From positions 64,001 to 128,000 of the forward strand of contig JBFWWG010000007.1 in assembly GCA_050246315.1 (NCBI GenBank): DNA of 64,000 bases. The letters run 5' to 3'. A program made the position numbers and the translations under genes. The notes under the pieces were generated by a model. The model searched no databases. It saw only the letters and a list, made by a program, of their open reading frames with translations, and had not been told where the DNA came from. This document shows positions 1 through 64,000 of this stretch, piece after piece. Every line of letters starts with the position of its first letter. The first letter of the stretch is position 1. Source of the DNA: Nitrospiraceae bacterium. Lineage in GTDB: Bacteria; Nitrospirota; Nitrospiria; Nitrospirales; Nitrospiraceae.

Positions 1-291
1 CGATCGAAAGGAAGCCTCACACTGGATGACGGCGCCGTAGAGGCTCTGGTCGAACGCGGAAAAAGCCTGTTGGCCTCCGGCATCACCGGGATCGCCGGCG
101 ACTTCCAGGCGGGAGACGCCGTGGCCTGCCTCACTCACGACGGAAGAGAATGTGCCAAGGGTTTGGTAAATTTTTCCGCCGACGCCCTGATGCGGATCAA
201 AGGCCTCAAGACCACCGAGATCCGTGAACGATACGGACAACAGGAATACGAGGAAGTCATCCATCGGGACAACCTGGTCCTGCTCGACTAA
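1..291 (+). CDS. proB: Glutamate 5-kinase, C-terminal PUA domain (5'-truncated by window edge)
   Basis: Frame 1 is open from base 1: RSKGSLTLDDGAVEALVERGKSLLASGI...GLVNFS...EEVIHRDNLV, the typical ProB C-terminus; lies upstream of nadD. Confidence 0.92.
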   Translation, partial: RSKGSLTLDDGAVEALVERGKSLLASGITGIAGDFQAGDAVACLTHDGRECAKGLVNFSADALMRIKGLKTTEIRERYGQQEYEEVIHRDNLVLLD

Positions 292-300
292 CCCCTACCC

Positions 301-1035
301 ATGTCCCTCCCTCGCCCCGCAGCGCAGACCGGCCAGCGACCACTGAAGATCGGCCTGCTCGGCGGCACGTTCAACCCCATTCACCGCTGCCACCTCACGG
401 TCGCCCACAACGTGCGCCAACGGCTGAACCTGGATCAGGTGCTCTTCATTCCGACCGGCGATCCGCCCCATAAGCTGGCCGGCGGTCTGGCTCCGGCCGA
501 AGATCGGCTGGCGATGGTGCGGCTGGCCTTGGAAGAAGAATCCTGTTTAACGGCCTCTGACCTTGAAGTCAGGCGGCCTGGCCGTTCCTATTCGATCGAC
601 ACGGTGACCTTTCTTCAACAGGAATGGGGAGCGACCGCGGAGCTGTATTTTCTGATCGGTCTGGATGCCTTCCTCGATCTCTCGACTTGGCGGCGCGCCG
701 ACGACCTGCTCACCTCCTGTCACTTTGTTGTCGTCTCGCGGCCTGGCGCCTCCTTCACCGCACTATGTCGTATGGAGTTGCTGCCGCGCCTCGACGACGC
801 CGCGCTTCGCGCCTTGGAGAACGGCCGCATGGACTCCGTGGTGTTCGACCTGCCGTCGGCACGACGTCTATTTCTATTGGATATCCCACCTTGTTTGGTC
901 TCGGCAACGTTGATTCGCGAGCGTCTTCGGCATGGGGCCAGCCTCGACGGTCTCTTGCCCGCTCAAGTTGAATCCTATATACTTCGCAAGGGGTTATATC
1001 GGGAGAGCCATCATCTCGCTGGATTCAAAAGCTAA
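301..1035 (+). CDS. nadD: Nicotinate-nucleotide adenylyltransferase
   Basis: GLLGGTFNPIHRCH, PPHK, SYSIDT, FLIGLDAF, VSATLIR motifs; proB-nadD-rsfS order. Confidence 0.95.
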   Translation: MSLPRPAAQTGQRPLKIGLLGGTFNPIHRCHLTVAHNVRQRLNLDQVLFIPTGDPPHKLAGGLAPAEDRLAMVRLALEEESCLTASDLEVRRPGRSYSIDTVTFLQQEWGATAELYFLIGLDAFLDLSTWRRADDLLTSCHFVVVSRPGASFTALCRMELLPRLDDAALRALENGRMDSVVFDLPSARRLFLLDIPPCLVSATLIRERLRHGASLDGLLPAQVESYILRKGLYRESHHLAGFKS

Positions 1036-1438
1036 GGCACTGGCCATCGCACGCGCGTCGTTGGATAAGAAAGCCTCCGATGTGCGTGTCCTGCATGTGG
1101 CCGCACTGACCTCCGTCGCTGATTACCTCGTCATCTGTTCCGGTGAATCTGAACGGCAGGTCCGCGCCATCGCGGACAGCATCGACGGAACCCTGTCCTC
1201 ACAGCGCCACCCACCGCTGAGCATGGAGGGCGCATCCTCGGCAAAATGGATTCTCATGGACTTCGGCGATGTCGTGGTTCATATTTTCCACAGCGCCGTT
1301 CGCGAACACTACGGGCTGGAACGCCTGTGGTCGGATGCGAAGCGCATTCGCATTCCCAGCACGATACCGTCCCCTCAACCGGCGGAACGTCCGCGGCGGG
1401 CACACTCTCGAGCATCCGGGCTCAGCCGTGGAGCCTAA
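1010..1438 (+). CDS. rsfS: Ribosome silencing factor (start uncertain; ORF open from 932, GGAGAG at ~1002)
   Basis: DKKASD, ADYLVICSG, RQVRAIAD, WILMDFGDVVVHIF, REHYGLERLW. Confidence 0.93.
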   Translation: MISLDSKAKALAIARASLDKKASDVRVLHVAALTSVADYLVICSGESERQVRAIADSIDGTLSSQRHPPLSMEGASSAKWILMDFGDVVVHIFHSAVREHYGLERLWSDAKRIRIPSTIPSPQPAERPRRAHSRASGLSRGA

Positions 1439-1441
1439 GCC

Positions 1442-2839
1442 ATGTTGCGGTTGCTGTTCTCGATCTTCCTGTTTACGGTGGTCTTCCTCTTCTACGGTTA
1501 CTTCCGCGAGCTGAACCCCGGCACCATCACCATCCGCACCAGCCCCACGGTCGCCCTCGAACTCAGCCCCGTGACGCTCATTCTATCGTCGATGGCCGTC
1601 GGGGTTCTGATTGTGACGGTCATCGTGGGCATTCGCGAAACCACACATCTGATCGGAGCCTGGCGCAGCACCAGGCTCCAGCGCCGTCACGAGAAGGGGA
1701 CGGCCCTGCATCAAGAAGGTATGCAGGCGTTCCTGTCGCGCCGGCTCGGCGACGCCAAGACGATCTTCCAAAAAGCGCTGGCTATCGATTCCCATCGAAT
1801 CGAAACCCTCATCTGGCTCGGCAACCTCTATCGGGCCGAACACAATTTCGTTGAAGCAATCCGATTGCACCAGACCGCCCACCGGGTCGAGCCCCGCAAC
1901 ATCGAAGTCCTGCTGGAACTCGCCACCGACCTGGAGGGCGCCAAACGGTATGAGGACGCGTTGCAGGCCTTGCAGGATATCCTTCGCATGGATTCCGACC
2001 ATCTGACCGCGCTCATCCGCAAGCGCGATCTGCTCATTCGGTTGGAAAAGTGGGGTGAGGCCCTGGAGATCCAGCACCGGCTGGTGAAGGCCAATCTGCC
2101 GGCGGCCGACGCTGGTGCCGCATCCGACCTGCTGGTCGGCTGCATGTACGAAGTTGGCCGGCAATTTCTCGAGCGAGGCCATCCGGAAAAGGCCCGCCGC
2201 TACTTCCGAGGCGCGATTAAGAAGGACCGGCGCTTTTTGCCCGCCTATATCGGCCTTGGAGAAATTCTGCTGCACGAGGGCAAGATCAAGAACGCGGTGG
2301 AGATTCTCGAGAAGGTCTATGCCAAGACCAAGAGCATCATCCTCCTCCATCGGTTGGAAGAATTGCATCTGGAACTCGGCGAACCGGCGGAGATCATCCG
2401 CATCTATCAGAGCGCCATTCAGCGAGACCCGCAGAACCCTGTCCTCCAGTTCTACTTGGGGAAGCTGTACTATCGCCTGGAGATGGTCGATGACGCCTAT
2501 GAACTGTTGAGTGCGCTTGAAGGTCCCCACGACCAGTTGGCTGACTACCATAAGATCATGGCCAACCTGCATCTTCGCAAGCACCAGATGGAGGAGGCCG
2601 TGATCGAGCTCAAGAAGGCGCTCGGATTCCGAAAGCGGGTGGTGGTTCCCTACCGGTGTCTGCATTGCCAAGTAGAATCCAAAGAATGGTCCGGCCGCTG
2701 CCGCGCCTGTGGGCAGTGGAACTCCTTCGTGGCCCTGCCCTGGCTGGGGTCGCCGCCTCAGGTGTCCGACCAAGAATCCTCGCAACCGGCTCCCCGTCCG
2801 ACCTACCAAGGTGTTGCATCGCCGTTTGAAACCGTGTAG
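1442..2839 (+). CDS. lapB: LapA-like membrane N-terminus fused to LapB-like TPR protein with C-terminal rubredoxin-type metal site
   Basis: Two N-terminal hydrophobic helices, many TPR-like helices, C-terminal YRCLHC...WSGRCRACGQWNS. Confidence 0.7.
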   Translation: MLRLLFSIFLFTVVFLFYGYFRELNPGTITIRTSPTVALELSPVTLILSSMAVGVLIVTVIVGIRETTHLIGAWRSTRLQRRHEKGTALHQEGMQAFLSRRLGDAKTIFQKALAIDSHRIETLIWLGNLYRAEHNFVEAIRLHQTAHRVEPRNIEVLLELATDLEGAKRYEDALQALQDILRMDSDHLTALIRKRDLLIRLEKWGEALEIQHRLVKANLPAADAGAASDLLVGCMYEVGRQFLERGHPEKARRYFRGAIKKDRRFLPAYIGLGEILLHEGKIKNAVEILEKVYAKTKSIILLHRLEELHLELGEPAEIIRIYQSAIQRDPQNPVLQFYLGKLYYRLEMVDDAYELLSALEGPHDQLADYHKIMANLHLRKHQMEEAVIELKKALGFRKRVVVPYRCLHCQVESKEWSGRCRACGQWNSFVALPWLGSPPQVSDQESSQPAPRPTYQGVASPFETV

Positions 2840-2878
2840 GCTTCCGCTTCTTTTGATCGGCGCACAGCATCCATTCCC

Positions 2879-3925
2879 ATGATGAGCGACACACTGTATC
2901 AATCCTGTGCGGCCAAAGCGCTTCGCGACGAATCTCTGACTCGTGAGGAGTCGGCGGCTGTCTTGTCGACTCCGGACGATCACCTCCTGAAGCTGCTCGA
3001 CGCAGCCTTTGCCGTCCGCCAGCGGTATTTTGGACGCAAGGTCCGACTGCAGATGCTGCAAAACGCAAAGAGCGGCGCCTGTCAGGAGGACTGCCACTAT
3101 TGCTCCCAATCTTCGATCTCGACCGCACCAATCGAACGCTACGGGCTGCTGCCACGCGAGGCCATGATAGCAGGAGCCCGGCAGGCGGCCGCATCCAAAG
3201 CCCAGCGCTATTGCATCGTGATCAGCGGCAGAGGCCCGTTGGATCGAGAGATCGACGAAATCTCCCAGGCGGTCCGCGCGATCAAACGGGAAGTCCCGAT
3301 ACAAATCTGCTGCTCGTTGGGACTGCTGAACGGAGATCAAGCCCGTCGATTGAAATCGGCCGGTGTCGACCGCATCAACCACAACCTGAACACGAGCGAA
3401 CGACACCATCCGTCGATCTGTACGACACACACCTATCAGGACCGGTTGGCCACCATTCGCCATGCGCGCGACGCGAATCTTGAGATTTGCTGCGGCGGCA
3501 TTCTCGGCATGGGTGAGCAGGACGAGGATGTCCTGGACCTGGCGTACGCATTACGGGAGGTTCGGCCGCACTCGATTCCGCTGAACACCTTGCATCCGGT
3601 TCCCGGCACACCGCTGGAAGGCTGCCAGGACCTCAGTCCACAGCGTTGCCTGAAGATCCTCTGTCTGTTCCGGTTTCTCCATCCAAGGACAGAAATCCGG
3701 GTCGCCGGCGGGCGGGAGCACAACCTCCGCTGGCTTCAACCGCTGTCGCTCTACCCCGCCGATTCCGTCTTTGTGAACGGCTACCTCACCACACCGGGAC
3801 AACCGGCGCCCGATGTCTGGAAGATGATTGAAGACCTCGGATTCGAGGTCGAAGTGCAGGATGACCAGCCTACCGGAGCCGGGCAGGAAACCGGATCAGC
3901 GATTCCTCTTTCTCGTCACTCATAG
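2879..3925 (+). CDS. bioB: Biotin synthase (radical SAM)
   Basis: KSGACQEDCHYCSQS, NHNLNTS, ICCGGILGMGE, PGTPLE, RVAGGRE, NGYLTT. Confidence 0.96.
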   Translation: MMSDTLYQSCAAKALRDESLTREESAAVLSTPDDHLLKLLDAAFAVRQRYFGRKVRLQMLQNAKSGACQEDCHYCSQSSISTAPIERYGLLPREAMIAGARQAAASKAQRYCIVISGRGPLDREIDEISQAVRAIKREVPIQICCSLGLLNGDQARRLKSAGVDRINHNLNTSERHHPSICTTHTYQDRLATIRHARDANLEICCGGILGMGEQDEDVLDLAYALREVRPHSIPLNTLHPVPGTPLEGCQDLSPQRCLKILCLFRFLHPRTEIRVAGGREHNLRWLQPLSLYPADSVFVNGYLTTPGQPAPDVWKMIEDLGFEVEVQDDQPTGAGQETGSAIPLSRHS

Positions 3926-6522
3926 CGCAACCCCTCCGCAGGAACCTGTCTGCTCACCCAACGAGCCGGCCAGGCACCGGCGACGAGCGCCGCTCCCATG
4001 GCCAACACGACCGCCTGTGCCAATACCGGAAACGAGATCGTCAGATGCACCGTCCATCCAAAGGATTGTTTATTGATGACCCGCACCAACACCAGGGCCA
4101 GGCAGAGCCCGCTCGCCACACCCAGGATCGCCCCGATCACGCCAAGATACAGCGCTTCCCAAAGGACCAAGCCGGTCACCTGGCCATGGCTTGCTCCCAT
4201 GGCCCGCAAGGTAGCGAATTCCCTCTGTCGTTCCAGCACCGCCGTGAGCAATGTATTCACGATGCCCAGCACCCCGACCATCACCGCGATCACTTCCAAT
4301 ACATAGGTCAGTGCAAAGGTGCGGTCGAAGATCGTCAGAATCTCCCTCCGCAGGTCTGCATTCTTGATCACCGTGAGAATGGGCGCGGATCGGCTGAGTC
4401 CCAGAAATTGCCATTCCAATCGGCGGGTGACCTCGTCCAGATCGGCGCCAGGCTCAAGGTACACCGGCACCACCGTGGCCCCTTCTTCTCCCCAGAGCTC
4501 CCGGAACAGCGAACGGTCCATCACCATCTTTCCGCCGTCGGTCGCATAGTCATAAAAGACCCCCACCACGGGAACGGTCCGTTCTCCCGCGGGCGTCGGA
4601 ATCACAATTACGTCGCCCTCACGTAAGCGAAGCGCGTTTGCCAACACCTCGGAAACCACGACTCCTCGGCGGAGGATCGCCTGCCGGAGGATGGTCTCCG
4701 ACTCGCCGGCGGTGAAGAGATACCGGCTCCGTTGAGCATGGAGCGTCAGATCTCTGGCAACGATCGACCGCGGACGCCCGTCGAGTTCGATCCGGAGGTC
4801 ACGATAGGAATCAACCGCCTCCACACCGGGAGTCCGGGCGATTCGGTCCGTCCAAGCAAGGGGGATCAAAACATCGCGACCGCCTTCATGCCCCGCATAG
4901 GGCCATCCACCAGGCGCTATAATCAGGTCCGCAACTACCGTCTGGTCAATCCAGGCCTCCACGGTCTGGCGGAAGCTCTGAATCATCAACACCACCCCGA
5001 CCATGATCGCCAGTCCGATCATGAGGGCAGAGACCGTCACTCCATTTCGCCCGGGCGACCGTCCCGCGGTTTGGACGGCCAGAACCGGGAAAATGGCCCT
5101 GGGGTGGGTGTTCCATCGATCCCACGCTCGGAACAGGCTCCCTCCAGCACAGACAGATATCAGCGGTGGCGCCAGGAACGAAAACCCGATCAAGAGCAGG
5201 AGAACCGAAAGATACCCTCCCACCGGAATCGCCCCTACCGGGGGTAGGATCGACAGGCCCGCAGAGCTGATCAGCAGAGCCACTCCGGTCCAGACGTGCC
5301 GCGAGACCCGTATGGGTCTCGCCGAGTCGTATCCGCCGACCGAGAGCGCTTGAACCACCTCGGTTCGTGCGGCCTCGATGCTCGGCCCCAGGGCACCCAG
5401 CAGTGAGAATCCCGTTCCGAGAAGCAGGCCCCTCCCCAACAGCGGAAGAACAGCAACGTCGAGATGCGTGCTGGCCGAGACCGCGGCATAGAGATCGGTT
5501 ACCGTGCGTCCGACCAACAGGATCAAGCGATCAGCCAACACCAGCCCCAGAAGGCTGCCCAGCATCCCCCCCGCTATGCCGAACACGGCACCTTCGATCA
5601 AAAACAAACCGGCCAGCATCGGCTCCGACATCCCGATCGCGCGCAAAATGCCGATCTCCCGGCGGTGCTGCGCGACTGAGAACGATAGCGTGTTGTAGAT
5701 CAAAAATCCGCCTACGAGCAGCCCAACCAGGCTCAACATCAGGAGATTAAGCCGAAATGCCTGCACCATCGCATCCATCTGCTCCCCCCGTTGCTCCGGT
5801 CGTCTGGCATGGAGCGAGGGGGGAAGCAGGGCCTGGACCTGGCCCTGTATCTCTTCCAGGGACTGTTCCGCCTCGACTAAGAGTTCGATTCGATCTAGCT
5901 TCCCCACCCGTTCAAAGAGTTCCTGGGCCGCGGCAATGTCCATGACAGCCAGGTCGTCCCAGACAGACGGCCCATGAGACGCTCCTTCTATAATGCCGAT
6001 GACAACCAGCCGGTGAGGTTCGACCCCGGCGATGACATCCAAGTTGCGGCCAGATTGCGCACCGATGCGATCGGCCAGGCGACGCCCGACCAAGACCGCC
6101 CTTTCTTCGAACCATCGAGGGGTGGGGGAGTTCGGCAGATCATCCTGAAGTTTTACGGGTTTGATCCGTTCCAGATCGAGGAGATCCAGAGCGAGGACTG
6201 AAAAGGCTAAACCGGAAGCCGAGTGGCGAAGCCCTTCCTGGAGCACCGGCATGGCGGCGAGCACCCCTGGGATGCCGCGCAAGGGGACGATGATCTCCTC
6301 GGCAAAACTCCCTGTGTCCGAGACCACCTCCAACCTTGCCCCACCGGCAACCTCGAGTACCGCTTCTTGGAACGACTCCAGGACCACCTGATTGGCGCTT
6401 TGGAGCCCCACCGGCGCCGCAACTCCCAGACTGACGCCGACGATGGTCAGACCCGTGCGAAGCGGATGGCCAGTGACATGGCTCTTGGCCAAGCGCCAGG
6501 CGCAGAGCAGGAGCCCGATCAT
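3916..6522 (-). CDS. ABC transporter permease with duplicated MacB/FtsX domains
   Basis: PLRTGLTIVGVSLGVA, RREIGILRAIGM and second ERQREFATLRAMGAS repeat; ATG at 6522 preferred over 6600. Confidence 0.88.
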   Translation of the reverse strand: MIGLLLCAWRLAKSHVTGHPLRTGLTIVGVSLGVAAPVGLQSANQVVLESFQEAVLEVAGGARLEVVSDTGSFAEEIIVPLRGIPGVLAAMPVLQEGLRHSASGLAFSVLALDLLDLERIKPVKLQDDLPNSPTPRWFEERAVLVGRRLADRIGAQSGRNLDVIAGVEPHRLVVIGIIEGASHGPSVWDDLAVMDIAAAQELFERVGKLDRIELLVEAEQSLEEIQGQVQALLPPSLHARRPEQRGEQMDAMVQAFRLNLLMLSLVGLLVGGFLIYNTLSFSVAQHRREIGILRAIGMSEPMLAGLFLIEGAVFGIAGGMLGSLLGLVLADRLILLVGRTVTDLYAAVSASTHLDVAVLPLLGRGLLLGTGFSLLGALGPSIEAARTEVVQALSVGGYDSARPIRVSRHVWTGVALLISSAGLSILPPVGAIPVGGYLSVLLLLIGFSFLAPPLISVCAGGSLFRAWDRWNTHPRAIFPVLAVQTAGRSPGRNGVTVSALMIGLAIMVGVVLMIQSFRQTVEAWIDQTVVADLIIAPGGWPYAGHEGGRDVLIPLAWTDRIARTPGVEAVDSYRDLRIELDGRPRSIVARDLTLHAQRSRYLFTAGESETILRQAILRRGVVVSEVLANALRLREGDVIVIPTPAGERTVPVVGVFYDYATDGGKMVMDRSLFRELWGEEGATVVPVYLEPGADLDEVTRRLEWQFLGLSRSAPILTVIKNADLRREILTIFDRTFALTYVLEVIAVMVGVLGIVNTLLTAVLERQREFATLRAMGASHGQVTGLVLWEALYLGVIGAILGVASGLCLALVLVRVINKQSFGWTVHLTISFPVLAQAVVLAMGAALVAGAWPARWVSRQVPAEGLRYE

Positions 6523-6665
6523 CCAGCCCCCTTCATGGACAGGGCCTTCTGGCCGGGTAGATGAGCCGGCCGATCCGATCACGCACAGGAAAAAAACCAC
6601 AGGCCTAGGGGTTTTACCAGCAGGTAGTTTACAGGGGCTGTCGGCTGTGCTAGGCTAGCCACACT

Positions 6666-6968
6666 ATGAAGACGCACCGAAAGACAACCAAACGAGCCAG
6701 ATCGCCTGTCAGATCGCGAGCCCGTGCGACCGCCGCCACACGCTCGGTCCCGAGATTGGCCCTGACGCCTCGACAGAAGGAAATCCTGCGCTGTGTCGCT
6801 CAAGGTCTGACCAATCGAGAGACGGCGCACCGATTACGGATCAGTGTGCGCACCGTCGAAGTGCACCGCTTCAATCTCATGCGCCGTCTGGGAGTCCGGA
6901 ACGTGGCCCAGTTGCTACGCCAGGCCCTGATGCACAAGTTTCTCCCGAAGAATTTTCTCGCCCGATAA
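6666..6968 (+). CDS. Stand-alone LuxR/NarL-type HTH regulator
   Basis: LTPRQKEILRCVAQGLTNRETAHRLRISVRTVEVHRFNLMRRLGV. Confidence 0.88.
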   Translation: MKTHRKTTKRARSPVRSRARATAATRSVPRLALTPRQKEILRCVAQGLTNRETAHRLRISVRTVEVHRFNLMRRLGVRNVAQLLRQALMHKFLPKNFLAR

Positions 6969-6979
6969 GCCGCGGCCCC

Positions 6980-7912
6980 TCACAGCTCCTGCAGTTTCCC
7001 GCGGCAGGAATCCACTGTCTCGTATCCCTTATCAGCTAGAACCGCCGCGAGGTCCCGTTCCAGCCGCTCGAACACCTCCACACCTTCTTCAACCAGCACC
7101 GTTCCGACCTGGATCGCAGACGCTCCACAGAGAATGTGCTCGAAGGCATCGATCCCTCGGACAACCCCCCCCGTACCGATAATCGGCACGCGACCCTCCA
7201 GCAGCTTCCAAAAGGCCCGGACATTGGCCAGCGCCACAGGCTTGATGATGGCTCCTCCGAGTCCTCCGAAGCCGCCCTTGGGTTTGATCACCACCGACTC
7301 CTGCTCCGGATCGACGACCAGCGCGTTACCCACCGAATTAATCAGGGAGAGAAAATCCACCTCCGTACGACGGATCACCTCCGCCATCACCTGGTGGTGG
7401 GCAGGATCGAAATATGGGGGAAGCTTCACTCCCATGGGAACGGTGATCAGCGGGCGGACTCGCCTAAGCAGCCGCTCCGAGGCCTCAGGATCATAACCGA
7501 TTTGCGGTTTCCCGGGGATGTTTGGGCAGGACAGATTCACCTCGATCAGATCCGGCTTGCTATTATTGATCTCCTTGGCGATCACGACGAAATCGTCCTC
7601 GCACAGGCCGGCGACGCTGGCGATGACCGGCTTCTTGAAGGCCTGAAGCGAGGGGATCATCTCCGCGTAGGCGAGATAGCCCAGATTGGGCAAGCCCATG
7701 GAATTGATCGAACCAGATGAAAATCCGTAATACCGCGGCTCGGGGTTGCCCTGTCGGGCTTCCACGGTCATCGATTTGGTCACGATGGCTCCGGCACGAG
7801 ACCGGCCCAACCGTTCCAATTCTTCGCGCGTGACGCAGAGCGCCCCGGCGGCGTTCATGAAGCAGGAGGGGAATCGAACTCCCGAAATGATGGTCGATAA
7901 GTCCGGCGTCAT
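6980..7912 (-). CDS. pyrD: Dihydroorotate dehydrogenase, class 1A-like
   Basis: MNAAG, GNPEPRY, INSMGLPN, EVNLSCPNIPGKPQIGYD, VKLPPYFD, KGGFGGLGG. Confidence 0.92.
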   Translation of the reverse strand: MTPDLSTIISGVRFPSCFMNAAGALCVTREELERLGRSRAGAIVTKSMTVEARQGNPEPRYYGFSSGSINSMGLPNLGYLAYAEMIPSLQAFKKPVIASVAGLCEDDFVVIAKEINNSKPDLIEVNLSCPNIPGKPQIGYDPEASERLLRRVRPLITVPMGVKLPPYFDPAHHQVMAEVIRRTEVDFLSLINSVGNALVVDPEQESVVIKPKGGFGGLGGAIIKPVALANVRAFWKLLEGRVPIIGTGGVVRGIDAFEHILCGASAIQVGTVLVEEGVEVFERLERDLAAVLADKGYETVDSCRGKLQEL

Positions 7913-8625
7913 GGGGCGTCCTGTGGCATCACAGTTGATGGCTCCTCGTGAAGCGACCCGTCCTGCATCCGGCAGAGCCGATCGGCTTGCCGTGCCGCCG
8001 CATCACTGTGTGTGGCTAGCATGATAGTGCAGCCGAAGCGGTGCGGCAAGCTCCGCAAGAGCGCCAGGATCTCTTCGGCGGTTCGCGAATCCAGATTACC
8101 GGTCGGCTCATCCGCGATGAGGAGCCTCGGTCCATGGACAATTCCGCGCGCAATGGCGACGCGCTGTTGCTCTCCGCCCGAAAGCTCGTTCGGCCTGTGC
8201 CTAGCCCGGTCGCGAAGGCCGACCAGTTCCAGACATTCCTCTACCCGGGAGGACAGACTGCGCCCCGCACCACCGCTCAGCAACAGCGGCATGGCGACAT
8301 TCTCCTCGGCCGTCAAGGCAGGCAAGAGGTGGAAGGCCTGAAACACGATCCCGATCAAGTCTCTTCTGGCCCTCGTCCATTGGAGCGAAGACCAGGAACC
8401 GGTAGAGTGTCCATTCACGAGGATATCGCCGGACGTAGGCCGGTCGAGGCCAGCCACCAGGTTCAGCAGAGTGCTCTTACCACAACCGCTTGGCCCGGTC
8501 AGCGCAAGGTATTCTCCGGCTCCCACGGAGAGCGTGACGTCGCGCAAGGCTTGGACCGGTACCGGTCCTCGATCGTAGGTCTTGCTCACTGCGCGCAGTT
8601 GTATGATGTTGGTCTGGATCGACAT
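7909..8625 (-). CDS. ABC transporter ATP-binding protein (LolD/MacB type)
   Basis: GPSGCGKS, LSGGEQQRVAIAR, ADEPTGNLD; stop overlaps pyrD start. Confidence 0.93.
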   Translation of the reverse strand: MSIQTNIIQLRAVSKTYDRGPVPVQALRDVTLSVGAGEYLALTGPSGCGKSTLLNLVAGLDRPTSGDILVNGHSTGSWSSLQWTRARRDLIGIVFQAFHLLPALTAEENVAMPLLLSGGAGRSLSSRVEECLELVGLRDRARHRPNELSGGEQQRVAIARGIVHGPRLLIADEPTGNLDSRTAEEILALLRSLPHRFGCTIMLATHSDAAARQADRLCRMQDGSLHEEPSTVMPQDAP

Positions 8626-8654
8626 GAGAAGCGGGCTCGTATAGCATATCCACC

Positions 8655-9431
8655 ATGTCGGTTGCACCCTTCCCCTTGACGGTTCCACAGTCATGGCCGA
8701 CAGGGATCGGATCCGTCGGGCGGCGCATCCTGAATCATCTTCTGCCCTTCTCGTGCGGTGCTTGCGGTATCGGCTTGACGGACGACCCCCTCCCTTTCAT
8801 CTGCCGACTCTGTTGGGCGCGGATCACACCGCTGCCACAACCTCGCTGTCCTCGCTGCGGTATCCCATTTGCCTCACCGCATACTTTGATCTATAGCCCC
8901 GACCACACCTGCCGGTCCTGCCGTCGCCACAAGCCGTCCTACACCCGAGCTTGGTCCCTCTTTCCTTACGAATCCTCTCTGCGGAACCTGGTCCATCTAC
9001 TCAAGTACAGGAAAAAGATCGCGCTGGGATCGGTCTTAGGTCGGTTGATGTGTGAGCACCTCCCTGCGCTTCCTGAGATCGATTTGGTCATGCCGGTGCC
9101 GCTGGCTCGCCAACGGCTGCTGGAGCGGGAGTACAACCAGTCCCTGTTGTTGGCGGATCCCATCTCCCGCGCCATCGGCAAACCGTTGGACTGGCACAGC
9201 CTCGTCCGTATCCGACCACGTACTCCCCAAACAGCGTTGCCTCGCCGGGCCCGGCTCAAGAATCTTCGACGCACCTTTGCGGTCGCCAACCCCGCACAAA
9301 TCTCCGGCCAGCGCGTGCTCCTGGTCGACGACGTCTTCACAACCGGCACGACGGTCAACGAATGTGCGAAAGCCCTTCGCAAGGCCGGCAGCGCCGCAGT
9401 ATATGTCGTGACGCTGACTCGAACCTTGTAG
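8655..9431 (+). CDS. comF: ComF family double zinc ribbon / phosphoribosyltransferase-fold protein
   Basis: Four CxxC pairs, REYNQS, VLLVDDVFTTGTT. Confidence 0.9.
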   Translation: MSVAPFPLTVPQSWPTGIGSVGRRILNHLLPFSCGACGIGLTDDPLPFICRLCWARITPLPQPRCPRCGIPFASPHTLIYSPDHTCRSCRRHKPSYTRAWSLFPYESSLRNLVHLLKYRKKIALGSVLGRLMCEHLPALPEIDLVMPVPLARQRLLEREYNQSLLLADPISRAIGKPLDWHSLVRIRPRTPQTALPRRARLKNLRRTFAVANPAQISGQRVLLVDDVFTTGTTVNECAKALRKAGSAAVYVVTLTRTL

Positions 9432-9603
9432 CGTCTGTCCGCAGCGCCTTCCTGCTCGCTACCAGTTTGTAATGTGGCTTGACAAGCCGGCTCCATCCTC
9501 CTACCATGGCCTCATCAGCGCACCTTCCAAGCCCGTTTCACCACACGGGCGGTCGTGATCACCATTTCCGAGCAACATCGGTTTCAGTTCCTTATAGCGA
9601 ACG

Positions 9604-10086
9604 ATGGACCTTGGCAATCTGAGAGAAGAGAAGCGAGGCCAGTCCTTCTTTGCCGGAGAATACCTCTGCAAAGTCGATGAAAAGGGCCGGTTTATCATGC
9701 CCTCCCCTATTCGAGAGCAAGTCGAATCCGAGGCCAGAGGTGTCGTCTTCCTGAAGGGGCCGGAGCAATCATTGTGGATATACACCGCTCCCGAGTGGGA
9801 GCGTGTCCTCGGACGCATGCAGTCCAAATTGGACGAGGACCAAAGCCGCCTGTTTATGCACTTTATCGTGTCGGAAGCCGGCAATTCCGATCTGGATAAA
9901 ACCGGCCGTGTGCTGATCCCCGGCCGATTACGCAAGCTCATCCCGCTGGATGAAGACCAGGAGGTGGTGCTTGTCGGCATGTACCACCGGATCGAACTCT
10001 GGAATCCATCGGACTGGCGTCGCTACATCAGCAAGACCGAAGATCACTACGAGCAAAATATCGGCAAGATTCTCAACCTGTTGTGA
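9604..10086 (+). CDS. mraZ: MraZ-family transcriptional regulator
   Basis: FAGEYLCKVDEKGRFIMP, LDKTGRVLIP, LVGMYHRIELW. Confidence 0.85.
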   Translation: MDLGNLREEKRGQSFFAGEYLCKVDEKGRFIMPSPIREQVESEARGVVFLKGPEQSLWIYTAPEWERVLGRMQSKLDEDQSRLFMHFIVSEAGNSDLDKTGRVLIPGRLRKLIPLDEDQEVVLVGMYHRIELWNPSDWRRYISKTEDHYEQNIGKILNLL

Positions 10087-10718
10087 CCCTCCGCCCATCC
10101 GACTTCTCATCCCGTAAGCAGAATCGATATCCGGTCGCTGCACGCATGGTGTCCTATCGCGGTCGACATTCGGCCTCGTCCGACGACGTGCTCTCCATCG
10201 TCGAACGTGTGGCTGTGCCGTCCCGCGGACTCGATTTCCTCAGAAACACGTCCTCCTCCAAGTCGATGAGAAGACCATCGGCGTCCGGTCCGCCGGTTCC
10301 CTTTCCAGATCCTTGCATCACCGATTCACGTCTGGAAGCGATCCTCCCGGTTCCACCGAGTATCAACCACCAATATGCGACGGTCAACGGCCGCCGCGTG
10401 CTGACGGCGGCCGGTCGATCCTACAAACTGGAGGTCGCTCAGATCGTCGCGGTCGGACTCGCCCGTTCTCCCGGGCGAACCGTCTTTCTGAACAGGGCCC
10501 AATCGGGCGCCCTTTCACTCACGATCCGATTCTGCTTCATTTCAGCGCTCCGGCGGGACGTGGATAGCGGGTTGAAAATCGCGCAGGACGCGCTCTGCGC
10601 CGGCCTGGGGATCAACGACAATCGGATCACGGAAATCCATCTATTCAAGCGACAGGATAAGGACTATCCGCGCATCGAGGTGACACTCTCTCTGTTGGAT
10701 CAGCCCTGCTCTGGTTGA
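10083..10718 (+). CDS. rusA: RusA-family crossover junction endodeoxyribonuclease (start uncertain)
   Basis: LPVPPSINHQY, RRDVDSGLKIAQDAL, INDNRI, PRIEVTL; GTGA overlap with mraZ stop. Confidence 0.8.
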   Translation: MTLRPSDFSSRKQNRYPVAARMVSYRGRHSASSDDVLSIVERVAVPSRGLDFLRNTSSSKSMRRPSASGPPVPFPDPCITDSRLEAILPVPPSINHQYATVNGRRVLTAAGRSYKLEVAQIVAVGLARSPGRTVFLNRAQSGALSLTIRFCFISALRRDVDSGLKIAQDALCAGLGINDNRITEIHLFKRQDKDYPRIEVTLSLLDQPCSG

Positions 10719-10925
10719 TCCGGCTCGACCTGCGGCAGGCGGATCAAGGAGAGTACCGTCGATGGGAGGGTTCTTGAATCGATCGTAACGTTGCTGATGA
10801 CGATCACCGCGGCACAAGCCTACGCTTGATTGTTGGAACTGGCTCCGACCAGCTACAGCAATCTTCCCTCGCCCCCGGCCTCAACCCCCAAGCGCCAGGG
10901 CAGAAAGTAACTTCCGCCGGTCGAT

Positions 10926-12161
10926 CTATTCATACCGAAGCGCCTCGATCGGGTTCAGTCGAGACGCCTTGTTAGCCGGATAGAGCCCAAAAAAGAGCCC
11001 AATCGCTACGGAGCATGCGAACGCGACCAGAATCGACGTTGCCGAAATGATCGTGGGCCAGCCGGCCACAGCCGTGGCCACCTTCGAGGCCACCATCCCC
11101 ACGACGATCCCCGCCACCCCTCCGAGCACACTCAGCGTGACCGCTTCGATCAAGAATTGAAAGAGGATATGCCACCGCTTGGCTCCGACGGCCATTCTGA
11201 CACCGATCTCCCTGGTCCGCTCGGTGACCGAGACCAGGAGAATGTTCATGATTCCGATACCGCCGACCACGAGCGAGATTGAAGCCACCGCGAACAACAG
11301 ATTAGTAATGGTCGCCGTGACGCCCTCCTGAACTTTACCGATATCCACCTGCGTACGGACGGTAAAGTCGTCCGGTTGGTCCGACTGAAGCCGGTGACGT
11401 CCTCGCACCACCTCCCTAATCCGCTCGACGGCTTCAGGCAGGTCTTCCGGCCTGGCAGTTGACGCAAAGAGAGCCCCGACCGAGCCGAGAAACGAGGTGC
11501 CGACGACCTTCCGTTCCGCCGTGGTGAAGGGAATGAAGACGATATCATCCTGATCCGATCCCTGGGCCGATTGACCTTTGGGAGCCAGGACACCGACAAC
11601 CGTGAAGGGTACATTCCTGATGCGAATGGCGGCTCCCACCGGGTCTTCACCCGGCTCAAACAGGTTCTCGGCCACGGTGTGCCCGATCAACGCCACTCGG
11701 GCCGCCTGATCCATATCCGCCTGCGTGAAGGGTCCGCCGCCGGCGAAGGACCAATCTCGGATCATCAGATACGACGGGGAGATCCCGTTCACCGGTCCGT
11801 TCCAGTTCTTGTTGCCGCTGACGATCTGCAACACGTCTCGCTTCGCCCAACCGGTGTCCAGCAGCAACGGCACTTTCTTTTTCAAATCCAGCGCGTCCGC
11901 CACGGTGAGCGTGACGGCGGCGCCTTGGCCCGCTCTCACACCGCCCACAGTGGTGGCGCCTGGGAATACAACGATGACATTCGTACCGATCGAGGCGATT
12001 TGAGTCTGGACGAGCAGGCGAGCCCCTTGGCCGATGCTGACCATGGCGATGACCGCCGCCACCCCGATGATGATGCCGAGGATCGTGAGGGCCGCGCGGA
12101 GCCGATTGCGCGCGATGACCCGGAAGGCGGTTGTGATGGTCAGGTGGAGGAAGGCGTACAT
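10926..12161 (-). CDS. MacB-like ABC transporter permease
   Basis: LRAALTILGIIIGVAAVI, VGGIGIMNILLVSVTERTREIGVRMAVGA, LNPIEALRYE. Confidence 0.93.
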   Translation of the reverse strand: MYAFLHLTITTAFRVIARNRLRAALTILGIIIGVAAVIAMVSIGQGARLLVQTQIASIGTNVIVVFPGATTVGGVRAGQGAAVTLTVADALDLKKKVPLLLDTGWAKRDVLQIVSGNKNWNGPVNGISPSYLMIRDWSFAGGGPFTQADMDQAARVALIGHTVAENLFEPGEDPVGAAIRIRNVPFTVVGVLAPKGQSAQGSDQDDIVFIPFTTAERKVVGTSFLGSVGALFASTARPEDLPEAVERIREVVRGRHRLQSDQPDDFTVRTQVDIGKVQEGVTATITNLLFAVASISLVVGGIGIMNILLVSVTERTREIGVRMAVGAKRWHILFQFLIEAVTLSVLGGVAGIVVGMVASKVATAVAGWPTIISATSILVAFACSVAIGLFFGLYPANKASRLNPIEALRYE

Positions 12162-12871
12162 GACGGAGCAGAAATCATGGCCGAGGAAATATGTCGGTCG
12201 CTCACAACTTCACCGTCTCGCATCATCAGTTGGCGAGACGCATGGGCCGCGATGTGGGCTTCATGGGTCACAAGAATGACAGTAAGACCTTCGTCATGGT
12301 TCAGGCCTTGGAGGATGCGCATGATCTCCCGGCTGGATTCCGTATCGAGATTGCCTGTGGGTTCGTCCGCCAGGAGAATCGACGGGGCCGAAACCAGGGC
12401 CCTGGCAATCGCGACTCGCTGCTGCTGCCCTCCGGACAATTGGGGAGGGTAATGCGATTCTCGCCCCGACAGCCCGACGCGGGCAAGTGCGGCCGACGCC
12501 CGAGCCCGCTGTTCGTTCAGCGCGACGCCTCGATAGAACAGCGGAAGCTGGGCATTTTCCAACGCGCTCGTGCGGGGAATCAGGTTGAAACTTTGAAAGA
12601 CGAACCCGATCTTCCGATTTCGAATCTCGGCCAACTCATCGGGCGATGCAGATCCGATCTCCTGCCCATCCAAGAGGTAGGCCCCGCTGGTCGGGTGGTC
12701 CAGGCAGCCAAGGATGTGCATGAGTGTGGATTTGCCCGATCCCGATGGACCAAGAATCGCGATGAACTCCCCTCCTTGCACTCGAAGGTTGATCCCTCGA
12801 AGCGCCGGCACTTCGACCGATCCAACCCGGTAGACCTTCCAGACATCCCGGCAGTCGATCAGATCACCCAT
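12140..12871 (-). CDS. MacB-like ABC transporter ATP-binding protein
   Basis: GPSGSGKS, LSGGQQQRVAIARAL, ADEPTGNLD. Confidence 0.93.
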   Translation of the reverse strand: MGDLIDCRDVWKVYRVGSVEVPALRGINLRVQGGEFIAILGPSGSGKSTLMHILGCLDHPTSGAYLLDGQEIGSASPDELAEIRNRKIGFVFQSFNLIPRTSALENAQLPLFYRGVALNEQRARASAALARVGLSGRESHYPPQLSGGQQQRVAIARALVSAPSILLADEPTGNLDTESSREIMRILQGLNHDEGLTVILVTHEAHIAAHASRQLMMRDGEVVSDRHISSAMISAPSCTPSST

Positions 12872-12895
12872 GGGCTCTTGCGGATAGACCGGATT

Positions 12896-14146
12896 CTACA
12901 GGTTGCGATCGCGCCCAGAACGTTGCCGCGGCGAGCCGAAACCGGGCGGCAAATTGGTGGCCTTCTGTTCCGACCTCGGTGACTCCAGTCCGACAATGAC
13001 GCGGTCTCCCTCCTGCAGCGTGGCCCCGGCGACCTCCGTGAACAGGCCGTCCGAGAGTCCGGGTTGGATCGGAACAGCTTCCGGCCGATCTCCGCTCCCG
13101 AGCCGCCAGAGAGATTTCCCCCTTGGTTCCGCTACAACGTCAGTCTTCGGCGCCGCCGTCGCGGAGTCGATCGCACCGCCACCCAATGGTACGGCGGGCG
13201 GCATGAAACGCAAGGCAGCGGTGGGCACTTTCAACACCTGCTCGCGCTGCGCCACCACGATTGACACATTGGCGGTCATGCCCGGCTTCAACCGAAGGTC
13301 TTGGTTCTCGACCTCCACCACCACATTGTAGGTGACCACATTCTGGATGTTGATCGGCGCGTTGCGTACCTGCCGGATCTTGCCACGAAACAATTCCCCC
13401 GGATAGGCATCCACCGTGAAGACCGCCTCCTTCCCCTCGGCAATGCCCCCGATATCGGCTTCGCTCACATTCGTATCCACCTGCATGTGGGTCAAGTCCA
13501 AGGCGATCAAGAACAGGTTGGGGGTGGCGAAGCTCGCAGCGACCGTCTGGCCCACCTCGACGTTGCGGGCAATCACTATCCCGTTCACCGGGGAGCGAAT
13601 CGTGGTGTACCTCAAATCGAGCTCGGCGGCAGCCAACGTCGCTTCCGCCTGCTTGAGTTGAGCTTCGGCCAACTTCAGGTGGGCCTGGGCGTTTTCGTGG
13701 GCCGTGCGGGCCACATCCACGTCGTTTTGTGACACGAACTGTTGGGCGAGCAATCCCTTTATGCGTTCCAGTTCGCGTGTCCGTTGCGTGAGATCCACCC
13801 TCGCCTTCGAAACGGCCGCCTGCGCCATTCCTAGGTTGCCCGCAGTCTGATCCCGCCTGGCTTGAAAGGGAGCTGGATCGATCTGCGCAATCACCTCCCC
13901 CGATTTGACGACCGAGTTGAAATCCGCATTGAGGCTCTTGATCATTCCCGAGACCTGGGTCCCAACCTGCACCGCGACGACGGGAGTCACCGTCCCGGTC
14001 GCATTGACGACCGACACGACCGCTCCCCGCTCGAGTACGGCCGTCTTGTACCGAATCACCGTGGGAGAATCACTTCCAAACAAGAGAAACCACACTCCGA
14101 CTCCCACGGCACCCAGCAATGCGATAATCGCGAATGTTCGACGCAT
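12896..14146 (-). CDS. MacA-like periplasmic adaptor (membrane fusion protein)
   Basis: N-terminal TM, VQVGTQVSG, TIRSPVNG, VEVGQTVAASF, LKPGMTANV. Confidence 0.92.
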   Translation of the reverse strand: MRRTFAIIALLGAVGVGVWFLLFGSDSPTVIRYKTAVLERGAVVSVVNATGTVTPVVAVQVGTQVSGMIKSLNADFNSVVKSGEVIAQIDPAPFQARRDQTAGNLGMAQAAVSKARVDLTQRTRELERIKGLLAQQFVSQNDVDVARTAHENAQAHLKLAEAQLKQAEATLAAAELDLRYTTIRSPVNGIVIARNVEVGQTVAASFATPNLFLIALDLTHMQVDTNVSEADIGGIAEGKEAVFTVDAYPGELFRGKIRQVRNAPINIQNVVTYNVVVEVENQDLRLKPGMTANVSIVVAQREQVLKVPTAALRFMPPAVPLGGGAIDSATAAPKTDVVAEPRGKSLWRLGSGDRPEAVPIQPGLSDGLFTEVAGATLQEGDRVIVGLESPRSEQKATNLPPGFGSPRQRSGRDRNL

Positions 14147-14269
14147 ACATTCAGCCTTCGGCCTGGGCTATTCTACCAAGTCGATCCCTGCGGAGCCATC
14201 CCGGCTGGTCTCTGGCGATCCCTATTCCGGAGCGGTTTTCTTGCGCACGCAGACTAGCCCCACAACACA

Positions 14270-14304
14270 AAGGGGCTGTTTGCCGCATCGGCAAACAGCC
14301 CCTT
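14270..14304 (-). terminator. Intrinsic terminator hairpin after the HhH lipoprotein gene
   Basis: Perfect 16-bp stem AAGGGGCTGTTTGCCG-cat-CGGCAAACAGCCCCTT with a T-rich tail on the minus strand. Confidence 0.7.
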
Positions 14305-14329
14305 CACCCTACCGCAGCGCTTGCTTCCC

Positions 14330-15067
14330 TTACGGGCTGACCGTCACACGATCCTTGATGACGTCATAGGTTTCTTTCGGCACAACGTTCTTCGCTACCA
14401 ACTCTCCCTTGAGTCGGTAAGGACGATGGCTCACGATCTTTTCCGCCACATCCTTCGTCACTCCCAGTTGCTCCACCATTTCACCGGCCGTCGCCTTGTT
14501 GAGATTCAGGGGCGCCCCGGCTCCCATCGGCGGCAGCCCGGAAGGCGCCGCCTTGGCCCCAAGCCCAGGAGGAGAGGTCGCAGCCGACGGACCTGGCGCG
14601 CCGGGCAGCGATAAGGCTGGTGGTTGAGCACTCCCTGGGACCGGCACGGGAGTCCGATCCTTCAACTCTTTTTGATAGCGAGCGACCAGGGATTTCAGCG
14701 TCTCGTTATGCCGCTTCACATCCTCGTATTCGTGGCGGAGGCTCCGCTGTTGCGCGCTGAGCTGCGCCACTCTCTGCTCTAACTCTTTCGTATGCGTGTC
14801 CACGGAGGACCGCTCCTTGTCTCGGCCATGCTCAATCCGCTGGAGCTCATCGCGCGCGGCCTGGGCTTCGTTGCTGAATTTGACGTTCAACTCCTTGAGG
14901 GTTTTGACCTGTTGTTCCAGCGCGGTCTTTTGTGAACGGGTTCGCTCCAGCTCGGTCAGCGTCGCCTCCTTTTCGGACACCATTTCATTATACTTACCGG
15001 AGCTCACGCAGCCGCCGACAAGGCAGGCCGTCACAAGTGCTCCCGTCACGGCGTAGATCGGTTTCAT
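14330..15067 (-). CDS. Lipoprotein with coiled coil, Pro-rich linker and C-terminal ComEA-like helix-hairpin-helix domain
   Basis: Lipobox LVGGC, heptad-rich middle, LNLNKAT...AEKIVSHRPY...ELV; AAGGAG RBS. Confidence 0.75.
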   Translation of the reverse strand: MKPIYAVTGALVTACLVGGCVSSGKYNEMVSEKEATLTELERTRSQKTALEQQVKTLKELNVKFSNEAQAARDELQRIEHGRDKERSSVDTHTKELEQRVAQLSAQQRSLRHEYEDVKRHNETLKSLVARYQKELKDRTPVPVPGSAQPPALSLPGAPGPSAATSPPGLGAKAAPSGLPPMGAGAPLNLNKATAGEMVEQLGVTKDVAEKIVSHRPYRLKGELVAKNVVPKETYDVIKDRVTVSP

Positions 15068-15321
15068 GGACTCTCTCCTTTCGCGTTACATGATCATGCA
15101 ATACTGTGGTGGGACTGAGACTCGGCCAGCTATGCTGTCATGTATTGTATCAGCTCGGTTTTGTCAACTCATTTGCGTTCTCTGTCCCGCGGACAGCGCA
15201 CGCCTGGCCGGCCGACAGACACATCCGCATGGCGCTTGACGCACAGCAGCGGCTCTGTGATGATGGCCGCCGTGCATTCCAGCCGACTCTCCGACGTCAT
15301 CCTCATCAAAGGAAGGTACTT

Positions 15322-16200
15322 GTGAATGAATGGGGTCCGGAACTGGCCGTTCTGCTGGGTCTTGTCGAAGGGTTGACGGAATATTTGCCGGTATCCTCCA
15401 CAGGCCACCTCATTTTGGTCGGTCACGCCGTTGGGTTTACTGGAGAGATCGCGTCCAGCGTCGAAATTTCCATCCAACTCGGCGCCATCCTGGCAGTGAT
15501 CGTCTATGAATGGAGCAAGATCAAAACACTCGCCGCACGCGCATACCAGGACCAGCTTGACTTCCGACGCATGGCAACGGAACACGCACCTGCCTCGTGG
15601 ACTCTGGTACTTCGAGAGTCATTTCGCCTCCACCCGAGCCTGTGGTTCATCGTCGGAATCGGACTCGCTTTCCTGCCGGCCGCCCTGGTGGGCATTATCG
15701 CGCACGGGTGGATCAAGGATCATCTCTTCACTCCCTACACGGTGGCCCTCTCGTCTATCGCGGGAGGGCTGGTCATCCTGGCGGCCGAAGCCATGAAGGA
15801 TCGTCCACGGATCAAGGAACTGCCACAGGTGACGCTCTCCCACGCCTGGTGGATCGGTCTGGCCCAATGCGCGTCGTTGATTCCCGGCATGTCCCGCTCC
15901 GGCTCCACCATCGTCGGCGGGCTTCTGGCCGGCCTCGATCGAAAGGTGGCGACGGAATATTCGTTCTTCCTCGCCCTCCCAACCCTTATCGCCGCAACGC
16001 TGTATCAATTCACAAAATCGCAGGCGCTCATGTCACGAGCGGATCTGTTGGCACTCGGCATTGGCCTGGTCGTGTCGTTTTTTACCGCTTGGGCCGTCAT
16101 TGCGCTGTTCATGGGATTCGTCAAGCGCCACACGCTCCGAGCCTTTGCGTACTATCGGATGGGGTTGGGAGCATTGGTCCTCTATGTGTTCGCAGGCTAG
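15322..16200 (+). CDS. uppP: Undecaprenyl-diphosphatase
   Basis: VEGLTEYLPVSSTGHL, IQLGAILAV, PGMSRSGSTI, TEYSFFLALP; GTG start after GGAAGG. Confidence 0.95.
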   Translation: MNEWGPELAVLLGLVEGLTEYLPVSSTGHLILVGHAVGFTGEIASSVEISIQLGAILAVIVYEWSKIKTLAARAYQDQLDFRRMATEHAPASWTLVLRESFRLHPSLWFIVGIGLAFLPAALVGIIAHGWIKDHLFTPYTVALSSIAGGLVILAAEAMKDRPRIKELPQVTLSHAWWIGLAQCASLIPGMSRSGSTIVGGLLAGLDRKVATEYSFFLALPTLIAATLYQFTKSQALMSRADLLALGIGLVVSFFTAWAVIALFMGFVKRHTLRAFAYYRMGLGALVLYVFAG

Positions 16201-16261
16201 GCCATCCGACCATCGATGGGATGGAGGATCGCCTACGAGGGAGGGACAAGCGTTGGTGGGA

Positions 16262-16789
16262 TCAGGAATCCGGACGAACGGCGGCCGCCGGCGGAGGAGC
16301 TTCGGTCTTCTTCTCAAACGCAAAGTGCAGGATGAGAAAAAAGACTCCGACGCTGATCGCGGCATCCGCCACGTTGAATGCCGGCCAGTGGTACGACCCA
16401 ACATAAAAATCGAGAAAGTCGATCACCTCGCCGAACCGCACACGATCCAGCAGATTGCCAATGGCGCCGCCGAGAATGCCGGCGATGCTGTACTGGCCCA
16501 TCAAATCCTGTTCCGGTAGCCGGACGAGAATCGTCCCCAGCAACACCACGGCGAAAATCGAGGTAAAAGCGAAGAAGATGAGGCGAAACCCCGTGCTGCT
16601 CCCCGCCATCAGTCCGAACGCCGCACCGGGATTTCGAATATAGGTGAGGTTGAACAGATCAGGTATGATCGGGGTCGATTCATGCAATTGCATCGACTGC
16701 ATGATTTGGAGCTTCGTCAGTTGGTCGGTAAAGACGACCGCTCCGCTGACCAGCGCGAGCAGCAGAAATCTGGTTCCACCGGCGGTCAC
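16262..16789 (-). CDS. lspA: Lipoprotein signal peptidase II
   Basis: [33 protein letters not shown]; downstream of ileS. Confidence 0.96.
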
Positions 16790-19623
16790 TGGATCGCCTC
16801 ACAACACCGATCACAGAGCGTGGGATGGTTCCGATCCTGCCCGACAGACGACCGGTAGTTCCAGCAGCGCTCGCATTTGCGGTCCATAGATTTCTGGACT
16901 GTGAAGCGCATTCCTGCCGTGAAGCCCAGACCTGCGTCCACAAGTAGTGCCGGTGACGTCTTCACATCTACACTCGAAACAATCAGAAGGCTTGGCAGGT
17001 CAACCTCGTATTGCAAAAGAAATTCATACTGTTGTGGATTCGCCTCGATGACGACGTGGGCTTCAAGAGACGACCCAATGACTTTTTCTCGCCGCTTTTC
17101 TTCCAGCGCCGCCTGAACGGCCGTCCGCACCTCCAGGAGCTTGTCCCACCTTTGAGCCAATGCCGCATCGTTCCATTCTGAACGAGCCTCGGGAAACGAC
17201 GCCAGGTGCACGCTCCAGTTCCGCGGATCGGACACCGCCCCTTTCGGCAGCATGCGCCACACTTCCTCGGCGGTGAAGCTCAGGATCGGCGCCATGAGCT
17301 TGGTCAATGCCCCCAGAATATCGAGTAATACTGTCTGGGAACCGCGGCGCAACCGTGAGTCCTTGCGGAAGGTGTACAGACGATCCTTCAGAATATCCAA
17401 GTAGACGGCGCTCAAGTCCACCGAGCAAAAGTTGTTGAGTTGGTGGAAGATCGAATGGAATTCAAAGGATTCATAGGCGGCCCTGACCCGGGGAATCAGT
17501 TGGTTGAGCCGCATGAGCGCCCAGCGATCCAGCTCGGGCAACCGTTCATACGCTACACGATCCTGAAGCGGATCGAAATCATACAGGTTGCTCAACAGGA
17601 ACCGGCTCGTGTTACGGATTTTCCGATAGGCTTCCACCAGTTGTCCCAGGATCTCCTGCGAGATCCGGAGATCTTCCCGATAATCCTGCGCGGACACCCA
17701 GAGTCGCAGAATTTCCGCTCCGTACTGTTTGATCACGTCCTGGGGAGCGACCACGTTGCCTGCCGATTTGGACATTTTCTTGCCCGCACCGTCCACGACG
17801 AACCCGTGCGTCAGCACCGCCTTGTAGGGAGCGCGCCGGTCGGTGGTGACCCCGGCCAAAAGGGCACTGTGAAACCACCCTCGGTGCTGGTCCGACCCCT
17901 CAAGATAGAGATCTGCCGGCCACCATTTGCGTGGCTTGAGCACGGCGGCATAACTCACGCCGGATTCGAACCAGACATCCAAAATGTCCTTTTCCTTTTC
18001 GAAGGACATGCCGCCGCACTTCGCGCAGGCGGTTCCCGCCGGCAGTAATTCAGCCGCCGATCGGCTGAACCACACATCGGTTCCGTCCCGTTCGACCAGC
18101 GCCGCCACCTGTTCCACGATCGTCGGATTGACGAGGACGGTCTTACAGGCGGTGCAGGAGAATCCGACAATCGGCACCCCCCACACACGCTGCCGCGAGA
18201 TGCACCAGTCGGGGCGATTCTCGATCATGCCGTTGATCCGGTCGCGCCCATAGGACGGAATCCATCGCACCCGCTCGATTTCCGCCAGCGCGTCCTTCCG
18301 GAGGTCGTTCGTCTCCATCGAGACGAACCACTGCTCGGTCGCCCGGAAAATGACCGGACTCTTGCATCGCCAGCAGTGAGGATACGAATGGTTCAGCGAC
18401 CCATGTCCAAGAAGTCGCCCGTTCTCTTGCAACCGTTCCACGATCCGAGGGTTGGCCTTGAACACATGCTGGCCGGCAAAGTCCGGGACGGCCTCGGTAA
18501 ACCGCCCCGCATCGTCAACCGGCGCCAGAATCTCCAGCTTTTCTCCCGGAGAGGCCTGAGCATTGTGTTGGAGGACAAGGAGGTAGTCTTCCATCCCATG
18601 CCCCGGCGCAATATGCACACAACCGGTCCCCTGTTCGAGCGTCACAAAATCGTCGAGCAAGACCGGCGACAGGCCGGTGTTCAATGGACGCTGCGTCTCC
18701 AATCCTTCGAACCCCTCCCCGCCCTTCTTGACGCCCAGCACCGAGACCTGGTCCAACCGACAGGCCTTCGCCACGGCCTCAAGCAGCTTGTGGGCGACGA
18801 TAATCACCTCGTTGCCGACCAGTGCGAACGCATAGTCGATGTCCGCATGGAGGCAGACGGCCTGATTGGCCGGCAAGGTCCAGGGCGTCGTGGTCCAAAT
18901 GACGATAGAGACCCTGGTTACCGAAGGGGGAATCGCGATTCCCGGAAACTTCGTGGCGATCGCAGCCGGCGCTCCGGCCACAGGGAATCTCACATATATC
19001 GAGGGCGACCGATGGTCGTCGTACTCCACTTCGGCTTCCGCGAGCGCCGTTTGGTCCTGCGTGCACCAGAGCACCGGCTTAAGCCCTTTATAGACGCCGC
19101 CGCGCTCGACGAACTTGCCCAGCTCGCGTACGATTTCGGCTTCGTAGGCCGGGGCCATCGTCAGATAGGGGTGGTCCCAATCTCCTAGCACCCCCAGACG
19201 CCGGAATTCGTCGCGTTGGATCTGGTAGTATTTCTCCGCGTATTCCCGGCAGAGCCGCCTGATCCCGATCAGATCAAGCCCCTGCTTCTTGCCTCCCAAC
19301 TCCTTCAACACCTGATGCTCGATCGGAAGGCCGTGACAATCCCACCCCGGCACATACGGAGCCTGATACCCGGCCATGGTCTTGGACTTGACGATGATGT
19401 CCTTCAAGATCTTGTTGAGCGCGTGACCGATGTGAATCCGGCCGTTCGCATAGGGAGGCCCATCATGTAGCATGTAGAGAGGCCGTCCCCGCCCGGCTGC
19501 CTGAATCGCGTCGTAGAGCCGTTGCTGGTCCCACCAGGCGAGCAACTCCGGTTCCCGCTGCGGCAGGTTCGCTTTCATGGGAAAGTCGGTCTGGGGCAGG
19601 TTGAGCGTCGTCTTATAATCCAT
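16786..19623 (-). CDS. ileS: Isoleucyl-tRNA synthetase (type 1)
   Basis: [34 protein letters not shown]-terminal CERCW...CDRC. Confidence 0.98.
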
Positions 19624-19708
19624 CAATGAGCCACATACACGAAGATTCGCCCGGAAGTCCAGCGTTCGGGATCGGCAGTGTGGAAGGTGGGAATTCTTTG
19701 CAGGTTGC

Positions 19709-20854
19709 TCAGCTCAGATCCATCATTCGATCCAGCGCCACTCTGGCCCACTGCTTCTCGTCGTCGGGAACGGTGATGTGATTCACCACCCGCCCCTCCA
19801 CCAGATTCTCCATCGCCCAACAGAGATGCGGCGCATCGATCCGGAACATCGTGGCGCATTGGCAGACGGTGGAAGACAGGAAAAACACACGCTTATCGGC
19901 CTGCTCCCGCTTGAGCCGATTCACGAGATTCAGTTCCGTGCCTACGGCCCAGGTCGTACCGGCCGGCGCCTCGCTCACCGCGCGGATGATAAATTCCGTA
20001 GATCCGATCAAATCGGCCTTGTTGACCACGGTTTCGTGGCACTCCGGATGCACGATCACCGTCGCTTCCGGATACTGCTTCCGAAAATAGTCCACATGGG
20101 AAGGCTGGAACATCTGATGAACGCTGCAATGCCCCTTCCATAACAGCAGCCTGGCCTTGCGGACGGCCTCTTGGGAGTGCCCTCCGTTCGGTAAGAGGGG
20201 GTCCCACACGAGCATCTGATCGGGCGGGAAACCCATCTTGTTCGCGGTATTGCGCCCCAAGTGTTCGTCCGGAAAGAACAGGATCTTCTCCCGTCTGGCC
20301 CAGGCCCATTCCATGATCGCCCGCGCGTTCGAGGACGTGCAGGTAAGCCCCCCGTGTTCGCCGCAAAAGGCTTTGAGATTCGCCGCGGAATTGACGTAGA
20401 CGACCGGCAACACGGTCTCCTCGACCGGCACCGCCCTCCCCAGCGATTCCCAGCATTGTTCCACCTGTTCGATCGCCGCCATATCGGCCATCGAACAGCC
20501 TGCGGCGAGATCCGGGAGAATGACGGTTTGGTTGGATCGGCTCAGGATATCGGCGGTCTCCGCCATGAAATGCACGCCGCAAAAGACGACGTACGGGCGG
20601 TCCGCATGTTGTTGGGCCAGCTTCGCCAGAAGCAACGAGTCACCACGAAAGTCCGCGTGCACGATGACTTCGTCGCGCTGGTAGTTGTGACCCAACACCA
20701 TCACTCGGTCGCCCAACGCCCGCTTTGCCTCAATGGTACGTCTGTAGAGTTTATCCGCAGACACCGACTGATATTCGGAGATGGGATGGCACTCGGATCG
20801 CCGGGCGTGTTCCGAGGCAAGCGGTTGACCAAGCACGGGCGATTGAACGAACAT
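19709..20854 (-). CDS. nadA: Quinolinate synthase
   Basis: [45 protein letters not shown]. Confidence 0.96.
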
Positions 20855-21037
20855 GTGCTCCTTGAGTAGAGGGGATTTCGTAAATTCTACGTGAGTGGTG
20901 CTCCAACAATCAACGGACCCGGAAGCACTACCGGCTTGGCGTTCCCTAGGTCCCCTGGGCCAATCGGATTCCGCATTCGAATTCGGTCCTCCTCCTCACA
21001 GACCCGACGGATGTCCTTTGGGCTGACTCTGAGAAGA

Positions 21038-21067
21038 TTGACACCCTCCAAACCGCAGGTGTACGAT
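21038..21067 (+). promoter_or_regulatory. Putative sigma70 promoter of the thiC leader
   Basis: TTGACA-18 nt-TACGAT about 20 nt upstream of the TPP aptamer. Confidence 0.6.
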
Positions 21068-21086
21068 GCGTCAGCATTTGCATCCC

Positions 21087-21170
21087 AGCTAGGGGAGCCG
21101 AAAGGCTGAGAGCCCGGATAACCGGGCGACCCTCTGAACCTGACCTGGATAATGCCAGCGTAGGGAAGCG
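21087..21170 (+). ncRNA. TPP riboswitch aptamer
   Basis: GGGGAGCC-GAAA-GGCTGAGA...GACCCTCTGAACCTGACCTGGATAATGCCAGCGTAGGGAAG, canonical THI element upstream of thiC. Confidence 0.96.
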
Positions 21171-21189
21171 GCGAACTTGATACCGTTGA

Positions 21190-23169
<1,980 letters not shown>

Positions 23170-23183
23170 CAGGAGCGATCATC

Positions 23184-23984
23184 ATGACAACACCAAGACC
23201 GGCTCCATTGCAGGAACGCGACATCACCCGGCACATCGCCCGGGAGTACCATAAAGAATTCGACCAGCTCATCGAGAGCGACGTGATCATCGTCGGAGCC
23301 GGCCCATCGGGCTTGATCTGCGCCCATGACCTGGCGGCGATGGGGTTCCGGACCTTGATCGTCGAACAGTCACTGGCGCTTGGCGGCGGGTTCTGGCACG
23401 GCGGCTATCTGATGAACAAGGCCACCATCTGCGAACCGGCCAACGAGATTCTTGAAGGAATCGGCGTGCCCTGCAAACGGATCAAGGAATGTGAGGGCAT
23501 GTACATGGTTGATCCACCGTACGCGACCGGGGCTCTCATCGCCGCCGCCTACCGGGCCGGGGCAAAGGTCTTGAACCTCACCAGGGTCGTGGATCTCATT
23601 CTGCGGCGGGAGGGGGTGCTGGAAGGAGTCGTGGTCAACAATACGACGGCGGAAATGGCCGGGCACGACGTCATTCACGTCGATCCCATTGCTCTGGAAA
23701 GCAAGATCGTGGTCGATGCGACCGGCCACGACGCCGTCGTGGTGGGATTGCTCCACCGGCGCAATCTCTATCAGCGGGTGCCGGGCAACGGGGCCATGTG
23801 GGTGTCCCGATCGGAAGAAGAAGTCATGAATCGGACCGGCGAGGTGTATCCGAATTGCTTTGTCATCGGGCTGGCGGTGGCGGCCGTCAACGGCACGCCT
23901 CGCATGGGGCCGGCCTTCGGCTCCATGTTGTTGTCCGGCCGATACGGCGCCGAGTTGATTAAGAAGAAACTGAAGCAGGAGTGA
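23184..23984 (+). CDS. thi4: Thi4-type (sulfide-dependent) adenosine diphosphate thiazole synthase
   Basis: DVIIVGAGPSGL, LGGGFWHGG, HVDPI, DATGHDA, GAMWV, PRMGPAFGSMLLSG; directly after thiC. Confidence 0.92.
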   Translation: MTTPRPAPLQERDITRHIAREYHKEFDQLIESDVIIVGAGPSGLICAHDLAAMGFRTLIVEQSLALGGGFWHGGYLMNKATICEPANEILEGIGVPCKRIKECEGMYMVDPPYATGALIAAAYRAGAKVLNLTRVVDLILRREGVLEGVVVNNTTAEMAGHDVIHVDPIALESKIVVDATGHDAVVVGLLHRRNLYQRVPGNGAMWVSRSEEEVMNRTGEVYPNCFVIGLAVAAVNGTPRMGPAFGSMLLSGRYGAELIKKKLKQE

Positions 23985-23997
23985 GGCACTTTTCTTT

Positions 23998-24122
23998 GCG
24001 GCTGTTCAAACCCGTCACTCAGCGAGGCCGCAAGGAGTGAATACCCCGAGGCGTACTCTTTCTCGTACGTCGAGGGAGATGAACGACTGAGAACGACGCT
24101 GATGGCGGGTTTCAACAGCCGC
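23998..24122. mobile_element. MITE-like element with terminal inverted repeats
   Basis: GCGGCTGTTCAAACCCGTCA ... TGGCGGGTTTCAACAGCCGC; internal GGCGTAC/GTACGTC palindrome; no coding capacity. Confidence 0.7.
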
Positions 24123-24124
24123 TT

Positions 24125-24640
24125 ATGGATGTACAAGATTTTCTAGCCCAGGGCGAAGGCCGCGAAGAAGACAAACGCGAAGCGTGGCAGCTTTTCCAGC
24201 AAGCCTTCGAGTTGCAACGAAAGGGTGAGTTGGAGGAAGCCGTCCGCCTCTACAAGCGGTCGATCGACGCCTACCCGACTGCCGAAGCCTATACGTTTCT
24301 CGGGTGGACCTACAGCTTCATGGGGCGGATCGACGAGGCGATCGAGGAATGCCACCATGCGATCTCGCAGGACCCGGATTTCGGCAACCCCTACAACGAT
24401 ATCGGCGCATACCTGATCGAGAAGGGGCAATTCGACGACTCCATTCCCTGGTTCGAGCGCGCCATGCAGGCCAGGCGGTATGAAAGCCCGGAGTATCCAC
24501 ACCTGAATCTCGGCCGAGTTTATGAGCGCAAAGGCGATTGGCCCAAGGCGATTGACTGTTACAAACGGGCGCTCACGCTCAACCCCAATTACGCGCTCGC
24601 CAAGAAGTCGCTGGGACGGCTGATCAGTTCGATGAACTAA
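24125..24640 (+). CDS. TPR-repeat protein
   Basis: AEAYTFLGWTYS, GNPYNDIGAYL, PHLNLGRVYE TPR helices. Confidence 0.88.
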   Translation: MDVQDFLAQGEGREEDKREAWQLFQQAFELQRKGELEEAVRLYKRSIDAYPTAEAYTFLGWTYSFMGRIDEAIEECHHAISQDPDFGNPYNDIGAYLIEKGQFDDSIPWFERAMQARRYESPEYPHLNLGRVYERKGDWPKAIDCYKRALTLNPNYALAKKSLGRLISSMN

Positions 24641-24660
24641 TCAAATTGAAATCTCCTGCA

Positions 24661-25044
24661 ATGACCGACCAGACGAAAACGATCCTCGTCGTGATCAACG
24701 ACCTTTTCTTTTACACGAAGCTGCGCGATGCCCTGCTTCCTCAGGGCTACAAGCTGGAGCGGGCTCGCACGCAGGAGGATTTCGCGTCGAAGGCCGCCGC
24801 GATCGGTCCTGATGCAGTGGTCATGAACCTCAACGACCTCAGTCTGGACCCGTTCCGAGCACTGACGTTGTTGAAGGCTGATCCTGTATTGGCCAAGGTG
24901 CCGGTGTTGGCCTTCGCCAACCATGAGGAAGTGGAGACCTGGCATCGTGCAAAGACTCTTGGTGTCTCGAAGATCGTCTCGCGCAATGAGTTTTCCGCAC
25001 GAACGAGCGCGTTGGTTCAAGAAGTCATGGGAGGCCGTCCATGA
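24661..25044 (+). CDS. Receiver-like (CheY-fold) protein lacking the canonical phosphoacceptor
   Basis: TILVVIND...PDAVVMNL...LKADPVLAKVPVLAF...AKTLGV. Confidence 0.65.
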   Translation: MTDQTKTILVVINDLFFYTKLRDALLPQGYKLERARTQEDFASKAAAIGPDAVVMNLNDLSLDPFRALTLLKADPVLAKVPVLAFANHEEVETWHRAKTLGVSKIVSRNEFSARTSALVQEVMGGRP

Positions 25045-26141
25045 ACCCGTTACGCCTGAGAGACGAACATGCCGCGGCCGGAGCCGAGTTTGGCGATGCA
25101 TTCGGCTGGGAGGTGCCGCTGCGTTACGGTGATCCTGCAGACGAACACCAGGCCGTTCGCCAAGCCGTTGGGCTGTCCGATCTGTGCCACCGGGGCATCC
25201 TCCGGGTGACCGGCGACGATCGGGTGAAGTGGCTCCAGAGCATCATCAGCAACGACCTCATGCCCCTGAAACCGGGCCAGTATCTCTATTCAAGCTTGCT
25301 CACGCACAAAGGCAGGATGCTCTCTTATTTCCGCTGCTACATACAGGAAGACGCGGTGTTGCTGGAAGACGTGGGGGAAGTCGGGGACCTAACCTATCAG
25401 GCAATCCGGAAATTCCTCCTGTACGGCACCAAGGCCAAGCTTCAGAATCTTTCAGAAACCTGGGGACTACTCCTCGTGAGCGGCCCGAGAGCCGCGGAGC
25501 TGATCAGGACTTCGTTCGGTCTCGACACCGCTTCGCTCCAGCCCCTGCGGTTCATCAGCCACAACCTCGAAGGATCACCTGCACTGTTCAGTCGCACGGA
25601 GGAGACGGGAGAGACCGACATCGAAATTCTCCTCCCCAGCGACAGGCTCGGATCGGTCTGGCAGCAACTCCTGGCTGCGGGCCGTCCGTTCGGGCTGAAA
25701 CCGGTTGGATCAGAGGCACGGCAGGCCCTGCGAATGGAAGCGGGGATCCCAGCTATTGGAATCGATTTGACGGAAGACATTGTACCCCCGGAAGCGAATC
25801 TGGAAGGCAAAGCATTCAGCCTGACCAAAGGCTGTTATCCGGGACAAGAGGTCGTGGCGCGGATGGACACCTACGGGAGCGTCCGGCGTCACCTGGTGGG
25901 ACTCGTGGTCGAGGGATCGACGGTCCCACCGAAGGGAGCGAAACTGTTCAGCGGGGATCGCGAGGTGGGATGGATCAGTAGTGCGGTCCACTCTCCTCAG
26001 TTGGGACAGGTCATCGCCTTTGGTTTCCCGCTGCGGGACTTCAGCAAGCCGGAGACCTCGTTGAGCATCGAACTGGACAGCCGCCGGGTCCACGCGACCG
26101 TCCAGGCCCTACCGTTCTACCGCCGGTCCTCTCCCGCCTGA
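25041..26141 (+). CDS. ygfZ: YgfZ/GcvT-family folate-binding protein
   Basis: GcvT-like N-terminus and signature KGCYPGQEVVAR. Confidence 0.85.
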   Translation: MNPLRLRDEHAAAGAEFGDAFGWEVPLRYGDPADEHQAVRQAVGLSDLCHRGILRVTGDDRVKWLQSIISNDLMPLKPGQYLYSSLLTHKGRMLSYFRCYIQEDAVLLEDVGEVGDLTYQAIRKFLLYGTKAKLQNLSETWGLLLVSGPRAAELIRTSFGLDTASLQPLRFISHNLEGSPALFSRTEETGETDIEILLPSDRLGSVWQQLLAAGRPFGLKPVGSEARQALRMEAGIPAIGIDLTEDIVPPEANLEGKAFSLTKGCYPGQEVVARMDTYGSVRRHLVGLVVEGSTVPPKGAKLFSGDREVGWISSAVHSPQLGQVIAFGFPLRDFSKPETSLSIELDSRRVHATVQALPFYRRSSPA

Positions 26142-26183
26142 TCAACCTCGGCTGAAGCGATTTCGGTCAGGAGCCCTTCGGGG

Positions 26184-26666
26184 CTACTTCTCCGGGTTTC
26201 GCGCGGACGTAACCGCCGCGGCAAAATTCAACAGAGTCTTTCGTTCCGCATCTTCCAGCGCCAGCAGCAGGTGTGCCTCCTCGCCATGCATCAGCCTCAG
26301 GCTGAGAAACGGGTCCTCCTGCCGCTTCTCGCGGTTGTTCCAAAGCGCGTCGATCACCTGCACCTTGTCCAACTGGCCAACCGAGACGATGTCGTAACGA
26401 AAGTACGAGTCCCCGATGACCATATCGAAGACCACGCCTCCTGCCGTCAAGGCCAACACATTGAACCGTCCCTGGTCTTCGTAGCCTTCCGGCAAAAACT
26501 TATTGATGTGGAAATGCGCGACCTTGCGGTCCCCCAGCGCCGCCTGCACATTCTTCCTGAGCGCCTCATAGTCGATCTGCAATGCTTTTTCATCCGGCCC
26601 GGTCGCCGCCACGGCGGCATCCTTGACCCGCTCAAATACGTCGTTCGCTGTGATGCCTGCTCCCAT
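26184..26666 (-). CDS. Hypothetical protein
   Basis: 160-aa ORF with GGAGAG RBS and host-like codon usage; no motif recognised. Confidence 0.7.
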   Translation of the reverse strand: MGAGITANDVFERVKDAAVAATGPDEKALQIDYEALRKNVQAALGDRKVAHFHINKFLPEGYEDQGRFNVLALTAGGVVFDMVIGDSYFRYDIVSVGQLDKVQVIDALWNNREKRQEDPFLSLRLMHGEEAHLLLALEDAERKTLLNFAAAVTSARNPEK

Positions 26667-26724
26667 CGTGCTCTCCCCTTTCTGGTCTTCGCCATCTCCT
26701 TGCAAACACAGCCAATTGGAGTGA

Positions 26725-26970
26725 TCAGGATGGCCGGATCGATCGCCGCGCCCGGATCACGCCCATGACTCCGATCGCCGCCCAGGAGAACTCCAAGAGA
26801 ATGAATCCCGCTTGCTGTTCAACCAGCGCCACCAGGCCGAGCAACAGCGATCCGAGAATATTCAGTGCCAAATACCCGCCGTCCAGCTCGCGCCAAATGC
26901 CGTTCTGATTCAATCCATAGGCCACCAGCACCATCACCGCCCCGATCACCGACAGAACTTGAAGCCACAT
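26725..26970 (-). CDS. Small membrane protein (CBU_0592-like)
   Basis: Three hydrophobic helices; YLALNILGS, FILLEFSW. Confidence 0.7.
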   Translation of the reverse strand: MWLQVLSVIGAVMVLVAYGLNQNGIWRELDGGYLALNILGSLLLGLVALVEQQAGFILLEFSWAAIGVMGVIRARRSIRPS

Positions 26971-27135
26971 CGCCGCATCCGTTCCGCCCGCGGACGCAGG
27001 ACCTCACTCTTCCAGACCGACAGTGGCCGTCAGATCGTCCTGCGTAGGGCGTCGTACCGTACCTGGTCGGCGTTCGAGAATGCAAGCGAGCAGCCGGCCG
27101 GATTCAAATGATTCGAAAGGCGCGACGACCGAGTG

Positions 27136-28656
27136 CTAACGAGCCGCCACTTGGTGAGTGTGACGGACCGTTCCCTCTTCGTCTGCAATCTGCACCTGAA
27201 ACCGCTGCCGGTCAGCCGTCACAAGCCCGAAGTTGAAGTACCCCGAATCGGAGAACAGATTGGTGGGGCGGAACGTCGGCGCAGGCGTGACCGGACGAGC
27301 GGGATTCGCCGACAAGGGGCCGGCGATGAATTCATGAAAATCCGGTACCCCGTCGCCCGACGGATCGTAGGCATTGGCTTGGACGTAGTGGACGTCGGCG
27401 GCGAGCCATACGACGTTGCGGATGTCGCGGCTCAGGATCGTCTCGACGATCAGGCTCAACTCATACTCGAATCCCGTCCCGTCATTGGCCCGGGCCCAAC
27501 TGTCGTGTCCAGGCGCGCTGATCGTCCCTCCTTTCCGATTGTTGGAAAGCGGCACGCTGGTCACGATGACCTTCCAGGTCGCAGTCGATTCCGCCAGGCC
27601 CCGCAACAGCCAGTCCCGTTGATTGGCTCCCAGCATCGTCTTGCCGGGACCGTCGGGGTCGCTGTTGCGGCTGCGGTACTGCCGCGTGTCGAGGATGAAG
27701 AGTTCCACGTCCGCGCCGTATCGGAATCCTCGATAGAGCCTCGTCGGGTCATCCTGCGGGGTTCCGATCGGCCAATAGTCCAACAACGCCTGACGACCGG
27801 CCGGCATCTGCGAATCGTAGGGTCCCGAGAAATTGTTGCGAACCTCGTGATCGTCCCAGGTCACCAATACCGGCGTTTCGCTCAGGAATCGCCTGAGACT
27901 GGAGGCACCCCGCTGGTAGCGATGCTTGGCGCGATATTGGTCCACGGTTTCCGCGGCAAACGAACTGCCCGCCACGTTCGGAGGAGCGCCGCAGACCTCA
28001 TCCCCATACACGGTGTCCCCAACGAATAGCATGGCTTCGGCCTGCTGATTCCTCATGCGGTCGAAGATGGGATATTCGTCCTGGCCAGTCCGACATCGCC
28101 CCTGTCCGCCAAGATCGGCGCTCCAGAGCAACCTGATCGGGCTGTGCTCCGTGACTGTCGGCGCAGTGCGAAACGTCCCTTCCTCACTCGGCTTGGCCGC
28201 GTTGCCGAAAGAAGCGGCCTCGTCCACGGCCGCCGCCCAAAACCGATAGCGATACCTGGTCGCAGGACGGAGACCGGAAATTTTCACCTTCACCGTATAA
28301 TCATCGGCAGCGCTCGTGGCCCGGAGCGCGCTTGCTTGGGAAGCTTCAGCCGGAGGAGGAGCCTTCGCCTGAGCCCGTCCTGACACGGTTCCATCGGTAG
28401 CAGTACCAGCTTCATCCCACCATTCCGCTTGAATGATGCGAGGACCGTTGGTCCTGGTCCAGATGACCGCTGTCTGGTCCGTAATATCGCCGCTGGCGAG
28501 ACCTTGGACAAAAGGACCGATCGGGGCCTCTTCCTCCGTGAACGGGCTGCCCGGCGGCAGGCCTTCCTTGTAGACAGGGGCACAACTTGCGAAGAGTACG
28601 AAGAGACCGGCTGCGAGGCCACCACGCAAGGAGAAGAGCTGACCACAGTGGACCAT
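27136..28656 (-). CDS. phoD: Alkaline phosphatase D family, probable lipoprotein (start uncertain, ORF open to 28695)
   Basis: QGLASGD, VIWTR, VGDTVYGD, WDDHEVRNN, LDTRQYR, TMLGANQ, AADVH; lipobox-like LFASC. Confidence 0.9.
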   Translation of the reverse strand: MVHCGQLFSLRGGLAAGLFVLFASCAPVYKEGLPPGSPFTEEEAPIGPFVQGLASGDITDQTAVIWTRTNGPRIIQAEWWDEAGTATDGTVSGRAQAKAPPPAEASQASALRATSAADDYTVKVKISGLRPATRYRYRFWAAAVDEAASFGNAAKPSEEGTFRTAPTVTEHSPIRLLWSADLGGQGRCRTGQDEYPIFDRMRNQQAEAMLFVGDTVYGDEVCGAPPNVAGSSFAAETVDQYRAKHRYQRGASSLRRFLSETPVLVTWDDHEVRNNFSGPYDSQMPAGRQALLDYWPIGTPQDDPTRLYRGFRYGADVELFILDTRQYRSRNSDPDGPGKTMLGANQRDWLLRGLAESTATWKVIVTSVPLSNNRKGGTISAPGHDSWARANDGTGFEYELSLIVETILSRDIRNVVWLAADVHYVQANAYDPSGDGVPDFHEFIAGPLSANPARPVTPAPTFRPTNLFSDSGYFNFGLVTADRQRFQVQIADEEGTVRHTHQVAAR

Positions 28657-28793
28657 GTCGCTCAGTCGTTTACAGGAAGGAGTCAGGAGCGTCAAGACAA
28701 GTTTGAGGCTGACAGGATTGAGGCGAATGAAATTATGGCCGGTTGCTTTCCGAGAGCGGCGTTGGGCATACTAGATCCCGAAAGGGCAGACCA

Positions 28794-29033
28794 ATGACCA
28801 GCGAACGTTGTCTCGTTCAGGACTGTACCGCCCGACCCTATGCGCCGGCAGGCACGGGCGCGATCTGTAAGCCGCATTTCATCGATTTCCTGACATGGCG
28901 CCGCCGCCGCGGGCTTCAGATGTTTCTGAAATACGCCGGCATGACCATGCCCGAGCGCGATGTGATCGTCGAAGAATGGCGCAAGACCGTCAAGGTCGAA
29001 GAAGCGCCGATCGCCCCGACTGCAAAACCCTGA
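28794..29033 (+). CDS. Small hypothetical protein with C-x4-C...C-x2-H motif
   Basis: MTSERCLVQDC...ICKPH; AAAGGG upstream. Confidence 0.6.
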   Translation: MTSERCLVQDCTARPYAPAGTGAICKPHFIDFLTWRRRRGLQMFLKYAGMTMPERDVIVEEWRKTVKVEEAPIAPTAKP

Positions 29034-29212
29034 GTCGTCCGCCCCGTTGGTTTACTTCTCTCCGTCGAACTGTACCTCACGCCCTGATTGTCCCCCTCTT
29101 CCCAAAGCAGACGTATTTGTGGCAAACGAAGCCGCAGGGCAATGCAAGTCGTTCGCGGCAGGCACAGGAACTAAACGTATCTGATGGAACGCTGGCGACG
29201 CCACCGATCACC

Positions 29213-32200
29213 CTACCGTTGGCCTTCGTCACCAACACCGTCGCCTGACTTGTCGTCGTACTCGTCATAGCTCCTGTTTCGCATTTCCTTTCTGGACTCA
29301 GCGCGCCGCTGTTCCGATGCAATCCTGAGGTCGAGTTCTGCGATATGACTTTCGGCGAACGCCCTAACCGTGGACCTTTCATCTGTTAGCCATTCTGTCA
29401 ATGATTCCTTCCTGGCCTGCAATGCTTCTGAAAAGCCAAATTCTCCCCTTACAACTCCAGTGTTGTCGATACTGACCCGGACCTCGTTCAATTTGTGCTG
29501 GTCATCTGGAAACCGCGACACAATTTCCTTCAACACAACGTGGACAGAAGTCACACCGTCATAGTTCTGCAGTATCGCCAGCGCGAAATCTGCCTCCGTA
29601 TCACCGCCGGTTTTTACCAAGTCGGCAAGTGCGGTAGCGAACTCCGGAGTGCAGTTGGTGAACACATTGCTAAGCAGGCGCCCCCCCTCGAAACTGGAAA
29701 AGCCTTCGGTCTTGAGTGAACCACGATAGCCCTTTGCTGATTGCGAGCGACGGGTTCTTCGAGAGCTCCTTTTCAAGGCCATGGAACTGAAACGGCACCG
29801 CCTCGAAGCGATCTTCGTCCTCACCGTCAGCGGCCTCATGGGAAAGCCGAACTCCGAAATAGTCCCAGACTGCCTCTGGCTGGCGATCGGCAAGCCGGAC
29901 CAAGACACGCTCGGCTTTATAGTTTAGCCTGCGAAGATAGCCCAGATTTTTCAAGAGCTGCACCGTCACCTCCTGGGTAAGTTCCTCATAGAACTTCGTG
30001 GCCTTCTGCAGAAACCACCCTTGCGAGACCCAACTCGGGTCTTTTCGGTCATTTAGAAAGGCCAGGGCGTCACGCACGAACGTGTCTGGGTCTGCGATCT
30101 TCTCCGTTCCGTAATGCTCCAAAGCGAAGAGCAGGCATTCAATGACAGCTGTTTGGTCGCCTTTTTCAATCGCGCGTTTCAGTAGGCGAGTAGCGAAATC
30201 GGGCCTCTTCACATCGGAGTACCGCAGGTGCCGTGCTAGGCCAGTGAGGTTTTTGGCAGACTCAAGCTCACTCTCCAAGATCCGCTCATAAATATCAGCT
30301 CGGCTGCCCACAGCGAGTCCATTGAGGAAGCCAGCAAGAAAGATGCGTAGGTCATCCGAGGCCTTTGCTAAAAACCTGTCAGCTACTTCGGGCTTGCTCT
30401 CAGCCAGCTTGCTGATGAAATTGCCGAAAACCGGGAAGGTGGCAAGATCGCTCGACCTCGTTTGCGCGCAACGCTCTACCAGGTCGAACCAGTCGTTCTC
30501 ATTCTCCGGGTTGATCTCATCGATGTAGCGGTCAGCTTCACTATGCCGATATTGGTCGGCTCTTTCTAGTTCGAACTCCTCGTCGGTCCAGTGATCTGGA
30601 TAAGCAGATTCAAAGCCTACCAGGACTTTATATCGGACAAACCGATCATCGGTGTTGATTGTGTCTCGAAACCTAAAGATGGCAGCCACGAGTGCCATGG
30701 CTTCGGCCTGACAACCGAACCGATTGCCCGAGTCTTCTGTAAGACCCTTCACCCTGAAATAGTCGTAGAGGAAGCGGTGCTCTAAGTGCTGAAGCAGCTC
30801 GTAGCTCATCACGCCAGCGCGTTCCAACACGAAGTTAACAATGCGTGTGGCATCCTTGAGCGTGATGGACAAGAGCTCATTAGAATATTGCCCTCGATGG
30901 GGAGTCCTTGTTGCGGCGTCCAGCGATGAAAGAACTGCGCGCTTCTGTACATCGTCGGTCGATCTATCATAGGCTGCGAAAAGGACTTTGATTGCCTTGT
31001 CGCGCACTTCTCTGAGCTGATCGGATGCGGGCACGGCGCCTGTGCTAAAGACTACGGAGTCTGCCTTCCACTTTGTGCCGCTGATGTCTGATTGAATCGC
31101 TTCGGTCCAGACGGCAAGAGCGATGGGCCGGATCTTGTCCATCTCGACCTCGTTCATTTGAGCGAGGTGATCTACCAATGCCATCTGAAGCCTCGGCCCT
31201 ACCTGGTTGTACGCGTCGATGTTGTACTCGGACAGCTTCTTGACGGCGTTCACAATCTGCTGGCGAATGGCTTCGCTTGGCTCGTCCCGATAGATGTCGA
31301 TAAGCAGTTGCAGAGTTCCAACTATGTCGGCGTAGCGCAGATTCTCAACGATCTCCACGACAAGTCTCGTCACTGAATCGGCCTTGAAGCCCTCCATATT
31401 TCCGTAGGTCGTTTCCATCGGAACGGGCTCCGTGGCGCGCGCCGCTTTAACAGACCTCAGCAGAGGGCCTTTCAATGCCTCAAAGGCAGCCGGGAGGTCG
31501 TCGTAATTGGGAATGGCGTAATCTTTCAGTCCTGACAGAATCTCGTAACGCTCGTTGTTGTTCTGCGCATTGTCCAGCAGGTTGGCGATATCTTTGTCGA
31601 AGAGCTCCTTGCCTTGGAGGAGCCGTTCATATTCCTGCTGGGCTTTCTGAAACTCATATCCAGCCGGGATCAGATACTTGTCCATGATCCGAGCAAATCG
31701 GCTGGCGATACCTTTCATGGCTTTCTCGCCGTAGCCTTCGCCCAGCTTGTTCTTGTAGACGATGTCGTGTGAGGTCTCGGACCAAGCGTGCTCCAGAATG
31801 GTTTGGACCTGAATTTCGCACCGCAGGCCAGCGAATCTCGCATATTCTGGAAGGCGTAAGCGATCCTCGCGAAGCCGGACCGTGTAGTGAATTGCGCGAT
31901 ATTGCGCTCCTTGGTTCTCCGGGGTGGGGTGGTGGATCCTGGTCGAGTTCTCCTCGATCTCGAAATTTTCGTGAAATAGTGGTGAGGCCACGAAACGGTC
32001 AACATCATTGTTGGTGTAGAAGATAAGCCGGGCGCCGGCGAGATCGCGCCGGTCACGGTCCAGCGTCTGTGTATCCATTTTGCCGTCCTCAGCTAGGCGG
32101 CGCCGTAGACTTTCGATCCCTTTTGCACGGCACTGAACTGACTGAGGCCGGGGCAGGTTTGAGGCAGCTAGCAACGCCTTCTCCAAGATGAAGCGGACCG

Positions 32201-32258
32201 TTTCAGCAAAGGCTTCATAGGTCCCAAAATACTTCTTTTCGTAGTCGTTAAGGTTCAC
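29213..32258 (-). pseudogene. RelA/SpoT synthetase-domain protein with long helical C-terminus; frameshifted at a G7 run (29681-29687)
   Basis: Synthetase motifs RAKGIES, DLAGARLI, YRAIHY, EIQVQT, HAWSETSHDIVYK. ORF 29670-32258 ends FQFRGGAPA*; removing one G gives FQFRGGRLLSNVF... continuing to the stop at 29213 (1014 aa). Could be a sequencing error or a phase-variable state. Confidence 0.8.
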
Positions 32259-32527
32259 GACACTCAGATTTCGCTTCGAAGTTCATTCAGCACAATCACC
32301 GACGACCGGAGGAGCGTGCGTACGTCTGAAGCTAACACGGCGCACCTTGGTGGCTTGAGCGCCGTATAGAGTCACGTCCGCTTCTGGTCGATAGGGACCA
32401 TCCCCGGAAGAGTCGCCGCGTGGTGTTCAATACCGCATAACTATAAGTCTGCTGCAGCCTCCCCGTGCAGCCTAGCACGGTGCCCTCTACTACTCCTCCC
32501 CGCTCAGGCGAAGCGGCCATGTAGGCT

Positions 32528-33075
32528 CCCACTGCGCGTGTCCAACGAGGCCCTGCGTTCCTTCTCACCCGCCCCCCCGTGGCGCCGATACGCCACGTTT
32601 CCCGCAGGGCGCGCGTTGCACGAGCCGACTCCAAATATAACGTTCCTTCCAAGCTTGCTCGTCGTCTCGTTCTACCGGAAGGACACTCGTGCTGGTCCCA
32701 CTGCGGCCATCGAATGACTCTAATGTGCTCCTTCCAAGCTTGCTCACTGATATTCTTTCAGCAGGTAACTGGTAGGGTCTGAACTGCGCGCATCGAGGGA
32801 GCACATTCCGATCGTGCGGCCTCTGCGAGCATAGACCCTACCAGTTACCTCGCCCCTTCTCCGCGGACTCTGGTAGCAAGGGATCGGCATGAGTGTCCTT
32901 CCACTTCCTCTTCCTGCGCGTTCTGCGAGCACGGAAGGCAGACCGACCGCCAGACTTACCCTTTCACTACTTCAGTCGGGTGAGCTGGCTCATGCCCTCC
33001 TATTGCGCGCATCGAGGGAGCACATTCCGATCGTGCGGCCTCTGCGAGCACGGGAGGGCATGAGCCTGATCACCC
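32528..33075. repeat. Cluster of nested palindromic/direct repeats (REP/BIME-like)
   Basis: Identical 47-nt core at 32785-32831 and 33004-33050, each closed by a different perfect stem; 17-nt direct repeat TCCTTCCAAGCTTGCTC at 32644 and 32729; partial cores at ~32530, ~32700, ~32915. Confidence 0.85.
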
Positions 33076-33084
33076 TCCCCTTTC

Positions 33085-33483
33085 TCACCCACCTCCCATC
33101 ACCGGGCTTCCATGATGGTGGATCATCAACCACTCATCCCCCACGCGCTCAAATAAGTTGGTCGCCAGAATCTTGGTCTGCACGGTGGCATCGTCCTGCT
33201 TGGTCGTCAGGTTCTCCGTGCAAATTACCCAGGCCACATCGCCGGCGACCTGGACCTCGACATCGGTCAATTCGAACTTCATGTCGAAGGTGTGGTTGAA
33301 AATCAGCACCCAAGAATCCCGCACCGCCGGCCAGCCTGAACGGAGTCCCCATCCGGGATGGATGCAGGTGACATAGTCTTGCTGGAGCCAGATCTTGTCC
33401 ATCTGCGTGATATCGAGGCTCTCGAAGGCTTCGTAAAACGCCTGGTTGACGCGCGCCACTTCTTCAATCCGTTGTTCAATCAT
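33085..33483 (-). CDS. SnoaL/NTF2-like protein
   Basis: NQAFYEAFESLD, VTCIHPGW, GWPAVRDSW, ATNLFER, WLMIHHHGS. Confidence 0.88.
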   Translation of the reverse strand: MIEQRIEEVARVNQAFYEAFESLDITQMDKIWLQQDYVTCIHPGWGLRSGWPAVRDSWVLIFNHTFDMKFELTDVEVQVAGDVAWVICTENLTTKQDDATVQTKILATNLFERVGDEWLMIHHHGSPVMGGG

Positions 33484-33740
33484 GAGGGCTCCTCGGTGAC
33501 CGGCATTGTTCGCGAACGCTGCTGCCGCAACCGCAAGTCGATCCGCTAGGTCTAATGATCAATGGACGGTTTCGTCACGAACCTTCGTGAGCAATGCGGG
33601 CTTGAAAGATCCCATGATACCGCAGACTTGCGCGGCGTGGCGAGGCACAAAGCGAGCGCCCGGCAGGCAGCGCGCCGTTCGACCGATGCAGGACGAGTTG
33701 TCAACGCTCGATGAGAGGAGAAACCAGACCGGAAGGAAAT

Positions 33741-34028
33741 CTACCGTGAGGACTTGGCTTGCGATGGCTTCTGCTTGATCGAGGGCTGATCTCGCACCGG
33801 TTGAAGAGCGCCGGGAGCACTATCCATGCGCAAGGCACGGATCATCGCCTGGCGCGACGCAAAGGACCTGCCGGCCAGCGGCCCCTTCTCACAGAGGTAC
33901 CCAGTCTTCACCCGATGGCAATCATGACGGTCCACCGGGCGGCTTTTCGCCCAGAGACTGTTCGGCAGGCCCACAACCAGGACTACCCCTGCGATGACCC
34001 CTGCCATGAAGGTTGTTCTCTTGTTCAT
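33741..34028 (-). CDS. Small secreted hypothetical protein
   Basis: AGGAGG RBS, signal peptide MNKRTTFMAGVIAGVVLVVGL..WA, DCH...YLCEKGPLAG. Confidence 0.6.
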   Translation of the reverse strand: MNKRTTFMAGVIAGVVLVVGLPNSLWAKSRPVDRHDCHRVKTGYLCEKGPLAGRSFASRQAMIRALRMDSAPGALQPVRDQPSIKQKPSQAKSSR

Positions 34029-34130
34029 ACGTCCTCCTGCGCGTGCTGCCATGGGAGGAAGTATAGCAGGCGGACCATACCTGGCCCGGCCAGAGACCGT
34101 CGGTGGAATGAAGTAGGAGACGGCGGGAGG

Positions 34131-35036
34131 TTACCCGGAAGGTTCCTTGGTCTGATAGCCCACGAGCCACACGCCGGCCAGGATCAGGACGATCCCCAGA
34201 GCTTCCCTCGGCCCTACTGCTTCGCCCAGAATCAGGGCGGATAGGAGCAGTGCAGAGACAGGGATGAGGTTCACGAAAACTCCAGCACGTGAGGGACCGA
34301 CTCCCTGAACCCCATAGAGCCAGGCCTGCTGACCGAGCGCCGTGGCAAAGACAATGAGGTAGCCGAGCGCCACCCATCCGCCAGTGGAGACCGTCGTCCA
34401 GCCCTCCTGCATCACCTTCTGGTCGGACCACAACAGCGGGATCTGCAGGACAATCGAGATGAGCAGCGTGGTCCAATTGATCGTGAGCGGCGACAGGCGG
34501 TCCATGACCGATCCGCTGCCGATGGTATAGAGCGCCCAACTGACCAATCCGAGGAGCACCAATGTTCCGCCCAACCAGGGATTATCGCCCGCGGCGCTCT
34601 CTCCACCCCCACCCGACACGAGCGCCACCCCGGCAAAGGACAGGGCGCTGCCGGCCACAACCTTTCGAAAGGGCACGTCTTTGATGAGCAGGGAGGACAA
34701 CAGCGCCGTAATGGCCGGGCTTGCTCCGATAATCACTCCCGCCGCCGCCGCACCAATGTAGCGCAGGCCGAAGAGGGTCAGCAGGTGATTGCCCAAGACG
34801 GCGAGACCCAACAGCGCAAGCAGCCACCGGTCCCGACCCACGAGCCGAATCGATCGGCCCTCCTGCAACCACCAGAGCGGAATCAGGATGGCCAGCGCAC
34901 CGATTCCCCGCAGCACCGACACCTCAACGGCAGAGAACGACGCCAACGCATATTTCTGCCCGACGATCGACCCGCCCCAGAGCACCGCGGCCAGAGTCAA
35001 CGAACCGTAGGCGATCGCCACCGAAGGAGAGGCCAT
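34131..35036 (-). CDS. DMT/EamA family transporter
   Basis: About 10 hydrophobic helices; LWGGS, GPSRAGVFVNLIPV, LILGE. Confidence 0.9.
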   Translation of the reverse strand: MASPSVAIAYGSLTLAAVLWGGSIVGQKYALASFSAVEVSVLRGIGALAILIPLWWLQEGRSIRLVGRDRWLLALLGLAVLGNHLLTLFGLRYIGAAAAGVIIGASPAITALLSSLLIKDVPFRKVVAGSALSFAGVALVSGGGGESAAGDNPWLGGTLVLLGLVSWALYTIGSGSVMDRLSPLTINWTTLLISIVLQIPLLWSDQKVMQEGWTTVSTGGWVALGYLIVFATALGQQAWLYGVQGVGPSRAGVFVNLIPVSALLLSALILGEAVGPREALGIVLILAGVWLVGYQTKEPSG

Positions 35037-35125
35037 ACCGCTGGGGATAACAGCGTCATGACGACCCGTCAAGGATTATTTCCGGCCGATTGTAGATTCG
35101 ACTACCGTGGCGGCAGGCCTGGGCG

Positions 35126-35779
35126 CTACGACGCGCCGAATTCCGGCTTCACCATCAATATGCCGTCTCTGATGGTCACCAGCACCGCGCTGACGAGCGG
35201 ATCGTCCGCGACTAGACGGTTCAGATCCTGGATAGTCCTGGTCCGATCGTCAGGAGGAGGTTGCAGAAGCACATCGCCCGACCAGAGCACATTGTCGATC
35301 AGGATCGCTCCCGTCGGCGCGATCAGCTCCAGGGCTCGCTGATAATACTGGATGTAATTCTGCTTGTCGGCATCGATGAAGATGAGATCGAACGGCCCCC
35401 GGACCTCCCGCAAGGTCTCCAGCGCAGGCCCTTCCCGGATCGTGATCTTCCTGCCGTGCCCGCTCTTCGCGAAATAGCGCCGTGCCACGAGGATCGGCTC
35501 GAGGTCGATCTCGCAGGTAAGCAGCTCGCCATCTGAGGGCAACGCCTCCGCCATTGAAAGGGCGCTATAGCCGGTGAACATGCCGATCTCCAGCACCCGC
35601 CTGGCCCTGACCAGCTTGACCATCATCTTGAGAAAGGCGGCCTCCAACGGTCCGACCAGCATTCTGGCCAATTCCATCGTGCGTTCCGTCTCTTCCCGCA
35701 GCTCGCGACAAACGGCCGACTCGCCCATAGAATGTTGTTCCGCATAGGCTTCGATCTCGGGACGCACCAACTCTTCCAT
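35126..35779 (-). CDS. Class I SAM-dependent O-methyltransferase (CCoAOMT-like)
   Basis: VLEIGMFTGYS, FDLIFIDADK, IDNVLWSG, IRDGI. Confidence 0.92.
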   Translation of the reverse strand: MEELVRPEIEAYAEQHSMGESAVCRELREETERTMELARMLVGPLEAAFLKMMVKLVRARRVLEIGMFTGYSALSMAEALPSDGELLTCEIDLEPILVARRYFAKSGHGRKITIREGPALETLREVRGPFDLIFIDADKQNYIQYYQRALELIAPTGAILIDNVLWSGDVLLQPPPDDRTRTIQDLNRLVADDPLVSAVLVTIRDGILMVKPEFGAS

Positions 35780-35866
35780 TTCAGACCTCCCCTGTGAAAC
35801 ACTTTCCTCACACCCTGGCGGGCGCTGTGCTCAAACTGTTCGCCATCATGCCGGAGGAGGTCGATC

Positions 35867-37417
35867 GTGGCAACACTCAGGACCCTTGATCCGTTACGCA
35901 CGCAGCTTCATACAATCCAACAGATCAACAGCGCGGCCTCGCTCTTATCCTGGGATATGGAAACCTACATGCCAGCCGGAGGCGGCGCGGCTCGGGCCGA
36001 TCACATCGCCACCCTGCAAGGACTGGCGCACGATCGCCTGGTGTCCTCCGATATCGAACGGTTGCTGGGCCAATGGCTGGATCTCCAGACCGGCAACCTC
36101 CAAGCACGCCCTGCAGATCCCTGGGATGAATCGGCCAAGGCGCTGCTTCGGGAGGTCTGGCGGGATTACAGCCGGGCCAAGAAACTCCCGTCCGATTTTG
36201 TCGTCAGGCTCGGCCGCGAATGTTCCCTGGCTCAGCAGGTATGGGTAGAGGCGCGCACCAAGAACGACTTCAAGCGATTCCTCCCCAACCTCACCACCAT
36301 CCTCGCATTGAAAAAGGAAGAGGCAGCCTATCTGGGCTACGCCCATTCCCCGTATGACGCCCTGCTCGATCATTACGAGCCCGGTGCCACCGCGAGCCAA
36401 CTCGTTCCCCTGTTCGAGGAATTGAAGGCGCGACTGGTCCCCTTGCTCAAGGCCGTGCTGGCCAGCCCGGTTTCGATTGACGATCACTGTCTGCATGAGC
36501 GCTATGACCCGGTGCGCCAGATGGAATTCGGCCGGGTGGTCTTAACGGCGATGGGATACGACTTTGAGCGCGGCCGTCTGGACTTGTCCGCCCATCCCTT
36601 TACGACATCGTTCCATCCGACCGACGTACGAGTCACCACCAGGGTCTCTGAACGGGACCTCGCATCCTGCCTGTTCAGTTGCATCCACGAGGGGGGGCAT
36701 GGGTTGTACGACCAGGGCCTGGACCCGGCTCACTATGGCACCCCGCTCGGCGACACAATCTCGCTCGGCATCCACGAGAGCCAGTCCCGTCTCTGGGAGA
36801 ACTGTGTCGGCCGATCCCGTCCGTTTTGGCGAGGCTTTTATCCGCTGCTGCAACAGAGCTTCCCGGAGCAACTGAGCAGGGTGCCGCTTGATCGCTTCTA
36901 TGCCGCGATCAATAAAGTGCAACCCTCGCTGATCCGGGTGGAGGCTGACGAGTTAACCTACAATTTGCACATCATGTTGCGCTTTGAGGTTGAACAGGAA
37001 TTGATTGAGGAGCGGCTCAGGGTCGAAGAGCTGCCGGAGAGCTGGCGCGAGAAAATGCGAACCTACCTCAATGTGGTTCCGGAGACCGATGCGGAAGGGG
37101 TCTTGCAGGACATCCATTGGTCGATGGGTGCATTCGGCTATTTTCCCACCTACACACTCGGCAACCTCTATTCGGTGCAGTTCTTCAATCAGGCCAAGCA
37201 GGAACTGATCGGGCTGGAGCAAGAGATCGAGGCTGGCCGGCTCACGGGACTTCGCCAGTGGCTCGGCCAGAAAATTCATCAATGGGGACGCATGTTCACC
37301 GCCGATCACTTAGTCCAGCGCGTCACGGGCCGGTCGCTGACTCCAAGCCCCTGGCTGTCCTACGTGGAGCAGAAATACGGCGAGTTATATCAGTTAGAGG
37401 GAAGATCGAAGTGTTGA
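35867..37417 (+). CDS. Carboxypeptidase, family M32
   Basis: HPFT, DVRVTT, HEGGH, HESQS, IRVEADE, QDIHW, GYFPTYTLG. Confidence 0.95.
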   Translation: MATLRTLDPLRTQLHTIQQINSAASLLSWDMETYMPAGGGAARADHIATLQGLAHDRLVSSDIERLLGQWLDLQTGNLQARPADPWDESAKALLREVWRDYSRAKKLPSDFVVRLGRECSLAQQVWVEARTKNDFKRFLPNLTTILALKKEEAAYLGYAHSPYDALLDHYEPGATASQLVPLFEELKARLVPLLKAVLASPVSIDDHCLHERYDPVRQMEFGRVVLTAMGYDFERGRLDLSAHPFTTSFHPTDVRVTTRVSERDLASCLFSCIHEGGHGLYDQGLDPAHYGTPLGDTISLGIHESQSRLWENCVGRSRPFWRGFYPLLQQSFPEQLSRVPLDRFYAAINKVQPSLIRVEADELTYNLHIMLRFEVEQELIEERLRVEELPESWREKMRTYLNVVPETDAEGVLQDIHWSMGAFGYFPTYTLGNLYSVQFFNQAKQELIGLEQEIEAGRLTGLRQWLGQKIHQWGRMFTADHLVQRVTGRSLTPSPWLSYVEQKYGELYQLEGRSKC

Positions 37418-37452
37418 GTGCTGAGTGCTGAGTCTCAGTCCTCAGCCTTTTT
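37411..37452. repeat. Heptamer tandem/inverted repeat forming a terminator-like hairpin between convergent genes
   Basis: TGAGTGC-TGAGTGC-TGAGT then CTCAGTC-CTCAGC and a T run. Confidence 0.6.
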
Positions 37453-38015
37453 TAATAGCCCATCAATTGGTTGAGCTTTGCCAGCGTGGTCGGGGAGAGC
37501 ATGAATTCTTCCTTGACCTCAATCCGATGTGGAACGAGCAGCGTCGTGTGGAAGACAATATCCCGAATGAAGATCTTGTTCTCTGGATTTTCAGGGGTGG
37601 TAAGTTCCACATCCTCTACGGACTTGATGATCTGGCTCGTATCCTGGGGACCGTAGTGCCCAATGACCGCCTGAATTAGGTCAACCACCTTGTGGTGCGT
37701 CTCGTTCGATTCGGCCTCTTTAGTCAGCAACGGAACGACCTCGTCCACCACCTGCTCGGTCACGGAAAAGTTCTCGACTCGCTCTTTTCGCCGAAGCGAC
37801 ATGAGATCGTTGTCGAGGTCCTTGCTGAACGCGCCGTAGGCAAATCGGAAATATTCGAAATGCAGGGCCCTGATCCCTTTGCTGAACAATTGCAACTCGC
37901 AGAGGAAACAGAGTTGCTGCAGCTTCACGTCGTTCAGCAACCCATGTGGCTCGGCCACATGCAGCACATACAGCAGCAGCGCCCGATCGATGGTCATATG
38001 GCTACTCTGCCTCAT
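37452..38015 (-). CDS. Panacea/SocA (DUF4065)-like protein
   Basis: VKLQQLCFLCE...HFEYFRFAYGAFSKDL resembles the KLQKLxY...F.AW.YGP pattern; GAGAGGGG RBS. Confidence 0.6.
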   Translation of the reverse strand: MRQSSHMTIDRALLLYVLHVAEPHGLLNDVKLQQLCFLCELQLFSKGIRALHFEYFRFAYGAFSKDLDNDLMSLRRKERVENFSVTEQVVDEVVPLLTKEAESNETHHKVVDLIQAVIGHYGPQDTSQIIKSVEDVELTTPENPENKIFIRDIVFHTTLLVPHRIEVKEEFMLSPTTLAKLNQLMGY

Positions 38016-38219
38016 GCCGTACGTCCCCTCTCTAAGAGCCGATCCTGCCCACGCGTCGCAGGCTCGGCGGGCGATTCGGTTGGAAAGGGGTGCACTATAG
38101 TGGCGGGCTTGAGGCCCGTCAACCTATTCCGTGGTAGAAAGAGCGCGTTCGGGTCTTTTTGATTCCCACCGTCTAGCCTCTTGACCAGATCACCCGTTTC
38201 GTTCTTAAATATCTGAATC

Positions 38220-38669
38220 ATGCCGAATCGAGCGACCATCGGAAAGCCCGTCAAGGAAATGGAGGACCTGCGCCATCATCTGTCCAAGCACAATCTGAAG
38301 CTCACCCGACAACGCGAGTTAATCCTCATCGAGTTTCTGAAGAAGGAACACATCACGGCAGAAGAGATGTACCACCAGCTCGCGAAGAAAGACCCTCATC
38401 TCGGCCTGGCCACCATTTATCGTACCCTCAACCTCTTCTGTGAAGTGGGGTTCGCCCAGGCTCGACATTTCGGGTCGCAAACACAGTACGACAACGTATC
38501 GCACAAGGGTCACCACGATCACCTCATCTGCACCGGATGCGGCAAGATCGTCGAATTCGAAAACGAGGACATCGAGCGTCTGCAGGAAGAAGTGGCCGGT
38601 GGACACGGCTTTGTCATCAAAACCCACAAGCTCGAACTCTACGGTCTCTGCTCCCAGTGCCGGAATTAA
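38220..38669 (+). CDS. fur: Fur-family transcriptional regulator
   Basis: KLTRQR, GLATIYRTL, HHDHLICTGCGKIVEF, GLCSQC; heads an iron-uptake locus. Confidence 0.92.
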   Translation: MPNRATIGKPVKEMEDLRHHLSKHNLKLTRQRELILIEFLKKEHITAEEMYHQLAKKDPHLGLATIYRTLNLFCEVGFAQARHFGSQTQYDNVSHKGHHDHLICTGCGKIVEFENEDIERLQEEVAGGHGFVIKTHKLELYGLCSQCRN

Positions 38670-38708
38670 CCTACCGCCTGGCCCATCACGAACAAGAATA
38701 GGTTGAAG

Positions 38709-39785
38709 ATGATGAATCGATTCAACAGCCCGTCGGGGCCGGCTCCCAACCGACCACCCCACTCGCGATGGATGCCGCTGGTCGTCTGTTTATGCAGCGT
38801 GATCTTGATCCTGGCGTCGTCACCCGTGGCACAGGCGGCGGACAAGGACAAGCTGGTCGTGTACTCGGGGAGGAGCGAGCGCCTCATCAAACCCGTGTTG
38901 GATGCATTTCAAAGCAAGACGGGGATTCAGATCGAACTGCTGTCTTCCGGAACAACGGAACTCGTCAACCGCCTGCAGGTTGAAGGGGATCGTACGCCAG
39001 CCGATGTGTTGATCACCAACGATGCTGGCAGCCTCGAACGGGCCAGGGAACTGGGGTTGCTCCAGCCGCTCAAGCTTCACGACATCGACCGGGCGATTCC
39101 CGTCCAATATCGAGCCGCTGATCAGAGCTGGATCGGACTTTCCGGCCGGTTTTGGGTCATCGTCTACAACAAGAACCTCGTGAAGCCTGAGGAGATCGTC
39201 TCGCTTTTCGATCTGGCCAAGCCGAGCTGGAAGGACAAGATCGGGATTCCTAACGCCGGCAGCGAATACCTCCAAGCGGGAGTTTCAGTCATTAAAGAAA
39301 CCTATGGTGATCAGCGGACCAAAGAGTTTCTGAGCGGTCTGAAGCAGAACGCAGGGTCCAGAGTCTACGGGAAAAGCTCGCAGATTGTGGAAGCGGTCGC
39401 CAAAGGCGAGGTGGCGGTTGGCATCGTCAACCACTACTATATCTATCGCCATCTGGGGGCGAACCCTTCTGCGCCGATCGCCGCCATCATGCCGGACCAA
39501 CAGGCCGGCGGGATGGGCGCGATTTTGAACGTCGCCGGTATTGGCGTGACCAAGGCCAGTCATCGATTGGACAGCGCGCGTGCGCTTGCAGAATTTCTCG
39601 TCGGCCAATCCGGTCAACAGCTCTTCGCCGAACTTAATAAAGAATATCCCCTCCATCCGGACGTCAAGGCCGACCCTGCGCTCATCGAGCGAACTTCCTT
39701 CCGAGCGGCCCCCGTTCCTCTCGCCAAGCTCGCGGAACTCAGGGACCCGACGATGGCCCTGATTGAGGATGTTGGGCTTCGGTAG
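38709..39785 (+). CDS. fbpA: Fe(III) ABC transporter substrate-binding protein (FbpA/FutA type)
   Basis: Signal peptide; LVVYSGR, EGDRTPADV, WIGLSGR, GIVNHYY Tyr pair, EYP. Confidence 0.9.
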   Translation: MMNRFNSPSGPAPNRPPHSRWMPLVVCLCSVILILASSPVAQAADKDKLVVYSGRSERLIKPVLDAFQSKTGIQIELLSSGTTELVNRLQVEGDRTPADVLITNDAGSLERARELGLLQPLKLHDIDRAIPVQYRAADQSWIGLSGRFWVIVYNKNLVKPEEIVSLFDLAKPSWKDKIGIPNAGSEYLQAGVSVIKETYGDQRTKEFLSGLKQNAGSRVYGKSSQIVEAVAKGEVAVGIVNHYYIYRHLGANPSAPIAAIMPDQQAGGMGAILNVAGIGVTKASHRLDSARALAEFLVGQSGQQLFAELNKEYPLHPDVKADPALIERTSFRAAPVPLAKLAELRDPTMALIEDVGLR

Positions 39786-39800
39786 TCGCGTTCAGCCCCC

Positions 39801-41390
39801 ATGACCGCGACAGTTCTCCGTCATCACCTGCTGTCGCCCCTTCAATTACTCGTCCTCCTGATTGCTGGCACCCTCTGCCTTCCATTGGGGTATGTGCTGG
39901 TGCAGGCGGCGACCACAGATCCGGCCTTGTGGAGCCGCTTGTGGCGGACCAGGTTACCTGAGTTGCTGGTCAACACCGCCTCGCTCGCTGTGACGGTATC
40001 CGGAGTCACGCTGCTCCTCGGCCTGTCCCTTGCCTGGCTTGTCACACGATATGAATTTCCGGGACGGACGATCTGGGAATGGGCCCTCATTCTGCCGCTG
40101 GCGATGCCGACCTTTGTACTGGCCTACGTCTATGCTCACCTGCTTTCAACCGGCGGCCCGGTGGACCGGCTTTGGCAGGTGGTGGCGGGACCCGATCATC
40201 ACGTGTTTGCCCCGCAAAGCTTGACCGGGGTGACGCTCGTGATGGCGCTCGATACATTCCCCTTCGTCTACGTGCTCTGTCGCGCGGCCCTCCTCAACAT
40301 GAATCTCTCCTTCGAGGAGGTGGCGCGTGCCTGTGGCGTCGGTCGCTGGCCGACCTTCCTACGGGTCACCGTGCCGCTCCTCCGTCCGGCGATCTTTGCC
40401 GGTCTCTCGCTGGTGGTGCTCTACGTGGTCTCGGACTTCGGCGCAGTATCAATGTTGCGCTACCAGACACTGACCTACGCGGTCTACCAGCAGATGACGG
40501 GACGATACGATTATGCTGCAGCCAGCGTATTGAGTCTGCTGCTGGTCCTCTTTGCGCTGGTGTTTCTCCTCACCGAACGGTGGTTCAGGCGTCGCAGTCG
40601 GTTCTACCAAACCGCGGGACGGTTCCGACAAGCACCCAGACAATATCCCGGCCTGGGACAGCGACTCGGTATGACGCTGTATGTCGGAGTGATCTTCGCG
40701 CTCTCCTTCGGTATTCCGGCCTGGCTGTTGCTCATCTGGAGTGCCGGTGCGTTTCAGGAAGGTGTGCTCGACGCTCGCTTCTTCGACTTTACCTGGAACA
40801 GTGTCAGCCTTTCGGCGACAGCCGCGACCGGCGCGGTCCTGCTGGGAGCGCCGGTCGCTTATCTCAGCACCCGCCGACCAGGCTGGCTGAACCACTTCTG
40901 CCTACATGCCTCCTACGCGGGCTACGTGCTCCCTGGCCCGGTGGCCGCCCTGGCGCTGCTGGTCATCGTGCTGGCGTTGGCACCAGCCTGGTACGGGTCG
41001 GCAGCGGTGCTCATCCTTGCCTACATCCTGCATTTCCTCCCGGTCGGATTGCAGTCGCTGGAGCCCGCGATTCAACAAGTCACCCCCAATCTGGAGGAAG
41101 CGGCCCGCAGCCTCGGCAGTACCCTATGGGACACCATGCGACGCGTGACGCTCCCGCTCATCCGCAACGGATTCTTCGGGGCTTGGATTTTGATGTTCCT
41201 CCAATGTATGAAGGAACTGCCGGCCACGCTCTTGCTGCGCCCGGTGGGGTTCGATACCCTGGCCGTGCGGGTCTGGTTGGAGGCCAGCGAGGAACTCTAC
41301 ACGTTGGCCGCTGCGCCGGCCTTGTTGATCGTCTTATTCAGCCTGCCGGCCCTCGCGCTCCTGGTGGCACGGGACTGGCGGGCGGGGTGA
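39801..41390 (+). CDS. fbpB: Fe(III) ABC transporter permease
   Basis: Two EAA loops (FEEVARACG, LEEAARSLG), DFGAV, MKELPATLLLRP. Confidence 0.9.
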   Translation: MTATVLRHHLLSPLQLLVLLIAGTLCLPLGYVLVQAATTDPALWSRLWRTRLPELLVNTASLAVTVSGVTLLLGLSLAWLVTRYEFPGRTIWEWALILPLAMPTFVLAYVYAHLLSTGGPVDRLWQVVAGPDHHVFAPQSLTGVTLVMALDTFPFVYVLCRAALLNMNLSFEEVARACGVGRWPTFLRVTVPLLRPAIFAGLSLVVLYVVSDFGAVSMLRYQTLTYAVYQQMTGRYDYAAASVLSLLLVLFALVFLLTERWFRRRSRFYQTAGRFRQAPRQYPGLGQRLGMTLYVGVIFALSFGIPAWLLLIWSAGAFQEGVLDARFFDFTWNSVSLSATAATGAVLLGAPVAYLSTRRPGWLNHFCLHASYAGYVLPGPVAALALLVIVLALAPAWYGSAAVLILAYILHFLPVGLQSLEPAIQQVTPNLEEAARSLGSTLWDTMRRVTLPLIRNGFFGAWILMFLQCMKELPATLLLRPVGFDTLAVRVWLEASEELYTLAAAPALLIVLFSLPALALLVARDWRAG

Positions 41391-41399
41391 TTTCCTAAC

Positions 41400-42605
41400 A
41401 TGCAACAGCCTCCCACGATCTCCGTCTCCGACACGCCCTCGCCGCGAAGCCATGTGGCCGAGCAGCCGAGCAAAGCGGGACTATCCACCGATCACGCTCC
41501 GGTCTTGGAACTCCGCCGCATTTCTTGCGCCTATCAATCCAACAGGTCGGCCATCACGGACATTTCCCTGACAGTGGGAAGCGGAGAAATCGTCTGCCTG
41601 TTAGGGCCGTCCGGGTGCGGAAAGACAACAACATTGCGGGCGATCGCAGGATTCGAACCGGTCGTGGCTGGAGAGATCTATCTCGCCGGCAACCTCATGT
41701 CCTCCCCATCCGTCCAAGTGCCGACCGAAGCGCGCAGTGTCGGGATGGTATTTCAAGAGTATGCGCTGTTCCCGCATCTCCGTGTCGCGGATAACATTAC
41801 CTTCGGGCTGACCAAGCTGCCCGCCGCCCAGCGTCAAGCCCGTGTGACTGCCATGCTTGAATTGACGGGTCTGGTCGGGTTGGAGCATCGCTACCCGCAC
41901 GAACTCTCCGGCGGACAACAGCAACGAGTGGCGCTGGCTCGCGCCCTGGCCCATCATCCCGTCGTCCTGCTGCTCGACGAACCGTTCAGCAACCTGGACC
42001 CGGACATGGCCTCCAAGATGCGCCGCGAGTTGCACATCCTACTGAAACGGACCAATATCACCACCATTCTCGTGACACACGATCATGAGGCCGCGTTCGC
42101 CATCGCCGACCGCATTGCGGTCTTGAACGAAGGGCGTCTGGAGCAACTCGACACGCCGGAAATGATCTACCACCTTCCGGCGACTCGCTTCGTAGCCGAC
42201 TTTGTCGGCCATGCCGACTTTGTCCCGGGCGTCGTACAGGATGGTCGGGTGACGACGGATCTGGGTGACTTCCCCAACCACGGGAAGTTTCCTCCCGGTA
42301 CGCCGCTGGTCGTCATGATCCGGCCTGACGACATTCGCCTCTCCCCGGACCCGCAAGGGCGTGCCCGTATCCTTTCGCGTCAATTTAGGGGATCGGAGAA
42401 TCTGTACAACATTCAGTTGCCCTCAGGCCGATTCATCCACAGCATCGAGTCTTCGACCGCGATTTATCCACCGGGCACATCCGTGACCATAAGGATCGAG
42501 GCAGCGCACACGGTGCTCTTCAAGCAACAGGCGGGTCCGGCATCTGCGTCAACCGATGCGCCACAACCGCCTGCATCCGGTATGATCGATGGAGGCCCTT
42601 GTTGA
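41400..42605 (+). CDS. fbpC: Fe(III) ABC transporter ATP-binding protein
   Basis: GPSGCGKT, VFQEYALFPH, LSGGQQQR, LDEPFSNLD, TOBE-like tail. Confidence 0.9.
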   Translation: MQQPPTISVSDTPSPRSHVAEQPSKAGLSTDHAPVLELRRISCAYQSNRSAITDISLTVGSGEIVCLLGPSGCGKTTTLRAIAGFEPVVAGEIYLAGNLMSSPSVQVPTEARSVGMVFQEYALFPHLRVADNITFGLTKLPAAQRQARVTAMLELTGLVGLEHRYPHELSGGQQQRVALARALAHHPVVLLLDEPFSNLDPDMASKMRRELHILLKRTNITTILVTHDHEAAFAIADRIAVLNEGRLEQLDTPEMIYHLPATRFVADFVGHADFVPGVVQDGRVTTDLGDFPNHGKFPPGTPLVVMIRPDDIRLSPDPQGRARILSRQFRGSENLYNIQLPSGRFIHSIESSTAIYPPGTSVTIRIEAAHTVLFKQQAGPASASTDAPQPPASGMIDGGPC

Positions 42606-42741
42606 AATTCTTGGCGGTAGACATGAGTCTGGTCCTTTTTCTTGAATGTGAATTTTGAGGATCGGTCATTTCTGCTTCTTGAGTCACTTTCGAATCATCC
42701 ATCGCTCGCTCCAATAGGCGGCCGGAGCCGATAAGATCGTA

Positions 42742-42784
42742 TTGACGGAGGCGTCACACCTGTGGTATTGAAAACCGTTATCAA
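42742..42784 (+). promoter_or_regulatory. Putative exbB promoter overlapped by a Fur box
   Basis: TTGACG (-35), TATTGA (-10) and 7-1-7 inverted repeat TGAAAAC-C-GTTATCA at 42769-42783. Confidence 0.7.
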
Positions 42785-42863
42785 CTACAGAAGTAGACTT
42801 ATGCCACGCTACGAGTCGTGTGTTTTATCATGATGGCGGTTTTGCGAATCGAGGGTACAGGCT

Positions 42864-43289
42864 ATGGAAGTCCTGAAAGAAACGGTGGATTACGGTGTGA
42901 TCGGGTTGCTCCTCGCGCTCAGTCTCTGGTGCGTAGCGGTTGCGGTGGAGCGGTGGTTGTTCTATCGCCAGGTTGACCTCGCCCAGTTTCCCAATCGGCA
43001 GGTTTTTGAGATCGCGCTCACCAAGCGCTTGGTGGTGATCGGCACGGTCGCGGCCAACGCACCGTATATCGGGCTCCTGGGAACGGTGTTGGGCATTATG
43101 TTGACCTTTCACACGATGGGGACCTCAAAAACGATCGCCGTCAGCGCCATCATGATCGGCCTGAGCTTGGCTCTCAAAGCCACCGCTGTCGGCCTGCTGG
43201 TCGCAATCCCCTGCGTCGTAATGAACAATGTGCTGAGACGGAAGGTCAGTGAGCTACTCACCCTTTATCAGGTCCAGCATGGATCGTGA
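42864..43289 (+). CDS. exbB: TonB-system energizer ExbB (short type)
   Basis: NAPYIGLLGTVLGIM, ALKATAVGLLVAIP. Confidence 0.95.
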   Translation: MEVLKETVDYGVIGLLLALSLWCVAVAVERWLFYRQVDLAQFPNRQVFEIALTKRLVVIGTVAANAPYIGLLGTVLGIMLTFHTMGTSKTIAVSAIMIGLSLALKATAVGLLVAIPCVVMNNVLRRKVSELLTLYQVQHGS

Positions 43290-43656
43290 GTTGAACCAAA
43301 TAAACGTGATCCCGCTCGTCGATGTGATGTTGGTTCTGCTGGTCATCGTGCTTACGACCGCAACCTTCATCACGACGGGGCAAATCCCGGTCGATCTGGC
43401 CAAGGCCAAAGAAGCGGGAGACAAGCAAGATGTCCCGTTGATCGTGACATTGACGGCGGACGGAGGTCTGTATTTCAACGATCAACCGGTTCAGCAGGAG
43501 GGTGGACTCAAGATTGCGATGAATACTCATCCTCGAGAATCGCTCGTCGTCGTACGGGCTGATCGTGTAACCATCCTGGACAGATTCGTGACCGTGGTGG
43601 ATGAAATCCGCGGCCTGGGGTTCCGTCAAGTCAGCCTTGAGGTCGTCAAGTCATGA
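43279..43656 (+). CDS. exbD: Biopolymer transport protein ExbD
   Basis: INVIPLVDVMLVLLVIVL, VVVRAD. Confidence 0.95.
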   Translation: MDRELNQINVIPLVDVMLVLLVIVLTTATFITTGQIPVDLAKAKEAGDKQDVPLIVTLTADGGLYFNDQPVQQEGGLKIAMNTHPRESLVVVRADRVTILDRFVTVVDEIRGLGFRQVSLEVVKS

Positions 43657-44813
43657 ATTCGATGAGTCTGGCTCCTCGCGCCGGGGCGCTCCGACATACC
43701 CATGGCTGGACCGCCTCCGTGCTGGTCCATTGCTTGGCTCTCGGAGCCGCATTCGCCATGGTTACAAATCTGAAGCCGGAGCCTCCTTTGGAGATCTTCC
43801 ATTGGGAGGTTTCCACCGTGCAACCACCTGCGCCTCAGTCAGCGTCGGAACCGACCCCGCCCGCTCAAACATCGCAGCCGCCTGCTCCGAAGCAACCTCC
43901 TATGCAACCTGTACGGCATCAACCAGTCACTCAGCCCATTTCCCATGTTGTCAAAACGATTCAACCAGTCCAGCAGATTGTGAAGCAACAAAGTACAACG
44001 GCTATGCAATCCCTAACCCCGGTCACGACCTCCACGCCTCAGTCGGTTGCCCCGGCCAGCCAGGAGGTTCAGGCCGTTGAGCGAACACAAGAACTGGTGG
44101 AAATGGAGTCGGCGGAAACTGTTCCACTGGCGACTCACAGCACCGCGGAGGTCAAGGAATCTGCGGAGGTGAAAGAAGTGCCGGTGGTATCGGCACAATC
44201 CGCAAACGCCGTTGCCAACGAAGTGGTATCCGAATCCGTGACCTCGGCGGTCCCGAACCGTCCTGTGGTTTCCCAACAGGTTGTCGAGGCGCCTGTCCCG
44301 CAGGCAATCGAAGCGCCGCCTGTGAGCACATCCACGGTCACGGAGGTCGCCCAGGCTGCTCCGGTCGTCCAACAGCAGGCAGCGGTCTCGGAGGTCGCTC
44401 AGGTTGCCCCGGTCGTCCAACAGCAGGCCCCTTTCGTACAGGAGGCCAAGCTGGTCCCCCAGTCGGCGGGAGAGCCAACGGAAACCAGACAGGTTCCTGT
44501 GCGTTCCACCCCGACGACCAAGGCGGATTATGGGTGGCTTGTGGAGACCCTGTGGGGTCGCGTTGAGGAGTTGAAAAATTATCCTCACATGGCTCGTCTG
44601 AACCGATGGGAAGGCAAGGTCGTCTTGCGCGCCGTCATCAAAGATGATGGAGAACTGCTTTCGGTCGATGTCGTTTCAAGCTCCGGCCATGCCATTTTGG
44701 ACAAGGATGCCGTCGAGATCCTCCGAAAGGCATCACCGCTACACCTGAAGCATCCGCTCGGGAAGCCTCAGGTCATGGTTCAGGTGCCGATCAGCTATTC
44801 GCTGCGTCGCTAA
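43653..44813 (+). CDS. tonB: Energy transducer TonB with long low-complexity linker
   Basis: SVLVH TM motif, Pro/Gln/Val linker, YPHMARLNRWEGKV...SSGHAILDKDA C-domain. Confidence 0.9.
   Translation: MNSMSLAPRAGALRHTHGWTASVLVHCLALGAAFAMVTNLKPEPPLEIFHWEVSTVQPPAPQSASEPTPPAQTSQPPAPKQPPMQPVRHQPVTQPISHVVKTIQPVQQIVKQQSTTAMQSLTPVTTSTPQSVAPASQEVQAVERTQELVEMESAETVPLATHSTAEVKESAEVKEVPVVSAQSANAVANEVVSESVTSAVPNRPVVSQQVVEAPVPQAIEAPPVSTSTVTEVAQAAPVVQQQAAVSEVAQVAPVVQQQAPFVQEAKLVPQSAGEPTETRQVPVRSTPTTKADYGWLVETLWGRVEELKNYPHMARLNRWEGKVVLRAVIKDDGELLSVDVVSSSGHAILDKDAVEILRKASPLHLKHPLGKPQVMVQVPISYSLRR
44341..44428 (+). repeat. 48-bp in-frame tandem duplication inside tonB
   Basis: EVAQAAPVVQQQA and EVAQVAPVVQQQA units starting at 44341 and 44389. 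Confidence 0.85.
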
Positions 44814-44971
44814 GCGCAGGCCACGATGCCGGTGCAGGAGGAGCGATCGCATCGTGCACAGTAGAAGATTGGCATTGTGACTCAAGAGTAAGAGGGTACC
44901 GCGGTCCGGGATTTCGGAGATCGCCATTCATCATCCATCATCTTGCAGCCAGTTCTGACGCGGAGGGTAAC

Positions 44972-45421
44972 GTGAAAGAGAGACAGTCTGTTCGGGCGCT
45001 GTTGATTCCAGGACTCATCCTCGCACTCGTTTGCAGTGTCACTGGGGCTGCGTTTGGTCAAGCGAAGCATGACAAAGCCTTTACTGCCACTGTGACCGAC
45101 GCACAGGGGATTGAAAGTGAGGTCAAGAATGTCCATTTCTACTGGGAGGAGAAGGTCAGCGAAACAGCGTTCGTCCCTCACGAATTGAGACACGTTCCCG
45201 TCAAGCGCGGCACGGCGACCGTCAACGTCAAATTCGACACGATCAAACAGATCGATATTAAGCCCGCCTCCGACAGCGGACTCCCGATGCTACTCATCAC
45301 CCTGAGCAACGGCAAGACCGGCGAATTTGCCTTGGCCATCGATGGGAAGTTCAAAGGGGAGTCCGACTTTGGTGAAGTAGAATTGCCTGCAGGCGGCCTC
45401 AGGAAGGTGGTCTTCAAGTGA
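44972..45421 (+). CDS. Secreted beta-rich hypothetical protein
   Basis: GGAGGG RBS, GTG start, signal peptide ending AFG/QA; lies between tonB and the receptor. Confidence 0.75.
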   Translation: MKERQSVRALLIPGLILALVCSVTGAAFGQAKHDKAFTATVTDAQGIESEVKNVHFYWEEKVSETAFVPHELRHVPVKRGTATVNVKFDTIKQIDIKPASDSGLPMLLITLSNGKTGEFALAIDGKFKGESDFGEVELPAGGLRKVVFK

Positions 45422-45545
45422 AGCCCCGCTTCACAAAGGGACGCCTGGGCGCCCCGAACCGTGTGGACGTCACGGCGAGCTACCCGTACTCGCTTTTTGT
45501 AGAGCTCACTCTCAGCCGTTAGACACTTTCAGGAGGATGAAAACG

Positions 45546-47939
45546 ATGTGTGAAGGGTTATCATGTAAATGGCTATTGAGAATAGGAACTAATTTTAATA
45601 TCAAGCCATGGACACGATTCGCCGCTTGGTACGTGCTCACGTTCTCATGCGTACTGATTGCACCCGCCTTCGCGCAATCGCCTTCGACGACGGAGCAGCC
45701 TGAGGAGACTTCGAAAAACGAGGCGGTTGGCTCCAAGGAGGAGGCGGTCCAGGTAAAAGAGGAGGCAGTCCAAGCAAAGGAAGAGGAAGCGCCCATCAAG
45801 ATTCCACTGACGGAAGTCATCGGCACCTCCCCTGAGGCATTGGAACATATTCCGGGCTCCGGTCGCGTCATCACGAAGGAGAGAATTGAGCAGAATCATC
45901 GTTTCTCCATCAATGAAACCCTGCGCGAGGTCCCCGGCGTCAATGTGCGGGACGAGGAGGGATTGGGAATTCGGCCGAACATCGGAATCCGCGGCCTCGA
46001 CCCGACCCGCAGCCGCAAAGTGCATATCATGGAAGACGGCGTACCGATCATGCTGATGCCCTACGCCGATCCCTCGGCCTATTATTTTCCTCCGATCTTT
46101 CGCTTCGATCGCATTGAAGTCCTGAAAGGCAGCGGCCAATTGCTCTTCGGACCGCAAAATATCGGCGGGGTGATGAACCTCATCACGCGCATGCCGCCCC
46201 CTACGCCAGAAGGGAATATTCAGTTCTGGGGCGGCAACCTCAACTATATCAACACCCATTTTGACTACGGAGGCACGTGGGGCAAGAGCGGATACTTGGT
46301 CGACTATACGCATTATCAAAGTGATGTGCCGCGCTTTACGAACACGCGGGCGAAGATCGACGACCTGACCTTCAAAACAGTGCAAGAGTTGAGCGATCGC
46401 ACTCAAATCCTGGCCAAGTTCAACTACTATCGAGAGGAATCCAGCATTGGCTACCAAGGCCTCACCGAAAGCATGTATGCACAGAATCCCCGCACGACTC
46501 CGTTCACGAACGACAATCTGGAGTTCCAGCGCATCGGCGCCCATGTCGCGGTCAATCACATGTTTACGGCCAATCTAACCTCGACCACTAATTTCTTCGG
46601 CCACTACATTGATCGGCCTTGGCAAAGGCAGTTCCAACAGGGCGTCGATGTCAACGGGAACCCTGTGGGCCCCGTCGTGCTCAGCAACAACATACCGGCC
46701 TCCTCCTATGCCGTCGTCCCGGCGGACGGTCGGTTTACCAACGCGCGGGAGTACTGGGTCTGGGGCGTCGAGCCGCGGTTCCATTATGTCCATCGGCTGT
46801 TCGGTATCAGCGCGGAGGCGGATTTCGGCGCACGGTACATGTACGAACAGGGCGACCGGATTCAGTACCGGAATCTCGCCTCCGGCGCGGGCGCCAATTT
46901 CAGTTGCTTCACCCCCCCGCCAGGCTCGACGACGTGCTTGGGGGAAAGCAATTTCCGTACGACGAACGCCTATGCCCTGTTTTTCCAAGAGCGGTTGATC
47001 ATGGGCAAATTCACCATTACTCCGGGAGTGCGGCTCGAGTACTTCAAATATACTGCGGACAACCGGTTGGCCAACAACGGCAACGGCAACTTCGGCGAAA
47101 CCGAATTCTTCGAGGCGTTGCCGGGCATCGGCGCCACATACTCCCTGAACAAGAACCATATGTTCTTTGCTGGAGCCCATCGCGGCATGTCCCCGCCATT
47201 GATCTCCGATGCGGTCACAGGGACCGGTGCCGTGGTGGACCTTGAACCCGAGTTGAGCTGGACTTACGAAATCGGCGCCAGGGGTACGCCGACTTACTGG
47301 GCCGGTTATGAACTGACCTTTTTCGAGTTGGACTTCCAAAACCAAATCGTTTCCCAGTCGGTTGCAGGGGGCGCCGGCGCGACGCAGACTAGTGCTGGCC
47401 ACACTCGACATCGCGGGATCGAATTCGCCACCAAATTGGACCTCTTGGACGCCGTGACTCGCCAAAACAATGATCAGGATCTCCTCTTCGACGTCAACTT
47501 TACCTGGGTCGCGGATGCGGAATTCAGAGGGACGCGGAACAGCTCCATCACGGGTTCCGCCCTGCTCCCCGGTGAACCCACCACGGTCAGCGTGACGGGC
47601 AACCGGCTGCCCTACGCTCCCGAGTATATGTTGACGGCCGGATTGGGCTACACCCACCGACCGTTTGGATTCAATGCCAGGCTGGAAACTCAATGTCTCA
47701 GCGACATGTACGCGGACGACCGGAACACCGTCACCCCCACGCCCAACGGACAGCGTGGGTTGATCAGCGGATGGTGCGTGCTGAACGCTGCCATCAACCA
47801 GTATGTCAAACCGATTAAGACGACATTTTTCTTTGTCGGCAAGAACATGCTGGGTCAAGACTTCATCGTGGATCGGACCCGAGGGATTTATTCGGGAATG
47901 CCGGCGCTCTGGCAGGCCGGAGCCAAATGGACGTTCTGA
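45546..47939 (+). CDS. TonB-dependent receptor, FecA-like
   Basis: Signal peptide, TEVIG box, plug LREVPGV...NIGIRG...EDGVP...RIEVLKG, NRLPYAPE, C-terminal WTF; ATG 45546 best spaced from AGGAGG. Confidence 0.95.
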   Translation: MCEGLSCKWLLRIGTNFNIKPWTRFAAWYVLTFSCVLIAPAFAQSPSTTEQPEETSKNEAVGSKEEAVQVKEEAVQAKEEEAPIKIPLTEVIGTSPEALEHIPGSGRVITKERIEQNHRFSINETLREVPGVNVRDEEGLGIRPNIGIRGLDPTRSRKVHIMEDGVPIMLMPYADPSAYYFPPIFRFDRIEVLKGSGQLLFGPQNIGGVMNLITRMPPPTPEGNIQFWGGNLNYINTHFDYGGTWGKSGYLVDYTHYQSDVPRFTNTRAKIDDLTFKTVQELSDRTQILAKFNYYREESSIGYQGLTESMYAQNPRTTPFTNDNLEFQRIGAHVAVNHMFTANLTSTTNFFGHYIDRPWQRQFQQGVDVNGNPVGPVVLSNNIPASSYAVVPADGRFTNAREYWVWGVEPRFHYVHRLFGISAEADFGARYMYEQGDRIQYRNLASGAGANFSCFTPPPGSTTCLGESNFRTTNAYALFFQERLIMGKFTITPGVRLEYFKYTADNRLANNGNGNFGETEFFEALPGIGATYSLNKNHMFFAGAHRGMSPPLISDAVTGTGAVVDLEPELSWTYEIGARGTPTYWAGYELTFFELDFQNQIVSQSVAGGAGATQTSAGHTRHRGIEFATKLDLLDAVTRQNNDQDLLFDVNFTWVADAEFRGTRNSSITGSALLPGEPTTVSVTGNRLPYAPEYMLTAGLGYTHRPFGFNARLETQCLSDMYADDRNTVTPTPNGQRGLISGWCVLNAAINQYVKPIKTTFFFVGKNMLGQDFIVDRTRGIYSGMPALWQAGAKWTF

Positions 47940-47989
47940 GCGGAATCGGCAAGTCGAACCATGAGCTTCGGACAAATAAAGGACTGAAC

Positions 47990-48175
47990 ATGATGACCCA
48001 ACGGGCCGTCAGAGACAGCCACCAGACCGACGACAGCGAGGATGTGCGTTGCGACTGCGGCCAGCTTGTGGCCCGATGGGTGGGCGACGACATCCAGATC
48101 AAATGCAAGCGGTGCCGGCGTCTTGTGCGGATCGCGGTGCCGAGATCCCGATCCTCCCCATCGGGCAAGTCCTGA
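47990..48175 (+). CDS. Com-family (phage Mu Com-like) zinc-knuckle protein, 61 aa
   Basis: AAAGGA RBS; VRCDCGQLVAR...IQIKCKRCRRLV matches the RC..C.KLL...IEIKC.RC pattern. Confidence 0.75.
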   Translation: MMTQRAVRDSHQTDDSEDVRCDCGQLVARWVGDDIQIKCKRCRRLVRIAVPRSRSSPSGKS

Positions 48176-48245
48176 CCGTCGGGAGACGAGGCGAGCTTCC
48201 TCGAACGGTCAACATTCGACACGAGGCCAGAGGTTTCAAACCCAG

Positions 48246-48281
48246 AGCCCACGATCGCGTGATGCGATCGTGGGCTTTTTT
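48246..48281 (+). terminator. Intrinsic terminator/attenuator between the Com-like gene and the HD-GYP gene
   Basis: Perfect 13-bp stem AGCCCACGATCGC-gtgat-GCGATCGTGGGCT running into TTTTTT. Confidence 0.85.
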
Positions 48282-48306
48282 GTCATGCGAGATCACGGAG
48301 AGGGAC

Positions 48307-49011
48307 ATGCCCATGTCACAGTACACCCCTGGATTCCCCATCGGAAGGGGCAACCTGCTCAGCATCTTGGAAGACTTGAAAGCACTCGATTTTGGGCCTC
48401 CCTCGTGCGCCATTCACTGGGCCGCGATCTCGCGTGTGGTCCGGGAGCTGGCCGCCCTGATCGATCGCATCTCTCCGCGACATCAAGGACACGGTCGCCG
48501 CACAGCCGACTTCGCTCACCGTCTCGGTTTGACTTTGGGTCTTCCATGGGACGAGCTCCGAGATCTGGCGCTGGCCTCACACCTCCACGATATCGGCCTC
48601 TTGGCGCTTCCGCCCGACCTCGTCAAAGAACATCGCGAACTCTCTCCGCAGGAATTCGTCCGCTACCAAAACCATCCTCGTTCCGGGGCCGAGCTCCTGG
48701 AGTCGATTTCTTTCCTCAAGCGCCCGGCGCTCTGGATCGCTCACCATCATGAGCGGTGGGACGGCTGTGGCTATCCCTACGGGTTGCGCGGCGAATACAT
48801 CCCGTTGGGTGCCAGGATACTGGCCATTGCAGACACCTTTGATCTGTATCTGCACCAAGCTGGCCACGCTCCCGAATCAAACATCCTGGCGGCCACGTCC
48901 CTGTTGCGGGTCGTAGCCGGTTCGCAACTGGACCCTGAGCTTGTCGAGCAGTTTCTCCAAATTGTCTCCTCACTTACATTTTCTGATCCCACACTTTTGG
49001 GATCTCATTGA
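48307..49011 (+). CDS. Stand-alone HD-GYP domain protein
   Basis: GHGRRTA, LHDIG, HHERWDGCGYPYGL, ARILAIADTFD; GGAGAGGG RBS. Confidence 0.88.
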   Translation: MPMSQYTPGFPIGRGNLLSILEDLKALDFGPPSCAIHWAAISRVVRELAALIDRISPRHQGHGRRTADFAHRLGLTLGLPWDELRDLALASHLHDIGLLALPPDLVKEHRELSPQEFVRYQNHPRSGAELLESISFLKRPALWIAHHHERWDGCGYPYGLRGEYIPLGARILAIADTFDLYLHQAGHAPESNILAATSLLRVVAGSQLDPELVEQFLQIVSSLTFSDPTLLGSH

Positions 49012-49147
49012 AGATACGGCCCGGGAACATGGACATGATCGACAGCGGTTCGACAGCTTCATTCAATTTATTCGGCCACGAAGGATTCACCTACCCGGCA
49101 TGCACGGGTATAGGTGACGTCGGCTATCACCGAGGGAGGGGACTTCC

Positions 49148-50908
49148 ATGCTGTATCATTCGCCCACGCATTTGACATCAGGACCGTCCAATTGGGCCCG
49201 CTCGACTCTGTCCGGATTGCTCCTTGTTCTCCTTCTGACCGGCTGCGGTTCCGACTCCGACAACGCCAGCTCGACCGGTCAGACCAACCCCGCTCCAACC
49301 GGTACGGCAGGCGCCGAGGAAGATGTGGGCGAACGGCTGTTCGTGGAGACTCGGTTCGCCCGCGCTTTCAAGCTCTTTCTGGACGGGGGAGGGAAAGTCA
49401 ACGACCCGCTTCCTACAGGTGACCCGGTGATGAACGAAACACAGACCACCGGCCAGCCGCTGCCCGGCCCATTCGCAGGGATGTCCATGAACTGCCGCGC
49501 CTGCCACCTGGTGGACGAACAGGTCGGCGTCGCCGGAGGCGGCATGCGGACCTATGCGGATTTTGCGAGGCGGAGCCCCGTTCCGCAGGCGTCTGACGGC
49601 CATGTCACGAGTCCGAGACATGCTCCGCCGCTCGTCGGCGCCTCGGTGGATCGACCGGTTGGGACCCTATTTCACCTAGACGGAGAGTTCGCAACCATGG
49701 AAGATCTGGTTGCAGGCACCTTCACGGACCGCAATTTCGGATGGATGCCGGGGCAGAAAGCCGAGGCCATCCAACAACTGGCTCGGGTGATTCGCGAGGA
49801 CGACGGCAAGGGCAATCTCGCGCAGGAGTTTGACGGGCAATCCTATCGCATGCTACTTGCGGGGACCGACCCCGCCATCCCTGAAGATTTTCGGCTGCCA
49901 TCCGACTTCCGCATCAATGTGGACTCGAGCACGGATGAGGAGGTCTTCAATGCCGTGGTGCGGCTCGTCAGCGCCTATGTCACAGGACTCGAATTTTCCC
50001 AAGAGGACGAAGACGGCGTTCCGATCCGTTCGCCATTCGATATCTTTCTGGAGGTCAACAATCTTCCGCCGCAGCCTGACCAGAATGAACTCCCGCTCGA
50101 CTATAGCCGCCGGCTCCGCGGGCTGGTGGCTGGGCTCCAGAATCCAATATTCGTTCAGGCCAACCCCAATCGATCTGATGGCAAGTTCCAATTTCACGAC
50201 CAACCATTCCAGTTCGGTGCCAAGGAACTGGAGGGCTTGAAAATCTTTCTGAGTGAACCTCAGACGGCCACGGCATCACCGGAAGAATTGGCCCAGGGTA
50301 AAATCGGCAACTGCGTTCGCTGTCACGCCGCCCCTCATTTCACCGATTTCAAACTCCACAACACCGGCGTCAACCAAAAGGAATACGACGACCTGCACGG
50401 TGCAGGTCAATTTGCGCAGCTTGCGATACCATCTCTCTCGGCCAGGAAGGCCGCTCCGCAGCAATATCTGCCGGCAACCCATGAGCATCCCACCTATCAG
50501 GGGCCGTTCCGCTCTCCGCCATCGGCTTCGAATCCGGCACTGACGGACCTCGGCCTCTGGAACATCTTCGCCAACCCCGACATGCCCAATCCGCAAGCGA
50601 CGATCCGGGCGATCCTCTGTGAGGATCAGCCTTCTCCCTGCCCTTCGGACGACGTCCTGCTCCCGTTGACAATTGCTCGCTTCAAGACTCTCAGCCTCCG
50701 CGACCTCGGCCACTCGGCCCCCTATATGCACAACGGGCAACTCGACACTCTGGACGATATTGTGACCGCCTATCGGAACTCGTCCAACGCCGCGCGTGGC
50801 GGCACCCTCCGGAACCATGATCCGCTCCTTCTTGGGATTGCATTGACCGCAAGTGATGTCTCCCCGTTGGTCGCATTTCTTCATTCGCTCAATGAGGACT
50901 ACCAGTGA
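49148..50908 (+). CDS. Di-heme cytochrome c peroxidase superfamily lipoprotein (bCcP/MauG/MbnH-like)
   Basis: Lipobox LTGC, GERLF, CRACH, RHAPPL, CVRCH, FTDFKLHNTG, FKTLSLRDL..SAPYMHNG, LVAFLHSL. Confidence 0.88.
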   Translation: MLYHSPTHLTSGPSNWARSTLSGLLLVLLLTGCGSDSDNASSTGQTNPAPTGTAGAEEDVGERLFVETRFARAFKLFLDGGGKVNDPLPTGDPVMNETQTTGQPLPGPFAGMSMNCRACHLVDEQVGVAGGGMRTYADFARRSPVPQASDGHVTSPRHAPPLVGASVDRPVGTLFHLDGEFATMEDLVAGTFTDRNFGWMPGQKAEAIQQLARVIREDDGKGNLAQEFDGQSYRMLLAGTDPAIPEDFRLPSDFRINVDSSTDEEVFNAVVRLVSAYVTGLEFSQEDEDGVPIRSPFDIFLEVNNLPPQPDQNELPLDYSRRLRGLVAGLQNPIFVQANPNRSDGKFQFHDQPFQFGAKELEGLKIFLSEPQTATASPEELAQGKIGNCVRCHAAPHFTDFKLHNTGVNQKEYDDLHGAGQFAQLAIPSLSARKAAPQQYLPATHEHPTYQGPFRSPPSASNPALTDLGLWNIFANPDMPNPQATIRAILCEDQPSPCPSDDVLLPLTIARFKTLSLRDLGHSAPYMHNGQLDTLDDIVTAYRNSSNAARGGTLRNHDPLLLGIALTASDVSPLVAFLHSLNEDYQ

Positions 50909-51051
50909 CCCACGCAAGTCAGTTCTCAGAACCACCGAGACCCGCATGGAACGGGCCACGAGGAGGCGGAGTTGTACCCCTCCGCCTCCTGGGCAGGGGG
51001 CTCCACCCCTCCTGCGGGTCCCCTGCCCACCATATTCAGGAGTGATCAAGC

Positions 51052-51651
51052 ATGGAAGAGTATCGCCGACAAGCTGATCAATCCCTGTCGCCCATCTTGG
51101 AAGGGACTGCGGTGCGGAAAGCGCCCCTTGAGTCCCCTCCTCAGCGAACACATGTTTGGCGTAGGAGGTTCGACGACTTGCACCCTCAGTCCCCGGAATG
51201 GACAGCGTGGCGAGATGAATCGTACACCGGACGGAAACTCCAACACCCGGCCTCCCGGTCTACGATGCATTTGCCAGGCAACGTTTCGCCTCAGGGCCTT
51301 GCCCCGACGACGTTGCGAGAGCGCATTCGGGTATTCATGATCGACAACCTCCATCGGGGGTTGACCTTGAAGGATCTGTCTGTATTTCTCGGATACTCGG
51401 AGAAATACTGCTCCGAATTGTTTCTAAAGATCATGGGAGAGCCGTTCTCGCGTTGGCGAGAACGGCTCCGAGTCCATGAAGCGAGACGCTTGTTGGCAAC
51501 CACTGCGACGTCGATGACGGACATCGCGGAATCGCTGGGCTTCTCGGATCAATTTTCGTTCAGCCACTTCTTCAAGAAAGCGGTCGGCTGTTCACCGCGA
51601 ATGTTCCGGACTCGATCGGTCAATCCGGCTCATCCACGAAGCTCCTGCTGA
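51052..51651 (+). CDS. AraC-family HTH regulator, copy 1 (start uncertain)
   Basis: LTLKDLSVFLGYSEKYCSELF...IAESLGFSDQFSFSHFFKKAVGCSPRMFR. Confidence 0.8.
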   Translation: MEEYRRQADQSLSPILEGTAVRKAPLESPPQRTHVWRRRFDDLHPQSPEWTAWRDESYTGRKLQHPASRSTMHLPGNVSPQGLAPTTLRERIRVFMIDNLHRGLTLKDLSVFLGYSEKYCSELFLKIMGEPFSRWRERLRVHEARRLLATTATSMTDIAESLGFSDQFSFSHFFKKAVGCSPRMFRTRSVNPAHPRSSC

Positions 51652-51779
51652 CTATCGCCAGAAACGGGAGTTACACCTCATGCCCTCACGAGGTGAGGTA
51701 ATGCTCCCTCGTCCGGCGCCCGGTAGAGACATGAAGGACCCGGCCACTCATTGCGAGGCGGCGCCGGCTCCGTGTACGA

Positions 51780-52250
51780 ACCGCTCGCCTGGCCAGTCGC
51801 CGGTTCTCATTCCGCTCTTCCTCGTATGGCAGGTGATTGGCTGGTGATCGTTTTCTTACTCTTTGCACCCTGAATCAACCATGGGACAAGACGGTGCTCG
51901 CGATCAGGTCCCCAACCGCACTCCGCCCATGACTACGCGGTCACCCGGCGCCACGCATTCGTCGCTTCCACAGGAACCGGACGGCTCGGTCAATTGATAA
52001 TCCCGCCGGGGATCGGGGAAAAGAGGGCCGAGCCTTCCCGGTCCGCACCGACCGATGTGGATGCCTCGTTTCGCCAGGTACCAGACCGTCTGCGCATGGC
52101 CAAGGTCGCCCATGCGAACGACAGTGCCGAAACGGTTTCGGCGCAAGTCGAGATGACCACTATCTGCGCCCCGTTCGAAGGAACGGCACTCACGTTCGTG
52201 TAAATGGGCGAGACTAGTCGGGCGGGGGAGATGCCTCCTCGTAGCGCAGT
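51780..52250 (+). pseudogene. Decayed copy of the periplasmic adaptor gene at 52826
   Basis: Frame reads LVIVFLLFAP*...DYAVTRRHAFVASTGTGRL...TTICAPFEGTALTFV*MGE versus intact GYVVAQRQASVASKGTGRL...TVIRAPFDGTVLKKFAEIGE. Confidence 0.75.
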
Positions 52251-52271
52251 GAGGCGTACAGGAAGATCCCT

Positions 52272-52829
52272 ATGGCAAGAATGCCGCAACCAGAGATCGA
52301 CTCAGACCGCACCCTGTCTTCGACAACCGAATGGCGTCGCCAGGTTCCGCCATGGGCTGCCAAGCTTGCTCACGTCAGCTCGGAGAAGGAACTGCTGGAG
52401 GCCGTCGCAGACCTCTGCAACTTCCGCCATGACGTGCCGTTCTGGGATGACGACACGGATCCGGAAGCCTCTCTCGCGGCGCGCATGGCAGCCTTCATTC
52501 ACGAGAACCTCCATAAGGGCTTGACCCTGAAGGTCCTCGCTCAATTCCTTGGGTATTCGGAAAAATACTGTTCTGAGCTCTTTCGCGACATCATGGGTGA
52601 ATCCTTTTCCTCTCATGTGAAGCGGCAGCGGCTCATCCATGCGACACGACTACTCAGCTCGACCGACAAGGGAATGGCGGAGATTGCCCGTGCTATTGGA
52701 TTTAGCGACCAATTCGCCTTCAGTCATTTCTTCAAGCGGGCGACAGGACTCTCACCCATCCAAATACGGACCCATGACAACGCAGGTTCTCGACAACGAA
52801 TGAGGAATCGCCGAACGGTGACACCATGA
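52272..52829 (+). CDS. AraC-family HTH regulator, copy 2
   Basis: LTLKVLAQFLGYSEKYCSELF...IARAIGFSDQFAFSHFFKRATGLSP; ATGA overlap with the next gene. Confidence 0.88.
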   Translation: MARMPQPEIDSDRTLSSTTEWRRQVPPWAAKLAHVSSEKELLEAVADLCNFRHDVPFWDDDTDPEASLAARMAAFIHENLHKGLTLKVLAQFLGYSEKYCSELFRDIMGESFSSHVKRQRLIHATRLLSSTDKGMAEIARAIGFSDQFAFSHFFKRATGLSPIQIRTHDNAGSRQRMRNRRTVTP

Positions 52830-54085
52830 CGGGAACGCCGATCCGCGACGCCGATGTGTCGGTCTTGACGTTGCCCCGAGATGAACCTCCTCATGGCCAT
52901 CGCACCTGCCGGACGCGCCTCGTCTGGACCATTGGGGTGCTCGCTGTCTGTTTGTGCATGATACTCCTGTACTGGTATGCGCCCTTCTTGTCCGCACGGC
53001 CGGAAGTGAGCACGGCACCGGTTCGGACTGTTGGCGGACAGGCGTCAAGCGCCCCGTTGATTGCCAGCGGCTATGTGGTGGCACAACGACAAGCATCGGT
53101 GGCATCCAAGGGTACCGGCCGTTTGGAATACCTTGGTGTGACGATAGGCAGTCGAGTCAGAACCGGAGATGTGGTCGCACGAGTCCAGCAAGACGATATC
53201 CGAGCGCTTCATCAGCAGGCTCGCGCACGTCTCGACGTGGCCAAGGCGGCCCTGATCAACGCCCAAGCCGAACGGCGTGACGCCCGGCAAAACTTTGCCC
53301 GGGCCGAGGCTCTGCTTCCAAACCAATACATCTCCCAGGCCGAAGTCGATATGGCTCAAAATCGCCTGCACCGTGCGGAGGCAGCGGTTCGCTCGTCCGA
53401 GGCAGCCATCACGGCTGCGGAGGCCGACGTCCAGACCGCCGATGTCATGCTGGAGAACACCGTGATCCGGGCCCCCTTTGACGGGACGGTTCTGAAGAAG
53501 TTCGCCGAGATCGGCGAGGTGGTTGCCCCTATGGCCAGCTCGGCTGGTTCACGGGGGGCCGTCGTTCTCATCGCGGATACGGCCTCCCTGGCCGTGGAAA
53601 CAGAAATTTCTGAAGCCTTGATCGCTCAAATCTCACCGAACCAACAAGCCGACATCGTTCTGGACGCGTTTCCCAACATACATTATCCGGCCGTCGTTGA
53701 GCAGGTTGTGCCCACCGCCGACCGCTCCAAAGGGACGGTCCTGGCCAAAGTGCGATTCAACAAGCTCGACGATCGAGTGCTGCCCGAAATGAGCGCGAAG
53801 GTCTCGTTTTCTCCCGCAGGCTCATCAGCGGATCCCGAGCCGGTGCGGATGTTTGTCCCCTCATCCTCGCTCGTGAGGACGAACGGCCAAACAGTACTTT
53901 ACGTACTCGAGGACGAAACTGCTCGCGAGGTTCCGGTTGAGGTGGTGGCCGAACAGGGGAGCGACAGTGAGATTCGCGGCTCGCTCGCATCGCCCGCCAC
54001 CGTCATTCTTGCCCCGCCCCGGTCGCTCACATCCGGATCCCGCGTTCGTTTCCACCCCGGCCACCAGGAGATAGCCCCACGATGA
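52826..54085 (+). CDS. Efflux periplasmic adaptor (MacA-like)
   Basis: TM anchor, ASGYVVAQRQASVASK, IRAPFDG, PTADRSKGTV, LPEMSAKV. Confidence 0.9.
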   Translation: MTGTPIRDADVSVLTLPRDEPPHGHRTCRTRLVWTIGVLAVCLCMILLYWYAPFLSARPEVSTAPVRTVGGQASSAPLIASGYVVAQRQASVASKGTGRLEYLGVTIGSRVRTGDVVARVQQDDIRALHQQARARLDVAKAALINAQAERRDARQNFARAEALLPNQYISQAEVDMAQNRLHRAEAAVRSSEAAITAAEADVQTADVMLENTVIRAPFDGTVLKKFAEIGEVVAPMASSAGSRGAVVLIADTASLAVETEISEALIAQISPNQQADIVLDAFPNIHYPAVVEQVVPTADRSKGTVLAKVRFNKLDDRVLPEMSAKVSFSPAGSSADPEPVRMFVPSSSLVRTNGQTVLYVLEDETAREVPVEVVAEQGSDSEIRGSLASPATVILAPPRSLTSGSRVRFHPGHQEIAPR

Positions 54086-54750
54086 GTCAATCCGTCATCG
54101 AGTTCCACCGCGTCAATAAGTCTTACCGTCGAGGAGAACAGGAAGTGCCGGTGTTGCGCGATTTCAACCTGTCGATCCCCCCCACACAGTTTCTCGCCAT
54201 TATGGGACCATCTGGCTCGGGAAAGACCACGATCTTGAATCTGATCGCCGGGTTGGACCGTCCAAGCCAGGGCGTCATCCACGCCGCCGGCCTTACGGTC
54301 TCCGAACAACGGGAAACAGAATTGGCTCGATGGCGAGCACGGCATATCGGGTTCGTCTTTCAATTCTACAATCTCATTCCGGTTCTCACCGCGGCGGAAA
54401 ACGTCGAACTGCCGCTCCTGCTCAGCACCCTGACCAAACGAGAGCGGGCCAAACATGTGCAGGCGGCGCTCGGGCTGGTTGGTCTGAGCGATCGCGCGCA
54501 CCACTATCCGCGCCAGTTGTCCGGCGGTCAGGAACAACGGGTCGGGATCGCGCGCGCCATTGTGAGCGATCCCACCATTCTGCTGGCCGATGAGCCGACC
54601 GGCAACCTCGATCGGGATGCGGCCGACGCCGTCATGGGTCTCCTGACCCGCCTGCATCGGGACCTCAAGAAAACGATCCTGATGGTGACTCATGATCCGC
54701 GCGCCGCCGAGCACGCGCACAGCATCCTCCAACTGGACAAAAGCAGGTGA
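54082..54750 (+). CDS. ABC transporter ATP-binding protein
   Basis: GPSGSGKT, LSGGQEQR, ADEPTGNLD. Confidence 0.93.
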   Translation: MSQSVIEFHRVNKSYRRGEQEVPVLRDFNLSIPPTQFLAIMGPSGSGKTTILNLIAGLDRPSQGVIHAAGLTVSEQRETELARWRARHIGFVFQFYNLIPVLTAAENVELPLLLSTLTKRERAKHVQAALGLVGLSDRAHHYPRQLSGGQEQRVGIARAIVSDPTILLADEPTGNLDRDAADAVMGLLTRLHRDLKKTILMVTHDPRAAEHAHSILQLDKSR

Positions 54751-54758
54751 ATTAACGA

Positions 54759-55928
54759 ATGACGCTGAGTACATTCATATTGCGCAATGCAAGACGGCAT
54801 CCCCTTCGAGTGGCGCTGACCGCCTTGGGGATCGCCACCGTTATTCTCGCGTTCAATCTCGTCGTCACCACGGTTCGCGCCTGGTACGCAGGCGTCGAGG
54901 CTTCCGTCCCGAACAGACTGATTACCCGCCACGCCGCGTCGCTCTCGATCCACCTGCCGCTGGCCTATCGGAATCGTATTGCTTCGCTCGACGGCGTGAC
55001 CGGCGTCACCTTCGCCAATTGGTTTGGAGGCGTCTATCGGGACGCCAAGGGCTTTTTCCCCCAATTCGCCGTCGACCCCGGTTCGTTTCTCGATCTCCAC
55101 GAAGAAGTGCGGATCACGACAGACGAGCGACAGGCGTTCCTCGCCGACCGCCGAGGCTGCTTGGTCGGTCGCCGGCTTGCTGCGCAATACGGGTGGAAGA
55201 CCGGCGATGTCATTACGCTCAAAGGTACGCTGTATCCGGGCGACTGGGATTTTGTCGTCCGAGGCATCTACCACGGGGCCGATTCCGGAGCCGATGAAAC
55301 CTGGATGTTGATCCGCTGGGACTATATGAATGAGCGACGACGACAAGTGGATCCCGACCGCTCCAACACGGTGGGCTGGTACATCATTCGCGTAGCCGAT
55401 CCGATTCAAGCCGGTAATATTTCGAGATCGGTGGATGCAGAGTTCGCCAACTCCATGGCGGAGACCAGGACGGAAACCGAACAGGCTTTCCAGATGGGCT
55501 TTGTCGCAATGTCGGGGGCTATCATCGGCGCCTTGAAAGTTCTCGCCATTGTCCTCAACGGCATCACTCTCCTCGTTTTGGCCAACACCCTCGTGATGGC
55601 AGTGCGCGAGCGGACGAAGGAACTCGCCGTGATGCGGACCTTGGGATTCCGCTCATCACACCTGATTGCGCTCGTCACGGGGGAAGCCCTGGTGATAGCC
55701 GGACTGGGAGCGGGGTTGGGGATCCTCCTCACGATCCCCGCGAATCATCTCTACGCGGTACTGGTCGAGTCCAAGCTCGGTAATTTCTTTCAACACATGT
55801 ACCTGTATCCCACCACTCTGTTGTTGAGCGCAGTGGTGACGTTCGGTATCGCCGTCGGCGCATCGGTCGTGCCCGTTGCCGTGGTGTTGCGCGCGAAGGT
55901 AGCGCAGGGCCTTCGTCATGTCGGGTAG
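54759..55928 (+). CDS. ABC transporter permease (MacB/FtsX type) 1
   Basis: NARRHPLRVALT, NWFGGVY, MAVRERTKELAVMRTLGF. Confidence 0.9.
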   Translation: MTLSTFILRNARRHPLRVALTALGIATVILAFNLVVTTVRAWYAGVEASVPNRLITRHAASLSIHLPLAYRNRIASLDGVTGVTFANWFGGVYRDAKGFFPQFAVDPGSFLDLHEEVRITTDERQAFLADRRGCLVGRRLAAQYGWKTGDVITLKGTLYPGDWDFVVRGIYHGADSGADETWMLIRWDYMNERRRQVDPDRSNTVGWYIIRVADPIQAGNISRSVDAEFANSMAETRTETEQAFQMGFVAMSGAIIGALKVLAIVLNGITLLVLANTLVMAVRERTKELAVMRTLGFRSSHLIALVTGEALVIAGLGAGLGILLTIPANHLYAVLVESKLGNFFQHMYLYPTTLLLSAVVTFGIAVGASVVPVAVVLRAKVAQGLRHVG

Positions 55929-56016
55929 TCGGTCCTGCCATGTTGGTTCCGTTTTCTTGTTCGGTCATGAACGCACATCGCTTCCCGCTCGAAGCACAAT
56001 GCAAGCGAGGGTTGTT

Positions 56017-56176
56017 CTAGAAGTCATTTCGAAACCCTATGACCGTACCTCGACGAGCTCAGCACGAATGCAGGAATATCCTCTTTTCATGAACAGATCC
56101 GCTTGCCCTGAGCCGGTCGAAGCCTGCGGGGAGTGCATCGAACCGAGTGAACGGAAGGTTTTGAAATGACTCCTAG
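56017..56176. mobile_element. MITE/REP-containing element with CTAG-ended inverted repeats
   Basis: CTAGAAGTCATTTCGAAACC ... GGTTTTGAAATGACTCCTAG; internal inverted pair TCGACGAGCTCAG / CTGAGCCGGTCGA. Confidence 0.75.
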
Positions 56177-56191
56177 TCCAAAAGTCCACCG

Positions 56192-57202
56192 ATGAGAACA
56201 TTGCTCCTGACAATTGTGATGCTCGTACTCAGGTGGAATCGCGCGGACGCCCGGTCGCCACAGGAAATCGCCGATAGGCAACCCGGCGGGATTGAACCCG
56301 ACGAGATCAAGCTCTTCGTCGAAATGCCGGCAAGTGCCCGTGTGGTGCTCGCCGGAACAGTCGCCTAGGTCCGTGAGTTATCGCGTCAGACCATGCTGTG
56401 CCGGGTCTCGCAAGGGTTCAGTAGGAGAATCGGTCTCATGTCCTTGGACGACATCGGACGGGTCTGCATCAGCGTTCGTCGGGAGTTCCGGTTGAGCGAT
56501 AGCCAAGTGCGCAAGATTCAGTCGCCCTTCGAGACCGCTCTGCGGAACCTGTTGCGGCTCGGGAAGGAAATCGATCTCGGTCGTGGGGAGGCCGACCGAC
56601 TGGTGATGCGACCGGATATGGACCCGCAGGTGATCCGCGCACAACGTCAGAAGACCGGCAAAAACCGAAGGACGATGGTTCAGCAGGCACCTCGATGTCT
56701 CCGAGAAGCTCGCCGATCAGGCGACGGAGGAGCAGCGCAGCAACCTCGTCGCTCTCGAGAAACAGGCTCCGCAGACCCCATGGACGAGAGGCAGGACAAG
56801 GCAGGCCGCCACTGGGATGGCCGGCGCCGGTCATGGCTATAATCCGAATCACCTCGGCTTCGAGTCTTTTCTCGCTCAGATCGGTCGACTCGGCCTCACG
56901 GCGGAACACATCGCGGCCCTGGTGCACGTCACAAACGAGACACGAAAATGGTCTTGATGAAACAGGCCATGCTCAAGGGCGCGGAATTAGCGCTCATGAA
57001 CCTGCTTCGGCCGCAGACGAACACGACGGTGCCGCAGGAAATGTTCGCCCCGGCCGCTCAAGAGGTCGAGCGGATTAGGAGTCGAATGACTTGCGCGAAC
57101 GTATTGGGTTATTTCAACGCGCGGCAGATTCCCACTCCGCCGGAGCAACAGCACGTGCATGCGACGGACACCCTGAAGAATAGCCGCCAGGGTGGCCTAT
57201 GA
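56192..57202 (+). pseudogene. Decayed periplasmic protein with two Spy/CpxP/ZraP-like helical-hairpin domains
   Basis: Signal peptide MRTLLLTIVMLVL; fragments RLSDSQVRKIQ...DPQVIRAQ, ATEEQRSNL, LGLTAEHIAAL, ARQIPTPPEQQ in different frames with stops; last stop overlaps the ATG at 57199. Confidence 0.6.
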
Positions 57203-58371
57203 GCCTCCTATGGACCTACAGTCTCCGCAACCTGTGGGTGCGCGGGAGTACGACCGCACTCACCGTCGCCGGATTGGCTCTGGTCAGCCTGGTGCTCCTG
57301 GCCGTACTCATGTTGGGCAACGGCCTCAACGCCGCGCTCATCGAGAGCGGCTCGCCCGACAATGTCCTGCTGTTGCGAAAGGGCGCGACGACCGAGATCG
57401 CGAGCGGCATCTATCGCGACCAGGTGCACATCATCCGTACGCTTCCAGGCATTGCCCAGACTGCGGAGGGAGGACCACTCGCCATTCCAGAATTGGTAGT
57501 TCTGATCAGTCTCGCCAAACAGGGGACCGCAACCCCGGCTAACGTCGTGGTTCGCGGAACGCAGCCGGAGGCGTTCACCCTACGCTCCCAGTCCCGCCTG
57601 ACTCAGGGACGCCAGTGGCGACCGGGCACCACGGAGCTCGTCATTGGAAATCAGATCGCACAACGCTTCCTGCCGAAGGGCATCGGTTCGTCTCTTCGGA
57701 TCGGAAAGCGAGAATGGCTCGTCGTCGGTATTCTGGACGCACAGGGAACGGCCTTCGACACCGAAATCTGGGGCGATGTCGATCAACTCATGGCAACCTA
57801 CGGGCGCGACTCCTACAGCTCGCTGACACTTCGTCTTTCCCGCCCGGACGCCTTCCAGCAGATTGGAGAGGCCATTGGGGCCGATCCCCGACTGATGCTT
57901 CAGGTGAAACGCGAACGCGAGTACTACCGAGAGAAATCCCTGACCATGGCCATGTTTATTCGCTTCCTCGGGCTGACGTTCACGTTCATCTTCGCCTTGG
58001 GGGCGATTCTCGGAGGGACGATGACGATGTATGGCTCCGTGGCCGCCAGAACTCGGGAAATCGGGATGCTCCGCGCGCTGGGCTTCAGCCGCTACAGAAT
58101 TCTCGCTACGTTCTTGTTCGAGTCTCTTTTGCTCGGTGGACTGGCCGGATCACTCGCCATCGCGGGAGGTTTGGGTTTACAGTTCGTCACGCTCTCGACC
58201 ATGAACTGGAGTACATTCTCAGAGCTGACATTTCGCCTGACGTTGACTCCAGCATCGATCGTCATCACCCTGTGTTTCGCGATCGCCATTGGCATGCTGG
58301 GAGGAATCCCGCCAGCCCTAAGAGCCGCCCGCGTCATGGTGACCGCCGCGCTGCACGCACCGGGCCGGTAA
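57199..58371 (+). CDS. ABC transporter permease (MacB/FtsX type) 2
   Basis: YSLRNLWVR, EIWGD, TMYGSVAARTREIGMLRALGF. Confidence 0.9.
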   Translation: MSLLWTYSLRNLWVRGSTTALTVAGLALVSLVLLAVLMLGNGLNAALIESGSPDNVLLLRKGATTEIASGIYRDQVHIIRTLPGIAQTAEGGPLAIPELVVLISLAKQGTATPANVVVRGTQPEAFTLRSQSRLTQGRQWRPGTTELVIGNQIAQRFLPKGIGSSLRIGKREWLVVGILDAQGTAFDTEIWGDVDQLMATYGRDSYSSLTLRLSRPDAFQQIGEAIGADPRLMLQVKREREYYREKSLTMAMFIRFLGLTFTFIFALGAILGGTMTMYGSVAARTREIGMLRALGFSRYRILATFLFESLLLGGLAGSLAIAGGLGLQFVTLSTMNWSTFSELTFRLTLTPASIVITLCFAIAIGMLGGIPPALRAARVMVTAALHAPGR

Positions 58372-58469
58372 GCGTGTCATCCCGTATTCCGGTATCACTT
58401 ACCTGGAAAGAAAACATATCGATCAGGCGATCGAACATGTACACATCATTGAAAGTCGCTATAGGATTT

Positions 58470-58484
58470 TGACGATCGTTCTCA
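58470..58484 (+). promoter_or_regulatory. Putative Fur box
   Basis: TGACGAT-C-GTTCTCA in an AT-rich intergenic stretch; resembles the boxes at 42769 and 61763. Confidence 0.45.
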
Positions 58485-58532
58485 TGTCATGAACCCATAC
58501 CTCCATCGTCTATGATCCATCGGAATAGCCCG

Positions 58533-58816
58533 CAGGCTGTTCAACCGCCCGACATGCTCACCTACCCGCTCCCGGCATACTGGTCTCACCTGCCCACCTT
58601 TCGATCGCTTTGCAATCGATCTTCCGAGACGCACCATTTCAAGGGCGCGGCCGAAGCGAGCAGGATGTCGGCCTACCGGCACTCGTCATTCGTATGGGAA
58701 TGTCCGGTCATGGCGACCTGTCTGATTCAGCGTCGGTCGATTGGCGGTTGACGATTGTGGCATGCCGGTCAACCCAATGGGCTAGAACAAAGCCGGTGGA
58801 CTTTCTCAGCATCCTG
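58533..58816. mobile_element. Degenerate MITE-like element related to 23998-24122
   Basis: Ends CAGGCTGTTCAA ... TTTCTCAGCATCCTG; subterminal AGAACAAAGCCGGTGGAC resembles AGAACGACGCTGATGGCG. Confidence 0.5.
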
Positions 58817-58937
58817 GCTGGTCGGTTCCGCTCTATCACTCGCTCAGGGACATACCAGGCCTCCAACGAGGCATGAGTCCGGGCATTGCTGAATTGGGGC
58901 GACTTTTCACATCGCACGTGGCGCGAGGAGGTACCGT

Positions 58938-59861
58938 ATGCGTGGCATTTGTGCCGCTCTCGTTCTTTCCCTTCTGGCAGTTCCATACGATAGCCCGGCG
59001 GCGGACAGTTCGGTGGGCACCACCAAAATCGGCGTGTTGCTGGTCAACCATGGCTCACGCTCGGAGACATGGCGGAACGGCCTCTTGCAGTTGGAAGCGA
59101 ACGTCGCCCCGACTATCCTGAAGCAGCCGCGGGTGAGTGGGGTCAAGACGGCGTTCATGGAGTATACGGAGCCGTCCATCGCGACCCGCCTCAAGGAATT
59201 CGACCGGGATCACTACACGGACATCATTCTGATTCCCGTATTCCTGACCGTCAGCCCCCATACGTTCGACGACATTCCGACCATTGTCGGATTGAAGGAG
59301 GACCCGCATTCCATGCAGCAACTCAAAATCGAGAACATCCAACGCTACACTCCCCGCGCAAAGGTCCACATCACGCCGCCCCTTGATTTTACCGACTTAC
59401 TGCAACACAACTTGCTCCGTCGCGTATCAGCGCTCTCGAAGAACCCGGCCCAGGAAGGGATCGTCCTCATCGGCTATGGCGACGAGACGTACGACAGGGA
59501 ATGGGTCGAGTTGTTCAACAAGACAGCGGATTTTATCCGACAGCGGACGGGAATTAGCGCTTATGCCTATGGCTGGTGCGGCCATATCGCGGACTATAAA
59601 CCCGAGGAAACGACCGTGGCCATCAATACCGTTCTCAAGTCGGCGCGGACAGCCTTGGTGATTCCCGTCCTTGTCGCACACGACGAGACGTTCCAGATCA
59701 AAATTATCGGCACCGGGATTGCCCGGGTACCCGACAACCGGGAGCGTGTGGTGTACAAGCCGGATTCCATTCTTCCAGACCCTCGCTTGGAGGAATGGGT
59801 GATCACCATCGCACAGCAGTACGCCCACAAGATTCAACCCCGGCTGTCGCGGGCACAGTAA
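58938..59861 (+). CDS. Exported CbiX/SirB-fold chelatase-like protein
   Basis: Signal peptide; GVLLVNHGS, AFMEYTEPSI, LIPVFLTVSPH; second half GIVLIGYG...IPVLVAHD; GAGGAGG RBS. Confidence 0.8.
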   Translation: MRGICAALVLSLLAVPYDSPAADSSVGTTKIGVLLVNHGSRSETWRNGLLQLEANVAPTILKQPRVSGVKTAFMEYTEPSIATRLKEFDRDHYTDIILIPVFLTVSPHTFDDIPTIVGLKEDPHSMQQLKIENIQRYTPRAKVHITPPLDFTDLLQHNLLRRVSALSKNPAQEGIVLIGYGDETYDREWVELFNKTADFIRQRTGISAYAYGWCGHIADYKPEETTVAINTVLKSARTALVIPVLVAHDETFQIKIIGTGIARVPDNRERVVYKPDSILPDPRLEEWVITIAQQYAHKIQPRLSRAQ

Positions 59862-60457
59862 TGATGACCTCGGCAAAACAACGCATCGCTTGGCCGGAAT
59901 CCGACAGGCTCACGCGATGGAATCTTGTGGCTCATCGCGACATCGGATATGCCTGTGCCTCGTTGATTCTTGCCTATTGCCTGTCCGGCATCGCGCTGAA
60001 CCATATCGGCGACTGGAATCCCGACTTCGTCATTTCCAAGCGCATGGTGTTGCTGCCACGTCCGTACACGAAGGAAGAGATCACGCGTGAACATCTGGCT
60101 GAATTCGGCCGGATGGTCGACGAGAACGACTACAAGGTGTACGACTTTCCAACCTCCGACCAGGTCAAGATCTATTATGACAATGCGTCACTCCATCTTC
60201 ACTTGGGCACAGGGCAAGGCACCTACGAGAAAGTCTCGCGAAGACCAGTCCTGTATGAGGCCAATGTCCTGCACCTCAATCGCCTCAAAGGCTGGAAGTG
60301 GGCGTCGGACGTGTTTGCGCTGATCCTCATCGTCTTGAGCGTGACCGGACTCTTTGTCCTGCGCGGGAAGTATGGGCTCGCCCGCCGGGGAAAATGGCTC
60401 GTGGCCGCCGGCATGCTGCCTCCCCTGCTGGCGCTCCTCCTTTTCGAGCTAAAATAA
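59861..60457 (+). CDS. PepSY-associated TM helix protein
   Basis: HRDIGY, SGIALNH, LHLNR, W...SDVFA...VTGLF; TAATG coupling to the upstream gene. Confidence 0.82.
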   Translation: MMTSAKQRIAWPESDRLTRWNLVAHRDIGYACASLILAYCLSGIALNHIGDWNPDFVISKRMVLLPRPYTKEEITREHLAEFGRMVDENDYKVYDFPTSDQVKIYYDNASLHLHLGTGQGTYEKVSRRPVLYEANVLHLNRLKGWKWASDVFALILIVLSVTGLFVLRGKYGLARRGKWLVAAGMLPPLLALLLFELK

Positions 60458-61111
60458 TCGGTCAGGGAATGGCGGGTCGGCACACGCTGGCTTGCCAACT
60501 TCGTAGGCGCCGGTCGAGTACGATCACCACTCTCCTTGCAGACCACGCTTCGACAATGCGGCCTGTGTTTGTCCGGAGTTCTCGTGTCTGCAGGCAGCAA
60601 GCTGCCCAGACACAGAACCCCGTTATCGGTGAACCACACCATGATACCGACCTGCCGGCAACATGTAGGAGTATAGCCCAATGCTGGGCTTCATTGGGCC
60701 TCCGCCGCCGCATTCGATTACCTGGATGCGGAGGGGCACTTTGCTGCGACTTCGCATCCTGGCCAGAGACCCGTTGCAGGCTGAGAACAATGGATGCCCG
60801 GAGGCGGATCGGCGATTGCAGTAGAAGCGTTTAGGACTACTTCGGTTTAGAACCTGAGGATTGCCTTATGCCCGTCGTTCGCGGGAGAAGGGGAGAGCTT
60901 TCCGCGAGGACACGGGGTGATCGAAGAACACCTGAAGCGGGCCGCCCCACAGCATGGATCACAGCTCTTCCACGATTCTGAAACAGAGTATGACTGGGAC
61001 CGGATGGCGGTGCACCTCGCTGCAACGACGACCGTCGCCATCCAGTCCCCTCACTCGTACGTCTCCCCTGTCTGTGAGGCAACACCGGCACTTCCAGAAG
61101 GAGGTCTTCCC

Positions 61112-61420
61112 ATGCAAAGCACGGATACACGCGCGGCGGTGGCCGCCTTGCTGATGCTCACCCTGCTGATAAGCGGTTGCGTGGAGGGAAGCGGGACAGG
61201 AACCCGCATTAGCCAAGACGACGTCGGAAACGCATCCTCGCACCCCCAGCCGCCCTTCGCCGGCGAGGCCGAAGTGGTCACCGGCACGAGTACACCGCAC
61301 AAACAGAAGAATACGCCGATAGAGATCGAACGGATCAGCGACAAGCAACTGGAGCAGAGCGGCGCCATACATCTCGACCAGGTGCTCCAGGACGTGCCGG
61401 GCCTTCAGCAGCGACGGTAG
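61112..61420 (+). CDS. 102-aa lipoprotein carrying a TonB-box and plug-start-like segment
   Basis: AAGGAGGT RBS, lipobox LISGC, EVVTGTSTPHKQKNTPIEIERISDKQLEQSGAIHLDQVLQDVPGL then stop. Confidence 0.65.
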   Translation: MQSTDTRAAVAALLMLTLLISGCVEGSGTGTRISQDDVGNASSHPQPPFAGEAEVVTGTSTPHKQKNTPIEIERISDKQLEQSGAIHLDQVLQDVPGLQQRR

Positions 61421-61762
61421 GGAACACCGGAAACTCCAACCGGCACAATCTGCGGCCGGTATCGAACTTCATCCTGGACCATCGAGTACGCCTAGGTGAC
61501 CGGCGTGGTCATCGATTTAGACGCCGTGGTATCGGATCGAGGGCGGACGTGCTCGCTCTTGGCAGTCCTTTTCCGTACGTGACCTCTTCGAGATTCCTCC
61601 CACCTTCCGTTCATACCTATCCCCCCCGGAACGTTCGAGCCCGCCCCTTGTGCGGTCGTCCTTCGCGCTTCCCCTCCTTCACAGCCCATTTCCGGCCAAT
61701 GAGCATGCGCAAACCGGAAATTGAACATTCTTTCTTCCTGCTCGATTCGATATAAGCGTGGA

Positions 61763-61777
61763 TGAGAATAGTTCTCA
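61763..61777 (+). promoter_or_regulatory. Fur box upstream of the second tonB
   Basis: TGAGAAT-A-GTTCTCA near-perfect 7-1-7 inverted repeat 30 nt before the ATG. Confidence 0.75.
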
Positions 61778-61807
61778 CTATCGATATAGACCCGTTCTGG
61801 ACCTGTC

Positions 61808-63067
61808 ATGCCGCACGTGCTTCGAATCACAACCGCGCGATCCGTTCAAGGCTGGACGCTCTCCCTACTCGCCCATGGACTCATCATCAGCACCGCGATA
61901 ACGCTGTTGCGCAACGCACCACAGCCGGTCCTACACGAACCCTTTACGTGGAACGTCAAGCTAGTCGGGCCACCGCCTGCACCGGCCTTTCCGGCGGCGA
62001 TTCCATCTCCTTCGCCTTCCCCACAGACAACGACGGCTCAACCGTCATCGACAACGGCACGGCCAACCGAAACAACGTCGGTCGTCCGCACCATCCAACA
62101 GACTCAACCAATTCATCAAGCGGTCAGGCAAACGTTGACTGTCCCGAAGCCGACGATGCAAGAGGTCGTGCCTGCCACACGGATGACGCCCCAGCGCATC
62201 ACCGAGACACAACCTGCACAGCCGATTCCCGAGCGGCTTCAACAAGAAGTCAGCGCAGCGAAACCTCTGGTTCAGGAGGCCGGTCCCATCCGTCAATCCT
62301 TCCAGCAGACCCAACAGACGGTCATTCAGACCTCGTCCTTCGATGGGACAAGCCGGCACGAGATCGCAGTTGAAGCACGATCGACTCCTGCTGCGACACC
62401 CGAATTCGAAGCGGCCGTCTCCAGCACCGCCGGCCTCGTCACCAGAACACCTGTCTCCACGGAAGGTCCCGAATCGACGATCCACCGAGAGCCGACCCAG
62501 TCACATTCGTCCATTGTGACACATGCATCACCCTCCGGTACTGCGGCAGTCGTCTCCCGTGAGCCAAGTCAATCAATCGCTCATCACCCTGTCGCCTCGC
62601 CATCGCCCCCTGTAAACGAGATCGCGCCACACGCCGTCGAGCTGCAGCGCGTGTCGCCATCTGCCAGAGAGACGGAGCCCAGTTCCGAGATCAACGAAGA
62701 GGACCGACTTCTCGCTGCTGCGTCCGTGCATGCACCGGCACTGGAGTTGCCGTTGCGAGGCACACCCGGGACTAAATCCAGTTACGGTTGGCTTGCGCAG
62801 GAATTGTGGGATCGTGTCGAGCGTCTCAAACGTTATCCGCGCCTGGCACGCTTGAATGGCTGGGAAGGAAAAGTCGTCATTCGAGCGGTCATCGACGAAC
62901 AGGGTCGACTGGTTCACCAAGCGATCGAAGAAAGTTCCGGGTATGAAGCGCTCGATGAACATGCATTGGAGTTGATGAAACAAGTCTGCCCCGTGGCGCT
63001 CCGGCATCCGCTGGGGCAGCCGCAGGTGGCCGTCCATGTGCCCATTCACTATCGGATCGAACAATGA
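61808..63067 (+). CDS. tonB: Energy transducer TonB, second paralog
   Basis: GWTLSLLAH TM, Pro/Thr/Gln linker, YPRLARLNGWEGKV...SSGYEALDEHA; C-domain clearly similar to the 43653 gene. Confidence 0.88.
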   Translation: MPHVLRITTARSVQGWTLSLLAHGLIISTAITLLRNAPQPVLHEPFTWNVKLVGPPPAPAFPAAIPSPSPSPQTTTAQPSSTTARPTETTSVVRTIQQTQPIHQAVRQTLTVPKPTMQEVVPATRMTPQRITETQPAQPIPERLQQEVSAAKPLVQEAGPIRQSFQQTQQTVIQTSSFDGTSRHEIAVEARSTPAATPEFEAAVSSTAGLVTRTPVSTEGPESTIHREPTQSHSSIVTHASPSGTAAVVSREPSQSIAHHPVASPSPPVNEIAPHAVELQRVSPSARETEPSSEINEEDRLLAAASVHAPALELPLRGTPGTKSSYGWLAQELWDRVERLKRYPRLARLNGWEGKVVIRAVIDEQGRLVHQAIEESSGYEALDEHALELMKQVCPVALRHPLGQPQVAVHVPIHYRIEQ

Positions 63068-63155
63068 GGCAGACGGCTGAGGTTGAGGCCGAGGCCTACC
63101 GAGAGAGTGATCGGCCTGACCTTCAACCTGGCTTTCCTCACAAAGGAGATTTCAC

Positions 63156-64000
63156 ATGAAGACGTCTATCCGTGCATATCTACTGGCGTTCTTGGCCATG
63201 CTTGCCTGGTCTGCCCCCCTGTCGGCGACTGAATCCAAGACCGGATTCCTCGTGATCGCTCAGGACCGTGGCTTCGTCGGCAATCAGGAGTTGCTCGATC
63301 TCATACAGGAGTTCAAGAAGGACTATCCCGCCGCTCTGGCCTTGATCGGGCGCGACTACACCGGCATTGAAGGCGAGTATGCCGTCTACCTGACGCGGGC
63401 CGTGCAGGAACTGAAACAAACCGGCGTGACGGACATTGTCGCGATCCCTTTGTTTCTCTCCTCCGCAGATCCGGTTCTGAAACGGACCGTGCCGACAGTG
63501 CCGGCCTACACCGCCGGCCTCCCGGTGCGTTGGGCCCCCGCGATGGCCCAGAGCTACCTAACAGGCCAGGTGATCCTGGATCGGGTTGAGACGCTGAGCC
63601 AACAGGTCCGAGCCGCGGAATCAGGTGGCCACGGGCACTCCGAGCGCCTCATTCTTCTCGGCATCGGCGCCGTCGATGCCGCAAGCGAGAAAGCTTTAAA
63701 GGCGGACCTTGATCGCCTCCTCGCTTACGTCCAACGGTACAAAGGTTTCGAAAGCGCCGAGGCGGTCGTCTACTACGATCGCGAAGCCGATGGGGCGGAA
63801 CAAAGGAACCGCGAAATCAAGGCCCACGTCCTCTCGCGCGTGGCCAGACAAGGCCGCACCCTGATCGTGCCCGCCTTCATTGGCCCCAAATTCGACCAGT
63901 CGATGGCCATGACCGCATGGTTGGGCAAACAGTTCGCCGGCCTCAATGTCGCCTACCAACCTGCCGAGTTGATGCCGCATCCCAACGTCTCGCTCTGGCT
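63156..64000 (+). CDS. Exported CbiX-fold-like protein without the HGS motif (3'-truncated; absent from the ORF track)
   Basis: AAAGGAG RBS; MKTSIRAYLLAFLAMLAWSAPLSA-TESKTGFLVIAQDRG...AVQELKQTGVTDIVAIPLFLS...RLILLGIG...TLIVPAFIG; open to window end. Confidence 0.75.
   Translation, partial: MKTSIRAYLLAFLAMLAWSAPLSATESKTGFLVIAQDRGFVGNQELLDLIQEFKKDYPAALALIGRDYTGIEGEYAVYLTRAVQELKQTGVTDIVAIPLFLSSADPVLKRTVPTVPAYTAGLPVRWAPAMAQSYLTGQVILDRVETLSQQVRAAESGGHGHSERLILLGIGAVDAASEKALKADLDRLLAYVQRYKGFESAEAVVYYDREADGAEQRNREIKAHVLSRVARQGRTLIVPAFIGPKFDQSMAMTAWLGKQFAGLNVAYQPAELMPHPNVSLW

Follow-up and report, generated by a model that had tools for sequence, protein, structure and literature searches.

A mobile family of candidate phage-defence proteins joining a RelQ/RelP-like alarmone synthetase to a predicted alpha-solenoid, with a frameshifted member in Nitrospiraceae

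We report a large, mobile and apparently undescribed protein family whose members are probably single-polypeptide conflict proteins, most likely acting in abortive-infection phage defence, with a small alarmone synthetase (SAS) as effector and an alpha-solenoid as sensor or regulator. One copy lies in a 64,000-nucleotide stretch of a Nitrospiraceae genome that was analysed at its full length (the window), where a preliminary description had proposed an orphan one-gene anti-phage sensor-effector. As a candidate that proposal stands, given the mobility of the gene, its hotspot location, the lack of a partner gene, a tail module that also occurs with PIN and SIR2 enzymes, and a predicted clasp between tail and enzyme; its orphan and STAND/Avs components and its link to CapRel are not supported. 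The gene is a single minus-strand unit of ~1,015 codons at the coordinates named beforehand, and is made up as follows.

29213..32258, minus strand: whole SAS-solenoid gene, ~1,015 codons (ORFs; 1,008–1,018-aa relatives at 75–86% identity; tblastn)
31614..32258, minus strand: SAS (RelA/SpoT synthetase) domain, residues 1–215, assigned from Pfam, invariant residues and fold match
31746–32129, minus strand: PF04607 match within the SAS domain (Pfam, 41.3 bits)
29670..31613, minus strand: predicted linker helix and HEAT/ARM-like alpha-solenoid, residues 216–859 in frame A (AF2, Foldseek, VIA, hhalign)
29670–29672, minus strand: TAG stop of frame A, reached after residue 859 and three out-of-frame codons
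29681..29687, minus strand: run of 7 G (7 C on the plus strand), the +1 frameshift site (sequence compared with relatives)
29213..29680, minus strand: C-terminal ~155 residues in frame B, with the last solenoid repeats, terminal helix and stop (ORF B translation)
29267..29401, minus strand: conserved long C-terminal helix (LTEWL...IASEQRRAE...), coordinates derived from frame B; docking on the SAS domain is a prediction
29035..32500, no strand: strain-specific cargo segment of a variable hotspot, holding only the SAS-solenoid gene (sister genomes, GC dip)

The two frames are ORF A (29670..32258, minus strand, 862 aa) and ORF B (29213..29908, minus strand, 231 aa), which overlaps ORF A in another frame; tblastn against the gene's own genome recovers it as two pieces. 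The ORF B translation aligns with the C-termini of relatives P0003 and P0004 (A2 profile match, E 2.8e-39) and contains the string LTEWLTDERSTVRAFAESHIAELDLRIASEQRRAE, with which the tail had been said to end. GC content is 0.51–0.56 in the seven 500-nt bins covering 29000–32499, against ~0.59–0.63 in most flanking bins, and the gene is surrounded by housekeeping genes (PhoD phosphatase, SnoaL-like, EamA, methyltransferase, M32 peptidase, ThiC, Thi4 and GcvT), which agrees with the earlier remarks that the gene is more AT-rich than its flanks and sits alone among housekeeping genes.

PF04607 (RelA_SpoT) is the sole Pfam domain (aa 44–171, 41.3 bits against a cut-off of 27). HD, TGS and ACT domains were not found by Pfam, in keeping with the description, and the model contains only the SAS fold and the solenoid. 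The motifs of the SAS class, whose names come from the RSH literature and partly from PMC12226406, are all present in ORF A (RxKxxxS, DxxGxR, the G-loop Y..H, EIQ and HxxxYK) as R44-x-K46-xxx-S50, D72-LAG-x-R77, Y120-RAIH124, E148-IQVQT153 and H164-xxx-Y168-K. Both the full motif set and the two variants, YRAIH and EIQVQT, had been read correctly from the DNA: syn3 is A-x-H instead of S-x-H, and syn4 is EIQVQT instead of EIQIRT. Residues R44, K46, D72, R77, E148, Q150, H164 and Y168 are invariant among 114 relatives (27–80% identity). The Pfam match, the motifs and the lack of HD, TGS and ACT domains fit the small alarmone synthetase class of the synthetase superfamily.

Within that class, profile and fold point the same way. 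The SAS family profile finds RelP at E 3.7e-14 and no CapRel, Tas1 or FaRel2 at E<=1. The closest folds are RelQ (5dec, Z 17.2, rmsd 2.6, 184 residues aligned) and RelP (6ewz, Z 16.6), and a wider structure search gave Z 16.8 and 16.6 for RelQ/RelP versus 10.3 for CapRel and 9.3 for Tas1. Over residues 2–215, RelQ/RelP (PDB 5DEC, 6EWZ, 6FGK) are the best matches by both sequence and fold (Z 16.0–17.2, rmsd 2.5–2.9), with the same catalytic motifs. The N-terminal 215 aa therefore appear, by sequence and modelling, to be a RelQ/RelP-like SAS with complete catalytic residues, more distant from CapRel, which the earlier description had named for comparison. In Firmicutes, RelQ and RelP serve as housekeeping enzymes of ~210 aa that stand alone, whereas the present protein is fused, mobile and patchily distributed, with Gln replacing the Arg of EIQIRT. 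CapRel pyrophosphorylates tRNA; since RelQ/RelP are nearer to this domain than CapRel is, tRNA would not be the target expected by default. The genome has a separate canonical long Rel elsewhere. Matches of the family profile to IKK-beta (E 0.028) and the HET-s ‘small S protein’ (E 0.005) were judged to be chance, and the name ‘NitRel’ for a Nitrospirae-specific SAS subfamily of the RSH classification, which does not occur in the main text of PMC7229694, is not used here.

An AF2 model of an 83%-identical intact relative (pLDDT 95.5, pTM 0.88) passes from the SAS via a long helix straight into the solenoid and beyond residue 178 consists almost wholly of helices, consistent with the long helical tail described earlier. 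The residues after the SAS are confidently modelled as a HEAT/ARM-like alpha-solenoid, with Foldseek and VIA matches to karyopherins, CAND1 and the PP2A-A subunit (Z 10–12). A STAND/Avs-like tail had also been suggested; no NTPase domain was found by Pfam, NCBIfam or PADLOC, and the HEAT/ARM-like fold argues against it. The solenoid is almost indel-free. Conservation is comparatively high in its C-terminal part, with a conserved block at 926–1000 and a terminal helix at 965–1007 in the model. An ESM Atlas search with the solenoid part reached best scores of 0.85–0.86, under the required 0.9, and so yielded leads only; matches to Tape_meas_lam_C (E 0.041), DruE (E 0.0015) and PqqD (E 0.031) are at chance level.

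The conserved C-terminal helix is predicted to dock onto the SAS domain. When SAS residues 1–220 were modelled in complex with C-terminal residues 860–1015, ipSAE was 0.70, as compared to 0.00 for the best of three controls; of 157 solved complexes 116 score this high, as do 2 of 215 mismatched pairs, counts that are approximate because our own alignment was used. Contacts agree between runs to 94% or more, with a partner pLDDT of 81 or higher. Residues 972–998 are predicted to contact residue 83 and residues 103–113 and 197–205, leaving the catalytic residues themselves untouched. The earlier proposal of an autoinhibitory tail thus gains a predicted docking that fits a regulatory tail; since the contacts miss the catalytic residues, autoinhibition is something we infer, and the contact could be purely structural.

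On this basis we propose the following working scheme. The N-terminal RelQ/RelP-like SAS would be the effector and the ~800-aa HEAT/ARM-like solenoid the sensor and regulator. In the resting state the solenoid ring would be closed, with the C-terminal helix clasping the SAS by its acceptor-nucleotide loop and keeping the enzyme inactive. Binding of a ligand to the solenoid, whether phage-derived or induced by infection, would release the clasp, and the freed enzyme would transfer pyrophosphate from ATP, arresting the infected cell. The product would most likely be (p)ppGpp, with (p)ppApp or pyrophosphorylated tRNA 3' ends less likely.

The scheme can be compared to that of CapRel, described as an autoinhibited fused toxSAS of ~370 aa that is activated by a capsid protein and has a C-terminal pseudo-zinc-finger antitoxin domain with a YXXY plug, the C-terminal element folding back onto its enzyme (PMC9712102). 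CapRel (e.g. CapRel-SJ46, PDB 7ZTB) is alike in being one polypeptide with an N-terminal synthetase and a C-terminal regulator or sensor, carried on mobile elements, and in docking back on the enzyme, which for the SAS-solenoid protein is a prediction; its fold matches the SAS domain at Z 10.3–11.5 (rmsd 3.7–3.9, 177–178 residues aligned). The CapRel-type architecture is nonetheless not matched by the model, which has ~1,015 aa with an ~800-aa alpha-solenoid in place of the pseudo-zinc-finger and YXXY; the profile retrieves no CapRel chain at the threshold given above, and the predicted SAS-solenoid clasp stays out of the ATP site.

Far from being an orphan, as first described, the protein matches 671 clusters (50% identity) at E<=1e-30, and the ~1,000-aa architecture is kept down to 27% identity. 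Its distribution suggests an accessory, horizontally mobile gene: it is present in 4 of 61 related genomes and in none of three other genomes of the same genus, yet proteins 75–86% identical occur in Nitrospira, Gallionella, Sedimenticola, Gammaproteobacteria, a cyanobacterial MAG and Desulfuromonadales. Copies were found on plasmids, in prophages, in an ICE and in integrase-adjacent islands. One is flanked by portal and terminase genes (L023) and the contig of another also has capsid and tail-tube genes (L036); one adjoins TraU/DUF1525 (L024); two stand immediately beside P4-type integrases (L034 and L035); and others adjoin BrnT/BrnA or Gp49/HTH pairs. In 16 loci with 531 ORFs, no family of neighbouring genes came up in more than one independent context. 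Viral contigs of IMG/VR hold three full-length copies and one partial copy, one of them alongside capsid and tail genes, and a named phage-genome collection gave only one weak match, to the SAS domain.

Some of our own observations tell against defence. PADLOC found clear defence neighbours at only 2 of 13 genome loci, one where the copy adjoins a CBASS Cap4-SAVED effector (L026, 631 bits) and one with an integrase near the copy (L029). The solenoid is conserved, unlike the sensor of CapRel, which is fast-evolving. The other PADLOC matches of neighbours, those of RecN (to mad3/LmuB), OmpA (to ZorB), a sigma-54 activator (to RtcR) and a LuxR regulator (to CARF3), are generic and were not counted as defence.

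The protein could instead be a physiological, non-immune SAS, a RelQ/RelP-like enzyme with an added regulatory domain, with a solenoid that would bind a metabolite or a partner within the cell and adjust (p)ppGpp in stress. The profile and fold values given above, with RelP nearest and CapRel and Tas1 more distant, are what such an enzyme would show, as are the conserved solenoid with its few indels and the ordinary genes that make up most neighbours at several loci. We nevertheless consider it unlikely, in view of the patchy presence combined with 75–86% identity across phyla, the copies in prophages, an ICE, plasmids and integrase-adjacent sites, the frequency of broken copies, and the pairing of the solenoid, described below, with PIN and defence-type SIR2 enzymes and not with stress-signalling enzymes. 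We give similarly little weight to a conflict module that keeps the same sensor-effector logic but has a non-phage target, stabilising its island by addiction or serving as a weapon between mobile elements such as plasmids. The copies on plasmids, an ICE and integrative islands, the adjoining toxin-antitoxin pairs and the near-absence from named phage genomes would suit it; a single fused polypeptide, however, lacks the labile-antitoxin logic of addiction modules, and the IMG/VR copies speak against it. Integrase-adjacent cargo positions are, moreover, described as hotspots of anti-phage systems in P4-like satellites (PMC9122126).

Phage defence by abortive infection remains our preferred reading, and it draws on a second form of the solenoid, which we newly report here. 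The solenoid is also found as a separate ~800-aa protein (hhalign probability 100%, E 4.9e-89, 689 columns), whose abutting upstream gene encodes a PIN_12 nuclease at 35 of 47 loci and SIR2_2 at 6 of 47. Models matched by the SIR2 partners are ThsA, LmuA and, weakly, Dsr1/Dsr2; the PIN partner has no similarity to the family profile (probability 0.2%), and a 1,021-aa neighbour in one locus (L099) is unrelated. That PIN, SIR2 and synthetase are exchanged on the same solenoid singles it out as a common sensor or regulator. Five ~780-aa proteins that seemed to fuse the solenoid to other N-terminal domains (P0122, P0131, P0180, P0213 and P0167) were rejected, as each resembles the latter half of a gene that has been split or truncated. 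Neither a RelA/SpoT-solenoid protein nor PIN/SIR2-solenoid pairs were described in the literature searched, which lay outside subscription journals and bioRxiv supplements.

A bolder reading, to which we give slightly less than even weight, is that these proteins form an undescribed immune superfamily, in which one ~720-aa solenoid sensor is wired either to a fused RelQ-like synthetase or to a separate upstream PIN_12 RNase or Thoeris/DSR-type SIR2 NADase. The C-terminal helix would clasp the synthetase beside its acceptor loop, and a ligand inside the ring would open the clasp, producing a (p)ppGpp burst from a dedicated immune enzyme and not from the stringent-response machinery. Synthetase, PIN and SIR2 on a shared solenoid would then be a natural experiment on how one scaffold controls unrelated enzymes, and a handle for finding the trigger.

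In size and logic the protein resembles DSR2, an effector whose C-terminal domain is an alpha-solenoid and which a phage tail tube protein activates (PMC11850899). Both are ~1,000-aa single proteins with an N-terminal effector enzyme followed by an alpha-solenoid, and the stand-alone solenoids pair with SIR2 proteins weakly matching Dsr1/Dsr2 models. DSR2 differs in having SIR2 as its effector in place of a synthetase, SIR2 occurring here only as a separate partner of stand-alone solenoids. No DSR2 chain was among the 50 matches listed by each of Foldseek, the second VIA search and the wide VIA search, which, for a model beyond the length suited to sensitive single-domain searches, is evidence neither that the solenoids are homologous nor that their folds differ. 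The toxSAS Pag1B of PANGU is described as making pppGpp and aborting infection (bioRxiv 10.64898/2026.04.06.716658). PANGU type I (the NAP sensor Pag1A with the toxSAS Pag1B/GRel) resembles the proposed system as an anti-phage alarmone-making SAS that is inert until activated, but it comprises two genes, its sensor is a nucleoid-associated protein and its SAS carries a small acidic domain at the C-terminus, whereas the SAS-solenoid gene is partnerless and has a fused solenoid. PADLOC-DB v2 lacks the family save for a domain-level match to PDC-S33 (50.6 bits, E 4.8e-14), its only matching model, which is aligned at profile positions 60–211 of 349 and thus over the synthetase domain only; ~360-aa viral SAS proteins give the same domain-level match, and our literature search found no paper naming PDC-S33. 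If the defence reading is right, the 671 clusters represent a large, structurally well-defined single-gene immune family with a RelQ-type synthetase as its killing or arresting effector, and a third immune use of RelA/SpoT enzymes beside CapRel (tRNA-targeting) and PANGU (pppGpp).

It is very improbable that the protein is an exported interbacterial toxin of the Tas1/Apk type, that is, an alarmone synthetase delivered to competitors. Polymorphic toxins have a C-terminal toxin domain, an N-terminal trafficking domain and an adjacent immunity gene. Here the enzyme is N-terminal, Pfam finds no trafficking domain, and the 16 loci hold no conserved adjoining immunity gene. Syn3, furthermore, retains the His of guanosine-type enzymes and not the GxN described for Apk2 (PMC12226406). 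RelA/SpoT-fold enzymes are described as interbacterial toxins elsewhere (PMC12226406, PMC12691689), and the fold does match Tas1 (6ox6, Z 9.3) and an exported Streptomyces SAS (8vx3, Z 10.1).

The copy in the window is split into its 862-aa and 231-aa frames by an extra G in the G-run at 29681–29687. Intact relatives of ~1,014 aa read ...LFQFRGGRLLS... over the junction, and those with an unbroken run have 6 G where the window has 7. The +1 frameshift, already mentioned in the description, is genuine and lies in the DNA itself: the extra G is present, in gap-free matches, in contigs from three DNA runs (three studies) and in an RNA contig (29513–29693), where the runs may include the assembly source and contigs hide minority variants. 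With the clasp helix and the rest of the final ~155 residues lost to the frameshift, this copy most likely has no activity; it would be a pseudogene, or at best the ‘off’ state of a slippage-prone tract.

Could the G7 tract be a switch, with slippage in replication (phase variation), transcription or translation (+1) restoring some full-length protein? The break falls exactly within a homopolymer of 7 G, RNA contigs span both frames (29252 to 32240), and samples taken by several studies still carry the frameshifted allele. The G tract is not conserved, however, because the GG codons at the RGGR site differ among relatives (GGAGGA, GGTGGG, GGGGGA, GGGGGG or GGCGGT) and unbroken G6 occurs in only two of the nine loci where the RGGR motif was found. 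No indel variant at the tract was seen in any contig examined, in which minority variants may be hidden, and the close relatives P0002, P0011, P0026 and P0092 are broken at other positions, as decay or assembly error would give and a programmed site would not. We therefore doubt the switch and favour an inactive copy. In run X15, 8 of 30 bins had no RNA contigs.

The insertion site is a strain-variable hotspot with toxin-antitoxin, restriction and IS cargo in sister genomes. No tRNA genes were found within the window and no direct repeats flanking the insert; a promoter scan gave 2 sites versus 1.8 expected and was uninformative. In one sister genome (G002), flanks 95–97% identical enclose other cargo, MazF/RHH and an unknown 319-aa protein; in another (G001), the cargo comprises a hydrolase, a restriction-enzyme fragment, IS5, an Mrr-like nuclease and RAYT. 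A co-existing contig from run X1 departs from the window sequence at 29034. The host belongs to an environmentally important nitrifier lineage whose phage defence is little studied, and the locus marks a hotspot with cargo that differs between co-existing strains.

The main new result is that one alpha-solenoid, which in the frameshifted window gene (29213..32258, minus strand, ~1,015 codons) follows a RelA/SpoT-type synthetase domain, is elsewhere combined with a PIN or a SIR2 enzyme. Two plasmid records match the solenoid part alone, without the synthetase; in Legionella adelaidensis and Pseudanabaena galeata a PIN-domain gene (PIN_12 in Pfam) is followed, after a gap of 2 nt, by the gene of an ~805-aa "hypothetical protein":

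L098, 4766-8187: two-gene operon, PIN + solenoid
L099, 4610-8061: two-gene operon, PIN + solenoid

The Legionella solenoid aligns with the family profile over 689 columns (probability 100%, E 4.9e-89; family residues 293-1001), the terminal helix included. Stand-alone relatives of the solenoid form 43 clusters, uniformly of ~800 aa and without a Pfam domain, bar one 1,021-aa form bearing RelA_SpoT. With a profile made from 15 stand-alone proteins (A2), the only matches in the window's own genome are the two halves of the window gene (E 5.9e-105 and 2.8e-39). Scanning metagenomes with A2 gave 61 loci (L100-L160); in 47 the solenoid gene begins where an upstream ORF of the same strand, 200 aa or longer, stops, and the remaining 14 mostly have no upstream sequence. 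This partner is PIN_12 in 35 of the 47 (27 above the curated cut-off), SIR2_2 in six and a protein without Pfam match in another six, counts that overstate independence given near-duplicate loci (e.g. L130/L131, L104/L108, and L152/L153). The PIN_12 and SIR2_2 partners are 310-410 aa long, with a solenoid gene of ~800 aa downstream. In a midpoint-rooted FastTree phylogeny built from 794 alignment columns and 70 solenoid modules, all 41 stand-alone forms separate from all 29 synthetase-fused forms, and the four SIR2-paired forms are one subclade within the PIN-paired diversity.

One scaffold with three unrelated enzymes, two of them standard immune effectors, is a modular defence pattern; by this pattern the solenoid is the shared part that senses or regulates, and the synthetase is an effector. 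The PIN_12- and SIR2_2-solenoid pairs are themselves candidate defence systems. By PADLOC v2, the SIR2 partners (three scanned) match the ThsA (about 92-95 bits), LmuA, and Dsr models, while none of five PIN partners and only one of ten solenoid proteins scanned gave a match; the Pseudanabaena solenoid (L099:5653-8058) weakly matches the OloA model (28 bits, E 3e-7, residues 401-667), and this could reflect a distant link to Olokun, a known defence system of unknown mechanism. The synthetase-fused family and the PIN and SIR2 pairs are absent from PADLOC-DB v2, and our literature search, beyond which other accounts may exist, found no description of them.

The AlphaFold2 model of a relative 83% identical to the window protein (P0004; alignment of 114 relatives) is unusually confident (pLDDT 95.5, pTM 0.88) and makes residues ~220-1007 a HEAT/ARM-like alpha-solenoid. 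Its structural matches are karyopherins, CAND1, and the PP2A A subunit at Z 10-12, which between helical repeats indicates a common fold class and nothing more. The preliminary description had likened this tail to the sensors of STAND/Avs proteins; that comparison fails because neither domain searches nor the model contain an NTPase module. In the family alignment the best conserved parts are the catalytic core (residues 126-175) and the stretch 926-1000, the least conserved 501-525 and 651-775, and indels are almost absent. A complex model paired the synthetase domain (1-220) with the last 156 residues (860-1015), the piece lost through the frameshift. The complex scored ipSAE 0.70, its three runs lying between 0.69 and 0.71, and the best of three controls 0.00; at least 94% of contacts agree between runs and partner pLDDT is at least 81. 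Among solved complexes 116 of 157 attain this mark, as do 2 of 215 mismatched pairs, counts that apply only roughly here because the alignment was our own. Predicted contacts join the terminal helix 972-998, with its conserved IAxEQRRAE stretch, to residue 83, 103-113 (just before the G-loop tyrosine Y120), and 197-205; among 114 relatives A199 is invariant, and H109, P111, P198, and G200 nearly so. The model thus supports, short of proof, a ring closed by the C-terminal helix, which clasps the enzyme next to the acceptor site and not inside it. By analogy with CapRel, whose C-terminal domain is described in PMC9712102 as docking on the active site and keeping it blocked as long as no capsid protein is bound, the clasp helix (965-1007) would hold the synthetase inhibited. 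The window protein resembles CapRel and DSR2 in joining effector and putative sensor in one chain on mobile elements. It is, however, no CapRel member, as it lacks the pseudo-zinc-finger domain, and no DSR2 member, as it lacks a SIR2 domain; with DSR2 its solenoid has the fold class in common, and no DSR2 chain is among the 50 structure matches listed per search.

The enzyme belongs to the RelA/SpoT synthetase superfamily, in the small alarmone synthetase (SAS) class. RelA_SpoT is the sole Pfam match (aa 44-171, 41.3 bits, cut-off 27), NCBIfam yields only a weak YjbM match, and PADLOC only a domain-level match to the candidate PDC-S33. The window protein has R44, K46, S50, D72, G75, R77, Y120, H124, E148, Q150, H164, and Y168, and R44, K46, D72, R77, E148, Q150, H164, and Y168 are invariant in 114 full-length relatives (27-80% identity); the enzyme is thus under selection for activity throughout the family. 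Modeled residues 2-215 fit RelQ (5dec; Z 17.2, rmsd 2.6, 184 aligned) and RelP (6ewz; Z 16.6) better than Bacillus subtilis Rel (Z 13.8), RelA (10.9), CapRel (10.3-11.5), or Tas1 (9.3). In the PDB the family profile likewise hits RelP (E 3.7e-14) and RelQ, and no CapRel, FaRel2, or Tas1 chain at E ≤ 1. The syn2 motif is DLAGxR; syn3 retains the His of the guanosine-type SxH signature, unlike the GxN described for the Apk2 (p)ppApp synthetases in PMC12226406; and syn4, EIQVQT, is of neither the IR nor the YH type. On these motifs and fits we slightly favor (p)ppGpp as the product, for which PANGU Pag1B, presented as an immune SAS making pppGpp (bioRxiv 10.64898/2026.04.06.716658), is a precedent; tRNA 3'-pyrophosphorylation seems unlikely, and (p)ppApp a little more so.

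The window copy is split between two frames:

29670..32258, minus strand: ORF A, open frame of 862 aa
29213..29908, minus strand: ORF B, open frame of 231 aa overlapping ORF A
29681-29687, minus strand: run of seven G, site of the extra G
29670-29672, minus strand: early stop TAG, after the G run

Database relatives (75-86% identity) are single proteins of ~1,008-1,018 aa that in alignment read unbroken through the junction (...LFQFRGGRLLS...). A junction pattern search matched nine of 13 related loci, whose glycine codon pairs are GGAGGA, GGTGGG (three), GGGGGA (two), GGGGGG (two), and GGCGGT. Because these codons vary the G tract is not conserved, and the window run is one G longer than in those relatives whose run is unbroken; together this argues against a programmed frameshift site. 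Contigs from three DNA runs of three studies, flagged as possible sources of the window assembly and of a kind that hides minority variants, cover the whole stretch with no differing letter and no gap, and an RNA-library contig (29513-29693) crosses the G tract with identical sequence; the extra G is no artefact of a single assembly. RNA contigs fall in 22 of 30 bins, all within 29252-32240, which hints weakly at continued transcription of the broken gene. Lost through the frameshift are residues ~860-1015, the clasp helix among them; the allele recurs unaltered across samples of several studies, so cells evidently tolerate the truncated product. We take the window copy to be inactive; it might conceivably be the "off" state of a slippage-prone G7 run. 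Many other members of the family are broken besides this apparently inactive one: four close relatives (P0002, P0011, P0026, and P0092) end out of frame too, elsewhere within the final ~200 residues, and the genes at L027, L028, and L029 are disrupted. Such breaks may mean that a costly gene is decaying, or they may be assembly errors in MAGs rich in GC. The G060 copy (31% identical; L003, listed among the broken copies) has one in-frame TGA.

The preliminary description called the gene an orphan, a label that does not fit: among 1.84 billion cluster representatives there are 5,545 matches at E ≤ 1e-3, of which 671 reach E ≤ 1e-30, and the ~1,000-aa architecture persists down to 27% identity. 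Proteins 75-86% identical occur in Nitrospira, Gallionella, Sedimenticola, other Gammaproteobacteria, a cyanobacterial MAG, and Desulfuromonadales, a spread that points to recent horizontal transfer. The gene is accessory: it was found in four of 61 related genomes (the window's own counted) and in none of the three others of the genus, and sits in a strain-variable hotspot. A canonical long Rel is encoded elsewhere in the window's own genome. The segment concerned and its borders are:

29035-~32500: cargo segment of 3.5 kb, with the window gene alone in it
28743-29033: small conserved gene, 79-96 aa, Cys/His-rich N-terminus, without Pfam match
33085-33483: SnoaL-like gene, other border of the hotspot

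The cargo has lower GC, bearing out the AT-richness noticed earlier, between flanks 95-97% identical to sister genome G002. Across the genus the contents of this interval (28743-33483) vary by strain: G002 (L032) has a MazF/PemK-RHH pair and an unknown 319-aa protein, and sister genome G001 (L031) a hydrolase, a BsuBI/PstI restriction-enzyme fragment, an IS5 transposase, an Mrr-type nuclease, and an IS200-like (RAYT) transposase. Run X1 also contains a second contig (depth 36 vs 8.8), which departs from the window sequence exactly at 29034 and continues as G002-type, so strains with different hotspot cargo co-exist in one sample. The upstream intergenic region (32640-33075) is made up of short palindromic and direct repeats, among them hairpins I1-I6 and a 47-nt stretch present identically at 32785 and 33004; such repeats, with tens of short matches in genomes of the genus, look REP-like, which fits the RAYT transposase of G001.

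Other copies lie at 15 genome-contig loci, with annotatable flanks in 13:

L016, L017, L018: another site, common to all three; BrnT/BrnA in two of three
L019: downstream of a Gp49/HTH pair
L023: flanked by portal-like and terminase genes
L024: adjoins TraU/DUF1525
L026: island with a CBASS Cap4-SAVED effector (631 bits), PDC-S70, and an M78 peptidase
L027: gene in two pieces
L028: gene cut by an IS200-like transposase
L029: integrase and PD-T4-6-like kinase nearby; gene in three pieces
L020, L022, L030: no telling neighbors

Full-length plasmid copies occur in Rhizobium rhizogenes (67.6% identity) and Sphingobium (30%). IMG/VR adds three full-length members and one partial; at L034 and L035 a P4-type integrase directly adjoins the gene and the element also encodes an AAA_25 replication protein, and the contig of the partial copy (L036) has capsid, cement, and tail-tube genes. 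The anti-phage hotspot of P4-like satellites is placed between psu and int in PMC9122126. An all-against-all comparison of 531 ORFs within 3 kb of 16 copies gave no recurrent partner gene; shared neighbors are confined to two synteny groups, hence no partner is conserved. The anti-phage sensor-effector proposed at first stands as a candidate through mobility and effector swapping, but PADLOC finds clear defence neighbors at only two of the 13 loci; overall we regard a defence role for the family as probable.

P0060 (1,088 aa; precomputed Pfam domains HTH_3 and Phage_CI_repr) and P0246 (1,108 aa) have an N-terminal XRE-type helix-turn-helix extension of ~80 aa, either a true fusion or a mis-called start taking in an upstream regulator gene. 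About 60 viral or prophage contigs in IMG/VR (L037-L096) encode ~350-375-aa proteins with a RelQ-like synthetase domain 25-39% identical to that of the window gene, a further match of just 33 residues reaching 48%; RelQ is their best PDB match too, PF04607 scores 69-87 bits (five scanned), PDC-S33 covers the enzyme domain only, and an uncharacterised tail of ~170 aa follows. RelQ-like synthetases carrying various tails thus seem frequent among prophages, and these proteins may be another fused SAS family of prophages.

Follow-up and report, generated by a model that had tools for sequence, protein, structure and literature searches.

A small gene behind a TonB-dependent receptor gene of a Nitrospiraceae bacterium encodes, as judged from sequence profiles, a cellular homologue of Com, the RNA-binding zinc-ribbon protein of phage Mu, and is followed by a conserved 33-nt RNA motif that runs into the 5′ arm of an intrinsic terminator. 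In Nitrospira, this protein-RNA pair probably decides whether transcription reads through into genes for a c-di-GMP-degrading enzyme and for metal uptake. The locus lies in a stretch of 64,000 nt (the window), an earlier reading of which (the original prediction) had proposed a metal-sensing, Com-like protein that acts on GAG/CC repeats overlapping a terminator.

Results

The receptor gene (45537-47939, + strand; Pfam Plug, 4.3e-19, and TonB_dep_Rec, 1.6e-39) is separated by a gap of 50 nt from an open reading frame in the same direction (47990-48175, + strand), and the terminator scan found no terminator-like site in the interval 47939-47990. The reading frame is present where it had been predicted, carries the Shine-Dalgarno sequence AAGGA 6 nt 5′ of its start, and translates into 61 residues with four cysteines (C21, C23, C39, and C42) in the arrangement CxC ... 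CxxC; we propose that its product is an RNA-binding regulator. Its dN/dS against relatives is 0.34-0.37, and the residues C, C, G, L, A, K, C, R, and C are invariant across 21 of these. All 21 aligned members have CxC in the first knuckle in place of the CxxC of the CxxC ... CxxC pattern of Com, the difference aligning as a one-residue deletion relative to Mu Com.

When the protein was compared with the Pfam Com family, Zn_ribbon_Com (PF10122), as had been suggested, it gave a match (E = 9.5e-4) that nevertheless stays below the Pfam gathering threshold of 22.9 bits, both for the whole protein (19 bits) and for its core fragment (20.1 bits), and only 8 of the 21 aligned family members match PF10122 at E ≤ 0.05. 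An hhalign comparison of the 21 Nitrospirales proteins with Mu Com and 14 of its relatives aligned 36 columns at 97.4% (E = 1.2e-11). The 61-residue protein also matches PHROG 6417, "translational regulator" (E = 1.7e-5), and all three subtypes tested match both PHROG 6417 and PHROG 13819, "gpCom", which are the two best PHROG families of Mu Com itself. By these profile comparisons the reading frame, a conserved gene, is distantly homologous to Mu Com, in keeping with the predicted likeness. AlphaFold models the protein as a generic three-strand zinc ribbon (pLDDT 76.5) that has no match at E 0.001 or better among viral predicted structures, as is to be expected of a zinc ribbon of 47 residues. 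A sequence search of solved structures with the family profile as query placed the ribosomal zinc ribbons eL43 (E = 0.14) and L33 (E = 0.7) first; neither is significant, and both were set aside. Phage homologues were absent at E 0.01 from a tblastn search of 50,697 phage records, and a profile search of the neighborhood detected no phage genes near the locus, as the original prediction had held.

Downstream of the gene, the repeat GAGGCCAGAG-gtttcaaa-CCCAGAGCCC at 48223-48250 lies far above chance expectation and belongs to a conserved RNA motif (48221-48253, + strand). A covariance model built from relatives (R1) and run over the 64-kb window with filters off scores the motif at 40.6 bits (E = 3.2e-8), the next-best match in the window reaching 13.9 bits (E = 0.27). 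The 33-nt motif consists of a weak helix of three pairs (P1; GGC at 48225-48227 with GCC at 48247-48249), two purine-rich internal loops (CAGA at 48228-48231 and CAGA at 48243-48246), and a small variable hairpin (P2; GGUU at 48232-48235 with AACC at 48239-48242, loop UCA). Among relatives, P2 occurs as GGUU/AACC, GGAC/GUCC, GGU/ACC, GACU/AGUC, GGA/UCC, GGC/GCC, GGG/CCC, GACA/UGUC, and GGAU/AUCC. Across 87 distinct motif sequences, 98% of cells are paired and 69 carry double changes, compared with 17 ± 10 in shuffles (0 of 500 shuffles were as high), counts that are inflated by the fitting of the alignment to the model and by the relatedness of the sequences; shifting the 3′ partner by one column lowers pairing to 40%-59%. 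P1 is weakly proven because GGC/GCC is invariant in most copies, with one pair changed to A-U in 6 and to G-U in 2 of the 87 distinct sequences. A MAFFT alignment of 50 motif copies had merged 3-nt and 4-nt registers of the 3′ loop, and the covariance model was rebuilt from the 26 copies with a four-nt 3′ loop, Infernal realigning the remainder. Two other candidates were discarded: a strict CCAGAG...GAG regular expression gave 13 matches in the bacterium's own genome, only that in the window being the motif, and was replaced by the covariance model, and a second own-genome model match (C1:574141-574174; 24.9 bits, E = 0.026) was judged to be due to chance because it falls in the first codons of an alcohol-dehydrogenase-like reading frame and lacks a terminator.

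On this comparative evidence the CCAGAG repeats are a conserved RNA motif with a covarying hairpin, P2, and the element that the original prediction had picked out is real. Its compensatory changes, which preserve P2 pairing while sequence and loop length vary, point to a constraint on a single strand, and 118 of the 119 covariance-model matches in 100 related loci (827 kb) lie on the strand of the protein gene, the coding strand of the cluster. Together with the placement of the element between genes, ahead of terminators or ribosome sites and not at promoters, this makes it very improbable that a DNA-binding regulator uses the repeats as its operator on DNA, even if a dimer could be accommodated by the direct repeat CCAGAG ... 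CCAGAG and Com relatives bear the NCBI product name "DNA-binding transcriptional regulator".

The motif is continuous with an intrinsic terminator (48244-48281, + strand), to which the scan assigns 16 pairs located at 48244-48278, 9 of them G-C, followed by a T6 run at 48276-48281, that is, a G+C-rich stem-loop directly before a U-run; the segment 48221-48284 folds at -33.7 kcal/mol (z = -5.6). Read by eye, the stem joins 48247-48258 to 48264-48275 in 12 Watson-Crick pairs and is flanked by G-U and A-U pairs. The description of this terminator in the original prediction, with a T6 run, the second CCAGAG as its 5′ base, and a position 25 nt before the HD-GYP gene, thus holds, except that the stem is not strictly the "perfect 13-bp" one envisaged. 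Its 5′ arm begins within the motif (AGAGCCC...), and the P1 3′ strand (48247-48249) and the adjoining loop (48243-48246) fall inside the terminator arm that starts at 48244, so that motif and terminator are mutually exclusive folds, as in antitermination by an element that overlaps the 5′ arm of a terminator. Enforcing the motif pairs gives a fold of -22.7 kcal/mol, at a cost of ∼11 kcal/mol, with the residual stem detached from the U-run; with AGAGCCC held in the motif, the remaining stem stops at least 3 nt short of the U-run. This fusion recurs in 73 of 85 distinct copies (≥19 bits), in which the terminator hairpin has its start within AGAGCCC and runs up to a U-rich tail.

A second hairpin, over the stop codon of the small gene (about 48173-48211, + strand; -17.0 kcal/mol), is present as had been described, but it is weak (z = -1.87; 8 of 200 shuffles fold equally well) and retained only in the closest relatives, within the genus, the spacer between gene and motif differing in length and sequence in other genera. 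We left it out of the conserved module.

Behind the terminator, the first gene encodes a stand-alone HD-GYP domain protein of 234 residues (48307-49011, + strand; Pfam HD_5, 4.1e-35), with an ATG at 48307, 25 nt past the T-run, and the Shine-Dalgarno sequence GGAGAGGGA. A scan of the + strand from 45565 to 52000 for sigma-70-type promoters of the E. coli type found no promoter-like site; given this and the 25 nt between U-run and ATG, there is no room for a promoter, and, within the reach of an E. coli-type scan, the independent promoter between 48281 and 48307 that would have spoken against attenuation is absent. The next gene encodes a putative di-haem protein of 586 residues (49148-50908, + strand) with an MbnH/MauG-like C terminus, the match to NCBIfam MbnH (1.3e-14, 54 bits, cut-off 362.85) being a partial one over residues 510-583. 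A homologue of it is found in the same clusters of other genera, and the gene is likely to be co-regulated cargo. The proposal of a second control layer under Fur fared poorly: the best Fur-box-like site has 14 of 19 matches and lies at 42764, upstream of exbB, and the 23 sites with at least 12 matches, compared with 14 in mononucleotide shuffles, are not convincing.

Could this simply be an ordinary operon-end terminator behind an unimportant reading frame, with chance repeats and an HD-GYP gene that has its own promoter? The terminator scan of 45000-52000 would allow it, with 8 terminators found and 6.3 ± 2.4 in shuffles (no enrichment), and so would RNA contigs from two runs of one study (X1 and X5; 100% identity), which span the end of the receptor gene and the small reading frame in full and stop at 48218. 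The public RNA contigs nevertheless say nothing firm on termination because they show neither ends nor levels; run X6 has contig pieces on both sides and none spanning, and run X2 has a single 37.7-kb contig that, at this length and ∼97% identity, likely derives from a relative or from DNA carried into the library. Against this explanation stand the E value of the window motif (3.2e-8), the 25 nt from U-run to ATG, and the conservation of motif, structure, and terminator fusion across a bacterial class and, beyond it, in at least one further lineage. As far as sequence comparison can tell, the explanation is already contradicted by the conservation data, and we find it scarcely credible.

The original prediction made the survival of both repeats and terminator in non-prophage homologues its own test, and the homologues retain them. 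The wider family amounts to roughly 338 species-level loci and 788 protein clusters. Of the distinct regions downstream of the protein gene, 58 of 86 parse as P1-loop-P2-loop-P1′, and most others hold variant hairpins. The motif is also reused: 39 of the 69 non-redundant reading frames directly behind motif copies encode HD_5 (HD-GYP) proteins, the next commonest being TonB-dependent receptors and porin-like genes. In N. moscoviensis (locus L107), the motif at 4157-4189 is likewise followed by an HD-GYP gene. Among 41 relatives the motif occurs in 18, and all 18 have the protein gene, which is frameshifted in one of them (G034). Within the bacterium's own family, 16 genomes have protein and motif, 2 the protein only (these are 76%-77% complete), 7 neither, and none the motif only. 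Four genomes (G004, G008, G012, and G021) combine a single protein gene with two to four motif copies, which points to action in trans.

This co-occurrence bears on a further explanation, namely, that the motif acts as a small riboswitch or is bound by another factor, with a ligand or another protein stabilizing P1 and so preventing the terminator, and that the zinc-ribbon protein is only a co-regulated neighbor. A conserved core joined to interchangeable platforms (a terminator or ribosome-site pairing) is a typical riboswitch layout, and motif and terminator also precede HD-GYP genes several kilobases from any zinc-ribbon gene. Two genomes of one genus (G200 and G325, both 99% complete) carry motif and terminator before an HD-GYP gene (41.8 and 45.2 bits), and no protein gene was found in them with all candidates scored; in both, however, its usual place is disturbed, lying beyond a contig end in G200 and having gone, with truncation of the porin-like gene, in G325. 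Also against a riboswitch, the model has only 6 pairs and 8 bases in loops, folding of the motif by itself is no more stable than that of shuffles (-6.3 kcal/mol, z = -0.99), and the motif belongs to no aptamer family described in Rfam 15, which returned nothing relevant for 47800-48500 of the window at E 10 or better and only a tRNA for seven related loci at the gathering score. With the protein gene in 18 of 18 motif-bearing genomes, and with a neighbor that shares homology with a protein known to target an RNA like the motif, we consider a riboswitch somewhat unlikely.

Some copies of the motif may act at the level of translation, and their layouts lend support to the same reading of the protein as an activator. 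In porin-type leaders, a helix enclosing the ribosome-binding site is predicted between the 3′ half of the motif and codons ∼8-11; a consensus fold of nine such leaders contains this long-range helix with one doubly changed pair and a covariation term of about zero, making the modeled helix suggestive. At a paralogue on contig C5 of the bacterium's own genome, P2 complements, with its 3′ strand, the sequence around the start codon of the following gene, a Com-type layout in which the target adjoins a translation-inhibiting structure. At several other loci (e.g., L024:10055, L055:3899, and L063:33), a motif-terminator copy lies ∼100 nt 5′ of the protein gene itself, which would suit autorepression. 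The direction of the effect is not fixed by sequence alone, and the protein could bind the motif and favor termination or otherwise repress, giving negative feedback on the downstream genes and, at loci with a copy ahead of its own gene, on itself. We regard this as quite improbable, since completion of the terminator requires the conserved 3′ half of the motif, since the motif in translation-type leaders competes with the helix that hides the ribosome site or start codon, and since an HD-GYP gene that is not activated has no evident route to expression. Com, moreover, is an activator that opens an inhibitory structure, according to the available part of PMC6483171.

Discussion

The reading we favor, and to which the sequence evidence gives slightly better than an even chance, is that binding of the protein to the motif blocks the terminator at its base and so allows read-through. 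Its candidate target would be the 33-nt RNA element just 3′ of the small gene. In the absence of the protein, the terminator would form and exbB-exbD-tonB-receptor transcripts would end behind the small gene. When sufficient protein has accumulated from that transcript, it would bind the element as the polymerase releases it and keep AGAGCCC off its terminator partner, so that the stem would fail to reach the U-run and transcription would continue into the HD-GYP gene and, probably, beyond it into the di-haem and AraC genes. Within this antitermination reading, we infer both the binding of the protein to the RNA and the direction, toward read-through.

The original prediction went further and let the metal occupancy (Zn or Fe) of the protein control read-through. 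In a more specific form of this idea, the protein itself would be the sensor, with the CxC/CxxC site filled, emptied, or swapped between Zn and Fe according to the metal status of the cell and only the correctly metallated form binding RNA; this we hold to be distinctly unlikely. If it were true, the module would be a protein-based metal-responsive attenuator, would couple metal supply to c-di-GMP hydrolysis by an iron-dependent HD-GYP enzyme and to outer-membrane uptake genes, and would act as a self-amplifying switch wherever a motif copy precedes the protein's own gene.

Searches of open-access literature gave no description of this protein-motif module. Com has so far been studied as a one-gene phage curiosity, and a Com-type protein at the center of a chromosomal regulon with a covarying RNA partner would give the family a cellular function; the antitermination reading, if true, would add antitermination to translation activation, Com's one known output. 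Nitrospira and its relatives are the main nitrite oxidizers and the complete ammonia oxidizers of soils, waters, and treatment plants, and the putatively controlled genes concern c-di-GMP turnover (biofilm versus free-living growth) and TonB-dependent uptake. Being as small as 60 residues and 33 nt, the protein-RNA pair might also find use as a compact orthogonal regulator.

In the BglG/SacY/LicT antiterminators, the protein stabilizes a small, imperfect hairpin (RAT) that has internal loops and overlaps, with its 3′ side, the 5′ arm of an intrinsic terminator, the same working principle that we propose for the window module. The window protein, in contrast, has an unrelated fold and is much smaller, its RNA is unrelated in sequence, and there is no sugar-phosphotransferase link; since Pfam identifies neither CAT nor PRD domains in the window protein or in neighboring gene products, it is not a member of that family. 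HIV Tat-TAR, like Com, acts on nascent RNA to promote expression, and a CC(N)2-3GAG hexaloop with a C-G closing pair is common to the Com target and TAR (PMC6483171, available part), but there is no homology, and, Tat-TAR being eukaryotic elongation control, this is an analogy only.

In Pseudomonas, small com-like genes of the PF10122 type stand, like the gene studied here, directly 5′ of cargo and outside a functional Mu-type mom context, preceding llpA (lectin-like bacteriocin), tailocin cargo, and levansucrase genes, and their role is stated to be unexplored (PMC6240691, in the text available). As far as that text goes, they are tied to prophage-derived or tailocin regions, and neither an RNA target nor a coupling to a terminator is described for them; the Nitrospirales family has no such tie, forming a separate CxC lineage that goes with TonB-dependent uptake and HD-GYP genes.

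With Mu Com itself, the window protein shares profile-level homology, a four-Cys zinc ribbon of about 60 residues, and a disordered tail, and the gene lies immediately 5′ of what Com controls in the one case and of the candidate target gene in the other (the order in the window being gene, candidate target, inhibitory structure, next gene). The Com SELEX consensus is NGAGNNCC(N)2-3GAGNNCCNN, with a 3-4-bp stem, a C-G closing pair, and a protected GA (PMC6483171, available part), and the window motif, as the original prediction had noted, resembles in sequence the Com target published there in having GAG/CC repeats and a short hairpin near an inhibitory structure. Relatives have strings such as GAG-GA-CC-ACA-GAG-TC-CC, and some of them match the SELEX consensus or the Mu loop: the Mu target hairpin, AUGC-CUGCGA-GCAU, lies just 5′ of the mom start, and a relative from another genus has GGAC-CUGCGA-GUCC, with the identical CUGCGA hexaloop, at the same place behind its gene. 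The P2 loop of the window (UCA), in contrast, is not the CC(N)2-3GAG loop shown to be bound by Com, and, with the conserved GA in internal loops here and in the terminal loop of the Mu target, the mode of binding would differ from that tested for Com. The two systems also differ in that Mu Com (PF10122, PHROG 13819) is a phage protein and the window protein is cellular, has the CxC knuckle, and is sub-threshold in Pfam; in that the target lies inside the coding region in Mu com-mom and after the stop codon in the window; and in that the inhibitory structure is a translation-inhibiting hairpin in Mu and a transcription terminator in the window. Finally, unlike Mu Com, the Nitrospirales system has several candidate target copies per genome, amounting to a small regulon.

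Results

The Com-like small gene (47990–48175, + strand, 61 aa) lies among plus-strand genes that run from an Fe(III)-type ABC transporter (38703–42605) through exbB (42864), exbD (43249), tonB (43653), a conserved 149-aa ORF with no Pfam family (44972–45421) and a TonB-dependent receptor (45537–47939) to a stand-alone HD-GYP protein (48307–49011), a 586-aa protein (49148–50908) whose C-terminal end resembles MbnH/MauG-type di-haem enzymes and, 3′ of position 50908, two AraC-type regulators followed by a HlyD-MacB-type exporter. The 149-aa ORF has a start that resembles a signal peptide and close homologues at the same position in other genera (L022:10221–10724 and L023:4524–4991 among the compared loci). 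The MbnH/MauG-type match of the 586-aa protein is confined to its last ∼75 residues (54 bits; cut-off 362.85), and the protein recurs 3′ of HD-GYP in many clusters and also adjoining ApbE and FMN_bind genes. The window's best Fur-box-like site (42764–42782, ∼80 nt 5′ of exbB) agrees at 14/19 positions with the consensus and is not clearly above chance in the window scan. The features listed in the original prediction (the ORF, a hairpin over its stop codon, the repeats, and a terminator) are all present where it had placed them. The terminator stem, described as 13 perfect pairs, consists of 12 Watson-Crick pairs, which G-U and A-U extend to 15–16; the stop-codon hairpin exists, is weak (z −1.87, 8 of 200 shuffles folding equally well), and drops out of the module, as it is not retained outside the genus.

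The comparative data mark the small ORF as a genuine gene, homologous to Com. Of 41 related genomes, 26 contain relatives at E 0.01 or better, and frequently 2–4 of them each; the dN/dS against close relatives is 0.34–0.37; and nine positions, all four Cys among them, are invariant in 21 diverse members. A profile search of 301 genomes sampled phylum-wide found the gene in 84, including 48/50 and 24/24 genomes in the two families with the densest sampling and all six sampled from three more families in their class; elsewhere in the sample it occurs in only five genomes. Scanning a single genome for each prokaryote species turned up 338 relatives, and a public protein collection contains at least 788 clusters (E 1e-5 or better), labeled "phage FluMu protein Com" by some pipelines and "hypothetical" by others; by these matches the named clusters are Nitrospira, and the host genome of the window is likewise of Nitrospira type. 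Pfam's Com model scores 19–20 bits on the protein (cut-off 22.9) and reaches E 0.05 with only 8 of the 21 members. When the family profile is compared with that of Mu Com and 14 relatives, the probability is 97.4% and the E value 1.2e-11 over the zinc-ribbon core, the first CxxC of Com becoming CxC via a one-residue deletion. The two PHROG families matched by Mu Com are also those matched by three small-protein subtypes, and AlphaFold predicts a zinc ribbon of three strands (pLDDT 76.5). Structure and PDB-sequence searches with the small protein added nothing to this assignment.

The repeats (48221–48253) form a motif that adjoins the 3′ side of almost every member of the small-gene family, with the layout 5′-GGC CAGA [P2 5′] loop [P2 3′] (C)AGA GCC-3′. 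It was parsed structurally in 58 of 86 distinct regions downstream of small genes, and most of the other 28 hold variant forms: GGC-UNGC-GGU...ACC in Manganitrophus-type genomes, CAUA in place of CAGA at two loci, and, in a group of marine type, GGRC-loop-GYCC hairpins arranged in tandem. These marine-type Nitrospirales (L011, L012, L014, L015, L017, L088–L120; genomes of 2–3 Mb) carry the two hairpins, GGGC-CACAAGA-GCCC and GGAC-CGGCAGA-GUCC, 3′ of the small gene and just 5′ of the next gene's ribosome-binding site, each loop opening with C and closing with AGA; a separate motif-terminator copy lies ∼3.4–4 kb further downstream.

Run over 100 loci totalling 827 kb, a covariance model built from 26 copies matched 119 times (E 1 or better), and 118 of these matches share the strand of the zinc-ribbon gene. 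In the window it finds 48221–48253 alone (40.6 bits, E 3.2e-8; next-best 13.9 bits); one further match in the whole genome lies within a coding start and is likely due to chance. Over 87 distinct matches, in an alignment fitted to the model and drawn from related genomes, 98% of cells are paired, double-sided changes number 69 against 17 ± 10 in column shuffles (0 of 500 as high), and sliding the 3′ partner by one column lowers pairing to 40–59%. P2 varies in sequence and keeps its pairing (GGUU/AACC in the window, eight other stems elsewhere); P1 is nearly invariant, one pair being A-U in six sequences and G-U in two. The fold of the isolated motif is no more stable than those of shuffles (−6.3 kcal/mol, z −0.99), as expected for a protein-dependent fold, which is not proof of one. 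The repeats are thus, on covariation, a conserved, structured RNA element. Set beside this strand preference and compensated pairing, a DNA operator is a most improbable reading of the repeats, and chance is more improbable still.

The motif is fused to the terminator (48244–48281), whose U-run (48276–48281) ends 25 nt before the HD-GYP start at 48307. The prediction that repeats and terminator would recur together behind homologues holds well: in 73 of 85 distinct copies (≥19 bits) a hairpin runs from within AGAGCCC to a U-rich tail, so that the 3′ internal loop and the P1 3′ strand double as the base of the terminator's 5′ arm. The free fold of the window with its full terminator has −33.7 kcal/mol; with the motif pairs enforced the value is −22.7 kcal/mol, and the residual stem ends at least 3 nt before the U-run. 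Intrinsic termination is crippled when base pairs adjoining the U-run are lost. Next to these folds, which leave the motif and the full terminator at odds, it seems rather improbable that the protein binds the motif but represses. Public RNA contigs span the small ORF and cannot reveal transcript ends; two, from two runs of one study (47775–48218), are identical to the window and both stop at 48218, 3 nt before the motif, whether by assembly break or at a real 3′ end, which contigs cannot tell.

The copies outside the 73 precede porin-like genes and have no terminator. In these leaders every single-sequence fold pairs the 3′ half of the motif with codons ∼8–11, enclosing the ribosome-binding site, and the consensus fold of nine gives the same long-range helix with little covariation. 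The window's own genome has a second Com-like gene (contig C5:165317–165457; L039:7213–7485, downstream to 7600), 5′ of a porin-like gene, a small lipoprotein-like ORF, an FMN_bind protein, and ApbE; a tRNA gene (L039:5665–5737, Rfam 61.8 bits) lies 1.5 kb 5′ of it. The 3′ strand of its P2 hairpin, GGAC-CAUUGC-GUCC, is complementary to AUGGGACGC, the start codon region of the porin-like gene, and this pairing is part of the minimum-energy fold of the leader.

Among 69 non-redundant ORFs with a Shine-Dalgarno start within 130 nt 3′ of a motif copy, 39 encode HD_5 (HD-GYP) proteins, 11 TonB-dependent receptors, nine porin-like proteins of ∼500 aa, and one each an AraC regulator, a PepSY_TM protein, and TonB; seven match no family at E 1e-5. 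The commonest layout is that of the window (small gene, motif, terminator, HD-GYP), found also in N. moscoviensis (L107). Genomes with a single small gene have 2–4 motif copies, which would make the protein a trans-acting regulator of a small regulon. At several loci copies also lie ∼100 nt 5′ of the small gene itself; if binding favours read-through, the circuit there would be self-reinforcing.

Gene and motif tend to occur together. The motif is found (E 0.05 or better) in 18 of the 41 relatives, all 18 with the small gene, frameshifted in one (G034); within the window's own family, 16 genomes have both, two the gene only (76–77% complete), seven neither, and none the motif only. These tallies include an unpublished genome, G009, whose sequence entered no alignment or model; without it 15 have both. 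The G034 gene (C1:683878–684020; L125/L127) is split between two reading frames, whether by a true frameshift or through faulty sequencing; the genome is closed (2.1 Mb) and has a motif-terminator copy 3.4 kb 3′ of the gene. In a wider check of 35 genomes, the motif is present in 8 of 15 gene-positive genomes, including 6/6 from three additional families within the class and G095, from a family outside it, whose match lies within ∼150 nt of the small gene on the same strand. Among 20 gene-negative genomes, 16 have no match and two have marginal ones (E 0.016 and 0.043).

The remaining two, G200 and G325, each 99% complete, have strong matches (41.8 and 45.2 bits) before HD-GYP, and a re-search scoring every candidate did not find the small gene in either; they are the main counter-evidence to a protein-motif link. 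In G200 a contig ends 1.7 kb 5′ of the motif, short of the gene's usual place in related clusters. In G325 (L140, G325:C1:28000–40000, 5365–6779) only the final 301 codons of the porin-like gene remain, adjoining an unrelated divergent operon, and the stretch before it where the Com-like gene normally lies is absent. The motif-terminator leader of HD-GYP is intact there, and G325 may be a natural loss-of-regulator case. That the motif RNA responds to some other cue and the protein is only a neighbour would suit these two genomes and sits poorly with the 18 of 18; we consider it unlikely, if the most serious alternative.

Discussion

We lean toward a reading in which the small protein binds the motif, blocks completion of the terminator, and permits read-through into HD-GYP and beyond. 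Transcription would arrive from the exbB-tonB-receptor operon (a scan of the interval that separates receptor and small gene found nothing resembling a terminator), and translation of the same transcript would yield the small protein, which would bind the nascent motif; AGAGCCC, once bound, could not complete the terminator, and the polymerase would continue into HD-GYP and the genes 3′ of it. As the activator's own gene lies on the transcript that it lengthens, downstream expression would lag and need sustained induction of the uptake operon. Binding might in turn be modulated by a signal, metal loading of the four-Cys site being one candidate.

In open-access papers and bioRxiv preprints we found no description of a Nitrospirales Com-motif module. 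Closest to it are Mu Com and the com-like genes that precede bacteriocin and levansucrase genes in Pseudomonas, the latter with a role stated as unexplored (PMC6240691). SELEX with a Haemophilus Com zinc finger (PMC6483171) yielded NGAGNNCC(N)2-3GAGNNCCNN with a 3–4-bp stem and a C-G closing pair, and Com bound CC(N)2-3GAG in a hexaloop, with GA protected. Several relatives' elements match this target closely (e.g., GAG-GA-CC-ACA-GAG-TC-CC), whereas the P2 loop of the window, UCA, does not fit, and its subtype instead has conserved (C)AGA-G units in the internal loops. In Mu, the hairpin AUGC-CUGCGA-GCAU immediately precedes, on the 5′ side, a structure that conceals the mom start, and its hexaloop CUGCGA recurs in the hairpin GGAC-CUGCGA-GUCC downstream of another genus's small gene. 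The layout at the second Com-like gene on C5 is very like that of Mu Com, with the target adjoining a translation-inhibiting structure.
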